A stretch of 64,000 bases of DNA, from contig NW_021833446.1 of NCBI RefSeq assembly GCF_006345805.1, positions 1 to 64,000 on the forward strand, given 5' to 3'. Source of the stretch: Octopus sinensis (Eukaryota). Position numbers and translations under genes: made by a program. Shown here in pieces: positions 1 to 64,000 of this stretch (the first letter of the stretch is position 1; each line of letters opens with the position of its first letter). Under the pieces are notes generated by a model, which searched no databases, was not told the DNA's origin, and worked only from the letters and a program-made list of their open reading frames with translations.

Positions 1-79
1 AGCGTAGACAACTGTGGACGGTTTATCGGTTTCATCTCTCTTTTTCATCCTAGTTGGAGTGGAGAGTATGCTACCCCAA

Positions 80-256
80 CTACTTGACAACCGATGTTGG
101 TGTGTTTACTTCATCGTAACTTAGCAGTTCAGCAGAAAAGGTAACATGCTTTAAAAACTAAGTATTGGGGTCAATTCATTCGCCTAAAAAACCTTTCAAG
201 GCGGTGCTCCAGCATGGCCGCAGTCTAAAATTACTGAAACAAGTAGAAGAAAAAGG
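80..256 (+). mobile_element. SINE family A, 3' half (degraded)
   Basis: Matches the 3' half of the full copy at 31000-31393 (ttgacaaccgatg..., gcggtgctccagcatggccgcagtc, actgaaacaagta). Confidence 0.75.
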
Positions 257-525
257 ATATATATATATTATATATATCTATAGTATATATATATATATAT
301 AATATATATATATATAGATATATATATATATAGTCGTTTCAAGCAGGTGTACGGATTTTATTTATTAAGAAAAGGAGGTAGTCAGAATTCTGGATAATTA
401 TTTATTTAGAGCTTTCATCTCGTTTCAGAGATTTATCAGGAAACTAGGTGAATGCGCTAAATAAATGATTATCGAAAATTCTACCTCCTTTTTCTTGATT
501 TATACATACATACTATATATATATA

Positions 526-566
<41 letters not shown>

Positions 567-600
567 CATACATATAATATATTCATACATACACACATTT

Positions 601-633
<33 letters not shown>

Positions 634-716
634 CATTAATATACATATATATATACATATATATATATATACATAAATATATATATATATATATACATAC
701 ATACAACATACATACC

Positions 717-770
<54 letters not shown>

Positions 771-790
771 ATATATATATACACACCCAT
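257..790. repeat. (TA)n / (TACA)n microsatellite tracts with a unique spacer at about 333-500
   Basis: Direct reading of the sequence. Confidence 0.9.
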
Positions 791-1218
791 ATATAACTTT
801 ATATTTCAGACGCAAAAGCCAATTTTTAGAAGAAAAGAAGAATCTGAGAAAAGCCCAGTTATGGAGGTTCCGTTAACCCATTCAAATATATTCTATTTTC
901 TCTCTTTTTACCTTCTTCGATATTAAAATGGTTCAAGCGAACTGCAACGCTTTTATACGTACATACATACATACATAATGTATATATGTATGTGTGTATT
1001 TATATATATGAGAGTGTATATATATGTTTGTATGTGGGCAGCAACATCGGACTCTTATACACCAAATACCAACTACTTAAGAATGATTTATATTGATGTA
1101 ACAACACTAATAATTGGAGCCCCAGCATGGCCACGGCTCTCGAGCTGAAACAAATAATAAGCAAAAGAGTACACAATTATTAAATATATATACACACACA
1201 ACCATATACATATATATA

Positions 1219-1256
<38 letters not shown>

Positions 1257-1278
1257 CATAAATGTGTAATGGTTTCTG

Positions 1279-1311
<33 letters not shown>

Positions 1312-1339
1312 AGGTTACTCTAACTACTCCCACACCATC

Positions 1340-1634
1340 CAACCAATTTCAATGATTTTTGACACATTCATAGATCACATGCTCTGAAGTTCAAATTTTT
1401 CGAAAACTCGATAATACTCAGCTGGCATCGATTTTTGTGAGCTCAATTGGACGTTTGAATGGAAATTCCCATAATGATATTTTTCCTGCAGCTTTTGCAT
1501 TTTTTCACGTGTAAAATTTCTTCAAAATCGATGAGTAATAGTTGGCATAGGGAAAGTAGAAGATTTCAATACAAGGTCAGAGGTGGGCTTAACTTCAACG
1601 CGAAAACACGTGCAACACCGGGTCTAACAGCTAG
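1340..1634 (+). mobile_element. Non-autonomous Helitron-like element, 3' end
   Basis: Ends cgtgcaacaccgggtctaacagCTAG followed by T, the same hairpin+CTAG|T architecture as 58653-59024. The 5' boundary is uncertain. Confidence 0.5.
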
Positions 1635-1684
1635 TATATACATACATACATACATACATACATACATACATACATACATACATA

Positions 1685-1749
1685 AGTAGCTTGCTTACGA
1701 ACAACATGGTTCCAGGTTCAGTCCCACTGCGTGGCACCTTAGGCAAGTT
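1685..1749 (+). mobile_element. SINE family A tRNA-like head fragment
   Basis: agtagcttgcttac...ggttcagtcccactgcgtggcaccttaggcaagt matches the head of 31000-31393. Confidence 0.7.
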
Positions 1750-1886
1750 TTACCAAAATGAAAAACCATAAATGTCACTAAATGCGACTAAGGGTGTTAG
1801 AAATTGCTAGAAATAAGAACTAAAACGGTCTAATGCTGCAGTGGAAGCACATAATTATATACATACATAGTAACAGGGACCGTGAT

Positions 1887-1916
<30 letters not shown>

Positions 1917-1919
<3 letters not shown>

Positions 1920-2230
1920 CGGAAGCGTCGCCCTTTTCAAGCCTAGCCAGGCTCATGGGCCCGGTTTCCCGGTTTCTGTGGCGTATGTGTTCCCCCCAGC
2001 TGGAAGGGACACCAGTCCATCGCAGCGTTACTCAAGAAACAGAAAGAAAGATTGAGAGTAAGTTGGGGTCAAGGAGTACAACAGAGGCCGCCACCACCCC
2101 CTGCCGGAGCCTCGTGGAGCTTTTAGGTGTTTTCGTTCAATAAACACACACAACGCCTGGTCTGGGAATCGAAACCGCGATCCTCCGACCGCAAGTCTGC
2201 TGCCCCAACCACCGGACCACTGCGCCTCCA
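1917..2230 (-). mobile_element. SINE family D with tail type 1
   Basis: Minus strand starts ggaggcgcagtgg...ggtttcgattccc (A/B-box tRNA-like head). Body is shared with 25485-25790; tail is shared with 49360-49578. Confidence 0.8.
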
Positions 2231-2609
2231 TATATATATATACATATTCATTTATATACACTTTGGCACAGTATAGATGTAAGGAACCAATCGATATCGA
2301 TTATATTTCTTATCTTAAAATCTCATTCTTGTTGTTTTATGTTCCTTTTGTCATTTATCTTTAAACGAAAGAGTTGAAATCCTTACCCACAAAGCAATTA
2401 CGATAGAATTTAAGTTAACGCTCATTAATATTTATTAACATTTTTCGAGCTTCGATTGAAGCATAAATTAATTAATATTTCTTAAACGAAGCTAATTAAT
2501 ATAGCATATATTAGTTTAATTGCAATACATTCAAATGTTTATCGACGGAAGTACTGAGCGAAATCAATCCATGGAACTTAACTATTTTTATATCCATTCA
2601 GGACTACAG

Positions 2610-2830
2610 CAGCAGCTCCACGAGTCTCCGGTGGCGGCGGGGCGGGGAGTGAACCCCGCTGTACTCTTTCACCGCAATTTTCTCTCACTCTTTCTTCCTA
2701 CTTCTGCCACAAAGCAGAGGAACCATGGTGTAACCCACTACGGCGTGGTAAACTTTCAGACCCTAGTCTAGATTGCGAATCTTCTGTACCCCAGGATGGT
2801 TCAGCACTCCACCCGTTAAAAGTCACCGTT
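2610..2830 (+). mobile_element. SINE family D body fragment with a different downstream segment
   Basis: gctccacgagtctccgg...gctgtactctttcaccgcaattttctctcactctttcttc is the reverse complement of the D body seen at 25600-25680. Confidence 0.5.
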
Positions 2831-2999
2831 TACGGAATGAAGATAACAACGTAGCTTTCACGCCCGAGCAACCACCAGTTTATTGCGTGTGGTGGATGGA
2901 TCTTCAAGTTGCCACACGCGTTCTTAGTAGCTTAGAGTAGGCTCGAATTAGAGATTATTCTTTGGCGTGAGTCCTCATTGGAAGAAGACAGCAGCAGCA

Positions 3000-3150
3000 G
3001 CTTGACAGAATTGGCAAAGTTCCGACAAAATTCCTTGCAGTGTTTAGCAATTGCCCTTTACGTTCTGGGTTCAAATCTTGCCTAGGTCATTTCTACCTTT
3101 CATACTTCCAGGGATTACCAGTCGTACTTGTGGTGATGGCGTCGACGAAT
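3000..3150 (+). mobile_element. SINE family B (degraded)
   Basis: tttacgttctgggttcaaatc...acctttcat matches the family B core. Confidence 0.65.
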
Positions 3151-3689
3151 GTCCCGTCCGGTATAATTTTGTGTTTATGCTTGAAACAAATAATTTAATT
3201 ATTATCAAAATTTCAATGGATTCGACAACAAATTTCGATCATAATGCTGGTTTATTATTATTGTGGTATTGAACCCTGTGTCAACCCCATCGAGCTTTTG
3301 GGGAATATTTAGGACTATATATTTCTGAATTGCATGTCAAACAAAAGATTGTCTTGAATTTGTTTTAGAAGGGCGACCCACCTGATGTTGAACCATGTTT
3401 AATGCGACCCACTCCCCGAAATTGTTGCCCATGCCTGACATAATGTATCCGTTCCCTATTTAAAAAAAATATTATTGTCAGACAGGAAGGCAGTGCTCAT
3501 AACATTTTACAAAGGCTCTAAAGCTGGTGGAAAAGAGAGAGAATAGTATACTTAAGTAAGAAGGGTCCGTTGGAGATATCCAAGATGCCTGGTGGTGTTG
3601 TTAAGTCTGGTGATGATTTAAGTCAACCATCCGGGGAGGTAAAGTACTGGGATTGATATCAGTATCACAGAATCGATCAGACCATCAGA

Positions 3690-3945
3690 TGCTGTTATGC
3701 ATCGCTAGTCACAATGCCCTTCCAATTTTGCTATTATTGCGCCATTCTTTTCCACCTTGACCCAAATTGCTTAATTAGATCGTCTTCTCATCGTCGTAGA
3801 GGATTTCCAAGTTGCCTTTTTCGATCTCTTGGCCCCTGCATGGGTCCATCTGTTTTGTGTGAACCTTGCGACATGTCCAGCCCAGCGGAACTTGTGTTTT
3901 CGGTACTCTGCGATCTCATATATTCAGTTAAAACAGTTTAAATGT
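3690..3945 (-). pseudogene. RTE-clade LINE reverse transcriptase C-terminus relic
   Basis: Minus strand reads YEIAEYRKHKFRWAGHVARFTQNRWTHA, then frameshifted PRDRKRQLGNPLRR*EDDLIKQFGSRWKRMA; matches the RTE RWAGHVAR...RW.DDL motif. Confidence 0.8.
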
Positions 3946-4506
3946 GTAAATGTAAATGCGGAACCGACGAGTCTGGGTCTTTGTTGTTTGAAATGAAACA
4001 ATCGATGTGAACTGGAGACTTTAAATAATGGATAAGACGCTTGTTTTTATGTGAGTGACGGGAATGAGGTTAGTTTTAAAGAGAAATACATTAAGACGTT
4101 TAACGGCTGAAATAGAACACAATAAAAACAGAGCCGAATCGACCAGAGAGAAAAACACAATAGCAGAGAGACAGAGAGAGAGTGGGGGTAGAAAGATTGA
4201 TACAGAAAGAAAGAGAGAGAGAGAGAGAGATTCAAAGAGATAAAAAGATTGATAGAGAAAGAGAGAGGGGGAAGAAAGAGAGAGAGAGAGGGAAGATGGA
4301 AGAGTGAGAGAGAGAGAGAGAGAGATTCAAAGAGATAAAAAGATGGAAGAGTGAGAGAGAGAGAGAGAGAGAGAGAAAAAAAAGAGGGAGCGTTAGAGAG
4401 GAGTTGAGTTGTTTTTGACAAATTGTTTCTAAAATACTGATAAAAAAATAACAAAAAGGACATTTTCGTAATCTTTATTGTTTTTGATAATTTATTTGAG
4501 ATGTTA

Positions 4507-4780
4507 AGGCGGCGAGCTGGCAGAATCGTTAGCACGCCGGAAAAAATGCATAGAGGCATCTCGTCCGTCTTTACGTTCTGAGTTCAAATTGGACTCAATC
4601 CAGTTGAGCACTGGGGTCGATGTAGTCGGTTTACTTCCTGGCCTTGTACGTTCTGAGTTCAAATTCAGCCGGGATCGACTTTGTTTTTTTTCACCCTTTC
4701 GGGGTCAATAAAATCAGTGCAAGTTGAACAATTTCGGGGTTGGGTGGGGTGGGGTGAGGGTAGGTCGATTACATATTGAA
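4507..4780 (+). mobile_element. SINE family B with partial internal duplication
   Basis: ggcggcgagctggcagaatcgttagcacgccg head; tacgttctgagttcaaatt occurs twice. Confidence 0.8.
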
Positions 4781-5370
4781 CCACTGAAACTGTAACAGTA
4801 AAAATTAAAATCACCGAACAAAATGACTGCTCTTCGTCGAAACCGACGGGGCCGCCACCATTATCACAGTCAAACTTACCGTTTAAAAACGAAACTGAAG
4901 TACACATTTGAGAGCGTAGTCCTAGATATGCGTAAGACATCTATGAAAATAGATAAGATCGTACTGACAGGAGAATTTTTTTTAATTCTCAGTCTCATGA
5001 AAATGGAATGGGGCAGAGTTAAATAACAAAAACAACAACTAGAAGAACGAACGTTACTACGACACTCCACCCCACACATTGTCAATAACAAAAAGGGAAC
5101 CTCTCTGGGGGTCAGACAACCTGCAAGAAATAGCAGTCAAATCTGCCTCAATCACATTTGAACGTCACAGAGATAGGTATATTCCATATATTTCTCGTTG
5201 CAAGAAATGGTAGCCAGGTTTACCTTCGTCACACCTTACTGTCATAAAGATGGCAGGCACATTTCATAATGTACATCTCAATACGTTGTGTCTAAAGAAT
5301 AAATAAACATGATGGTCACGGATCGAATTCTCCCCGATTAAGGATGACTTGAAGCTAGAAAACAAGATGT

Positions 5371-5767
5371 AACTAGAAAAGCACTCGGAGAGCTCAGACC
5401 TTCGCCAAGCAACTCATTTTACGCGAGTAAAATTACTAATAGAGAAACGAAAATAAACTTTGGAAACAGAAACGCTACCATAGGTTACGAGGAAACGATG
5501 AACGTGTTTTCAAGGAAGATAATCAAAGAACATAACATTGTAATACTTCATGTAAAGTAAATATAACAAATGAAAAATCCTTCAAGAATCCATTAAAATT
5601 CCCGGATCACTACCAAAATTTCATCATCTGTTTCTTGTGTCATTACCAACTTTTTCTGCAATTTTCATCAAATACCGACAACAACTTTTGTAGTTATTTT
5701 GCACAAAGACTGACAGACGGACAATCCAACGCTGATGAAAACAATCTCCTTCCTTGGCGGAGGTAAC
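5371..5767 (-). mobile_element. Helentron/HINE-like or MITE non-autonomous element
   Basis: Subterminal inverted repeat accttcgccaag (5398-5409) / cttggcggaggt (5753-5764); one end is aCTAG with a short hairpin (gcactcggagagc). Confidence 0.5.
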
Positions 5768-6036
5768 GAAATACAATCACTATTAATAACAATGAGAAGG
5801 AAAAACTGCAAAAAATAACTACCATATCTCCCTCAAGTAATGCTCTATCATTTATAAAGAAAGGCCACACGAGATAATGTAATCCTAGATAAACTGTGCT
5901 CGATTAAGTCACTCAAATACGTCATAGTTATTGCTGAAAGAAGTTTCTTTCTGACCGTCGTTTGTGGGATTACGGTTGACCACCATCACCACCCGCCGCC
6001 GCCGCCGCCACCACCACCACCACCACCATCACTACC

Positions 6037-6067
<31 letters not shown>

Positions 6068-6339
6068 GCAGCAGCAGCAACAATGACGACTGAGAAAAAA
6101 TAGCAGAAATGTTGCTCTTAGGTGTTGAACTATGTTTTCATAGATTTCCTTCCGATCGGAAATGCAGAAATAGACCAAAAATAGAGCAAAAATAAATGAA
6201 AAAAAAGATAAAAAATAGATAAATAACATAGAAATTAGGGAGACAGAAATTCACTCTGGTACTTTAGAATGGTTTATTGATAAATAAATTGAACCTTGAT
6301 TGATTTTTAATGTAATTATCCCGCTTAGAGATAGCTTCT

Positions 6340-6381
6340 ACTGGATACGTATACATATATACATACATACACACACATATG

Positions 6382-6413
<32 letters not shown>

Positions 6414-8470
6414 AACTTATATACACTCATATACACAAATATTTACTTAGAGATACTCACATCTACACGGTGCGCGCCCACACACGTTTATATATTACAA
6501 AGCTTAGGCTATTATACCAACTCCCCCATGCAATTTCCTCCCACCCGGTGCAACCTGTCAGCTCCAGCGCATCCCACTTTCCTATATGTGCGTGTATATG
6601 TGTATATATATATATATGTGTGTATACATATATGTGTATGTATATGTATATAGATATGTATGAGTGTGTGCGTGTGTGTGTATGTGCATATATATTTCCT
6701 TCTATATATACACATTTTATCTCCCATATATGTTTTTTTCCCTATATATTTCTTCTCCTACATCTACATTCTTCCTATCTAGACTCTTTATTTCCCTATA
6801 TCTATACCTTTTCACATTTCTAACTCGGATGTTGAGCGTACACCGCCAAACTCCACTTCCCACTCCTCCAATTTTTCAGTCCCCCCCGCCCGCCCCCACG
6901 TGGTCACCTTTAGCACACACCTTTAACTTTACACTTTCAACCACCTTTTATTTTTTCCTTCATCTCATTTTAGGCTTCACCCGATTATATTTTTATTTTA
7001 CTTTATCCTATTCTATTTCGCTTTACCTTTATTCTTATTTTTATTTTCATTCCTTATTTTAAATCTTATAGTTCTTATAATTTTTATATTTTATTTATAA
7101 CTTTTATATTGTATTTCTTATTTTATATTGTATTTCTTACTTTTATTTCTAATTTTTATTCTTACCCTCATTCTTACCCCTAACTTATCGCTTTATATCT
7201 CTATATATGTCTATTTCTTTTGCTTATCCCTTATTTACTTATCTATGGATCCGCTTTATGATTATACGTGCGTCCGTGTACGTATGTATACGTATACATA
7301 TGTGTACATATGTACGAGTAAACATCTACGTCTGGATGTGCTTACCCCATTACTCTTCTTTAATGATCTTCTTTAATGATTTTCTTTAATAATTTTTTAA
7401 AATTTCTTACATGTTTTTTTTCGCAGATTTCTAATATCTTATAGCTATACCTATACGCGCGTATGTCTGTGTGTGTGTATGTAAGTGTATATGTACACGC
7501 ACATATGGACACACAGCCGTGTGTGCGTGTACGTGTAGACGTGAGTGCGTGATTCTTTACATGCGTTCTTATATACATCTTTTAATATCTTATATCTAAA
7601 CCTGTATGTGTGGGCATCTATGTATGTGTATGTAAGGGTGGACGTACGTATGTATATATGGGTGTGTGTATACGCGTATGTATGTATAGGTATACATGTA
7701 TGCATATGTGTATGTGTATATGTATATGTGTATGTGCGTGTGTGGGTATATATGTATATATATATATATATATATGTACACGTGTAATGTCCGTGTATAT
7801 ATACGCATATTCTGTTGTATGTATGTATATATGCGCATGTGTGTGGGTGTATATGTGTTTCTGTACATGTTTACACGTGAGTACGTATGTATGCTTATAT
7901 GCTTGGAGCTGTGTATGCGCGCGTATACGTGCGCGTGTATATGGGTGTATGTATCCATGCTGGTATGTATATACAAGATGACCACTTAATTCAAAGAACG
8001 AGATTAGCTGCCCAACAGCTCTGATTTACAATACACTAGGTCCCCAGACGCCACTGTTGATTTATTGACACCCAAAACTTCTACAACTAAATTTTGTCAT
8101 TTTCCTGACCACCATGTTTGGTCCGTAACCACTATACATCCCTTATCCTTATATTTTTTAACATTTTTTATCATTTTTATTCCTATTTTTATTTTTTATT
8201 TTTTATTTTTTTACTTTTATTTCTATTTCTATTTTTACTTTATAACTTTATACCTTTATATTCATTTATGTTTTTTTATATTCTTTATATCCCCTTTATA
8301 TCTCCTTATATCTCTTTATATCTTTATACTCTACATTTTTATATTTTTCTATACTTACACTTTTTATATATTTTTTATCCTTCGTTCTGAATTCTCGCCC
8401 CTCCATCTTTACCCCTATTTACTCTTATTACCAGGTTCCTTCACGTCTATATATGTATTTATTAATTAAT
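6340..8470. repeat. Mosaic of (TA)n, (TG)n, (TATG)n and T-rich low-complexity sequence with short unique islands
   Basis: Direct reading of the sequence. Confidence 0.8.
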
Positions 8471-8641
8471 TTATTTACATTACTTCAACATCCAAATTTC
8501 CTCATTCTACATTGAGAGAAGAAAGAGATGGACGCTTCAATTCTATGCTGTTGCCGCATTATGTCGTACGCGAATGAGAGGATTTGCATCCCCAACCAAG
8601 AATTTTTGATGTAACACATGTCCTTGTGGAAGTTGTTGTGC

Positions 8642-8719
8642 GCGGCTGAAGAAGGCCACAGACATACATTATGCATTGTTATAAATCTGTCTAATAAAGG
8701 CCCGAAACATATGTACCGC
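8642..8719 (+). ncRNA. Type I hammerhead ribozyme motif (PLE style)
   Basis: gcgg-CTGAAGA-a-ggcc-acaga...tctgt...ggcc-c-GAAA-C-ATAT-GTA-ccgc. Stem I 4 bp, stem II ggcc/ggcc plus acaga/tctgt, palindromic stem III loop, predicted cut after 8715. Confidence 0.75.
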
Positions 8720-10199
8720 TGAATCCTTGGCATCATGTTTTTATTTTGATCAATTTACTCCACCACTTACACCACCAAACGGTATACACAGGTGCTTATA
8801 ATTATCAAGTACTCACCCCGAATTTCTCTCTCTCTCTCTATATATATATACACGTCTATATATTTTTGTTCTTTGGCCTATTCCTATATTGTGTGTGTGG
8901 TGTGTGTGTGTGTGTGTGTGTGGTGTGTGTGTGTGTGTGTGTGTGTATAATGAAAATAAGACAAAGTAGAAAATGCTAAAATGATTTTATCAGGAAAAAC
9001 GTTTTGGTACCGGTTTCAGTCTTTGCGACTTTTTCAACTTAGAGTAAAGCATGAAAAGCAATTAAATTGTGGAAAAATTAAATGAAATGTTTTTTAAACA
9101 TTTTCCATTTTTTTTGTCTGTCTCTGTCTCTCTTTTTTTCTCTCGCGAAGGCTTCGTAGCAGGTAGTAGGTAGTAGCAATCCAAAAAGAGTATTTGATAT
9201 GAGTTCTTGGTTTTGGTTGTTTATGCAGCAATAGTCGCCGAGGAAGGAAGCGGCGAAGAAGAAGAAGAAGACGAGGAGTAAGAAGAAGAAGAAGAAAGAA
9301 GAAAAGAGGGAGTAAGAAAAGAAGAGAAAGAATAATGAAAATACAGGAGTTGTATGAGAGTAGCAGGATGTTGGTGGAATCCTCTTAAATGGTCAAACGA
9401 CCTGTTGTGGTTATAATAGTAGTGATTGGAATTGTTCTGAATAAATTTATGGATAGCGACTGTTAATATTTGCGTGGGTATCATTCTAAGGCCCTTGTAA
9501 TAGTGTCATTTGTGGTGGACGCATTCAAAAGGGGTTTATAATTTGTGATGAAATATGACCCTTTACTGATGCGCTGACTACAAGTTGCATCGTCCCTGAA
9601 TTTATAGACGGGAAGATTCGGAAGTTGGGTTGTTTGTTAGTGGCGCAAATGTCGTTGTGTTGGCTGAATGCTATTTTTCTGTATTCCCGAATTTTGATCT
9701 GGATCTATGTAGATCATAATTTAGATCACAATTGACAAAGTATAAAATCTGTCGAAGAAAGTTAAGATTACGAAGGATGTGTATACACTCTTTGACATGA
9801 ACACATATGTAGACGTTCATACTTACACCCCAACACGCACGCATGTCACCAAACTGGATGTCGTTTTATGCGGTTATAATCTATCAAGATAATTTTATTA
9901 GTGGCAGACATCTACCTGTTATCTCGCCATCATCGCGCTGAATAAAGATTCGTACTAAATCCATCTTCTGTTTCCTTCGTCGATTATAAACTCAACAAAC
10001 ACTGTGAATTTCCTGATGTAGATCCAGTAAAAATTATATCGTTATTGTGGATGACATCAGGTAGCCCAAACGGTGAAGGGGCTTTGATTGACATCGACAT
10101 ACTAATACACATATACGCAAAAGTCCAAATAGTTTATCCGAGAAGATAAATCTATGCTGTCTTGTTTACCGTCTGAAAATTGTTCAAAGCTCGTCTCTA

Positions 10200-10284
10200 C
10201 CACTCCTCCTCCTCCTCCTCCTCCTCCTCCTCTTTCTACTACTACTACTATACTACTACTACTACACTACTACTACTACTACTA

Positions 10285-10322
<38 letters not shown>

Positions 10323-10556
10323 GCCCGTTGAGTGTATAGGATTGAGCAACTTGGCGACATCTGACGTACAAAATGTGACGATAATCTGCTTGTGTCTAAC
10401 TTTGGGAAGCTGTGAACACATCTTTCCAGATTTAGTTATTAACACATATGTGAGCAGATACCCGTGGGTAAATAAAGCACCAGAATACACCTACACATAG
10501 ATGTCTTTCTCATGTCTTTATAGATATGTATATGTATATATGTATGTATGTATGTA

Positions 10557-10597
<41 letters not shown>

Positions 10598-10692
10598 TTA
10601 TATATGTATATATGACCTTTACTACTAATATCGTCACTACCTCCATCACACACACACACATATATATATATACAGATGTGTAAACATACATG

Positions 10693-10723
<31 letters not shown>

Positions 10724-10875
10724 GTATTTATATATATATATATATATGTATTTATATATATGTGTATGTATATATACACACACACACATATATATATATA
10801 GAGAGAGGGACAGAAGGAAAGAGAGGGAGAGTGAAAGTTATTTCTGTCTACGGCGAAAATTTTATTCATATCAAA

Positions 10876-10962
<87 letters not shown>

Positions 10963-10996
10963 GATATGTATATATGTATATGTGTATATATATGTA

Positions 10997-11039
<43 letters not shown>

Positions 11040-11218
11040 GTATATAATATATATATATATATATTATATATATATACATGTGTGTGTATGTGTGTGTGTG
11101 TGTGTAATATTTTCATACTTGGTGTTTACAGCTGAAAAGAGGATGAAAGTTATTCAAAAGCATGAATATCTGATTACTTTTTAAGAAATACAGGTGTCAT
11201 TCACAATGAGAACAACAG

Positions 11219-11249
<31 letters not shown>

Positions 11250-11450
11250 AATAGTAATAATGAAGAAGACTGCTGCAACCATTTCAAAGACAACACTACC
11301 ACAATCACCACCACTCCCACCACTCCCACCACTACCGCCAGTGCAACAACAAGAACTATCAGTATCCTCATTAATACTACCTCAACAACTAATACCCCCA
11401 CCCCACCCCCATTATCAATAGTATCACCATTACCACTACCACCACTTATA
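10200..11450. repeat. (CCT)n, (CTA)n, (TA)n, (CAA)n and (CCA)n microsatellite cluster
   Basis: Direct reading of the sequence. Confidence 0.9.
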
Positions 11451-12068
11451 ACACCATCATCTGAAACACCACTGCCGCCACCCCCACTCCCCACCACCAC
11501 TACCTGCAAAAGACCAAATCTGAGAGCATTTACTATCATTTATTAAGTTCCAACTTATTTCTATAATAAGTTCAATGTAAAAGAGCAAAAACAAAAACTA
11601 GGCAAAAATAAAAACAACTGAAAAACACTGAAGTGTAGAAATAAAAAGAAACACCAACAACGACTGCAGCTGCCACAAAATTTTTGAAATTACATCAACA
11701 AAAATTGCAACATCTTAAAGAGAAAAATTTACTAGTATTAATGAAGAAACTAGTCTACCCGTGTTGTCAAAAATATTTTAGTTATTAGCGAAAATTGATT
11801 GTAAGAGATTTAAGATTTAAGATTTACGTATATAAGGCGCTCTCAGAATCAAACTCCAACAACGAAATTGGTTTTTGTGTTTTTGTGTAGAGGAACGTGT
11901 TATGAATTGACGAATAGGCCATTGTTTTGAGTCTCGCTGTTTTATGTAAGCGCAGGAATTTAATTTAAGCTTGGGAAGCCTTCGAACACGTTAGCGAATA
12001 TTTTCTTTGCTGGTTTCTATAGATAAGAACTTCTCTTTCTGACTAGTTCCAAATGTCCAACGCTGTGT

Positions 12069-12115
12069 CCATCTCTGAAGAAGTTAAGCTAAACCGAAAC
12101 ACCGGTGTTTGATGG
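12069..12115 (+). ncRNA. Type I hammerhead ribozyme motif
   Basis: ccatct-CTGAAGA-a-gtt-aagcta-aac-c-GAAA-CACCGGTG-TT-tgatgg. Stem I is 5 bp plus a U.U pair, stem III is fully palindromic, triplet GUU. Confidence 0.65.
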
Positions 12116-12522
12116 TTTATTGAGATCATCTGGAGCATGCTTGGTGTCTGCACACAAGGCCCATTCGGTGTCAACCTCCAAGGCAAAATACAACACCGAA
12201 AGCTATTTTCAGGTCCGCGAGAACAGTAACGCGATATGAATGGGATTTTCTGTTATAGCCCCGGGCCGGCCAATGCATTATGAACGAAATTAAACGAACA
12301 AAGACTGTAGAAACTCACCAGGCGGACTGTACATTCTATCCGGAGGCCAGTTTTGTTTTTCACTCACACATAGAACATCACGCTGATTCTGCCTGAAGAT
12401 TATGTTAAAGATACTACACGTTGCCTTGGAGTGTTCTGCCGCCTACTCTATAATGCAATGAGTACACAGTTCCATTGATTGGAGAGGTTCTGGAAAAGTT
12501 TGGTCGATTGACAGCTTCAACT

Positions 12523-13185
<663 letters not shown>

Positions 13186-13490
13186 GTTTGCTACTAGAAT
13201 AGTTAAGTGAGAAAACTATTTTTAATGAAACTATTTCATCGAATCCCATCTCAAAATTGCTTTTAATATAGAATTCCGATGAATTATTTCACACACTACA
13301 CATACTACACACACACACACACACACATCACACACACACACATACACATGCACACACACACACGCAAACACACACATACACAGAGACTACATTGGTATTC
13401 GTAACTTATTTACATTTTCCATTCTTAGATACAATAATAGAGCATGCTTTAAAATAATAGGATGGTTTTAGATAAATCTCTCTATTCTAT

Positions 13491-13524
13491 TATCTATCTA
13501 TCTATCTATCTATATATCTATCTA

Positions 13525-13574
<50 letters not shown>

Positions 13575-13576
13575 CA

Positions 13577-13638
<62 letters not shown>

Positions 13639-13678
13639 CCTATCTATCTATCTATATCTATCTATCTATCTATCAATC
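13491..13678 (+). repeat. (TATC)n tract upstream of Tx1 copy 1
   Basis: Direct reading of the sequence. Confidence 0.95.
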
Positions 13679-14991
13679 GATGGTCAGGCGATCCATTTGC
13701 TGTCAACACCCGTTAAAAGGAGGACTGGGTATGCCGTGGTTGATGATGCGCAGACATGCGCTGAGACTGCGACATCTCAGGCTCTTCGTAGACGACGGTG
13801 AATAGGTGTGGTCGCCGTTTGTGAGGCACGCTTTCCCGCAGCTTGTCTCTATGACCGAACTGCAGTCGTGGATCAAAAAGAGGCCGAGGAAGGGCGATTG
13901 GCACCGCGTGTGTCGCGTTGCTCTCAAGCAACTCCGCCGTCCTGGGTCGACCTTGAGTGACTCCATCACAACCAAAGCATTCTATAGGGGATTAGTGGAG
14001 GGGAGGTACGACGACGAGCTCGAGGCGAACCTGGACGTCGACGAGGAATACCTGACCCGCCTGTTCGGGACGACTTTCGGGCCAGGGCCCATGGACAACT
14101 TCCAGAGATCCCTGGCCTGGCAGTGCTACCGAGAAGCGCTACCCGTTCGGGATAAGCTCTACAGACACGGCTCGAGAAACACGGGGCCGACCTGCCCGAG
14201 ATGCGGTCAGAGCGACGAAACCGTTCTGCACGCACTCGTGCAGTGTCCAACAATTTCCGACCTGTGGGCTTATGTCGAACAACTGCTGTCACGCGTGGGA
14301 CGAGTCGGTTTATCAGCTGAGTCTATCGTCAATATTGTCACGCCTCCTTCCTTCAAACGGGAAGGAAGAGCTATTTTCATCATCCTTGTGGCTATGGCGA
14401 AAGAATGTATCTGGTGGACGCGTCTGAAAGGATTGGAGACAAACACTTTCCTCTCTGGTCAATCTCTCATCAACTTCTTCAAGTATCACTTGAAAAGGAA
14501 AGTGAGAGTAGAGAGGCAAGTTTTGTCTAGTGAATGTTTTAAAAAAAAATTGGGTGAATGTAGCAAGAATGGCACGTATGAATGACGAAGCCACCTTGAG
14601 CATAATCCTATGAACCCAGAAATTGAAAACAGAGGGTTACCCACTTGCAAACAAATGTGGTAACATATAACAATATTGACCGAGGTTACCGTGGTCTTTT
14701 TCGTAGGCTTTTCTTCCCACAGATAAAACTTATCTGCTTCCCCCTTTACACCATATATCATAACACTGTGATACACGATCCCTATTGATCGTTTTTTTCC
14801 TCTTCCCCCTTTTTCCTCTTTTTTTCTTCTTTTTTCTTTTCTTTTGTTTCTTTTCCTTTTTTCTCTTTTTTTCTTTTTTCCCTTTTGATCGTAAACCTAC
14901 GCCACTTTCTTTTTTTTTATCCCCCAAAAGAAAAGCTCTACCTTGTAATTTGTCCCATTTGTGTTCAGCCCTGTGTGGCCAATAAAGAAAC

Positions 14992-14992
<1 letters not shown>
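13679..14992 (+). mobile_element. Tx1-group LINE copy 1, 5'-truncated
   Basis: Homologous to the long copy from 39180 onward. Encodes the CCHC knuckle CPRCGQSDETVLHALVQC; extra A-run frameshift near 14525; AATAAA at 14981-14986 then (TATC)n. Confidence 0.95.
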
Positions 14993-15081
<89 letters not shown>

Positions 15082-15100
15082 CTATCTATCAATCTATCTA

Positions 15101-16345
15101 AGCAAGCCCATGCCGTCCACCAGCGCCTCCGTCGTGGGACGCTGGACCGACGGCCCGGTTGAGTTGCTCGGGGTCTGGTTTGGTCCGGACCTCCAAGTGG
15201 AGAAGAACTGGAACGAGATAACGAGTAGGGTGGTCACTCTCGCCCGGCAATGGGCTGAGAGGAAACTGTCCCTAAAAGGTCGAGCGGAGGTGGCGAACAC
15301 GTACATCGCGTCCGTCATCTACTACCGCCTGACCGTCGTACCTTGTCCCGACCCTACCATCACCAAACTACAACGCATCCTCTTTCGCTTCTTGTGGAAA
15401 GGATGCGTCCCGATGGTGAGGCGATCCATTTGCTGTCAATACCCGTTAAAAGGAGGGCTGGGCATGCCGTGGTTGATGATGCGCAGACACGCGCTGAGAC
15501 TGCGACATCTCTGGCTCTATGTAGACGACGGTGAACAGGTGTGGTCGCCGTTTGTGAGGCACGCTTTCCCGCAGCTCGTCTCCATGACCGAACTGCAGTC
15601 GTGGATCAAAAAGAGGCCGAGGAAGGGCGATTGGCACCGCGAGTGTCGCGTTGCTCTCAAGCAACTCTGCCGTCCTGGGTCGACCTTGAGTGACTTCAAC
15701 ACAACCAAAGCATTCTATAGGGGATTAGTGGAGGGGAGGTACGACGACGAGCTCGGGGCGAACCTGGACGTCAACGAGGAGTACCTGACCCGACTGTTCA
15801 GGACGACTTTCGGGCCAGGGCCCATGGACAACTTCCAGAGATCCCTGGCCTGGCAGTGCTACCGAGAAGCGCTACCCGTTCGGGATAAGCTCTACAGACA
15901 CGACTCGAGAAACACGGGGCCGACCTGCCCGAGATGCGGTCAGAGCGACGAAACCGTTCTGCACGCACTCGTGCAGTGTCCAACAATTTCCGACCTGTGG
16001 GCTTATGTCGAACAACTGCTGTCACGTGTGGGACGAGTCGGTTTATCAGCTGAGTCTATCGTCAATATTGTCACGCCTCCTTCCTTCAAACGGGAAGGAA
16101 GAGCTATTTTCGTCATCCTTGTGGCTATGGCGAAAGAATGTATCTGGTGGACGCGTCTGAAAGGATTGGAGACAAACACTTTCCTCTCTGGTCAATCTCT
16201 CATCAACTTCTTCAAGTACCACTTGAAAAGGAAAGTGAGAGTAGAGAGGCAAGTTTTGTCTAGCGAATGTTTTAAAAAAAGATGGGTGAATGTAGCAAGG
16301 ATGGCACGTATGAATGACGAAGCCACCTTGAGCATAATCCTATGA
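15101..16345 (+). pseudogene. Tx1 ORF2 C-terminal 414 codons, uninterrupted (post-RT region plus CCHC zinc knuckle)
   Basis: Part of track ORF 14885..16345 from SKPMP onward; open to the native stop; lacks its start, APE and RT core. Confidence 0.9.
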
Positions 16346-16812
16346 ACCCAGAAATTGAAAACAGAGGGTTACCCACTTCCAAACAAATGTGGTAACATAT
16401 AACAATATTGACCAAGGTTACCGTGGTCTTTTTCGTAGGCTTTTCTTCCCACGGATAAACCTTACTTGCTTTCCCCTTTACACCATATATCATAACACTG
16501 TGATACACGATCCCTATTGATCGTTCTTTTTTTCCTCTTCCCCTTTTTTCCCCTTTTTTCTTCTTTTTTCATTTCTCTTTCCTTTTGTTCCTTTTCCTTT
16601 CCTTTTTTCCTTTTTATTCTTTTTATTTTATTGAATTTTTTATTTTTTTTGTTTTTGTTCTTTTCTTCCCTTTTACGATCCCTCTTGATCGAAAACCTAC
16701 GCAACCCCTTTTTTTTTCTTTTGTTTTTTGTTCTCTTCATCCCCCAAAAGAAAAGCTCTACCTTGTAACTTGTCCCATCTGTGTGCAGCCCTGTGTGGCC
16801 AATAAAGAAACT
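15101..16812 (+). mobile_element. Tx1-group LINE copy 2, 5'-truncated
   Basis: Starts agcaagccc after (TATC)n; AATAAA at 16801-16806, then (TATC)n to about 16980. Confidence 0.95.
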
Positions 16813-16885
16813 TATCTATCTGTCTATCTATCTATCTTTCAATCTATCTGTCTATCTATCTTTCTATCTTTCTGCCTATCTATCA

Positions 16886-16979
<94 letters not shown>

Positions 16980-17149
16980 ATTTGTTTGTTTGTATGTATG
17001 TTTGTGTTTGTGTATATGAATGTGTGTTTGTGTGTGCATATATGTATGTATGTATGTATATCTGTATTTATAAATATATGTATGTATACATATATCATAC
17101 AGACATTTTTATAGGAATTACAATCGGCGTTGTGAATAGTGTTCTGTAC

Positions 17150-17156
17150 ACACACA

Positions 17157-17208
<52 letters not shown>

Positions 17209-18195
17209 TATGTATTTATGGATATATATATATATATAGACATAGAGATATAAATATATATAGGTATGTAGGTATATATACATATATATATACACGCATC
17301 TTCGTACACACATATATATATATACACACATCTTATACACACACATATATACTCACACACATCTTCATACGCACATATACACACACACATCTTCATACAC
17401 ATACATATATATATATATACATACACATCTTCATACACACACATATATATACATACACATCTTCATACACACATAGACATACACACTCACATATATATAC
17501 ACATACATCTTCATACACACACCCACACATATATATATATAAATATACACACACATGTTCATGCACACACATATATACACACACACATCTTCATACACAC
17601 ACATATATATACACACACATATATATAAACACACATCTTCATATACACACATGTATATACACACACACATCTTCATACACACACATATATATACACACAT
17701 CTTCATACACACACATGTATATACACACACTCATCTTCATACACACACATATATATATACACACATCTTCATACACACACATATATATATATATACACAC
17801 ACATATATATACAGACACATATATATACAGACACATATATATACACACACATATATATACACACACATCTTCATACACACACATATATTTATACACACAC
17901 ATATATTTATACACACACATCTTCATATACACACATACACACACACACACATCTTCATATACGCACATATATATACACACACATCTTCATACACACACAT
18001 ATATATATACACACATCTTCATATATACACATATATATACACACACACATCTTCATACACACACATATATATACACACACATCTTCATACACACACATAT
18101 ATATATACATACACATCTTCATATACACATATATATATATACACACACACATATATATATATACACACACATCTTCATACACACACATATATATA
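17150..18195. repeat. Complex (CA)/(TA) satellite with recurring core CATCTTCATA
   Basis: About 20 copies of the core at irregular ~25-50 nt spacing (hand count). Confidence 0.85.
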
Positions 18196-18872
18196 TTTGT
18201 AATATCCTCTTCACCTTTGCAGTTAAGTTTTTGTTTGTTCATAAATGTCTCTCTGTCTATATATCTAGCTTATCTGTCTATATCAGCAGTTGCACAGATA
18301 AATGTTTCCAGGCAAGTTCACTCACACACACACACACCACACACACACACATTCTCACACACACTCACAGAAATCTCCAGACAAAGAAATGCCTTTAATC
18401 ACACTATTCCGCATACGTTTCTGAAGTCTAGTGAAACACATTTTTCTTGCTCCCCCTTTAACACGAGATTTTAAAATCCATTCTTGTTAAAGAGATGTAT
18501 ATTTACAATTATTGTCAGGCTAACTTCAGACTAGATACGAATAAACTGAAAAGAATCTATAGAAATATCACGAATACATTTTGGTCTTTATATTCTTTGT
18601 TCATTCTGATTTTCTTTCAATTTTTTTTTCTGTTGTTTCCATTAAACGAATCTTTTCCCCGTATCTCCGATGTATAATTTGAAGCACTTGTTACACAATA
18701 GCGTAAGCTGACATAATGAAATGTATATGGCGCTCTTTTAGCAAAGGTATTCTCTGTTTTTATATACACATTGGTACACACGCAGACACAGACACAAACA
18801 CACAAATACACAAACACAAATACAAATACAGGCACACAGACACACAATACACACACACACGCATGCATGTAT

Positions 18873-19095
18873 ACTCTTTTACTCTTTTACTTGCTTCAGT
18901 CATTGGACTGTGGCCATGCTGGAGCACCGCCTTTAGTCGAACAAATCGACCCCAGGACTTATTCATTGTAAGCCTAGTACTTATTCTATCGGTCTCTTTT
19001 GCCGAAACGCTAAGTTATGGGGACGTAAACACAACAGCATCGGTTGTCAAGCGATGTTGGGGGACAAACACAGACACCCAATATATATATGTATA
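18873..19095 (-). mobile_element. SINE family A, 3' half
   Basis: ctcttttactcttttacttgcttcagtcattggactgtggccatgctggagcaccgcc is the reverse complement of the A tail. Confidence 0.85.
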
Positions 19096-19637
19096 TATAT
19101 TCTTTTTTTTTTTCCAGCTGTTGTAGGTCGTCGTTGACCGTTCTTGTTTAGTAATTATCACTGGCGTGCTCGCACATGTGAAATACAGGGCTTGCTCTTG
19201 ATCTGTAGCAGCGATGACACCAGCTGCAGGCAAGGCTGCTCGACGAAACAGAACAGTGACGCCTCTCATGTGCTTTTTTGCATGAGTATATACATGTGTG
19301 TGTGTATCTAGGTATGTAGTGGCTGTCACATTATTATCTTGTATGACCAGCTCTTGCGCTAACCTCCACTCCCTTCTTAAGATGTTGTGCCCTCCTGCTA
19401 CGCCGTTAAGGGTTCTTACGATGAAGAAGACATACTGGCCGTATGACTCGTCCAACACTTCACTTTCCAGACACCAACGGAACTTCGTCGTAGGACACAC
19501 CCTTACAGAATACTGGATAATGACTTGTCCCACCTACACAGCACATCCTGTGTGCCTGAAGCGTAGGGAAAGACGAATTCACACACACATCCAAACACCA
19601 CGCATATATGTATGTGTATATGTATGTGTGTATGTGT

Positions 19638-19691
<54 letters not shown>

Positions 19692-19748
19692 GTTTAGTTT
19701 TAAGGGCCCAAATAGGAAAAATATTAATACCGGAAGTAGAATTTGTTC

Positions 19749-19783
<35 letters not shown>

Positions 19784-20214
19784 ATATATGCATGTATATT
19801 CTGTATAGATTCTTTAAATATATATTCGATTCGAGAAAGAATCTCTAATAGACGTATAGCGTTAAAAAACACATCAGACGATAATCGTCCAACAGAAGTC
19901 GGTGCCATTGCTCAACCCGAATTTCTGTTGACTGAGCTTCATCAGTAGGAGGTATCTATCCACTGCCACCGTATGCAGAGCGAGAATCAGCTGCGAGGTG
20001 ATGCAGCTAAATAATGGTCGAAATGTCACTGATACCACATTTACCCGGCAGACTGAAAATTAAAAAATTCGTTATATATTTCAATTAATACGGCCTCCGT
20101 CGCTAATAATGTACGCGAACGTGTATAATGTGGAACTTTTTGAAAAAACGTAGTTTTAGGAAAAGTAGTGCTCTACAATGTAATTTTGTTCGAAGAAACG
20201 CAGAATTTATCGTG

Positions 20215-20420
20215 TTCTTTTGTACTCTAGGCACAAGGCCCGAAATTCTCGGGGAGGAGGCCAGTCGATTAGATCGACCCCAGTATGCAACTAGTATTTA
20301 ATTTATTGACTACGAAGAGATAAAAGACAAAGTCGACCTCGGCGGAATTTGAACTCAGAACGTAAAGACAGACGAAATCTCGCTAAGCGTTTCGTCCGGC
20401 GTGCTAACGTTTCTGCCAGC
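20215..20420 (-). mobile_element. SINE family B, tail type B1
   Basis: ctaggcacaaggcccgaaatt...gtcgacctcggcggaatttgaactcagaacgt...ctgccagc. Confidence 0.85.
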
Positions 20421-20471
20421 ATACAGAATTTGTAGTATTGTTTGATGAAAGATAAAAGTTCTTTAGCACTA

Positions 20472-20745
20472 CAATAATCCCTCGCCATATCATGGTTCAC
20501 TTATCGCGTTTCCCCTATCGCGGTTTATTATTTAAGCTTACGTCGATTCCTCCGTGGTGTGGTTTTGCATTTATAATAAAATTAATATATACAAATTGTA
20601 AAAATAATAAAAAATATATACTGGCATGACCGCAGCTATATGGCTGAAACGAGTAAAAGAGTAGAGTACTGCTTCTACTTCGCGGATTTTCACCTATCGC
20701 GGTGGGTTTTGGAATGTAACAGTCATGATAGTCGTGGGATTACTA
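20472..20745. mobile_element. Tc1/mariner-pogo type MITE containing a SINE tail fragment (about 20620-20665)
   Basis: Imperfect TIRs caataatccctcg / cgtgggattacta flanked by TA; internal tatcgcg repeats. Confidence 0.7.
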
Positions 20746-20973
20746 TATTTGAAGAACTTAGTATTCTACGCTTTTCTTTCATGAAATTTGGCGCTAAACA
20801 CCAGCAGGGGATCTCAACACCATTTCTTGCCTATGAATCCCTTTCGTTCCTATTTTATTCTGTTGAACCGTCCTCGCCATTCGATGTTTAAGAAATCCAA
20901 TTATATTTTTATAATTAAATATTAGGAAACGCATAGAAAGAATTGTTGGAATATTTTGTGTATTATTGAAGTA

Positions 20974-21110
20974 CAGTAATCACTCGCCATATCGCGGTTC
21001 ACCTATCGCGCTCTCAGTACATCGCGGATTTTCCTGGTTAATATATATAAATTTATGTCACGAACTCCTCAGTATATCGCGGGTTTCTGCGGCCGATAGA
21101 TATTTATATT
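20974..21110. mobile_element. Second, partial copy of the same MITE family
   Basis: ta-cagtaatcactcgccatatcgcggttcacctatcgcg matches the 20472 terminus. Confidence 0.6.
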
Positions 21111-21889
21111 CTTTTAGATTTTAATTATTTCTGTGGTAAAATAAACATTTTTCACGCCTAAAAATTAATAAATTACTAAATGAAAATACAGTATAGTACT
21201 GCACGGTATAACACATTCCCAACAAAATCTTATAAGGATCCCTAACGATCATATGGACCTCCAAAGTCCATATGGACCCCAGTTGAAAAATACTGCTGCA
21301 TAAAGAAGAGTTGGTTGATGAAATGCAAAACTCTATGGAGTAAATTAGCGGAGTATAAATATATTTGATGATCACTGTACTGTTTATTGAGACTAATATT
21401 TCTAGGACTACCTGCTGTGTTGATAAAAGACTGGTTAGCTAATTCTGCCGCTTTCTACGCTGGAGTGAATGCGGCCGAACACGATGCTTTAAATATTTTC
21501 CAGCTGGACAGAGTTCTATATGCCAGCATTTCAATTTGGTTGTTTTTAATTTCCTTTCCATGATCCGTTTGCAGTATTTATTATTTGGATGTTGGAGATT
21601 CAATTTTGATGCCGGCACAATTAAAATTAATTCCTTGAATGCTGTTACTGCTGGGAGCTATTTCATGGAATCAACGAAATAATGCGCTGTGACAATTTTT
21701 GAATATTGCTTTTGTTGTTGTCTCTCTTTCTTTCTCTTCCTTTATATTTGCAATTTTCAGTTGCTTGCCTGTTGTCCCTTCTAATGGCTTTGAGCCGCCA
21801 AGGGATCCTCCACGAATTCGCTCGCCAAACCAGACACAGCAACCAAATCTTCCACAACTCATACACTACAGTCTTAAAGAAAGAAGAGA

Positions 21890-22180
21890 CACATTGGATA
21901 TCGTAGTCCTTGATAGTCATAAAAAGAAAGTAAATAGTCACGGAGAGAGCGCCTTTGATCATGGGCCTCTGTTCATTCAGGGTTTAGCTGGAGTTAAACA
22001 GAAACAATAAACTCGTCTCTCGGATTGGGGCTTCCCGCTGAGCCTCTCCATCCCTGCATCTATCGACGGAACTTCCTCAAACCCACTTCTCTCGTCTCAG
22101 GTGTGAGGCAGGCTTCTCTTATCTCTTCCATACTTTTTCATCTTTACTTTAAAACTCTACTCGCCGTAATTGATTATTTT
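21890..22180 (+). pseudogene. Highly degraded non-LTR RT relic
   Basis: SAFDH and SGVRQASLISSILFHLYFKTLL resemble the RT motifs KAFD and GVRQG.PLSP.LF. Confidence 0.35.
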
Positions 22181-22524
22181 CGCTGCCCACAATCTAACAC
22201 TGCACACGTGAAGTGTTCTGTAATTATAGTTACTCAGACTTACAACAGCTCACATTCTGAATTCAAGTCACACCGAGAACTAGTTCGTCGTTCATTCAAC
22301 GAGGGTTCGTTAGAATAGAGTACCAGTCACGTACTGGGGTCAATACAATTGGCTGTTCGCTTTTGCAGAATGTATGGTGCATTCTTTCTCATTTTAGTGG
22401 GACTGGAAAGAGACTCGGCTACTACTTCTAGCAGGCTGAGTAACTACGTAGGTGACTCTCGATTGGGGCTATGTTCATTTATTGTAACGTTGAAATTAGG
22501 AATAATAAAACATCAAGATTACGT

Positions 22525-23100
22525 AATATTGGTTTTAAATTTTTGGCACAAGGCTGACAAGTCCGGGTGAAGGAGTAAGTCGATTACATCGACCCCAGTG
22601 CTCAACTGGTACATATATTATAGACCCCCAGAAGATGAGAGGAAAAGTCAATGTCAGCGAAATTCGAACTCAGAACGTAAAGCCAGATGGAGTGCTGCTT
22701 AGCATTTTCTACTCTAGGCACAAGACCCGAAATTTTGGGGGAGGGGGGCAGTCGATTATATCGATCCCAGTACGCAAAAGGTACTTAATTTATTGACCAC
22801 GAAAGGATGAAAGGCAAACTTGACTTCGGCGGAATTTGAACTCAGAACGTAACAGCAGACGAAATACCTATTTCTTTATTACCCACAAGGGGCTAAACAT
22901 AGAAGGGACAAACAAGGACAGACATAGGTATTAAGTCGATTACATCGACCGCAATGCGTAACTGGTACTTAATTTATCGACCCCGAAAGGATGAAAGGTA
23001 AAGTCGACCTCGGCGGAATTTGAACTCACAACGTAACGGCAGACGAAATACCGTAAAGCATTTCGCCCGACGCGCTAACGATTCTGCCAGCTCGCCGCCT
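22525..23100 (-). mobile_element. Three tandem SINE family B units with tails B4, B1 and B2
   Basis: The B core repeats three times; the B2 tail (22870-22917) is homologous to the Tx1 3' end. Confidence 0.85.
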
Positions 23101-23545
23101 TTAGGCTACAGAATATGAAATTAACGAAAGCGTGAATTAAAGAATAGCATATTTTAAACTCTCATTTCAAAGATTTCAACATTGAATGAAATGGAATTAT
23201 ATTTCTGCAATTCTTTGATATTCTACATTAAGTAAATGTTTATTGTTGAGTGAAAGGAGCAATGACTCTGATCCTTTCAATGGGGCCTTCGCGTCTAGCG
23301 GGAGTGAAGGAAGAAATTATCTTCCGATAGGAGGTTTTGTTTGAATGGTACTTTCCGTTAGAGGCTACCTGGGGTCAGGAGGTGGCTCATATAAAGCGTG
23401 GAATCAAGGTAAGAGTATCAGCCAACAGCAGAAACAGTGTTACTCCAACGGACTTCCATACAATTCAGTACAGTAAGCTTCACTCACGAGGCTTTTATCA
23501 CAACATGGTGTGTATGGTAGAAGATACTAACCTAAACTCATACCT

Positions 23546-23905
23546 ATTTCTTTACTACCCACAAGGGGCTAAACACAGAGGGGACCAACAAGGACAGGCA
23601 AACGGTTTAAGTCGATTATATCGACCCCAGTGCGTAACTGGTACTTATTTTATTGACCACGAAAGGATAAAAGGCAAAATCGACCTCGGCGGAATTTGAA
23701 CTCAGAACGTAACAGCAGACGAAATACCTATTTCTTTATTACCCACAAGGGGCTAAACACAGAGGGGACAAACAAGGACAGACATAGGTATTAAGTCGAT
23801 TACATCGACCCCAGTGCGTAACTTTGAACTCAGAACGTAACAGCAGACGAAATACCGCTAAGCATTTCGCCCGGCGTCCTAACGTTTCGGCCAGCTCGCC
23901 GCCTT
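23546..23905 (-). mobile_element. Tandem dimer of SINE family B with B2 tails
   Basis: B2 tails at 23546-23593 and 23730-23777; single head ending near 23905. Confidence 0.85.
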
Positions 23906-25141
23906 CACTAACCTAAAGTCATACACCGTAGACAGGAACCAGAAACAGCTCAGATTGAAAGTGAAATACATAACTACGCGACAAAGACTTCACTGTAGAA
24001 TTCTTCCGTTTGGTTTTGCATACTTTAGCAGAGAATCATATCATTTCCGAGTCTCTTACAGCGAGCAGTAAACATGCATGAGATGAAAAAAAAAGATATT
24101 TCAATATATTGCTAATTTGATGAAGCCTTTCTCTTACTTGGTATCGATACAGAGTTAGCACGATATTAATAAAACGTGATGTTTTACAGAGAATTCTAAT
24201 TCAGTCTCGTAAAAAGTTCCAGAAAGTTACGACAGAGATAACAGCAAAATATGAATTGAGTAACGTCTCCACCCAAACTTTAAATTACATATTACTCTGT
24301 CATATTATTGTATGTGGCATTTCTACGTAGCATTGCTATGCGTTGTGTAGCGATGTAATTAAGAGAAATTAATTGAGAAACGATTAAGAGACTTCAATTA
24401 AAACTTGAAGCCTACAGTGATGCAGATATATATATATAATTCACACACACACACACACACACTCAAACACACACACACACATCTTATAGATATCATATAA
24501 AATCCTGTCTGTCTGTGTATGTGTCTTCTAGGATCTCGGGCATCCTCCATCCGATTGCGCTCAAATTTGATATGTAGATACCGACGGTATGAGGGCGAGT
24601 ATAAATCTTGTAAAAATTACAAAAATCGATTCCAGGTTGTATTCGGTACGATATGTTTATTTATTTTAGTAGTTTTGACTTTAAGAGTCCCTCCTAGTGT
24701 GTGGCATTTATGTGTAATAATGCCCTCTATATAATATAAATAAATATATTTAAGTGAAGAAATTGCCATCAATTTTTTCTGTTATGTGGTTTTTCACGCT
24801 AACTACTTGATAAATTCTTATGAAGATTCTATCTTATTTTTAAATTGTATATATATAATATATATATATATATATAATATATATATATATGTATGTATAC
24901 ACACACACACACACCACACACACATGTATGTATATATAATAAGAAAAAAGAAAACCCTTTGTTGCAGCGCACCTAATTATTGCTGTATATGAGCAAAATA
25001 TAACCTAAATCAAAGTGGAGGGTAGATTTTCGTCGGTCAAGTTCCTTTATCGTGGGAATACAAAATACATATAAAATTCATCGAAATATTAGGTTTCAAG
25101 CGTTCCATTATTACAATCCAAAGGAAAGCAGTAGTACAAAG

Positions 25142-25181
25142 CCTTACGATCGTTTCAGAGTTGCATTTCCCTCATCAGAGG
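25142..25181 (-). ncRNA. Minimal type I hammerhead (left arm)
   Basis: Minus strand: cct-CTGATGA-gggaaatgcaactct-GAAA-C-GATC-GTA-agg. Stem I cct/agg; stem II is weak. Confidence 0.65.
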
Positions 25182-25264
25182 TACAAAAAAATTCGATTAA
25201 AATAGTTTAAAAATATATTTTAAACTTTATCAAAATTTTAAACTATTTTAATTGACTTTTTGTA

Positions 25265-25335
25265 TCTCTGATGAGGAAATGCAACTATTTGTAAATTCTT
25301 CCAATACAAACGCATTCTCCGAAACGATCGTAAGG
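25265..25335 (+). ncRNA. Type I hammerhead (right arm) with extended stem II
   Basis: tct-CTGATGA-ggaaatgc...tttgta...tacaaa...gcattctcc-GAAA-C-GATC-GTA-agg; predicted cut after 25332. Confidence 0.75.
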
Positions 25336-25484
25336 ATTTGTACTACTGCTTTTCTTTGGATTGTAATATTAGAGCGCTTCAAACCTAATATTTCGATGAG
25401 TATTTTTATGTATTTTGTATTCCCAAGATAAAGGAATTTGACCGACGAAAATCAGCCATCCACTTTGTTTTATATATATATATG

Positions 25485-25790
25485 ACCACCACCGTGACCG
25501 ACCAGGCTATGGGATGTTGCTACACATCGCTGGTCACAATGCGCTTCGCATTGTTTTAGCCTTCAAAGGAGGCCACCCCGCTGGCTAAGCGAGCAGGCCA
25601 ACAGAAGAAAGAGTGAGAGAAAGTTGTGGCGAAAGAGTACAGCTGCGATCGCCACCACCCCTTGCCGGAGCCTCGTGGAGTTTTAGGTGTTTTCGCTCAA
25701 TAAACACTCACAACGCCCGGTCTGGGAATCGAAACCGCGATCCTACAACTGTGAGTCCGCTGCCCTGACCACTGGGCCATTGCGCCTCCT
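25485..25790 (-). mobile_element. SINE family D with tail type 2
   Basis: Same head and body as 1917-2230; tail shared with 34174-34400. Confidence 0.85.
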
Positions 25791-25870
25791 ATATATATAC
25801 ACAGGTGAGCATACAAGTGCAAAGTAAGGTGGAAAATAATACTCGAATACCAAAAGGTAGCGTAATATGG

Positions 25871-26017
25871 TTTTATTAAAGCTGCAGCATTATCACAAGA
25901 ATGTTACTCGGAGTTTCCCGTTCGCGTTCGTCGGAGAGTTGTGATGAAAACACAACTATCTGACGAACGTGAAACTCTGAGTAATAGTTCTGTGATAATT
26001 TTGTAGCTTTAATAAAA
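25871..26017. mobile_element. Second fold-back with divergent hammerhead-type arms
   Basis: ttttattaaagct (25871) pairs with agctttaataaaa (to 26017); inner agttgtg/cacaact around a 7 nt spacer. Confidence 0.75.
25954..25989 (+). ncRNA. Ultra-minimal type I hammerhead
   Basis: aactat-CTGACGA-acgt-GAAA-CTCTGAG-TA-atagtt. Stem I 6 bp, stem II reduced to acgt, triplet GUA. Confidence 0.65.
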
Positions 26018-26236
26018 AATCTCTATATATACATTTGCTTATTATAGTATTACAATCCAGTAAGTAGTTGTTATATCTATGTGAGGTGGAGATAAGAGTA
26101 GAAACATCTGGAAGTATTGTTTGCAGAGATATTTCATTGCAAGGATGCAAGTTGGAAAAGATTTTGGTATTATTTATTATTAATTATTAATGATGAATGA
26201 TTAATACCAAAACCTTTCCAGCTTCCTGTTTTGTTA

Positions 26237-26314
<78 letters not shown>

Positions 26315-26455
26315 ATATATATCTGCGAGCGTCAAATCAATACACCTACTTGTTGTTTACACATCCGTCTTCGTCTTTTGTTTTTCTGTAAATTTCAACT
26401 ATACATACATACATACATACATATGCATACACACATACATACATACATACATACA

Positions 26456-26486
<31 letters not shown>

Positions 26487-26506
26487 TTATATATATATAT
26501 ATGCAC

Positions 26507-27150
26507 ACAGTGTGCGGTGAATAAGCAGTCGTCTAAATTATGTAAAAGTGAAAATAACACCGACATCTCATTTTAACAGATTTATTTACAAAAATTACGT
26601 TAAAATATCTTGAAATACTAAAGTGTAAATTTATTCATTAAAATCGCCATTGGCTTCAACCACAGCCTCCAGACGACTTTGGAATCTCCTGCAACTCTTC
26701 TGGACAGTCTCCTTGTTTAAGTTGGTGAATGCTGCCATAATCCTTGTTTTCAGTTTATCTTTGGTGCTACAAGGAGTTTTGTTGGTCTCTCGCTCAACTT
26801 TACTCTACACATAATAATCAAGGGAGTTGTAGTGTGGGGAGTTAGGTGGCCAAATGTTGGGGGTGATGTGTTCGCAGAAATTGTCTGACAGCCCCGACTG
26901 AATTCTCCTGCTTGTGTGGCATGGTGCAGAGTCCTGTTGCCATCCTCTTGACCCAGGGCAGCACTACCTCCTCCAGGCAATTGATATAGGCCTACGTGTT
27001 GAGTGTGAGGCTGTATGGGAAGACGAATGGAGGCATAATATTGCCATCACTGGTGATCACTCCGAATAAGATGATGTTGACTGGATGTTTGATTTTTATC
27101 AGTGTCGGTATATGTCCTCAGATTGCCCTGTCCTCAGATTGACACCCAAA
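26507..27150 (-). mobile_element. Tc1/mariner transposase relic, maT/DD37D-like, C-terminal half
   Basis: Minus strand: KHPVNIILFGVITSDGNIMPPFVFP...CLEEVVLPWVKR / WQQDSAPCHTS...WPPNSP...SRLEAVVEANGDF; deletion before WQQD and in-frame stops. Confidence 0.85.
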
Positions 27151-27491
27151 CACTCTGAAATGCTTGTATTGGAGCTTCGAATGTCCAGCAGTACAAATGT
27201 CGTTTCCAAATTTCTGGCTGAGTGAACTGCGTCATGGTGCTACTTTTCTCACAGACGGTGCCCAACTATCCCTAAATACTGCGTAGGTGACAAAATCAAA
27301 AACATACAATACGCATATGCGAAATTAAAAATATAAAATAGCAACAATTTACCGATCGCACTCTGTGTATCTATGTATGGATGTACACACACAGAAACAT
27401 ACATACATACATACATACATATATACATACATATATACATACATACATATATATCTGTCTATGTATGTATGTATGTATGTATGTATGTATG

Positions 27492-27524
<33 letters not shown>

Positions 27525-27841
27525 GTGTATGTGTGTGTGTGTGTGTGCATACATACATATTTCAAATTTACAGAAATCAAAAGACTAGGAACAACAAGCA
27601 GATGTATGAGTTTAACGCTCGGGAAGAATGGAAAAGTCTTTTACGTTTCGTGCCTATGCCCGTCGACAAAAAGGATTAAGAGAAAACTATGCATATATAT
27701 TTGGGTGTTCAAAACATTTGATATCGTTTCACAATCTATTAACTTTGCCTGTTCTTGCTCAAATGATTTCAAATTATCACAGCATGTGTAGAAATAGGTC
27801 AACATTTTATGTTTGATATGTTTATCTTTTCAGGTATAGAA

Positions 27842-28035
27842 ATGGCATTCACTGGAAGAGAAAAGGCGTTTTGGTGTGCTGGAGTATGCTCGGACACAGT
27901 CGAACAAGACTCTGCAGCGTGTATTTGTGAGAGAGTTCTTTATAAAGTCACCAACGGCAATGCAGATTTGGACATGACAAAACATTCGAAGACGAAGCGC
28001 AGTCTGTGCAGGGCAAAAGGAACAAGACCAGCTGT
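27842..28035 (+). pseudogene. Tc1/mariner transposase N-terminal HTH relic
   Basis: MAFTGREKAF / CVLEYARTQSNKTLQRVFVREF...SPTAMQIWT* with one frameshift. Confidence 0.6.
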
Positions 28036-28059
28036 TTAAAGGAGGAGCTAAGCTGATGA

Positions 28060-28210
28060 GGTCGAACCCCAGGGCTTATATGGTGCTTCTTTTATCGGCC
28101 TGGATAGAATAAAATACAATGTGGATCTCGGCGGGATTTGAACTCAGAACGCAAAGACATGAAATGCGAATAAGCATTTCGCCTGGCGTGCTAACGATTC
28201 CGCCAAACCC
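28060..28210 (-). mobile_element. SINE family B (degraded)
   Basis: ctcggcgggatttgaactcagaacg...gcgtgctaacgattc. Confidence 0.7.
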
Positions 28211-28491
28211 ACAGTCTATGCTATATAAATAATGATAGTTAACTCCCATTGACGGTTCGAACTAAGCACCTTACATTTTCATGGTAACTGTAAAACCGCC
28301 CCAGACTTCGTTCACTTTGAATTAATCTTTTATCTTCTAAATTCTTTTGAACATTCTACTTATCGGAAATTCAACCAACACAATACATTATATCTTTTTT
28401 TGATCTCAAGTTGTGTTTGGCATACATACCACACACAGAAACACACACATACATACACACAAACATATGCATATTATATAAATATAAATAT

Positions 28492-28539
<48 letters not shown>

Positions 28540-28699
28540 ATATACATATATATATCCATATATACATATACATACACATACACATAAGCATACACACACA
28601 CCTAACACACACATGACACACATACATATGTATGTATATGAATGCGTGTATGGGCATATATACATATGTATATGTATATATATATATATTATAATATAT

Positions 28700-28764
<65 letters not shown>

Positions 28765-28799
28765 TATTATATATAAGCATATAAATAATATATATATAT

Positions 28800-28853
<54 letters not shown>

Positions 28854-28883
28854 TATATATATATAAGTATATATATATAATAT

Positions 28884-28932
<49 letters not shown>

Positions 28933-28953
28933 TATTATATATATGTAAGTAAT

Positions 28954-29005
28954 TATTGGACCTTTGGGTTTCGTGTTATCTCCAACAATCATCAGTAAGG
29001 CAATA
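28954..29005 (-). ncRNA. Hammerhead-like motif with displaced stem I
   Basis: Minus strand: tattg-cctta-CTGATGA-t-tgtt-ggagat-aaca-c-GAAA-CC-CAAA-G-GTC-caata. Confidence 0.45.
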
Positions 29006-29530
29006 TATAATCTTTCGTATTAAAATGACTTCCAGGTAAATACACGCGACCTCATTAACGATTACACCATGTTAAGTATATACTGTAGATATTCTCTCGC
29101 TCCTACAAAACTATGTGTGAATATCCTGCAGTTTTCTTAACCAAACTTTTAAACAATGTAGGTTTTTGAAAAGAGTATTTCTCAGACATATTCTACCTGC
29201 AGAACAATGGAAGTACAAAACGACTGATAATCTTTTAGGAACGACTAAAATAGAAATGTATCAGATTTTAGTTTTAGTGTTTATCACGAGGAGAGTCTTG
29301 ATTCTGAATGTAAGAATATGAATAAATTATGAAGAACTTTACATATAAATAAGACATTTTGTACGTGGAGAGACAAAAACCCATCTGTCATGACTTCGTC
29401 TGTCTCTCTCGCTCTGTCTGTCTGTCTGTCACTGTCTCTCTCCCCATATATGCATATTTGTATGCACACACGCACACACACACACACATATACATACACA
29501 CATGCATATATATCTATATATCTATATATT

Positions 29531-29582
<52 letters not shown>

Positions 29583-29583
<1 letters not shown>

Positions 29584-29980
29584 TAGCAGTATCGCACGGC
29601 GTTGCTCGGGTTTGTAAGGAAATAACTATATAAGCATTTTTAAAGATGTAAAGTATAATAGCCATCTCAATATGGCTAACCACAAAGGGGGGGGGGTGTT
29701 ACTGTAGCTTTTTACGTTCTGAGATTTAATAATAACTTTTTAGAGAGTTACTTCCCTTATATATGCAAAAAATGCATTAAAAATGGGAAAAATTGATGGT
29801 AATTTTTTTTTAAAATCGTAGGCTCATCGTAGATGCGCGCTAATACCCAGAAGGGCTCGATATGAATCACGACTATAAGATACCCGGTTTTGGTTAAACT
29901 GCACCGCAAAATGTGGGAGTAGTTAGGAATCTAAATCGTAGGAGACAGACAGCACACAACCTCACTTTTATATATAAAGA
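29583..29980 (-). mobile_element. Non-autonomous Helitron-like element, full length
   Basis: Minus strand starts A|TC and ends hairpin+CTAG|T; homologous to 58653-59024. Confidence 0.8.
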
Positions 29981-29989
29981 TATATATAT

Positions 29990-30027
<38 letters not shown>

Positions 30028-30059
30028 ATCAAAATAAGCAACAAGGATATCCAGAGGTA

Positions 30060-30149
30060 ATGAAGTACGATCGTTTCATGCGACTCTATTTAGTTGAACA
30101 ATGCAAATATTACATCAATTTTAAAATGTAGACCAATCTTCAGCTTCAT
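30060..30149 (-). ncRNA. Type I hammerhead motif with long stem II insert
   Basis: Minus strand: atgaag-CTGAAGA-(59 nt)-GAAA-C-GATC-GTA-cttcat. Stem I is a perfect 6 bp; the base of stem II is weak. Confidence 0.65.
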
Positions 30150-30932
30150 AAAAATATAGAATTTAGTTAAATTCGAAGGATTCATTTGTATAGTTTTCTT
30201 ATTCAAAATCACAAAGAAGATAAATAGATAGACAAAGGATGTGGTTGATGAAACATGTTCTTTGTCTATCCACTTATCCTCCTTGAATTATATGGATAAT
30301 ACCATACTAAATTCTAGTGCCTTTAACTTAAGTACCATATTCAACTGAATCTAAATTTTACTGAACTTTTTTTTACACAACCTGATGACGATTTTCAAAA
30401 CGGCATGTCCTCGTATTTATTTGGATTTCTGTAGAATGGTTTTTATAGCCATTCAAAGGTACGTGAACCAAGGCAAACTAATTATAAAGAGTCACCAGCC
30501 GAAGCACAACAGTCTGAGTATCATGTAAAAAGAATGTTATCTTTCTATTTGTGGGTTAATGAGGCACATCTTTGTACACAATTTCATGATTCTGCATTAC
30601 TTCGAAACGAGAAGACACATTTAAATGATTGTTTTGGCAAAAACTGTTGATCATCAGCTTAGCTATTATAAAGAATTATGGTTTTATAATGGCCATTATC
30701 ACTGAATCGACTTTCATTTTCCATGTGTGTGTGTGTATGTGTGTGTGTGTGTGTGTGTGTTTGTGTGCATGTGTGTGTGCGTGTGTGATAAAGTAATGAA
30801 GAAAGGCCAACAATTAGGCAAGGTAGGACACGAACTTGTAATTGAATTTAATAAAATTTAAATTTAGCTCGATAACGAATAGTACAAATAGTGAAAAGTA
30901 GTCTTTACAGCTGTTTTGAGTTATCTCAGCAC

Positions 30933-30988
<56 letters not shown>

Positions 30989-30999
30989 GCTGAGATATA

Positions 31000-31391
31000 T
31001 GGCTGTGTGGTAAGTAGCTTGTTTACCAACCACATGATTTCTTGTTCAGTCCCACCGCGTGGCACCTTAGGCAAGTGTTTTCTACTATAGCCTCCGGCTG
31101 ACCAAAGCTTTGTGAGTGGATTTGGTAGACGGAAAATGAAAGAAGCCCGTCGTATATATATGTATATATAAGTGTGTGCGTATGTTTGTGTGTCTTTGTT
31201 TGTCCCCCCAACATCGCTTGACAACCGACGCTGGTGTGTTTGCGTCGCTGTAACTTAGCGGTTCGGCAAAATAGACCGATAGAATAAGTAGTAGACTTAA
31301 AAAAAGTCCTGGGGTCGATTTGCTCGACTGAAAGCGGTGCTCCAGCATGGCCGCAATCAGATGACTGAAACAAGTAAAAGAGTATAAAAGA

Positions 31392-31393
<2 letters not shown>
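31000..31393 (+). mobile_element. SINE family A, full length
   Basis: tRNA-like head ggctgtgtggtaag...gttcagtcccacc, gcaccttaggcaagtg box, internal (TA)/(TG), aaagagt tail. Confidence 0.9.
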
Positions 31394-31431
<38 letters not shown>

Positions 31432-31784
31432 GCACATGATGTTGATGATGATAACGACGACTCTGATAGTATTTTAACGATACTGTGATAGAAGAAGCAA
31501 GTAGAGTTTTTGATTTATCTTCCCAAATATCTCGTCAATCCAACAGTACGTGTTCGTTTAGGTTTACTCGTCGTTCTCCTATGACACTGGCGCAATTGAA
31601 AACAGCTGCCGTCTGAACGGAATTCAGTGGAAAAGATGACCAATTCAACGTCTTGGCCTTTTACAGTTTCTGTATTTCCTACAGATTAATATCTAAAATC
31701 TTGTTAAACTAACAGCCAATCATTAAGCTTGAGAGATATAAAGGACATTAAGAAAACAACATTTTCTCAACACTGTAACGTAAT

Positions 31785-31846
<62 letters not shown>

Positions 31847-31889
31847 TAATAATAATAATCATCATCATCATCATCATCATCATCGTCAT

Positions 31890-32100
31890 CCTTTCTACTA
31901 AAAGTACAAGGCCTGCAATTTGGTGGGGAGGGGAAGGAAATTAGTTGATTACATCGGCCCCAGTGTTTCACTGGTACATAATTTATCGGTTCCGAAAGAA
32001 CGAAAGGCAATGTCGACCTCGGCGGAATTTGAACTCGCAACGCGAAGGTCGACGAAATACCGCTAAGCATTTTACTCGGCGATTCTGCCAGCTCACCGCA
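31890..32100 (-). mobile_element. SINE family B, tail B1 ending in (ATT)n
   Basis: cctttctactaaaagtacaaggcctg...gtcgacctcggcggaatttgaactc...ctgccagctc. Confidence 0.85.
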
Positions 32101-32112
32101 TTATTATTATTA

Positions 32113-32150
<38 letters not shown>

Positions 32151-32632
32151 TATTATTATTATTAATAATAATAATGATAATAATAATAATAATAACAACA
32201 ACAACAACGTCAACATTAATAATGATAAAAAGGCACATGTGTCTACGCACGTAGGTAACCATTGTCTATACACACGCAGATGAGGGTCGATTCATGTGAA
32301 AAAGAAAGTGAACGAAATAGTATGACCACTTGCGTATCGGGAAATTTGTAAGTTGTTTTTTTTTTTTAAATTTCTGTTTGTTTTTTAAAGATAAACAAAC
32401 CAAACTTTCATCATTTCGAACCATTCACGCAATGAGTTTTACTGCCAAATTTGGTGAAAATCCTTTCAGGCGTTTTCCAGTCATTTTGCAAACACAAAAA
32501 AAAAATACAGAAAAAGACAAGAGATCACAATACACTGCTTTTACTTATGCGCGCATGGAAACAGTAATAATGATATTGATGATGATGATGATGATGACGA
32601 TAATAGTAATAATAATAATAATAATAATAATG

Positions 32633-32672
<40 letters not shown>

Positions 32673-33094
32673 ACAGAATGTATAAATACTTAAAGAACCT
32701 ACATTACTAATTACAAATTACTAAAAAAAAACAGTTTCTCTTCTCGAAACCTTTCATCGCCAAAGCATTAGCAATGCACCACCACCACCACCACCACCAC
32801 CACCACCACCACCACCACAGCCGCCACCACTGCAGTCAAAACATTTAATAATATCATCATCAACAACGATAACATAAACAAAATATAACCGTCGCCCCGC
32901 CGCCACGAAAAATCAGCTGATTCAATAAATGAATAAAGATAAGGGGAGATAAACTCTCCCCAAATTACCGCTAACTGGATAAGACTGCTTTCAATTTGCA
33001 ATTTTTTTAATTATGATCATTGTTACTGCTACTATTTTTCATGTCATTGCTGTTATTATTATTATTATTATATTATTATTATTATTATTATTAC

Positions 33095-33155
<61 letters not shown>

Positions 33156-33163
33156 GTTATTAC

Positions 33164-33645
33164 TTTTTTTTCTTCTTTCAAATTTGCTTCCATTTCTTGC
33201 CGAGTGTCTTCCCGACTCCTAGGGCAAAGAAACTCATAGTATACATTGGTAGGCCATTAAACCAAACTCAATAGTTCGTTAATTTTTTTTTTCTTTTTTT
33301 TTTAAGTTAAATTAAAATACATGAGCAGCAACAGTTCTCACATCGACAATGCTCTTCTCAATACGTGTGATGTACCAGTTAAGACAATCTTTTGCACTTC
33401 TTGCAGGGATGGTAAGCCAGGGATCATTCTCATATAATTTTCGGTTCCCTTCTTGATCATTGCTAGTGCTCCTACGATCACTGGTATTGTAACCGCCTTG
33501 AGATGCCATATTTTCTCAATTTCAATGAGTAGGTCTTTATATTTTCTGAGCTTGTCAAACTCTTTCGCTGAGATATTATGATCACAGGGGTTGCTCATGT
33601 CGATCAATAAGCAAACTTTATTGTTTTGGTCTTTCACAACAATAT
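33164..33645 (-). mobile_element. R4/Dong-type non-LTR retrotransposon 3' fragment (REL endonuclease) inside (TAA)n
   Basis: IVVKDQNNKVCLLIDMS.PCDHNISAKEFDKLRKYKDL...W...IPVIVGAL (33338-33645) is a PD-(D/E)xK REL motif; 3' UTR with A8 then (TAA)n; (TAA)n also at the 5' junction. Confidence 0.85.
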
Positions 33646-33669
33646 TATTATTAATATTATTATTATTAA

Positions 33670-33747
<78 letters not shown>

Positions 33748-33920
33748 TTGCTCGTTCAATATTCTCCTTAATTTACTCGAATTTATTCCACAGTAATTAG
33801 TAAACCGTTTCTATTAATGACTTTTTATGTTTTTGCAATTGTCATTAGTTGCAGCCTCTTTCCTTCTTCCTCTCCTCAGTTTTTCTCTCCTCTCTCATTC
33901 TTTGTTTCCTTTTCTTTTTC

Positions 33921-34160
33921 GTTTTTACTTGTTCCAGTCATTAGACTGTGGCCATGCTGGGGCAGCGCCTTCAAGAAATTTTAGGCCCAATGAATCGACA
34001 ACAATATTTATGTTTTCTAAAGCCTGGTACATATTCTACTAGTGTCTGTTGCTGAATTGCTAAGTTACAGGGACGTAAACATACCAACACCGGTTGTCTA
34101 AGTAGTGGTGGGGAAAACTCAGACACAAAGACTCACACACTGATATATATATATATATGT
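33921..34160 (-). mobile_element. SINE family A, 3' half
   Basis: tttacttgttccagtcattagactgtggccatgctgggg...caacaccggttgtc. Confidence 0.8.
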
Positions 34161-34173
34161 ACGTGTGTGTGAA

Positions 34174-34400
34174 GACGCCTGGCCTGGTGGTTAGGCTGTT
34201 GCACTCATGACTGCTAGATCGTGGGTTCGATTCCTTGACAGGGCGGAACGTTGTGTTCTTGAACAAAACACTTCATTTCAAATTGCTCCAGTCACCCTTT
34301 CGATCAGCGGAGTATGTTGGCCTGCTAGCCTAACCAACGCATTGTAATCAGCGATGTGTAACAACATCTGTTTGCCTGGTCGGTCACGTGATCCCGTGAC
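34174..34400 (+). mobile_element. SINE family C with tail type 2
   Basis: tggcctggtggttagg...gggttcgattcc head; gtgttcttgaacaaaacactt box; tail ...cagcgatgtgtaacaacatctg...ggtcggtcacg. Confidence 0.8.
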
Positions 34401-34677
34401 GTGATACATACACACATGTATACACACACACACATAGGTTAGTAGAGTTAGAGGTTGGAATAACCGTTTAAAGGATAAAAATATCAGTTATACTACCGGT
34501 ATAATTACCTATGTTAACTCTGAGCATACATATGTAAGCATATTATGCTCACAGATTACAGGTAATGACATGAGTTTATCAGGAATCAAATTTAAATTGA
34601 GCAGAAAATGGAGAAAAACAACAATTGACTAATATCAATTATTACTTTTGAATTCATTACAAATAGACTGCATCCCA

Positions 34678-34794
34678 TCTAACAGCTGTTTCTGCTTCCA
34701 ATGTTTATATGGCGTTGCCATTGAAAATTCTAAAAATAATATTCATCATATTTGGTAATGTATCCAATCTGGAACATGAAGCTTCATCAGAGTG
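34678..34794 (-). ncRNA. Hammerhead-like motif with long stem II and weak stem I
   Basis: Minus strand: act-CTGATGA-a-gcttcatgtt...aacattggaagc-a-GAAA-C-AGCT-GTT-aga; stem I only 2 bp. Confidence 0.45.
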
Positions 34795-34977
34795 ACGAAA
34801 AATGCATAAAAGAAAAGCCTCGGAGGAAGATGAAAGGCTTAATATATTTAAATCATACCATTTTGCTTATGTGTCGAGGCTGTAGTAGAAGACACTTTGC
34901 CCGAAGTACCACGCAGTGAGACTGAACCTAGAACCGTGTAGTTGGAAAGCAAGCGTCTTAGAACGCCCCCCACCTCT

Positions 34978-35017
<40 letters not shown>

Positions 35018-35299
35018 TCCTTCCTTCTTTCTTTCATTTTCTTTCTTACGTTGGCTATCACTTTGTTGTTATTTAGCTCCAGGCAACGCTAATGATGATG
35101 ATGATATTCATGATGATGTTAATGATGATGTTGAAGTGGTGATGACGATGATGATGATAACGATGAAAATGATGATGACGATGATGATGCTGATGCTGAT
35201 AGTGGTAGAAGTGCTGTTCTATGGGATAACCATAAAGCAACGGTGGTGATTAAGATGGAGCGTGGTGCATGCCTTACAATTTCATTGTTCGCGAGTGTT

Positions 35300-35335
<36 letters not shown>

Positions 35336-35808
35336 TGTGTGTGAGTGTATGAATAAGAGTGTAAGTTTGAGTGTGTGTATGTGTGTGTGTTTACAGTTTC
35401 TGATGTATATATACATATCTATTTATATATATATGTATATGTATATATACGAGTGGTGTGTATTGTTTATGTTAAATCGTTTGTAGGTTTTACGTGTTGT
35501 GTGATCTGTGACATGCATTTTATGAATTTGTGTGTGTGTGTGTGTATGAGTTGTGTGTTGCGTGTGTGTGTATATGCTTATGCTATGTGTGTTATGTGTG
35601 TGTACATGCGTGTGGTTGTATATATGGTGAAGTCAGCGTTGATTGATTAGCAGTCATTGCCTGGGTTCCAAGATACGATAAATTTGTTGACATTTCCAAA
35701 TTAGGGATCAATCAAATTCCAATGATCTATTGTCTGCCTCTCTGCTTTTCTGTATGTCTGTCTGCCTATCTGCCTCTAACTTTGTTTATCCATCAACATG
35801 CTGATCCA

Positions 35809-36262
<454 letters not shown>

Positions 36263-36626
36263 GCAACCAAAGCAGGGAGATACCTGAACCATGAAAGCTC
36301 CATACACGACCAAACAAGCACCAACACCACAAAAACACACACAATGCTATCAGCGATAGACACAAAAGACTCCAAACTAATGGAGTACATCACAGGCTAC
36401 ACAAACATCTGTGAAGATGACTTCAAAACTAACAACCATCCACGCACTACACCACCCAAACATATCAAAATACTACACATCACACAAACACAACACCACA
36501 AACTCAAAGCCCTCTCCCAAATGCTGTAGGGGTTTCCAAAAATATCTGTCCCAAAAACTTTATAGAAACCTCCTCGAAGACACATCAAAGAACGAGGAAG
36601 CCAAAACTTTCGACACAAGTAAGTAA
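36263..36626 (+). pseudogene. Putative ORF1 C-terminal remnant of the Tx1 element
   Basis: Open frames (ATKAGRYL...KALSQML*; ...CRGFQKYL...FDTSK*) directly upstream of ORF2; assigned by position only, no recognised motif. Confidence 0.4.
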
Positions 36627-36676
36627 CCCTCTGTACTTTCCTTTTTGTGTTTCAAAGCACACACCCCAATAGAATC

Positions 36677-39600
36677 ATGGTCAAGATTGGTTGTGTGAAT
36701 GCGCGTGGTTTGGGGTCTCCTTGGAAACAAGGATACCTCCTAAATGACATCAAGTCACATGATTTGGGAATCATAGCCATAAGTGAGACCAGACTCCACG
36801 AGCCACGGGCCCTAAAGTCCATGTTTGGCGGATAGTTTAACATTTATTTCGCTCCCTGTCTGCCGAGGATGGGCGGTAGTGGCACCGCGGTACTTTTTCA
36901 CAAGAGCCTGGATCTCGAAGTCAAGACGATATTCGTAGACCCGGAAGGTAGACTGGTCGTTCTGGATGTCGACGGTAGCAATGGGTGCGCTTTTCGACTC
37001 GTATCAGTCTACGCACCGCCCTTAACAGGTCGGGCGGATTTCTTTCGACGTCTAGAAGTATTCTTGGGAACGTCTCGTCCTTTACTCTTAGTGGGGGATT
37101 GGAATGCTACCTTGGACACGCATGTAGACTACGTGGAAAGAGATAGAAACAGAAGGGGATGCAAATGCCTCAGAGACCTGCTCAGACGATTCCAACTGTC
37201 TGACAGGTACCGACTCGACCACCCAAATGCACCAACGTGGACATGGAGCAACCGCAGTGGGTCGTCGAGATCGTATCTAGATAGGATACTGTGTAGGACA
37301 GTAGACAAGGATAACTTAGGATGTCCACAATTCCACACAGTCAGCTACACGGATCACAAATTGGTGACGTGTACGCTAGACTTAGATAAGGCACATAGAC
37401 AGGGTCCTGGGTACTGGAAACTGAACGCATCTTTCCCGTCCAGACAAGTTTTCAGAGACCGGATTAGCACACTAGTAAAGAGGGCTTTGACGGGAGCCAT
37501 CATTAACAACAAATGGTGGTTTGCCCTCACGAGAGCAGTAAAAGCAGAAGCGATTAGGTACAGCAAAGCACTAGCCATAGATAGAAATAGAGTAGAGGGT
37601 GAGCTAGTTAAGAAGCTAGAAGAGGCAATTAGAAGCGGCATCGCATCCGACGTTTTGGCGGCGAGGTTGGCCCTCGACCAACACTTCAACGCCAAACACG
37701 AAGGATGTGCTGTCAGAGCTAGGATACGTGCTCTAAGGAACGAAGGTGTTGGAGCCGCGAGAGAGGCCCGGGTGGAGAGGCGCAACAGGGCAACAAAGCC
37801 ACCATTCGGTCACTGGTAGATGAACAGGGGCGCGAATTGCTCGAGCCAAGTAAAATGTGTGAGGCCTTTCAGCAGCATTTTGCCCGACTGTTCGGGACGA
37901 GTGGAGGGCAAGAACGTAGGGTGGACTTCAGTGCCTACCTACATAGCCTGCCACGACTCTCGACAAGAAAGGCAGGGTGCTGCGAATGGTGCCATCATGG
38001 CGCGGAAGTGCAGGAAGCGATAGCAGAATGCTCGAGGGACAAATCACCGGGTTTGGATGGTCTACCCTACGAGCTTTACAATTGTATGCCAGACTTGTTT
38101 GGAGACGTCTTGGCAGCGGTATACTGCAACTGGCAGCAAAACGGGAGCATTCCCGGTTTTGTGAGTCGAGGAGCTGTAACTCTGCTAAAGAAAGATCCAA
38201 ACAAGGGAAACATTATAGATAACTTTAGACCAATCACGCTGCTCAATGCAGACCTGAAAATTTTGACAAAGGTGTTAGCCAAGAGGTTGGCGCTTGTCAT
38301 CGAGAAACTGGTCGACAACGCACAAACGTGCGCCGTGCCGGGCCGGAGCATCCATGACAACCTCCATCTGATGCGCTACATCATAGACAGGGTAGTTAAC
38401 GAACCTGGCATGGGTGGGGCCCTGATCAACTTGGATCAATCGAAAGCCTTTGATAGGGTAGACCATCGATACTTGGAGGCAGTCCTGAGAGCGGCTGGTT
38501 TCGGTCCCGTCTTCCGCGGCTGGATAGCTGCCTTGTACAGAGGCATCCGTTCGGTAATTCGCGCGTAAATGGACATCTATCGAGACCTTTCGACATTGCA
38601 CGTTCGGTCCGTCAGGGATGTCCCCTCTCGGCGCTTCTATACGTATTGACTCTTGAGCCACTACTGCGGAAGCTGGCGACTCTAAGGGGCATCCCGCGAG
38701 AATTGGGATGCGGGACGAGCGTGTCTGCATACGCGGACGACGTCACCGTCATAGTGTCAAGCCACGAGCACATCGAGCGGGTCGGCGAGACACTGAAAGA
38801 CTACGAAGCGGTGACAGGAGCAAAAATCAACCGGGAAAAGTCAGTGGGCTTGCGGCTCGGCACCTGGAGAAGCAAGCCCATGCCGTCCACCAGCGCCTCC
38901 GTCGTGGGACGCTGGACAGACGGCCCGGTCGAGTTGCTCGGGGTTTGGTTCGGTCCGGACCTCCAATGGAGAAAACTGGAACGAGATAACGAGTAGGGTG
39001 GTCACTCTCGCCCAGCAATGGGCCGAGAGGAAACTGTCCCTAAAAGGTCGGGCGGAGGTGGTGAACGCGTACATCGCGTCCATCATCTACTACCGCCTGA
39101 CCGTCGTACCTTGTCCCGACCCTACCATCACCAAACTAGAACGCATCCTCTTCCGCTTCTTGTGGAAAGGATGCGTCCCGATGGTCAGGCGATCCATTTG
39201 CTGTCAACACCCGTTAAAAGGAGGGCTGGGCATGCCGTGGTTGATGATGCGCAGACACGCGCTGAGACTGCGACATCTCCGGCTCTGTGTAGACGACGGT
39301 GAACAGGTGTGGTCGCCGTTTGTGAGGCACGCATTCCCGCAACTCGTCTCCATGACCGAACTACAGTCGTGGATCAAAAAGAGGCCGAGGAAGGGCGATT
39401 GGCACCGCGAGTGTCGCGTTGCTCTCAAGCAACTCTGTCGTCCCGGGTCGACCTTAAGTGACTTCAACACAACCAAAGCATTCTATAGGGGATTAGTGGA
39501 GGGGAGGTACGACGACGAGCTCGGGGCAAACCTGGGCGTCGACGAGGAATACCTGACCCGCCTGTTTCAAACGACTTTCGGCCCGGGACCTATGGACAAC

Positions 39601-40111
39601 TTCCAGAGATCCCTGGCCTGGCGGTGCTACCGAGAAGCGCTACCCGTTCGGGATAAGCTCTATAGGCATGGCTCGAGAAACACGGGGCCGACCTGCCCGA
39701 GATGCGGTCAGAGCGACGAAACCGCTCTGCACGCAATCGTGCAGTGTCCAGCAATTCCCACCTGTGGGCTTATGTCGAACGACTGCTGTCACGTGTGGGA
39801 CGTGTCGGTTTATCAGCCGAGTCTATCGTTAATATCGTCACGCCTCCTTCCTTCAAACGGGAAGGAAGAGCTATTTTTATCATACTTGTGGCTATGGCGA
39901 AAGAATGTATCAGGTGGACGCGCCTGAAAGGATTAGAGACAAACACTTTCCTCTCTGGTCAATCTCTCATCAACTTCTTCAAGTATCACTTGAAGAGGAA
40001 AGTGAGAGTAGAGAGGCAAGTTTTGTCTAGTGAATGTTTTAAAAAAGATGGGTGAATGTAGCAAGGATGGTACGTATGAATGACGAAGCCACCTTGACTA
40101 TGATTCTATGA
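36677..40111 (+). pseudogene. Tx1 ORF2 (APE endonuclease, RT, CCHC) with premature stop and frameshifts
   Basis: MVKIGCVNARGL, ISETR, VSVYAP, VGDWN, YLDRIL, TDHKLV, GPGYWKLNAS, FRPITLLNAD, LDQSKAFDRVDH, VRQGCPLS, YADD (38730-38741), CPRC-x8-H-x4-C. Stop at 36833; frameshifts near 37775, 38565, 38966, 39750 and 40045. Confidence 0.92.
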
Positions 40112-40480
40112 ACATAAAATTAATACAGAGAGTTGCTTATTTGCAAAAAAAAAGAAATATAATATGTGACTTCATTGACCGAGGTTACCGTGGTCTTTTC
40201 CGTAGGCTTTTCTTTCCACGGGTAAACCTCACCTGTTCTCCACTTTACACTTCATATTGACATTTCTGTGATAACGATCCCTATTGATCAATTTTTTTGC
40301 TCTCCCCCCACCTTTTTTTTTTTTATTAACCCCTACCTTTTTTTTTTAGTCCTCTTTCTTTCCTTTTACGATCCCTTTTGATCGAAAACCACCACTCCCT
40401 TTTTTTTACCCCCAAAAGAAAAGCTCTACCTTGTAATTTGTTCTATCTGTGTGCAGCCCTGTGTGGCTAATAAAGAAACA

Positions 40481-40704
<224 letters not shown>

Positions 40705-40707
40705 CAT

Positions 40708-41660
40708 CTGGGGCATGCCGTGGTTGATGATGCGCAGACAGGACGACTTTCGGGCCAGGGCCCATGGACAACTTCCAGAGATCCCTGGCCTGGCAGTGCT
40801 ACCGAGAAGCGCTACCCGTTCGGGATAAGCTCTACAGACACGGCTCGAGAAACACGGGGCCGACCTGCCCGAGATGCGGTCAGAGCGACGAAACCGTTCT
40901 GCACGCACTCGTGCAGTGTCCAACAATTTCCGACCTGTGGGCTTGTGTCGAACAACTGCTGTCACGTGTGGGACGAGTCGGTTTATCAGCTGAGTCTATC
41001 GTTAATATTGTCACGCCTCCCTCCTTCAAACGGGAAGGAAGAGCTATTTTTATCATCCTTGTGGCTATGGCGAAAGAATGTATCTGGTGGACGCGTCTGA
41101 AAGGATTGGAGACAAACACTTTCCTCTCTGGTCAATCTCTCATCAACTTCTTCAAGTACTACTTGAAAAGGAAAGTGAGAGTAGAGAGGCAAGTTTTGTC
41201 TAGCGAATGTTTTAAAAAAAGATGGGTGAATGTAGCAAGAATGGCACGTATGAATGACGAAGCCACCTTGAGCATGATCCTATGAACCCAGAAATTGAAA
41301 ACAGAGAGTTGCTTATTTGCAAAAAAAAAAAAAAAAAGAAATATAACATGTGACTCCATTGACCGAGGTTACCGTGGTCTTTTCCGTAGGCTTTTCTTTC
41401 CACGGTTAACCTCACCTGTCCCCCCTTACACTTCATATTGACATTTCTGTGATAACGATCCCTATTGATCAATTTTTTTTTTCCCTCTCCCCCTTTTTTT
41501 TTAACCCCCCTCTTTTTTGTCCTCTTTCTCTCCCTTTACGATCCCTTTTGATCGAAACTCCCCCTTCCTTTTTTTTTTTTTTTTTAAACCTTCAAAAGAA
41601 AAGCTCTACCTTGTAATTTGTTCTATCTGTGTGCAGCCCTGTGTGGCTAATAAAGAAACA
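40708..41660 (+). mobile_element. Tx1-group LINE copy 4, 5'-truncated with an internal 311 nt deletion
   Basis: 33 nt (40708-40740) joined via CA microhomology to sequence 311 nt further on (relative to copy 2); AATAAA at 41649-41654 then (TATC)/(TCCA)n. Confidence 0.95.
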
Positions 41661-41788
41661 TATCTATCTATCCATCTATCTATCCATCTATCCATCTATC
41701 TATCCATCTATCTATCCATCTATCTGTCTATCTATCTATCTACTTGTTTGTCTATCCATCTATCTATCCATCTATCTATCTATCTATA

Positions 41789-41822
<34 letters not shown>

Positions 41823-42446
41823 CCTCTCTCTCTCTGTCTGTATGTCTGTCTGTCTTTCTCTTTCCTCCTGTCAGTCTTTCTCTCTGCCTATCTGTTCTAT
41901 TTAATCCAAATCGTAACCGCTCCCTCTTACGCTACTGTTTTCCTGATGGCTGTTTAATCCAGTTTTCAACTCCTGTTATTTTTTCTTCTAAAAAAGAAGA
42001 AATCTACAGCGTTTTTGAAACTGTGAAAACTATTTTCTTTGTGCAACTCATCTTGATTCGAGGAGTGAATTCAGATTGTCGCTGAGAATTGAAAATATTC
42101 ACATATAATATCACAGCAAGGAGTATAACAGCTAATACAAGTACATATCTGCAAACCGTGTATGTTCAGTTAAAATCAAATACTTGTGACGGGAAGCAGG
42201 GAGCTGAAATGGATGCTAGAATTAGATGCTAGAATTTCAGGTGCTGGGACAATAATGTAGCAGCTCCTGCATTCGATCTTCAATTCGGTTTTCATGCTCA
42301 TCCTCTGTAATTCTCATCAATTTTGGTTAATGACCAAAAGGGTATGATCACGTATACTAAAGGCCAAGATAGGGGTCTTCTGAATGACCTCCGGAGTAAT
42401 GTTACTCGACGAGGTTGCGTAGCTCGAAGGTCAGGGCGCCTCGCCT

Positions 42447-42584
42447 GGTCAAGGTGTTACCTGTCTACAGGTCAAGGTGTTACCTGTCTACAGGTCAAGG
42501 TGTTACCTGTCTACAGGTCAAGGTGTTACCTCTTTACAGATCAAGGTGTTACCTCTCTACAGGTCAAGGTGTTGCCTCTCTACA
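42447..42584. repeat. 23 bp minisatellite, 6 units (ggtcaaggtgttacctgtctaca)
   Basis: Units start at 42447, 42470, 42493, 42516, 42539 and 42562; no spacers. Confidence 0.95.
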
Positions 42585-42599
42585 CTTAGAGGTAACAGA

Positions 42600-42850
42600 A
42601 CTGGTACTATGGACATGGGATTAGAATATCGCAGGAAAGAATCAGAAAACGGATTCTCCACGCCGAGTCAGCCGGCAGAAGACTTAGGGGTAGACCAAGA
42701 ATGGATTGGTTGGATAATATCCATAGTCTCAGTTGGACCTGCTTGGGAATCTATCCGGAAAGTGTAATGACTTTTGCATCAGATAGGATCCTATGGAGGA
42801 AGTACTTGAGGCCTTTACTTCCCCGAGAAATTGGGTGGAGAGAATGGATG
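42600..42850 (+). pseudogene. RTE-clade (Rex3/Expander-like) RT C-terminus relic
   Basis: WYYGHGIRISQERIRKRILHAESAGRRLRGRPRMDWLDNIHSLSWTCLGIYPESVMTFASDRILWRKYLRPLLPR. Confidence 0.8.
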
Positions 42851-42956
42851 AATGGTGGAGCATTCCTTAAACTTACTGAGTCTGATTTAGACGATTCACG
42901 AACTGTTGTAAGACACGGGCGCCATATTTGATGTCTCCTTGGTAGGAATTTTATAA

Positions 42957-43462
42957 CTTTACTTCTTTTACTTGCTTCAGTCATTGAACTATGGCCATGC
43001 TGGGGCACTGCTTTGATAGGTTTTAGTTAAACAAGTCGAATCCAGTAATTATTTTAAGCCTAGTACTTGTTCTGTTAGTCTGTTTTGCGTAAACGCTAAA
43101 TTACGGAGAAGTAAACAAACCAACAAAGGTTGTCAAGCTGTGGTGCGGACAATCCCAAACACAATAAAACACACTCTTGCACACACACACACACGCAGAC
43201 ACGCACACACACACACACTCTCACACGCAGACACGCACACTCTCACACACGCAGACACACACACTCTCACACACGCACACACATACACACACACTCTCAC
43301 ACACATTCGTGTGTGTATATAGGCGGGATTCCACACAGTTTCCATGGACAATATACATTCACAAGGCCCGGGTCTATAATAGAAGGCACTTGCCCAAAGT
43401 GCTGCGTATTGAGATTGAACCCGAAACCATATGGTTGCATAATGAACTTCTTAACCATACAG
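42957..43462 (-). mobile_element. SINE family A, near full length with expanded (CA)n
   Basis: A tail at 42957 and A head (agaaggcacttgcccaaag...gaacccgaaacc) near 43380-43460. Confidence 0.8.
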
Positions 43463-44082
43463 TGACATTGATCACTATATGGTTAATTACTGTTAGTCGT
43501 AAATCACTCCTAAAACCCTTTATAGGGCAGGATTGAACGCATAACGTCACACCCAATAAATAACGCACGCCATTTTGCCCAGCTTTTTTCAGATTCTGCA
43601 AATAAAAAATTTAGTATTAAATACTACAAAAGATCAAAAACTGGATTTGATCTGGATAAATATCCTTCCCATGAGTTTTACTGACGTAATTGAAGTGAAA
43701 CTGTTTCTACAGGGAATCTAAATAGGATCAAAAATTTATTTCGCTGCTAATTTTACGGTACAACATGGCGGAAATATAATTTTTTCAATTATTTTCTTTC
43801 TTCTTTATTTCATAATTGAATTTGAATAAAATAGGCTCCTGGTTCAGAAATTCTTACTGATATCGTTTAGCTTTTCTTAATTAGAAACTATCAATTTTTA
43901 ACGTTAATGAGCAGCCAATGAATTTCCAAGGGACGTAATAACGCTTCACAAAGAAGCAAAAATGTGATTATTATTATTATTATTATTATTAAATGACAAG
44001 CGAAAATGTTTTGAAATGGAAAAAATTAAAACAAAACAAAAAGGAAATGATGTTCAGCAATATTAATGATGATGATGGTATG

Positions 44083-44141
<59 letters not shown>

Positions 44142-44843
44142 TATTATTATTAATAATAATTGTTATTTTTGTTTTTGTTATAAAGCAATTTTATTGTTGT
44201 CATTGTTACAATATTTCTGTTGATTCCGTTTTCTCTTTTAGTATACATTTTACTTTTGTTTTTCGTTTTGTTTTCTTTGATCCATTTTTTTGTGTTATTA
44301 TTTTGGTTTTTAATAATCTCCGAATCTTTATTTCCAATCTTTAGAAATATTCGATTGCAGTTTTATTAAATTTCGTTTTACAACTGAAAAACGAAAACTG
44401 AAATAAATAGAACAACAAAACACAACCACAATTCCGACAAAAGCAACAACAACAGTAGCAACAACAACGATAACATGAACGACAACAACAACGACTCAAT
44501 TTCCTACGCGATTAGTATTAAGTATCTCCCTTATATTTTATAAACACAAAAAGAAACCAACAAAACCGACAAAGTGACAACAGTGGCGCTCTTCTATGGT
44601 TGATAGAAATAGGAGCCAAATCTTCCTCATATCATATCCTACTGTTAAAAAAAAAACGGACGCAGTTCCTGATGCTCTGCACATCGGAAAAATACTGGAT
44701 AATTTTGGCTTCAGTGTATTTGATCTATAACCTACTTGGATGGACAGAGTTTACATGAGGCTAATAACCACAACAATAACAAACCCAGTTATACTGAGAT
44801 TTGGAGACAGAGCACAGAAAGAAAAAATAAAATTATGATGATG

Positions 44844-44919
<76 letters not shown>

Positions 44920-44925
44920 AATAAT

Positions 44926-45478
44926 GCCCTGATGCAGTACCAGGCAGTGGCTCTCATGGCTTCTGATCTTAACTGATTGGAAGTGTTATCATGTACTTGT
45001 TTTGTCTTGGTATAAAAGATGGGCTACAGCAAATATTCTGCTCAATACCACAGATTTGCTTGTCAGTTGTTTGACCTTAACCAGTTGAGCATGTCCCTTA
45101 GTGGCTGACGATATGTGCATCTCTGATCACGAGCAGAAGTAGTGGGGGAGCATCATAGCCATGTGTTGAGAGGGATTCTTTGGGGTTTGAATAATTCACC
45201 TCTGGAAACATGGGTGGTTCTTTCAACATCCTTAAACAACCCTTAATCAGGGACCTTTTGAGCGGGATGGGCTACTCAACCTGAAGAAAATTCTAACTGG
45301 GCCCCACCTGTGAGGTCATGCACTGTTTATCTTGATGTGTGATCACTATGTCATGCACATATGGTTGTGATGCATGTGCCTGGTGTACCTTTATCAGACG
45401 GGTAGTCATGATGGGTATATTGGGCTTCGTATATTTTACCTCAGTGTCACTTTGATGGCATGAACTGCTCTCTCACTC
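44926..45478 (+). mobile_element. 553 nt non-coding element embedded in (TAA)n
   Basis: Sharp transitions (taa)n|gccctgatgcag...ctctcactc|(aat)n; no ORF, no TIR, no tRNA head. Strand inferred. Confidence 0.6.
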
Positions 45479-45719
45479 AATAATAATAATAATAATAATA
45501 ATAATCAAATAATAATAAAACCAGAAGAAGAGCGCAACTGTAATTGGTAACGAATAGAGACTGACACTGTTTATTAAAATGAGAATGAAACGAATGAACA
45601 GTATTTCGACATTCCGTGTGTCTTTTACAAGTTCAAAATATAAAATGAAATTAGATTCAAAGATAGGAAACGCTGAAACATTCAAAATTAAACCGGAATA
45701 ACTGCGGGTGGGGGGTGCA

Positions 45720-46740
45720 GCGTTCAGAAACTCTACGTCTAAAGGCTACCATTGGCGGAAGAGGAAATATTTGTCAGAAGTGAGGACATTTCTCTGAAAC
45801 ATGTTGGTAACTTTCATGCAACACTTTTGAAATGCCAGCGAAACTTCGGTGCCAGTTAATCCCTGAAGGAATTCAGCCGTAAGATCTTTTCTGACTGCTA
45901 AAATTAGGCGGGAAAGTATTTGCTTGTTTCCAATAATCATCCAATGTCTGTGCCAATCCATTTTATCCTCAAAAACTGGGACTTCGGATTTGATCTGGTT
46001 GTATGATGGGGATGATCAGAGCGGCGGTGGAGATAAATATGGGATGACGTGGGTTTGCAAAATAATTCGGCCTTAACTTTTGTCTCCAAAAATTCGATGC
46101 TAGTTTTTGGAAAGCTCGACCTGAATTTTATTTTGGACTTAAAGCCATAGTCTTCTGCGAATCAGTCACAGTAATGTCAAAATTTGACTAAACTATCCTG
46201 TGTTCCTTCTCAGACAAAAAAGACGTCGTCAATGAACCGTAACCAGAATATAGGTTCATGACCATGCAGGGATTTGAATGTCTCCATTAATTGCGTTTCA
46301 AATATTATCAAGAAGATATTTGCAAAATTAACTGCCATAGGGGTTCCCATGGTGCATCCCTTCGTCTGATGGAAAAATTTTTCTCCAAACTTCATTGTGT
46401 AACAAATTTTAATAACATTGAGTAACAAATTGTAACAAATTTTAATAACTTACAGAGAAACTTTGAGGGAAACTTCAAAGGCTTCCAGGCATGCTTCCAT
46501 CCCCTCATCGTGATCGATGTTAGGGTATAACGAAGAGATATCCATGGTTACCAAAAATCAATCTATCACAGTCTTCGGTGTTTAGAATATTTGTTCAATT
46601 GGAAGCAAACTCAAAAGTATCCCTAATGCAGGAACTTGATCATTTAGCTACTGGCAGCAGAAAGTCATCCAGCCATTCGAAATTTTAGCAGAGCAACATT
46701 CATTGGAGTTTCACCGGGGAGTTTCTCTGGGGCAGGAGAA
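45720..46740 (-). pseudogene. Penelope-like element RT/linker relic
   Basis: Minus strand: [52 protein letters not shown] (46225-46239), IEFLETKV, CKPTSSHIYLHRRSDHPHH, FPLPPMVAFRR; many stops. Confidence 0.88.
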
Positions 46741-46782
46741 ACTCCAACGAGGGCCAATAATAATAATAATGATAATAATAAT

Positions 46783-46960
46783 CCTTTCTGCTAAAGGCAC
46801 AAGGCCTGAAATTTGGCGGAAGTGGGGAGACTAGTCGATTATATTGACTCCAATGTTTCACTGGTTCTTAATTTATCGTCCCCGAAAGGATGAAAGGAAA
46901 AGTCTACCTCGACAGAATTTGAACTCAGAACGTACATGCGAACGAAATGCCGCTAAGCCA
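46783..46960 (-). mobile_element. SINE family B, tail B1
   Basis: cctttctgctaaaggcacaaggcctgaaatt...gaatttgaactcagaacgt. Confidence 0.85.
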
Positions 46961-47212
46961 AGAAAAATTAAGGTGGACGAAGACATTAATGATTAGATCT
47001 ATCACGATATTTGATTGGTAAATATTTTATCGATCTCCGGGAAACGGGAGGCACAGTCTATGTTGGTGGGACGCGAACACAAAGCGTAAGATTTACCACC
47101 CCTCCTCTTCCTGCTGCTGCTGCTACTACTGCTACTACTACTACTACTACTACTACTAGTACTGCTGCTGCTGCTGTTGCTGCTACTATTACTACTACTA
47201 CTGCTGCTGCTG

Positions 47213-47244
<32 letters not shown>

Positions 47245-47697
47245 GCTACTACTACTACTACTACTACTACTACTAGTCGATGTGCTTCATGCAGCAAATA
47301 GTTTGATGAGATAACCATCTGTAGAACTCGGTGCTGTGATAACGTTAAACGGCTTCTTCTAATTGAGGATGGATTGATGAAAGGAAAGATTTAATAAAAG
47401 TTAGTAAAGGGAGAATTAATGAAGAAATCTCATTAAGAAGATTGGAAATTAGGTTGAGGCGGCAACCATACAACCAAAGTCGAATGGCAAATGAGGAACG
47501 CGCGCACACACGCACTCCCATGCACGCGCGCACGCACGCTCGCACGAAAATACACATATCTATATATGTTATTCTGCCAGTCACGATATGTGTTCGTGCG
47601 TTACACTTTTAACAACCTTAGCTAGGGAACCAAGACGAAACCAGAATAGAAATCTTTATCAGAATCTATGAGATCCCAGGGTCACACATTCAACACG

Positions 47698-47731
<34 letters not shown>

Positions 47732-47909
47732 TGTATGTATGTATGTATGTATGTATGTATGTATGTATGTATGTATGTATGTATGTATGTATGTATTTGT
47801 GTGTGTGTGTGGATGTGTGTATATGTGGATGTGTGTATATACATTCGCCATGATAGATCACTAGCCACTACCCATTTTTTATTTTCTCTCCTTGTTTCAT
47901 TCTGTGTCC

Positions 47910-47945
47910 CTTTCTGTGGAAGAGCGTAGACTCGAAACGTTAAAG
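47910..47945 (+). ncRNA. Variant hammerhead-like motif with non-canonical core
   Basis: cttt-CTGTGGA-a-gag-cgtaga-ctc-GAAA-CGTT-aaag. Stems I and II intact, but core A6 is replaced. Confidence 0.35.
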
Positions 47946-48040
47946 ACTTTTTCCCTTCCCGAGCGTTATACTAATACATCTGTTTGTTTTGTATACCACC
48001 TGTCTTCGTCTTCGAGTTTCTTTTTTGTGTGAATTCCCCC

Positions 48041-48090
<50 letters not shown>

Positions 48091-49359
48091 AGTGAACAAA
48101 TGCATATATAGCATGTACGTATTTTAGATGTACATTTGAATATAACTGTGCGCGTATGGGTATGTGCACATGTGTGTGTGTGTGCGCGCGCGTGTTTGCG
48201 GATATACATATGTGTACATCGTGCGTGTGTGTGTGGATCTGTGCGGGTACGTACATTTGTATGGTTGCATATATATGTGGGTGTACATGCATTTGTTCCA
48301 CGCGAGTGTGAATGAGCATATAGCATGCGCGTATTTTTAGACGTGTATTTGAATATAACTGTGCACGTATGGGTATGTGCACGTGTGTGTGTGTATGTGT
48401 ACGCACGCGTGTGTGGATATGTATACGTGTACATGCATGGTTGCATATATATGTGCATATGTTGCCGTATGTGTGGGTGCGCATGTGTGTGTTTCATGCG
48501 AGTGTGAGGGAGGATATGCATATAGTCACATGTACATGGGTGTGCGTGCGCATATGTGTATGTATGTTCATGCGCGCATACGCGATTGCTATGCGCAGTT
48601 TTACTCCTTTACTTGTTTACTTCCACCCCTTCGGTTTTTTCCTTATTTAATGGTCATTCTAATAGCTTTTTGTCTTAATAACGGTCAATTACATAGTAAT
48701 TTCCCTTTGTTTAACGGTCATTTTCATAGCCTCGATAACTGAAGAGATGCCGGTGTAGGCCCTCAGAAATTCTGGGTTTGTGTCTGGCATGCTGAGTAAC
48801 CACTCGAAGTGAGGTGACCTTTAGCTTTTCTTAAAGCATACCTCTTGAACCATCTTCAAACCCAAGTTATGTCTGTTCTGATAATCGGCGGTGGATCTCT
48901 GCGACGGTCGACAATCGAGGGCAAAATCCACTGCTTCGGATCACAGTACCCCAAAGTATGTATGCATGGGACCGGGGACCACATGTGCCCTTGTATTTCC
49001 ACTGAATCTCCGAATATGAACTCTACGCCACAGCAGTGAGTGACAACTCTGGCTGCAGTGTATGCGCTATCCAACGCGCTTGCTCACCCAATGGCCATTA
49101 CAGACTGGACAGTGGCCGACCGTCGGATGTGGTCAGTATTCATGAGGTACGTGGGGAACTCATTGGTCGGTGTCAGCTTAACTCACCCCTGGTGAATACC
49201 GCCGCAATACAAATAAGCTATATCTATGTTTGTGTTCATGGATAATTTGTAGTTGTGTGGTGAATATGAATTTCGCTTTAGTAAACAAGTGTTTGTGCTT
49301 CACTCTTACGTATGTCTGTTCATACATTCCATATGTATATGAGGATGTGTATACCAACT

Positions 49360-49578
49360 CATAAGGTCCGGTTTCCTGGTTTCCCGGCGTATACATACCC
49401 CACCTGGATGGGACGCCGATCCGTCGGTGGATTGCTCATTTTTGCCCGCTGAGCGGACTGGAGTAACGTGTAATGAAGTGTTTTTGTTCAAGAACACAAC
49501 GCGTCGCCCTGTCCAAGAATCGAAACCACAATCTTACGATAATGAATCCAACATCCTAACCACTAAACCACGCGCCTC
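49360..49578 (-). mobile_element. SINE family C with tail type 1
   Basis: Head ggaggcgcgtgg...gtttcgattc, ttcttgaacaaaaacactt box; tail ggtccggtttcc...gggacgccgatccgtcg shared with 1917-2230. Confidence 0.75.
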
Positions 49579-50138
49579 CTGTGTGGATGTGTGCATATGT
49601 CTGGCCCAGGAGATCCACATGGGATGGGGGACCTTGGAGCATTTTACATGTTTTTCATATTCATGATGGGAAACTCACATGACTGCATGTATGCACATGT
49701 ATATGTGTGTGTGTGTATGTGTGAGTGTATGTGTGTGTGTGTGCGTGTGCGTGTGTGTGTGTGTGTGTGGGTATTCTGATGCTAATTTGACAATAATGTT
49801 TATTTCACCGAATAAATTTATAATTTTATTTGGTCACTGTGATTCGAACCTAATTCTAAATCTGGTTTAATTTGAAACCCAGTTCATCACTAACCAATCA
49901 GTTTCGTTTTCTTCGGTAACTGAATAATTGAATTCCATTACAAAATATCAACTGGAATCGGACTTCAGTTTCGTTAGAAAAAAGAAAAAAAGCAGCAAAA
50001 GGTTTATTTCTAACGATTTTAATCTAATTCTTAAAATTTTTTACGAGATTTTGAAATGTTTAAATCGAGAAAAAGTTCGGATTTGGAAATTTTCGTTGTT
50101 GTTGTTGTTGTTGCTATTGTTGTTGTTGTTGTTGTTGC

Positions 50139-50175
<37 letters not shown>

Positions 50176-51167
50176 CTTCTTCTTCTCCTCCTCCTCCTCC
50201 TCTTCCCCCTCCTCCTCTTCCCCCTCCGCCTCTTCCCCCTCCTCCCCTCCTCCCCTTCTTCTTCTTCTTCTTCTTCTTCTTCTTCTTTTTCTTCTTCTTC
50301 TTCTTCTTCTTTCTTCTTCTTCTTCTTCTTCTTCTTCTTCTTCTTCTTCTTCTTCTTCTTCTTTATTTCGCTATTTCAATGCCCGAAGTCTCGTAAATTC
50401 CGCACGGCAGAACGTTTTTAGTTATTCATTATAAAATTATGAAAATATCAACATAAAATTCACACGCACACACACACACAACCAACAAAAATAAGCCAAA
50501 ATAAACGTATATATAACTAAAATATATCCCGTTTTCCCATATTACAAAAATATAAAAAGAAGCAAACTAAAATATAAAACAAATAAAACAAACAAAGAAC
50601 TCTCCAATACAAATGAAACAAAACCACTAAAATAGAATCAAGACTTTTCTTCCTAGATATTAAACAGAATTATGCATATTTTTCCTTAAAACTCTTCTTC
50701 AGTTCGGAAATATTTTAAAGCGACATTTCAACAGATGTTATTTATAAATGGTAACCTTTTATAAATTAAAGAATGCTGAATAAATGATGAGAAGACGGAT
50801 GTAATTTTTCTTCCTTTTTATTTGCTGCGGCATTAATGTCACAGCTTTACTGACTATCAACGTTTGTATGTTGTTGCTTGAAGGCGAGGAAGGCGGAACA
50901 TTGTAAGTCCCTCGTAAATATATGGAGGAGCCATTTTGCTTTTTGCTGTGTTTTCCATTTGGGTGTTTATAGATGTTTCATTTTTATTTTAAAAATATCT
51001 TTCGTTTCTCGCCTGAAGACACTGACATTTTTCTCTAGACGAACAAATATCGGAGCGAAGAAGATTCATTAGCATTCCTTCTCTTCTCTCCCTCCTCTAC
51101 ACCATTTTTATATCAGGATTTATACATACATATTTGAAAACAAAAATATATATGAACATACACACAT

Positions 51168-51200
<33 letters not shown>

Positions 51201-51293
51201 AGACACACTTCCGTATATATGCAGTGCCGCAGTCCAATGACTGAAAACAAGTAAAATAGTGAAAAGTAGTAACAATATATAAGTATATATATG

Positions 51294-51342
<49 letters not shown>

Positions 51343-51393
51343 GTATATGTATATATATATATATAAATCTATATAAGTTTATATCTATATCTA

Positions 51394-51462
<69 letters not shown>

Positions 51463-51567
51463 CTATCATCTATCTATCTATCTATCATCTATATATATAA
51501 GCTTACGTATATATATAAATATATATAAGTATTATATATATGTAAGTATATATATAAATATATATAA

Positions 51568-51663
<96 letters not shown>

Positions 51664-52122
51664 GAGAGAGAGAGAGAGAGGAGAGATTTATATGTATATA
51701 TTATGCATGTATAAATTTACTATATTCATTAGAATCTAAGCATATCAACAAGTAGGGCGCCATTACTGGTTGGGTATCGTAACATTAAGTTACCTGTAAG
51801 GTAATACAACTATTAAATGTCATTTTCTGGTAGTATACTCTAGGTATATATATACACACACACACATACATACACACATATATATATGTATATACATGTA
51901 TATATATACATATATACATAGATGCACACATATATATGTATATATATATAGAAAATATGAAGGCCGACCTAAGCCAGGAGAGCCAACGCGCTATCAGCAA
52001 CCACCTATGCAAATCACAAGGACCACACACCCACTACCAACAAGAAAATCATACACACACAGCTCCATACAAGAACTACCCACATTGTTACCACTGAACA
52101 ACATAAAACATAACTTGGAACA

Positions 52123-55100
52123 ATGCTAACATCAAACTTCCCTTACCTCGACATTCCTGTTAAATGTACGTAGCATCAACCCATCAATTATTGCCCAAAA
52201 ATGGAAGATCCCATATATATAGAGTTGGCTTGCCGAAACGGCACATTGCTTCCCTTTCTTTATCCTTACCGAGACTCACCTGAACAGCACCCATATGGAC
52301 GCCGAGGTGAAAATAAAAGATTTCACCATTGTTCGTGCAGATCAATAAGGGAGGGACAGCCATCTTTATCCATGACTCCTTTTCATTTGATGCCAAGGAC
52401 ATATTTTCCAATGGCTACTGTGAATCTGTGTCACTATTCAGCAAGGCCAAGGACATAATCATTGTTGGTCTTTACAGGCCTCCCCAAGCACCTCTAAAGT
52501 GCTTTGAAGAGTGCCTTAGCAATGTCAAGTCCTTCCTTCGGAAGTACAACTCCGGAAACATACTAGTGATGGGTGATTTCAACCTCCCTCATGTGAACTG
52601 GCCCACAAATACTCTGAAGTTAGGCAAATGTTCTACATCAGATAGAGCAGCAGCAGAACTGCTCTTTAATCTAATGGATGAATACTTCCTGACTCAGCTA
52701 GTGCTCGAACCAACGAGACAGAATAAAACGATCTTGGGTCTGGTATTGACCAATCACTCTAGCTTCGTTCACAGTATTTCAGTTGAAAAAACTCTCCTCT
52801 CAGACCACGACATGGTACTCTGCAATTTTAATTCCCGACATATAAAAACCAAACCAGCCAATCCCACTCCATGGCACCCATTTGACAACATAAACTTCCA
52901 CAAAGCGGACTGGGGAGCAATCAGAAAGGATCTGTCTTTCATCGACTGGTCTTTTACTCTCAATTCCACCCATATTGAGACCGCATGGCAGCACTTTGAA
53001 AAGATTGTCACCTATACATGCTCTAAACACACTCCCACGAAATCTACTTACACAAACAGAAACCGGCTCCCTAAAAAGAAAAAAAAACACTCATCAGGCG
53101 AATCAAAAGACTCAACAAAAAAAAAATCAACCAATTAAAATATTCCCACATACAACATCCACATTCAACAACAATGAAAAGGCTAGAGCTGGAAAAACTT
53201 CATCTGCAGACCGACATGAAAACCTCCATTGAAAATCAAAGAACAGTGGGTAATCAAAAACATCAAACAGAACCCAAAAGTGTTCTATTCTTATGCAAAT
53301 AAGCATAGAACCACTGTCTCACCCATTGGGCCATTGATTGATGATAACGGCATTCCCCAACACGATGCTAAAGAAATGGCAGACATACTGCAGAAACAAT
53401 ACTGCTCTGTCTTTAGTGTTCCCACTGATATTGACGTAAGAGAAGCGAACGAAGTTGACTCCCAACATAAAATCTCAGACATAACCTTCACTGCCACTGA
53501 CATCATAGCAGCAATAAATGAGGTCAAATACTACTCTGCTGTAGGACCTAATAGATTCCCCGCTAGTCTCCTGAAGGAATGTAGACACCAACTTGCAGTC
53601 CCTCTGACTAACTTCTGGAGAAATTCGTTAGACGCAGGTTATATACCGAAACAGTTTCTATCCCAGTCAGTCATCCCGGTTTTCAAACAGGGAAACAGAT
53701 CCCTCGCAGTCAACTATCGCCCAATCTCACTCACCTCCCACATCATTAAAGTGTTTGAAAGAGTGTTAAGATCAAGGATAGCTGACTTCCTGGAGACCCA
53801 CAAACTTCTAAATGCAAATCAGCATGGCTTTCGCTGTGGCAGGGACTGTCTGATACAGCTCTTACACCACATTGAAGATGTACTCAAAGCCTTGGGAACA
53901 GGTTCGAACTCTGATGTCATATATCTTGACTTCAGTAAAGCGTTCGACAGGGTAGACCATAATATCCTACTCTCAAAATTGGAAAATGTTGGAATCCGTG
54001 GAAAAGTTCTACACTGGATACAGTATTTCCTGGCGAATAGAACACAACATGTTGTAGTTGATGGAGTCCACTCAAGCCCAGCAAAAGTCACCAGCAGTGT
54101 ACCCCAGGGGACTGTCTTGGGTCCGCTACTCTTCATAATTTACATAAATGACCTTTCCAGTGTCGTACATTACTGCAAAGTGAAAATATTTGCTGATGAC
54201 ACTAAGCTCCAGCAAATCGTCAATGAAGAAGCAGACCGAACTCAACTCCAGTCTGATCTATATGCTGTGAGTCAATGGGCAGACAGAAACAAAATGCAAC
54301 TGAACGAGGGAAAATTTGAGCTGATGCATTTTGGAAGAAATTCCTCACTAAAACAGCCATACTCTCTTCCTTCAGGGGAACCGCTCACAGCCTCTAACAA
54401 TATCAGAGACCTGGGTGTAATTGTTGATGACGATCTCAGTTGGAGTGCACACATCAACAAGAATGTCGATATAGCTCGTAGGATGAGTTCCTGAATCTTA
54501 AGAACTTTCCGGTCCAGAGAACAAGGTGTCATCATACCACTTTTCTCCTCCTTTGTACGGACACACCTCGAATACTGCTGCCCACTGTGGTCTCCCCATA
54601 TAAGACAAAACATCTCGAGGATTGAATCAACCCAGAGGGCACTCACTAAACGAATTGAAGGCATGGCTGCTCTCGATTATTGGGATCGCCTTAACGCCTT
54701 GAAACTCTACTCTCTCCAGCGTCGCCGTGAGCGGTACATCATTTGTACGATGTGGAGAATATACCGCCAACTTTGCCCAAACGACCTGAACATTAGCTTC
54801 AAGGTTCATCCAAGACGTATATATATATATACGTCCCATGCCAATTCAAGATCACAGCATACATGTACACTGCAACATAATTTCTTTTCCTCAACAGGCC
54901 CTGCCCTATTTAACATTGTCCTATTTAACAGGATCCCATCAACTTTAAACGGAGTCTCTTTTACTCTTTTACTCTTTTACTTGTTTCAGTCATTTGACTG
55001 CGGCCATGCTGGAGCACCGCCTTTAATCGAGCAACTCGACCCCGGGACTTATTCTTTTGTAAGCCCAGTACTTATTATATCGGTTTCTTTTGCCGAACCG

Positions 55101-55459
55101 CTAGGTAACGGGGACATAAACACACCAGCATCGGTTGTCATGCAATGCTAGGGGGACAAACACAGACACACAAACACACACACGCATATATATACATATA
55201 TACGACGGGCTTCTTTCAGTTTCCGTCTATCAAATCCACTCACAAGGCTTTGGTCGGCCCGAGGCTATAGTAGAAGACACTTGCCCAAGGTGCCACGCAG
55301 TGGGAATGAACCCGGGACCATGTGGTTGGTAAACAAGCTACTTACCACACAGCCACTCTGGATAGATTCTTTCAAGGAATACCAGATGAGCCACCCATAA
55401 TTGGATACAACTCACCCAACAAAAACTCACTACTTGAATGGACCATAAACAAAACTTGA
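52123..55459 (+). pseudogene. CR1 ORF2 (APE + RT), disrupted
   Basis: LNVRS, LTETHL, GGTAIF, GLYRPP, MGDFNLP, SDHDMV, NYRPISLTS, QHGFR, LDFSKAFDRVDH, VPQGTVLGP, FADD (54189-54200), LEYCCPLWSP, LDRFFQGIPDEP. TGA at 54492, frameshifts, SINE insertion. Confidence 0.9.
54956..55357 (-). mobile_element. SINE family A, full length, nested antisense in CR1 ORF2
   Basis: Complete A head and tail; CR1 coding sequence resumes at 55358. Confidence 0.9.
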
Positions 55460-55555
55460 CTTAAACAGGATTCAAATAATCCTATCAGGTGGTGCTATTA
55501 AGTTAGACATGGCCTGGACCAATCTTTGATCGAAACATATCTAAGATTATCTAAG

Positions 55556-55593
<38 letters not shown>

Positions 55594-55630
55594 GATATAT
55601 TATAATTATATATATATATGTATGTATATC

Positions 55631-55662
<32 letters not shown>

Positions 55663-55745
55663 TATGTATATCTATATATATTATATATAAGTATATATAT
55701 ATATAATATATTATATAATATATATATATTATATATATGTAGCTA

Positions 55746-55782
<37 letters not shown>

Positions 55783-55784
55783 TT

Positions 55785-55840
<56 letters not shown>

Positions 55841-55933
55841 ATATATATATACATGTATACACACACACACTCACACACACACACACACACACACACACCT
55901 ATATATATATATATAATATGTATGTGTATATAT

Positions 55934-55996
<63 letters not shown>

Positions 55997-56261
55997 TATA
56001 TATTTACACACATATTGGACCGCTGAACTCTAAAAGTTGTTTTCATTCTCTCTGTTTATTTTCTCCCTGTATATAATTATATAATATATAATATATATAT
56101 ATATATATATATTATAATGCGTACCAAATATAAAGCGTAGAACCAGGATTGATTTCAGGTGTGGACTAAGTATAAAATAAGAACGCAAGTAGCGTTTAAA
56201 ATTTACTATAGCTGATTAAGTAAAATGCTACCGATACAACAGTAGTAAATTTTAAACCTGA

Positions 56262-56314
<53 letters not shown>

Positions 56315-57004
56315 ATAGACATATATATGTATGTATGTGTATATATATATATGCTTATACAAATAGAGGGAGAGAGAGAAACAGAGGGAGAGAGAGAGAG
56401 AGGGAGAGAGAGGAAGAGAGATGGTAAAGTAAATAAATTCCGTTAGGCTTAAGAAGTATTTACCTAGAGAATAGCATACAGATTATAAAACAAAGGAAAA
56501 TGCATTTGTCACTCTACCCTTAAGAGGGGATGCCTAAATTATTTTTAGTAATTTCATCAGGATTCGTTGATGGTCGCACGCGTGTGACATGCACGTAAGA
56601 CTTGAACGCATGGTTATTATATAAGTTATGGCGATCTTGAAACTGTTGTCGAGATAAGACTTTACATAAGTGTTTTTTTGTGGCCCAAATAAATATTCAT
56701 CTCAAGGTTTGTGTGGGTATATATATATATATATATGCACACACATACACACATACACACATACACACATATATGGAGAACTCTCTCGTCTTGAACGACA
56801 AATGAATGTTTAGTCAAATAAAGTGATTATCATATTTTATGAACACGAATACATCTCTTGTGGCCTGCTGGAGCCTTACAAACCCACAATTTGCTCGAGT
56901 GCTTGTGGATCATTATATAATATATATATATATAATATCTATATATACATACTACATGTATATATATATACACGCACATATATATGTGTGTGTATGTGTG
57001 TACG

Positions 57005-57098
<94 letters not shown>

Positions 57099-58249
57099 CT
57101 CATGAACATTACCGTGGGCGGGTTATGTGTCTGCTCATGCATTTATGTGTATTTTCCATCTATAATTGTAAGAAAAATTATTCAAAAGCTATAGAGATTT
57201 TTATAGTGGTATTCGTATTAGTATTAGTGTTAGTTATAATAATAATAATAATAATAATAATATAATAATAATAATAATATAATAATAATGATAAAAGAAA
57301 ATGATAATAATTTCAATTTAAACCTGGCTTTCTTCATTGCTGTTAATACGAGGTTCGCGTTATTGCTTTCGATATGTTTACACAAGTAATGAATGTTTGT
57401 TCAACGCGAGAATTGTAAATACTATCATCTAAAAGTTAAATTTATATATTTTGCATTTAAAGTTTTACAAGATTTTTGAAAGAAATTTCTGCAAGAAAAG
57501 ATATCGAAAAATATTAGCAAAGTGATAGGAGACCACCATACCATATGCAAATTGAGAATGTGACATAGAGAATGGGGAAGTAATGTGATACAGAAGGAGA
57601 TAAATCGAAGGAACTGATAGATAAAGAAAAAGAGAACTGCATCTAACTTATAAACGCGTGGATAAAGTAAGATTCATGGAGAAACATAGTGCTTATTAGA
57701 GGGGAGTGTGAATGTGAAATAGAATGGCTAAAGTTGACTGAACATAGAAAAGAAATCAGAGTCTAGGTGAAGATCAATATATTTATCTTCATATCACGTT
57801 GAATAATAAGAAAGATGGTACTTATATTAGGAAATATTGCGAAAGATAAATAAAGGATAAATTAATTAGAGAAGTATGAATAATGAATACTACTCACTAA
57901 TGATGTAGTAACTGATTGCCATATTACTTTTATTTAATTTATTTTCAATTATCTGAAAATTTAAATCAAATGTTCAAGGTTTAATTTTGTGGCGTTGAAG
58001 CCCAGATTTACAAGTGACGAATATGGTTTGGGTTAATTAACTTTCATTTATGTGAATTTGAGATATAAATAAAAGAAAATCAGTCGTGTCGAAAAGCAAT
58101 CCGAGAAACTCAAAATACCGATGGCAAAATTTTCCGTCTTATAGGGTGTTAATACATACATCCACCCCACAACCCTAGCAATAAATTTTATATATCATTA
58201 ACACCGAAGGGGAACTTTCGCTCAAATAAACATATATCGTATATAAAAT

Positions 58250-58470
58250 AATCCTTTCTACTAAAGGCACAAGGCCTGAAATTCTTGGGGGAGGGGGACT
58301 AGTTAATTACATCGACCCCAGTGCTCAACTGATACTTATTTCAACGACACCGGAAAGATAAAAGGCGAAGTCAACCTCGGTGGAATTTGAACTCAGAACG
58401 TAAAGACGGACGAAATGCGACTTAACATTGTGTCCAGGGTGCTAACGATTCTGCCAGCTCGCCGCTTTAT
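58250..58470 (-). mobile_element. SINE family B, tail B1
   Basis: aatcctttctactaaaggcacaaggcc...ctgccagctcgccgc. Confidence 0.85.
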
Positions 58471-58652
58471 ATTGTATATATTATATATATATGATAAAAT
58501 GTGTGTTAAATAAAAACATTCCGCCTGGTAACGATGTTCGAACTCAGTCCACGAGACGGCCATGGAGTAACGGTCCATCGTCTTAACTACTTACTTGTCT
58601 CAAACGTTTGGAATATTTATAATATATACTATATGCTTACATACTATATATA

Positions 58653-59024
58653 TCTTTATATATAAAAGTGAAGTTGTGTGTCTGTCTCCTACGATTTAGA
58701 TTCCTAACTACTCTCACATTTTGCGGTGCAGTTTAACCAAAACCGGGTATCTTATGGTCTGGGTATTAGCGCGCGTCTACGATGAGTCTACGATTTTTAA
58801 AAAAATTACCATCAATTTTTCCCATTTTTAATGCATTTTTGGCATATATAAGGGAAGTAACTCTCTAAAAATTTATTATTAAATCTCAGAACGTAAAAGG
58901 CTACAGTAACATCCCCCCCTTTGTGGTTAGCCATATTGAGATGGTTATTATACTTCACATCTCTAAAAATGCTTATATAGTTATTCCCCTTACAAACCCG
59001 AGCAACGCCGGGCGATACTGCTAG
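58653..59024 (+). mobile_element. Non-autonomous Helitron-like element
   Basis: A|TC start; hairpin cccgagcaacgccggg (58997-59012); CTAG|T end; homologous to 29583-29980 with a small internal deletion. Confidence 0.8.
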
Positions 59025-59274
59025 TATAACATATAATGTATGCAAATATGTTATATATCTGTAATACATATTATATGCATGACATTTGGCGTGGCTCTGT
59101 GATAAAATGCTTACTTCACAACTTCATGATTTTGAGTTCAATCCCAAATGTTTTCAACTACAGACCTTGGTAGACGAAAACTAAAGGAAGCCCCTCATAT
59201 ATGTATCTGCATATATCTATCTGTCATAACAATAATTATGACAACGATAACAACAACAACAACAACAATGATAA

Positions 59275-60480
59275 GAATCCTTTCTACTGAAGGCACAAGG
59301 CTTGAAATTTGGGGAAGGAGACTTGTCGATTACATCGACTCCAGTCTTTCGCCGGCTCTCAATTTATCGATCCGGAGGGGGAAAAGCAAAGTCGACCTCG
59401 GCAGAATTTGAACTCAGAACGTAGCGACGAGCGAAATGTCGCTAAACATTTCCTCCAGCGTGCTAACGATTCTGCCAGCTCATTGCTTTATTCATCATAA
59501 TGATGATAATTTCCTTTATTGGCCACAAGGGGCCAAGACATGAAAGACAATATTAAAGGACGGTACTCATTTTATCGACTTCCAACGCCAAAAAGCATAG
59601 TCGACCTTGCCGGAATATGAACTCGGGACGTAAAACAATATTAACAATAACAATGGTTTCAAATTTTGCCACAAGGACAGCAAGTTTGGGGGAGGGAATG
59701 AATCGATTACATCGACTCCAGTCTTCAACTGGTACTCATTTTATCGACCCCGGAAGAAGGAAAGGTAAAGCCGACCTAGGCGGAATTTAAACTCAGAACG
59801 TTAAGACGGGCAAAATACGCAAGTATTTCGTCCAGCGTGTTAACGATTCTGTCAGTTCGTCGCCTTGACAACATTAATAATAATGATGATAATTTCCTTT
59901 ATTGACCACAAGGGCCCAAAACTTGAAAAACTATATCAAAGGATGGTGCACATTTTATCGGCTACGAATGATAAAAGGCAAGGTCGACCTTGGCGGAATT
60001 TGAACTCGGAACGTAAAGCAATATTCTTTTCTACTTAAGCACAATGCCCGAAATTTTGGGGGAAGAGCCAGTCGATTAGATCGACCCCGGTACGCAACTG
60101 ATACTTAATTTATCGACCCCGAAAGGACTAAGGCAAAGTCGACCTTGGCGGTATTTGAACTCGGAACGTAAAGCAATAATAATAATGATTGCAAGTGTGT
60201 TGAAAATAAATTTACGTATCTTGATATTGATTATCACTGCTTCGTGTTCGCCTAAACGAAAATAATAAGAGTTCTTTCTAATTTTGGCACAAGGCCAGCA
60301 ATTTCGGGGAGAGTGGGTCAGTCAGTTATACCGACCCCATTATTTGACCGGTACGCTATTTCATCAACCTCGAAAGGAAGAAACGCAAAGTTGGCGATGG
60401 CGGAATTTGAACTCAGAGCGTATAGGGTCGGGACAAATTCTCTATGGTTATTTCTAACAATTCTCTAAGGAGAATTGTTG
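59275..60480 (-). mobile_element. Cluster of six tandem SINE family B units with mixed tails
   Basis: The gtcgacc..ggcggaatttgaactc core repeats six times; tails B1, B3, B4, B3, B1-like, B4. Confidence 0.85.
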
Positions 60481-61286
60481 CCAATTCACCACGCTATGTT
60501 TAACGAGGTTTGCACCATTGATTTAACAGAGAGGGAACAGCTGAAAGGAGCAACATGAAGCTATCAAATACACGCACACACACAAACACACATAACAACA
60601 CACACACACACACACACAAACAGACATAACAACACACACACACACACACAAACTCAAATACAAACACATATACACACACACAAACACGCACATACACGCA
60701 CTCTTTCATAGCATTACATAACGTTAGGAAAGATAATATTATATTTTGATAAGCAACATTATATTATTTTATGAATCTCTTTGTATACTTTATGAAGTAT
60801 AATGTATTTTATACATAATATTTAAAACTGTAACGTTTTCCCTATTTCTCTTAAATCAATTCACATATTCCTCTTACCTAATAATTATCTAAATTCCAGA
60901 TTAAAGTCCAAAATATTCAAGTTTTACACATTTTCCTTTCATTTCGTCGCATAGTTTCATTGTTACTTTTCATTAAACACCTCCTTAATTTTAACATACA
61001 CAAAATTGCTCTCAGTGGCAAATAATAATTTTGCCACACATACACGTTCACAGACATAAACATGCGCGTTTGGTATTGATTTGCTGCTGCTCTATCAAAG
61101 ACAATACCATTTCCAGATATTATATATTCCATTCCCTGTGTTACCTTCTATCGCCTGGAAATTACGAAGCACAATTCTACCAAATGTACAGATTTCTACA
61201 CTGTCATTAATACCTAGCTGTCCGGATGTTTTGCGTTCTTGTCCCATTTTGTATTATATATATATATATATATATATGTATACGTG

Positions 61287-61379
<93 letters not shown>

Positions 61380-61388
61380 GAAGGAATG

Positions 61389-61458
<70 letters not shown>

Positions 61459-61551
61459 CATTATTGGTAAAACGGTAAGCTAACAAAAGAAAGAACGATA
61501 CCTCAATATTATGTAAATAGAAGAAATTTATCTGTAAAATAATATGTGACA

Positions 61552-61623
61552 ATTATTCGGTAGCCAGATAACTGCCACCTCGGCATCCGAAACTCAGAGT
61601 TTTATCTTGGCTACCGAATAAAT
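61552..61623 (+). other. Hairpin that looks like a hammerhead with its catalytic core deleted
   Basis: About 20 bp stem attattcggtagccagataa/ttatcttggctaccgaataaat enclosing CTG-ccacctcggcatcc-GAAA-CTCAGAG-TT. Confidence 0.5.
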
Positions 61624-61666
<43 letters not shown>

Positions 61667-61781
61667 ATATATACACATGTCTACGTATATGTATACACAC
61701 ATGTATATGCATATGTATTTATATATACACACAGACACACATATATATATATATATATATAGTTAAGTTAACTTTTTGGCT

Positions 61782-62600
61782 TAAAAAGCAAAAAGCAAGG
61801 CCTTGTAGGGGCACATGGAGTCATGTACAGGGTGGTGTTCATGCAAAGAGTTCAGGCCATTTCTGGTCAAGAGAGACTTTGAACCGAGCGGTCGTGGCAT
61901 CTTCACTATCTCGTCCGGCAGCTTATTCCACGGATCCGCAACCCGGACGGAGGAAGCCCCTCTCCTTCGATTGAGATGAAATCGTCGCAGATAGAGCTTT
62001 TCGGAGTGACCCCGCAGCCGACGCTCTGGAGCAGGAGTGAAGAACAGCTCTTTCGAGAGGTTACACTTTTCGCTTATGATATTGTGAGCAAGAATGAGAT
62101 CACCACGGCGTCGTAGTTTTTCTAGAGAATAAAGGTCGAGCATCTTCAGCCTTTCTTCATAAGACAAATGCTTGAGACCAAGAACCATTCGGGTAGCCAG
62201 CTTCTGGACTCTTTCGAGATAATGTATGTGTTTGAGGAGATAAGGAGAAGAGGCTTGAATCCCGTACTCTAATGTGGGTCTCATCAGCGGGACATAGAGC
62301 GGTAGGAATATGGCTGCTGTGAGCATTCCGAATGACCATCGAATCAAAAACAGAACTCCGCGTGATTTGTTGGCAGCATGGACGCACTGGGCCGAAGGCG
62401 AAAAGGGAGAATCCGCCAAGATACCCAGGTCCTTTACCTGGTCGGTCCTCTCTAGCAGCAGACGACCCGGCTCGAAATCAAGTTGAGTTGCAGGAGAAGA
62501 GCCAACAGGCAGATGACAGCACTTTGACACGTTCAGGCACAGGTTAGACCATCTCCAAACTTGGTGGAGGCATCGTCGAAGATCATCTATATCACCGCGA
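61782..62600 (-). mobile_element. Second CR1-clade LINE, 3' fragment truncated at the FADD motif
   Basis: Minus strand VKLVAPRGDIDDLRRCLHQVWRWS, then a ~250-codon open frame with KDLGI, RPTLEYGIQASSP, LSYEERL, RRRGDLI, LRGHSEKL, WNKLP. Confidence 0.9.
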
Positions 62601-62699
62601 GGAGCGACTAGTTTGACATTACAGTATATATATATATATATATATAAATGTGTGTATGTGTGTATGTATGTGTGTGTGCTGTGGATGTATTTCTCAAGA

Positions 62700-62980
62700 A
62701 GTTGAGCTGAGACCCCCTTCGCTCATGACTAACCATGGGATTGCATCTAGAAAGTTACCCTCCCCTCTCCACGCCACCAGTGTTATCCAAGGGGAAGGCA
62801 AAGGGGCCGATACAGCTTGGCACCAGTGATGTCGCAACTAATTTCTACAGCTGAGTGAACTGGAGCAACGTGAAATAAAGTGTCTTGCTCACGAACACAA
62901 CACGCAGCCCGGCCTGGGATTCGAACTCACAACCTCACGACCATAAGCTCGACGATTTAACCACTGAGCCATGCGCCTTC
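62700..62980 (-). mobile_element. SINE family C with tail type 3
   Basis: Head aggcgcatggctcagtgg...gagttcgaatccc, gtgttcgtgagcaagacactt box; tail differs from 34174 and 49360. Confidence 0.8.
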
Positions 62981-63109
62981 ACAAAGAAGTATACTTGTAA
63001 TAAATAACGTTGTCACTATAACAATAATATTATGCTTTTACTATAATAATGATAAGGAGGTGATTGATCTTACGGGTTTGTTTATCCTTTACAATTATTA
63101 ACTGTACCT

Positions 63110-64000
63110 TGTAGTTGTGGCATGTACAGAGATGATGGAGTAGCTGTTTCCTGTTATATAAAAAATGCTGCACTATGGACAGTTCTAGAACTTCAAAGAG
63201 ATTTGCTTATTTATAATTGTTTGTACGAATCTAAGGAAAGCCAACATAGATCTTAAGACAGGTAAGCGGTACTTCTATAGAATTTAAAACAAAGAAACTG
63301 CCTATACTCATAAAAAGTCCAGCCTCTCGGTACAGTTAGGAACTCAGTGGCTGTTGTTATTAGCAATCTTCCATGTTACCTAGTTTCCGACTGATACCAG
63401 GAGCGGCATTAGTGGGCAGTCAGATAAGTAATATACCTCATCAGAAGACAGTGAGAAAAGGGAAAGTAATTTAGTTTAAACCCCAATCAACGAAGACTTC
63501 CTCACAAATATCGCCAAGACTTTCTTATAGGGTGCTACTTCCCATCGACATTCATAAATCATAAACAATTTAACGCACACAACGTTAAGATTAGTTATTA
63601 GAAGCTTGATAACATCACTTAGAGAGTCATCCACAACAACGGAAATACAGCTAAGTTACAACTAACAAAATAAATAAATTAATCTGTTTGTCTGCTTTGT
63701 TGAACTTGCTTTTACACGAAGTGGTTTAGAGCATCAAATGTACGGACTTGGCGGTATCTGGCGGAACTACATAAAGTTCACCGCTAACGACTTCAAAAGA
63801 CGTAATTAACCTTGGCAATCCGTTTGGGTTAGCAACTGGAAAGATCTCCACTTTCTCGTTTGGATTTATCTGGAAACTCGGGGACCAAAAACATTATTGT
63901 TATTCAATAACTTGGAATAATATTGACGAGCTATTCCAAAATTCAACGGATTACATAACTGTAAACTTTGTATATCTGAGTTGTTCTCGATACTTAAACG
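63110..64000 (+). pseudogene. Penelope-like element relic (RT to GIY-YIG region), running off the window
   Basis: GMYRDDGV, RKGKVI*FKP, TNIAKTFL, FNAHNVKISY, FIWKLGDQ...ITWNNI, RAIP...CKLCISE across frames; heavily degraded. Confidence 0.75.

What the first reader, a model, noticed from the sequence alone, without database searches (positions are those of the whole stretch)
22870..23777. A tRNA-headed SINE carries the 3' end of the Tx1 LINE: candidate SINE-Tx1 partnership
Read on the minus strand, the B2 tail (22870-22917, 23546-23593, 23730-23777) is ccttgtt-tgtcccctct-gtgtttagcc-ccttgtgggt-aataaagaaa-t. The Tx1 terminus (16761-16811) is ccttgtaact-tgtcccatct-gtgtgcagcc-ctgtgtggcc-aataaagaaa-c. 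The last 40 nt align ungapped at 33/40 by hand count, with ccttgt shared upstream. A second tail type (B3, 59514-59527) shares an exact 14-mer, tgtggccaataaag, with Tx1 copies 1 and 2. SINEs are known to borrow the 3' tail of the LINE that mobilises them (CR1, L2, RTE), but the best-studied L1-clade partner SINEs rely on poly(A), so a sequence-specific Tx1-derived tail would be unusual. Inference: these SINEs use this Tx1 family or a sister family.
Basis: partly seen in the sequence, partly recalled or inferred. Interest (0 to 1): 0.85.

Follow-up and report, generated by a model that had tools for sequence, protein, structure and literature searches.

The report
Octopod SINEs borrow L1/Tx1-like LINE tail
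Short parasitic repeats (SINEs) in this octopus-type genome end in the same roughly 50-base, hairpin-containing sequence as a neighbouring L1/Tx1-like LINE, which points to the LINE group that copies these very abundant SINEs; no such tail sharing with an L1-group LINE in animals turned up in the papers I could search.

Summary
The three B2 tails and the LINE 3' ends lie at the stated coordinates.

A profile built only from six LINE 3' ends (four in the window, one from Argonauta hians, one from a metagenome contig) finds every B2, B3 and Argonauta SINE tail and nothing unrelated. Pairing is lineage-specific:
- B3 fits a sister LINE that ends in (ATT)n.
- Argonauta SINEs fit the Argonauta LINE.
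- B2 fits the window LINE and the Argonauta LINE about equally, so its exact partner was probably not sampled.

The tails share a 4-bp GC hairpin with a CUUGU loop that shows compensatory changes, and a YTAT junction that extends into the target-site duplications.

The LINE has APE, RT and zf-RVT domains. Its best solved relative is human L1 ORF2p, and it sits inside (TATC)n arrays. "Tx1" is inferred, not tested by phylogeny. The tRNA head is not confirmed by Rfam or ARAGORN.

More weakly, the majority "type-1" SINE tail matches the 3' ends of more distant LINEs of the same clade.

This is a new variant of the known SINE/LINE shared-tail principle.

The parts
23730..23904 (-). SINE copy A: head, internally deleted body, B2 tail at 23730-23777. 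It is the left unit of a two-unit composite.
23546..23728 (-). SINE copy B: starts at SINE position ~49, B2 tail at 23546-23593. It is the terminal unit of the composite A+B.
23907..23924 (-). Upstream target-site duplication of composite A+B (gtatgactttaggttagt).
   Evidence: read directly; 17/18 identical to 23526-23543
23526..23543 (-). Downstream target-site duplication of composite A+B (gtatgagtttaggttagt).
22870..23100 (-). SINE copy C: full length, B2 tail at 22870-22917. A 5'-truncated SINE unit with a type-1 tail (22750-22868) follows it directly.
59510..59640 (-). B3 unit 1: SINE body from position ~62, with B3 tail ...cttggccccttgtggccaataaaggaaa and then ttatcatcattat.
59893..60023 (-). 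B3 unit 2.
13679..14991 (+). LINE copy a: 5'-truncated 3' part with zf-RVT; terminal tail at 14941-14991.
15101..16811 (+). LINE copy b: 5'-truncated; terminal tail at 16761-16811.
36263..40479 (+). LINE copy c, the longest copy: APE at 36869-37819, RT at 37837-38568 and continuing after frameshifts, zf-RVT at 38998-39927, 3' UTR, tail at 40429-40479. It has no ORF1 and its frames are disrupted.
40711..41659 (+). LINE copy d: 5'-truncated; tail at 41609-41659.
13476..13678 (+). (TATC)n array abutting the 5' end of LINE copy a.
14993..15100 (+). (TATC)n array between LINE copies a and b.
16813..16979 (+). (TATC)n array after LINE copy b.
35820..36262 (+). (TATC)n array abutting the 5' end of LINE copy c.
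40481..40709 (+). (TATC)n array between LINE copies c and d.
41661..41833 (+). (TATC)n array after LINE copy d.
58257..58298 (-). Type-1 SINE tail (...cccctcccccaagaatttcaggccttgtgcctttagtagaaagga). It is one of eight such tails; the others are 60280-60318, 20204-20260, 22717-22749, 22541-22575, 46791-46829, 59280-59321 and 59659-59696. All eight are hit by a profile made from the 3' ends of the more distant LINE group.

Best explanation
The B2 and B3 SINE tails are the 3'-terminal module, about 50-60 nt, of a cephalopod clade of L1-group LINEs. These LINEs carry APE, RT and a C-terminal zinc-binding domain and are most likely Tx1-type.

Proposed mechanism:
1. The SINE RNA is presumably a Pol III transcript made from A-box-like and B-box-like motifs in its head.
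2. It ends in the LINE's own terminal stem-loop: a 4-bp GC stem closing a CUUGU loop, flanked by UCUGUGU ... AAUAAAGA.
3. The ORF2 protein of the matching LINE subfamily recognises this tail in trans, in the 'stringent' manner.
4. The endonuclease nicks at a YTAT-type site: CTAT in Argonauta, TTATC or ATATC in the window.
5. The last bases of the RNA can anneal to the nicked site, and target-primed reverse transcription follows. The results are 5'-truncated copies, 13-18 bp target-site duplications, and repeated insertion at the junction left by an earlier copy (tandem units).

Different SINE subfamilies carry tails of different LINE sublineages. B3 matches an (ATT)n-ended sister LINE. The Argonauta SINEs match the Argonauta LINE. 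B2 probably matches an unsampled sister of the window's (TATC)n-embedded LINE.

Shown: tail homology, terminal position in both elements, lineage-specific pairing, the hairpin with compensatory changes, target-site duplications, and the shared junction.

Inferred: Pol III transcription, recognition in trans by ORF2p, annealing at the target, and membership of the Tx1 clade.
For: - Tail identity is far above background within the window.
- A profile made from LINE ends only finds B2 at E = 1e-9 to 5e-7, B3 at 4e-7 and 1e-4, and Argonauta SINE tails at 2e-6 to 7e-3 in 140 kb. The one further hit at E < 0.01 (L001 12250-12282) lies next to the Argonauta LINE and is read as another LINE tail; one ArgS2 tail scores only E = 0.29.
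- In both elements the module is at the very 3' end. In the LINE it is followed by (TATC)n, (ATT)n or ctat; in the SINE it is followed by the target-site duplication.
- Between the window LINE and the Argonauta LINE the 3' UTR cannot be aligned, except for the terminal 33 nt at 91% identity, or 60 nt at 77%. This indicates selective constraint on the terminus.
- Pairing is specific: B3 against the L003 LINE scores 26-27/31 and E = 9e-8, but only E = 0.035 against the window LINE; Argonauta SINEs score 23-28/31 against the Argonauta LINE and 18-23/31 against the window LINE.
- Hairpin: 89.7% of cells are paired, against 69.5 +/- 2.9% in shuffles (0 of 500 reach the observed value) and 16-45% when the pairing is slid. 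One pair is C-G in 16 sequences and G-C in 11. The same three-tier fold appears in most single-sequence predictions.
- The junction after the tail is YTAT in 15 of 22 elements. Target-site duplications begin with CTAT or TAT in Argonauta, and one SINE inserted exactly at the 3' junction of another.
- The LINE is L1-group: human L1 ORF2p scores E = 1.5e-35, R2 scores 2e-17. Domains are APE + RVT_1 + zf-RVT. A related LINE has an ORF1 with a CCHC knuckle.
- Similar ages: LINE copies are 86-95% identical to each other and B2 copies 89-94%.
Against: - The window LINE copies all lie in (TATC)n arrays, while the B2 and B3 copies do not. If the endonuclease dictates the target, this particular LINE family is not the driver of the copies seen here.
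- B2 matches the window LINE no better than it matches the Argonauta LINE.
- The sample is small: three B2 and two B3 copies, LINE copies at only two independent loci (neighbouring copies are 93-95% alike), and a single 22-kb Argonauta locus.
- The hairpin covariation rests largely on one split between two tail groups, so shared ancestry may inflate it.
- Folding energies are not better than shuffled sequence.
- The Tx1 assignment was not tested phylogenetically.
- Neither Rfam nor ARAGORN detects a tRNA in the SINE head.
- There is no functional evidence of trans-mobilisation.
Confidence: 0.72

Rival explanations
1. The tail is shared by descent, but the SINE copies seen here were mobilised by a different LINE clade (for example RTE, CR1 or Dong/R4, all recently active in octopus), or through a tail further downstream in composite units. 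On this view the B2 module is a relic or an internal linker.
For: Two of the three B2 tails are internal: a further SINE unit follows them directly, and copy C's composite ends in a type-1 tail. B2 and B3 copies are not in (TATC)n, unlike the window LINE. RTE, CR1 and Dong-R4 families are reported as recently active in Octopus vulgaris (PMC13282606; PMC9115989).
Against: Copy B ends in a B2 tail followed at once by an 18-bp target-site duplication, so the tail was terminal at insertion. In Argonauta all sampled SINE copies end in the LINE-like tail followed by target-site duplications. Tail variants co-vary with the LINE of the same lineage. The one LINE of another type in the window (52329-~55560) has an unrelated 3' end.
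Confidence: 0.13
2. The partnership is real, but the LINE is not a member of the Tx1 clade in the strict sense. It would be another deep L1-group lineage of lophotrochozoans.
For: No reference Tx1 or L1 sequences could be brought into a tree. The representative-protein search and cluster look-up returned no named Tx1 relatives. The only anchor is human L1 ORF2p.
Against: Mollusc L1-group LINEs are classified as L1-Tx1 or Tx1 in repeat surveys, and Tx1 rather than L1 appears among the LINE clades named for molluscs (PMC10294476, PMC13282606, PMC8967140). Insertion into a microsatellite and head-to-tail arrays are typical of Tx1 families such as Kibi and Koshi (PMC4494074). An ORF1 with a CCHC knuckle is described as consistent with Tx1 (PMC5203782).
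Confidence: 0.2
3. The B2 and B3 'tails' are not part of the SINEs. They would be very short, 5'-truncated LINE insertions that happen to lie next to SINE bodies.
For: LINEs of this clade insert next to earlier insertions, and strongly truncated copies exist: 0.9-1.7 kb in the window, and the Argonauta LINE is followed by what looks like a second, shorter copy of its 3' end.
Against: The junction between SINE body and tail is the same in all three B2 copies (...gtaatcgacttaatacc...), in both B3 copies, and in six Argonauta copies. Independent truncated insertions would not do this.
Confidence: 0.03
4. The similarity is chance or due to low-complexity sequence.
For: The tail is short and contains the common AATAAA motif.
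Against: No other 40-mer in the window exceeds 25/40, against 31-32/40 for the LINE ends. Profile E-values go down to 1e-9. The match recurs in a second genus.
Confidence: 0.01

Closest known systems
Stringent-type SINE/LINE pairs, e.g. eel UnaSINE1/UnaL2 (Kajikawa and Okada 2002, as cited in PMC4494074 and PMC3472496)
   Same: The SINE and the LINE share the last tens of nucleotides. The tail contains a conserved stem-loop. A short terminal repeat or junction motif is shared. The rest of the LINE 3' UTR is not conserved.
   Different: The partner here belongs to the L1 group, not to L2, CR1 or RTE. No functional test exists. The terminal repeat differs between sublineages: (TATC)n, (ATT)n or a single CTAT.
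L1-clade pairs with shared tails in plants and a green alga: ZmSINE2/3 with LINE1-1_ZM, and SINEX-3_CR with L1-1_CR (Ohshima 2012, PMC3472496; PMC3747384)
   Same: An L1-group LINE has a conserved 3' end that forms a hairpin with compensatory changes, and SINEs share it. Both cases argue for stringent recognition within the L1 group.
   Different: Those pairs are in plants and algae and end in poly(A). [quoted passage not shown] The present elements are from a cephalopod, lack poly(A), and are associated with microsatellites.
SINEU with Tx1-Mar in crocodilians (Kojima 2015, PMC4494074)
   Same: A SINE is proposed to be mobilised by Tx1-type LINEs. Insertion sites are shared between SINE and LINE, and insertions lie next to earlier copies.
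   Different: SINEU has snRNA-derived heads and poly(A) tails. No LINE sharing its 3' sequence was found, and the link rests on a shared target (Mariner-N4_AMi) and shared U1/U2-derived 5' heads. Here the link rests on a shared 3' sequence plus a short junction motif.
Microsatellite-specific Tx1 families: Kibi (TC)n, Koshi (TTC)n, and crocodilian (TTCC)n/(TTTC)n families (Kojima and Fujiwara 2004, as cited in PMC4494074)
   Same: The window LINE copies lie inside a tetranucleotide microsatellite in one orientation, with the repeat on both sides and copies arranged head to tail.
   Different: The repeat is (TATC)n. The Argonauta relative has only CTAT after its end, and the L003 relative ends in (ATT)n. 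It is not settled whether the repeat is a target, an RNA-templated tail, or both.
Octopus tRNA-derived SINEs OK, OR1 and OR2 (Ohshima and Okada 1994; cited in PMC4824008 and PMC4758252)
   Same: These are abundant octopus SINEs described as tRNA-derived, some with CORE-type bodies.
   Different: None of the papers I could read gives a LINE partner for them.

Membership tests
SINE (non-autonomous retroposon mobilised by a LINE) | Short, non-coding, multi-copy element with a defined 5' end and 3' end | tested here: met
   About 20 copies or fragments of a ~230-nt unit in 64 kb. Related copies occur in Argonauta.
SINE (non-autonomous retroposon mobilised by a LINE) | Head derived from a small RNA gene with an internal Pol III promoter (tRNA, A and B boxes) | tested here: inconclusive
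   Rfam finds no match at E <= 1. ARAGORN finds none in the window, and only implausible intron-containing calls at very lax settings. By eye, tggcagaatcg resembles box A and gttcaaattcc resembles box B.
SINE (non-autonomous retroposon mobilised by a LINE) | Flanking target-site duplications | tested here: met
   The B2 composite A+B has an 18-bp duplication with 17/18 matching. Argonauta copies have 13-15 bp duplications.
Stringent-type SINE/LINE pair (shared 3' tail) | Significant sequence similarity confined to the 3' termini of both elements | tested here: met
   terminal position shown
Stringent-type SINE/LINE pair (shared 3' tail) | Conserved stem-loop in the tail, supported by compensatory changes | tested here: met
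   4-bp stem with CUUGU loop: 89.7% of cells paired against 69.5% in shuffles, 0 of 500 reaching the observed value; 16 cells changed on both sides. Caveats: few independent events, and folding energies are not exceptional.
Stringent-type SINE/LINE pair (shared 3' tail) | SINE and LINE in the same genome with overlapping periods of activity | tested here: inconclusive
   Copy-to-copy identity is similar (LINE 86-95%, B2 89-94%), but the numbers are small and no genome-wide age profile is available.
Stringent-type SINE/LINE pair (shared 3' tail) | Same insertion-site signature or terminal repeat in SINE and LINE | tested here: inconclusive
   Met in Argonauta, where both are followed by CTAT, and for B3 and LINE copies a and b, all followed by TTATC. 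Not met for B2, which is followed by AGGTAT. No SINE copy lies in a (TATC)n array.
Stringent-type SINE/LINE pair (shared 3' tail) | Tail-dependent mobilisation in trans by the LINE protein | not testable with these tools
   Needs a retrotransposition assay.
Tx1 clade of non-LTR retrotransposons | RT-domain phylogeny placing the element with Tx1 reference elements | not testable with these tools
   No reference Tx1 sequences were available. The best solved relative is human L1 ORF2p (E = 1.5e-35, against 2e-17 for R2). The look-up of ten representative homologues returned no Tx1-named protein.
Tx1 clade of non-LTR retrotransposons | APE-type endonuclease N-terminal to the RT, and a C-terminal cysteine-rich domain | tested here: met
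   Exo_endo_phos, RVT_1 and zf-RVT, in that order, in copy c.
Tx1 clade of non-LTR retrotransposons | Target-specific insertion | tested here: met
   All four window copies lie in (TATC)n in one orientation, with the repeat also at the 5' side and no LINE tail upstream of it. This represents only two independent loci. The Argonauta copy is not in a microsatellite.
Tx1 clade of non-LTR retrotransposons | ORF1 of the RRM and/or CCHC-knuckle type rather than the mammalian L1 type | tested here: inconclusive
   The window copies lack ORF1. A related LINE (L002, 53% RT identity) has an ORF1 with zf-CCHC at E = 4e-5.

The most novel reading that the evidence does not exclude
One cephalopod clade of L1/Tx1-like LINEs, using stringent recognition of a small 3' stem-loop, drives essentially all of the very large octopod SINE amplification. 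Each SINE tail class (type-1, B2, B3) would be the tail of a different sublineage of that clade. The same machinery would prefer to insert at its own YTAT or microsatellite junction, which would explain the tandem and chimeric SINE and LINE units. As far as the papers I could search show, this would be the first stringent, sequence-specific SINE partnership of an L1-group LINE in animals.
Probability: 0.35. Interest if true: 0.75.

Novelty: new variant of a known kind. Interest (0 to 1): 0.6.

Why it matters
SINEs make up roughly a tenth of octopus genomes, and almost all recently active SINE families in Octopus vulgaris are listed as unclassified (PMC13282606). The papers I could search name no LINE that copies them.

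A shared, structured 3' tail points to a specific LINE clade as the driver. That makes the question testable, both with genome-wide consensus comparisons and with a tail-swap retrotransposition assay.

It also bears on a general question. L1-group LINEs are the textbook 'relaxed', poly(A)-dependent retrotransposons, and only three SINEs with L1-clade tails were known in 2012, all from plants or a green alga (PMC3472496). An animal case, on the Tx1 side of the group, would support the idea that stringent 3' recognition is ancestral in the L1 group and was lost repeatedly.

Tried and rejected
1. Pattern scan of metagenome contigs for the tail.
2. Naming the LINE clade through homologue names. 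The top 120 word-index hits are unnamed cephalopod proteins. The representative search plus a cluster look-up gave no Tx1-named relative.
3. Confirming the tRNA origin of the SINE head with Rfam and ARAGORN. Both were negative.
4. Testing whether type-1 tails belong to the same tail module as B2, B3 and the window LINE. A profile of those 22 tails does not detect type-1 tails (E ~ 8), and blastn-short of type-1 tails against the first three loci gave only chance-level seeds. Only a separate profile, built from more distant LINE ends, detects them.
5. Supplementary files of PMC9115989, PMC13282606 and PMC3531059, searched for consensus sequences or classifications. Nothing usable.
6. Full-text search for the tail and body sequences. 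Only unrelated primer matches.
7. Exact look-up of a window ORF to identify the source record. Not on record.
8. The third LINE in the window (52329-~55560) as an alternative partner. Its 3' end is unrelated.
Full report
**What is in the window**

The finding's region on the minus strand holds three copies of a ~230-nt SINE:
- C: 22870-23100
- B: 23546-23728
- A: 23730-23904

Each ends in the 'B2' tail ...ccttgtttgtcccctctgtgtttagccccttgtgggtaataaagaaat. In all, the window carries about 20 copies or fragments of this SINE. They share a body (...gttctgagttcaaattccgccgaggtcgac...ggggtcgataaattaagtaccagt...ggggtcgatgtaatcgac) and fall into three tail classes joined just after ...atcgac:
- a majority 'type-1' tail (...cccctcccccaaaatttcaggccttgtgcctttagtagaaagga, usually followed by ATT-type repeats)
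- B2, three copies
- B3, two copies: 59510-59564 and 59893-59947

On the plus strand there are four 3' parts of one LINE family:
- a: 13679-14991
- b: 15101-16811
- c: 36263-40479
- d: 40711-41659

Each ends in ...ccttgtaa(c/t)ttgt(c/t)c(c/t)at(c/t)tgtgt(g/t)cagccctgtgtggc(c/t)aataaagaaac. A (TATC)n array follows immediately.

**Check of the observation**

The coordinates and the quoted sequences are correct. Ungapped identity over the last 40 nt is 30-32/40, not 33/40. When the B2 tail is compared with every 40-mer of the window on both strands, nothing except the B2 copies and the four LINE ends exceeds 25/40. blastn of a whole B2 SINE against the window finds the four LINE ends at E = 6e-6 to 3e-4. 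The 14-mer shared by B3 and LINE copies a and b is exact.

**What the LINE is**

Copy c carries Exo_endo_phos (APE), RVT_1 and zf-RVT in that order, with stop codons and frameshifts, and has no ORF1. A stitched RT segment matches human L1 ORF2p best among solved structures (E = 1.5e-35 over 398 residues). R2 proteins follow at 2e-17. The LINE therefore belongs to the L1 group.

Its closest relatives are cephalopod proteins:
- Argonauta hians, 69% identity
- two contigs from JGI metagenomes, 76-78%
- a cuttlefish and several ENA assemblies, about 50%

The window therefore comes from an octopod-type genome. The species was not determined.

The (TATC)n array also abuts the 5' ends of copies a and c, and no LINE tail lies upstream of those arrays. 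The LINE therefore sits inside pre-existing (TATC)n, in one orientation, and head to tail. Neighbouring copies are 93-95% identical and copies at different loci 86-90%, so these are two independent loci rather than four.

Target-specific insertion, including insertion into microsatellites, is a hallmark of Tx1-clade elements (PMC4494074). Mollusc L1-group LINEs are annotated as L1-Tx1 or Tx1 (PMC10294476, PMC13282606, PMC8967140). A related LINE (L002) has an ORF1 with a CCHC knuckle, a feature described as consistent with Tx1 (PMC5203782). I could not place the RT in a tree with reference Tx1 and L1 elements, and attempts to find named relatives failed. 'Tx1' is a reasonable inference, not a tested result.

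**Evidence from other genomes**

The locus encoding the Argonauta homologue (L001, 22 kb) was decisive. The LINE there ends in ...ttctgtgtcggcccttgtggctaataaagaaatctat. At least eleven SINE-like copies of two kinds in the same 22 kb end in ...tccttctgtgttcggcccttgtggctaatagagaaatctat or a close variant. Six of them have a body related to the window SINE.

Between the window LINE and the Argonauta LINE the coding region aligns at 68%. The several hundred bases of 3' UTR do not align at all, yet the terminal 33 nt are 91% identical, or 60 nt at 77%. That is the pattern expected for a functionally constrained terminus.

A third relative (L003, 76% aa identity) ends in ...gtccttaatgtttccgggcccttgtggccaataaaagaaatc(ATT)n.

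A profile built only from the six LINE ends was scanned over 140 kb (the window plus six loci). It found:
- all three B2 tails, E = 1e-9 to 5e-7
- both B3 tails, E = 4e-7 and 1e-4
- the Argonauta SINE tails, E = 2e-6 to 7e-3 (one ArgS2 tail reached only E = 0.29)

Below E = 0.01 it found one further site, L001 12250-12282, next to the Argonauta LINE; I read it as another LINE tail. The match does not disappear in consensus; it sharpens.

Pairing is lineage-specific:
- B3 matches the L003 LINE: 26-27/31, 41-42/55, blastn E = 9e-8 and 7e-7. This is much better than its match to the window LINE (E = 0.035).
- Argonauta SINEs match the Argonauta LINE (23-28/31) better than the window LINE (18-23/31).
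- B2 matches the window LINE and the Argonauta LINE about equally (38-39/55 against 37/55).

The exact B2 partner is therefore probably an unsampled sister subfamily.

**Structure and junctions**

All tails contain GGCC-CUUGU-GGCY or a variant of it. On an alignment of 29 distinct tails (LINE and SINE, both tail groups) the 4-bp stem is formed in 89.7% of cells. Shuffled pairings give 69.5 +/- 2.9%, with 0 of 500 reaching the observed value, and slid pairings give 16-45%. One pair is C-G in 16 sequences and G-C in 11. B2 carries a C-G where the others have G-C at the next pair.

Single-sequence folds mostly extend this into a three-tier hairpin, pairing UCUGUGU with AAUAAAGA. Energies are unremarkable for such short AU-rich RNA, and the covariation rests on few independent events. 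I therefore treat the hairpin as likely rather than proven.

The bases directly after the tail are YTAT in 15 of 22 elements:
- LINE copies a and b: TTATC
- LINE copies c and d: ATATC
- B3: TTATC
- Argonauta LINE and SINEs: CTAT

In Argonauta the target-site duplications begin with that CTAT or TAT (13-15 bp). One SINE inserted exactly at the 3' junction of its neighbour. The B2 composite A+B has an 18-bp duplication, 23907-23924 and 23526-23543, matching at 17/18.

These features fit target-primed reverse transcription. The nick would fall at a short YTAT-type site to which the last bases of the RNA can anneal. That would also explain the head-to-tail LINE pairs, the 7.5-kb-period LINE array in L002 and the tandem SINE units.

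**Extension to the majority SINE tail (weaker)**

More distant LINEs of the same clade are 51-55% identical to the window RT. They are L002, L006 and L007 from ENA assemblies and L004 from the cuttlefish Acanthosepion pharaonis. Near their 3' ends they carry ...ccctcccccatttttcggccttgtgccaaatttttctcatt or variants.

A profile built only from these LINE ends, scanned over the window, gives eight top hits, and all eight are type-1 SINE tails in the correct orientation. E-values are 7e-4 to 0.05 and scores 9.2-15.2 bits. The best scores in 20 shuffled windows are 1.0-8.6 bits.

Individually these hits are marginal. Collectively they suggest that the majority tail also derives from this LINE clade. 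The stem pair that is C-G in the B2/B3/window-LINE group is G-C in this group.

**Comparison with what is known**

Shared SINE/LINE tails are a classical finding. [quoted passage not shown]

The only published SINE-Tx1 link I found is SINEU with Tx1-Mar in crocodilians. It rests on shared insertion targets and shared U1/U2-derived 5' heads. Those SINEs have poly(A) tails, and no LINE sharing their 3' sequence was found (PMC4494074).

Recent octopus repeat annotations list 13 recently active L1-Tx1 families. They leave 893 of 900 recently active SINE families unclassified and name no partner (PMC13282606). Work on active octopus LINEs has concentrated on RTE and Dong (PMC9115989).

Within the literature available to me, a sequence-specific tail shared between octopod SINEs and an L1/Tx1-like LINE is not described. 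Repbase, Dfam and SINEBase entries could not be consulted, and one of them may already note it.

**Verdict**

1. The Tx1 label is inferred.
2. The tRNA head is unconfirmed.
3. The neighbouring (TATC)n-embedded LINE family is probably a relative of the true drivers rather than the driver itself.
4. Mobilisation itself is inferred by analogy with stringent-type pairs.

I rate this as a new variant of a known kind, of moderate to good interest to transposon biologists and to those studying cephalopod genome expansion.

Noticed in passing
window 13476-16979 and 35820-41833: LINE copies lie head to tail in pairs inside long (TATC)n arrays, with the repeat on both sides. Neighbouring copies are 93-95% identical and copies at different loci 86-90%. 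A (TATC)n-associated L1/Tx1-like family may itself be a new target type alongside Kibi (TC)n and Koshi (TTC)n. A short (TATC)7 array at 27494-27525 is unoccupied.
   Followed up: partly
window 22750-22868, 23546-23728; also 3055, 4647, 22687, 59633, 60016, 60171, 60422: SINE units repeatedly begin at the same internal positions. Two begin at ~49 (ggtatttcg), directly after a B2 tail. Seven begin at ~58-66 (ctttacgttctgag). The result is dimers and chimeras whose right-hand units carry a different tail class. This suggests propagating composite SINEs, or template switching at a fixed stop in the tRNA-like head.
   Followed up: partly
window 52329-55560 (+), with an insert at 54950-55362: A third LINE of another type (Exo_endo_phos_2 + RVT_1) has an unrelated 3' end. 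It is interrupted by an inverted repeat of a different SINE-like family, which has a clearer tRNA-like head and ends in (CTCTTTTA)n.
   Followed up: no
L002 (ENA ERZ26052130 contig), whole locus: A related LINE forms a tandem array with a 7,547-bp period at 94.7% identity. It carries two ORF1-like genes (one with a CCHC knuckle), APE and RT, with no obvious spacer between units.
   Followed up: partly
L001 218, 1952, 5125, 13886, 14235 (Argonauta hians): A second family of short repeats with a different body (...tccatttatctgcccttgtttg...) ends in the same LINE-like tail. Several non-autonomous families therefore use this tail in Argonauta.
   Followed up: no
L001 2948-3050 (Argonauta SINE copy ending at 2803): Between the upstream target-site duplication and the SINE 5' end lie extra bases, atgggggggggg, that are not part of either. 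This may be non-templated addition at the 5' junction.
   Followed up: no
window 14941-14991 and the other tails: The LINE tail contains a canonical AATAAA hexamer about 6 nt from its end. The Argonauta SINE tails have AATAGA at that position. The hexamer is therefore not what is conserved in the SINEs.
   Followed up: no
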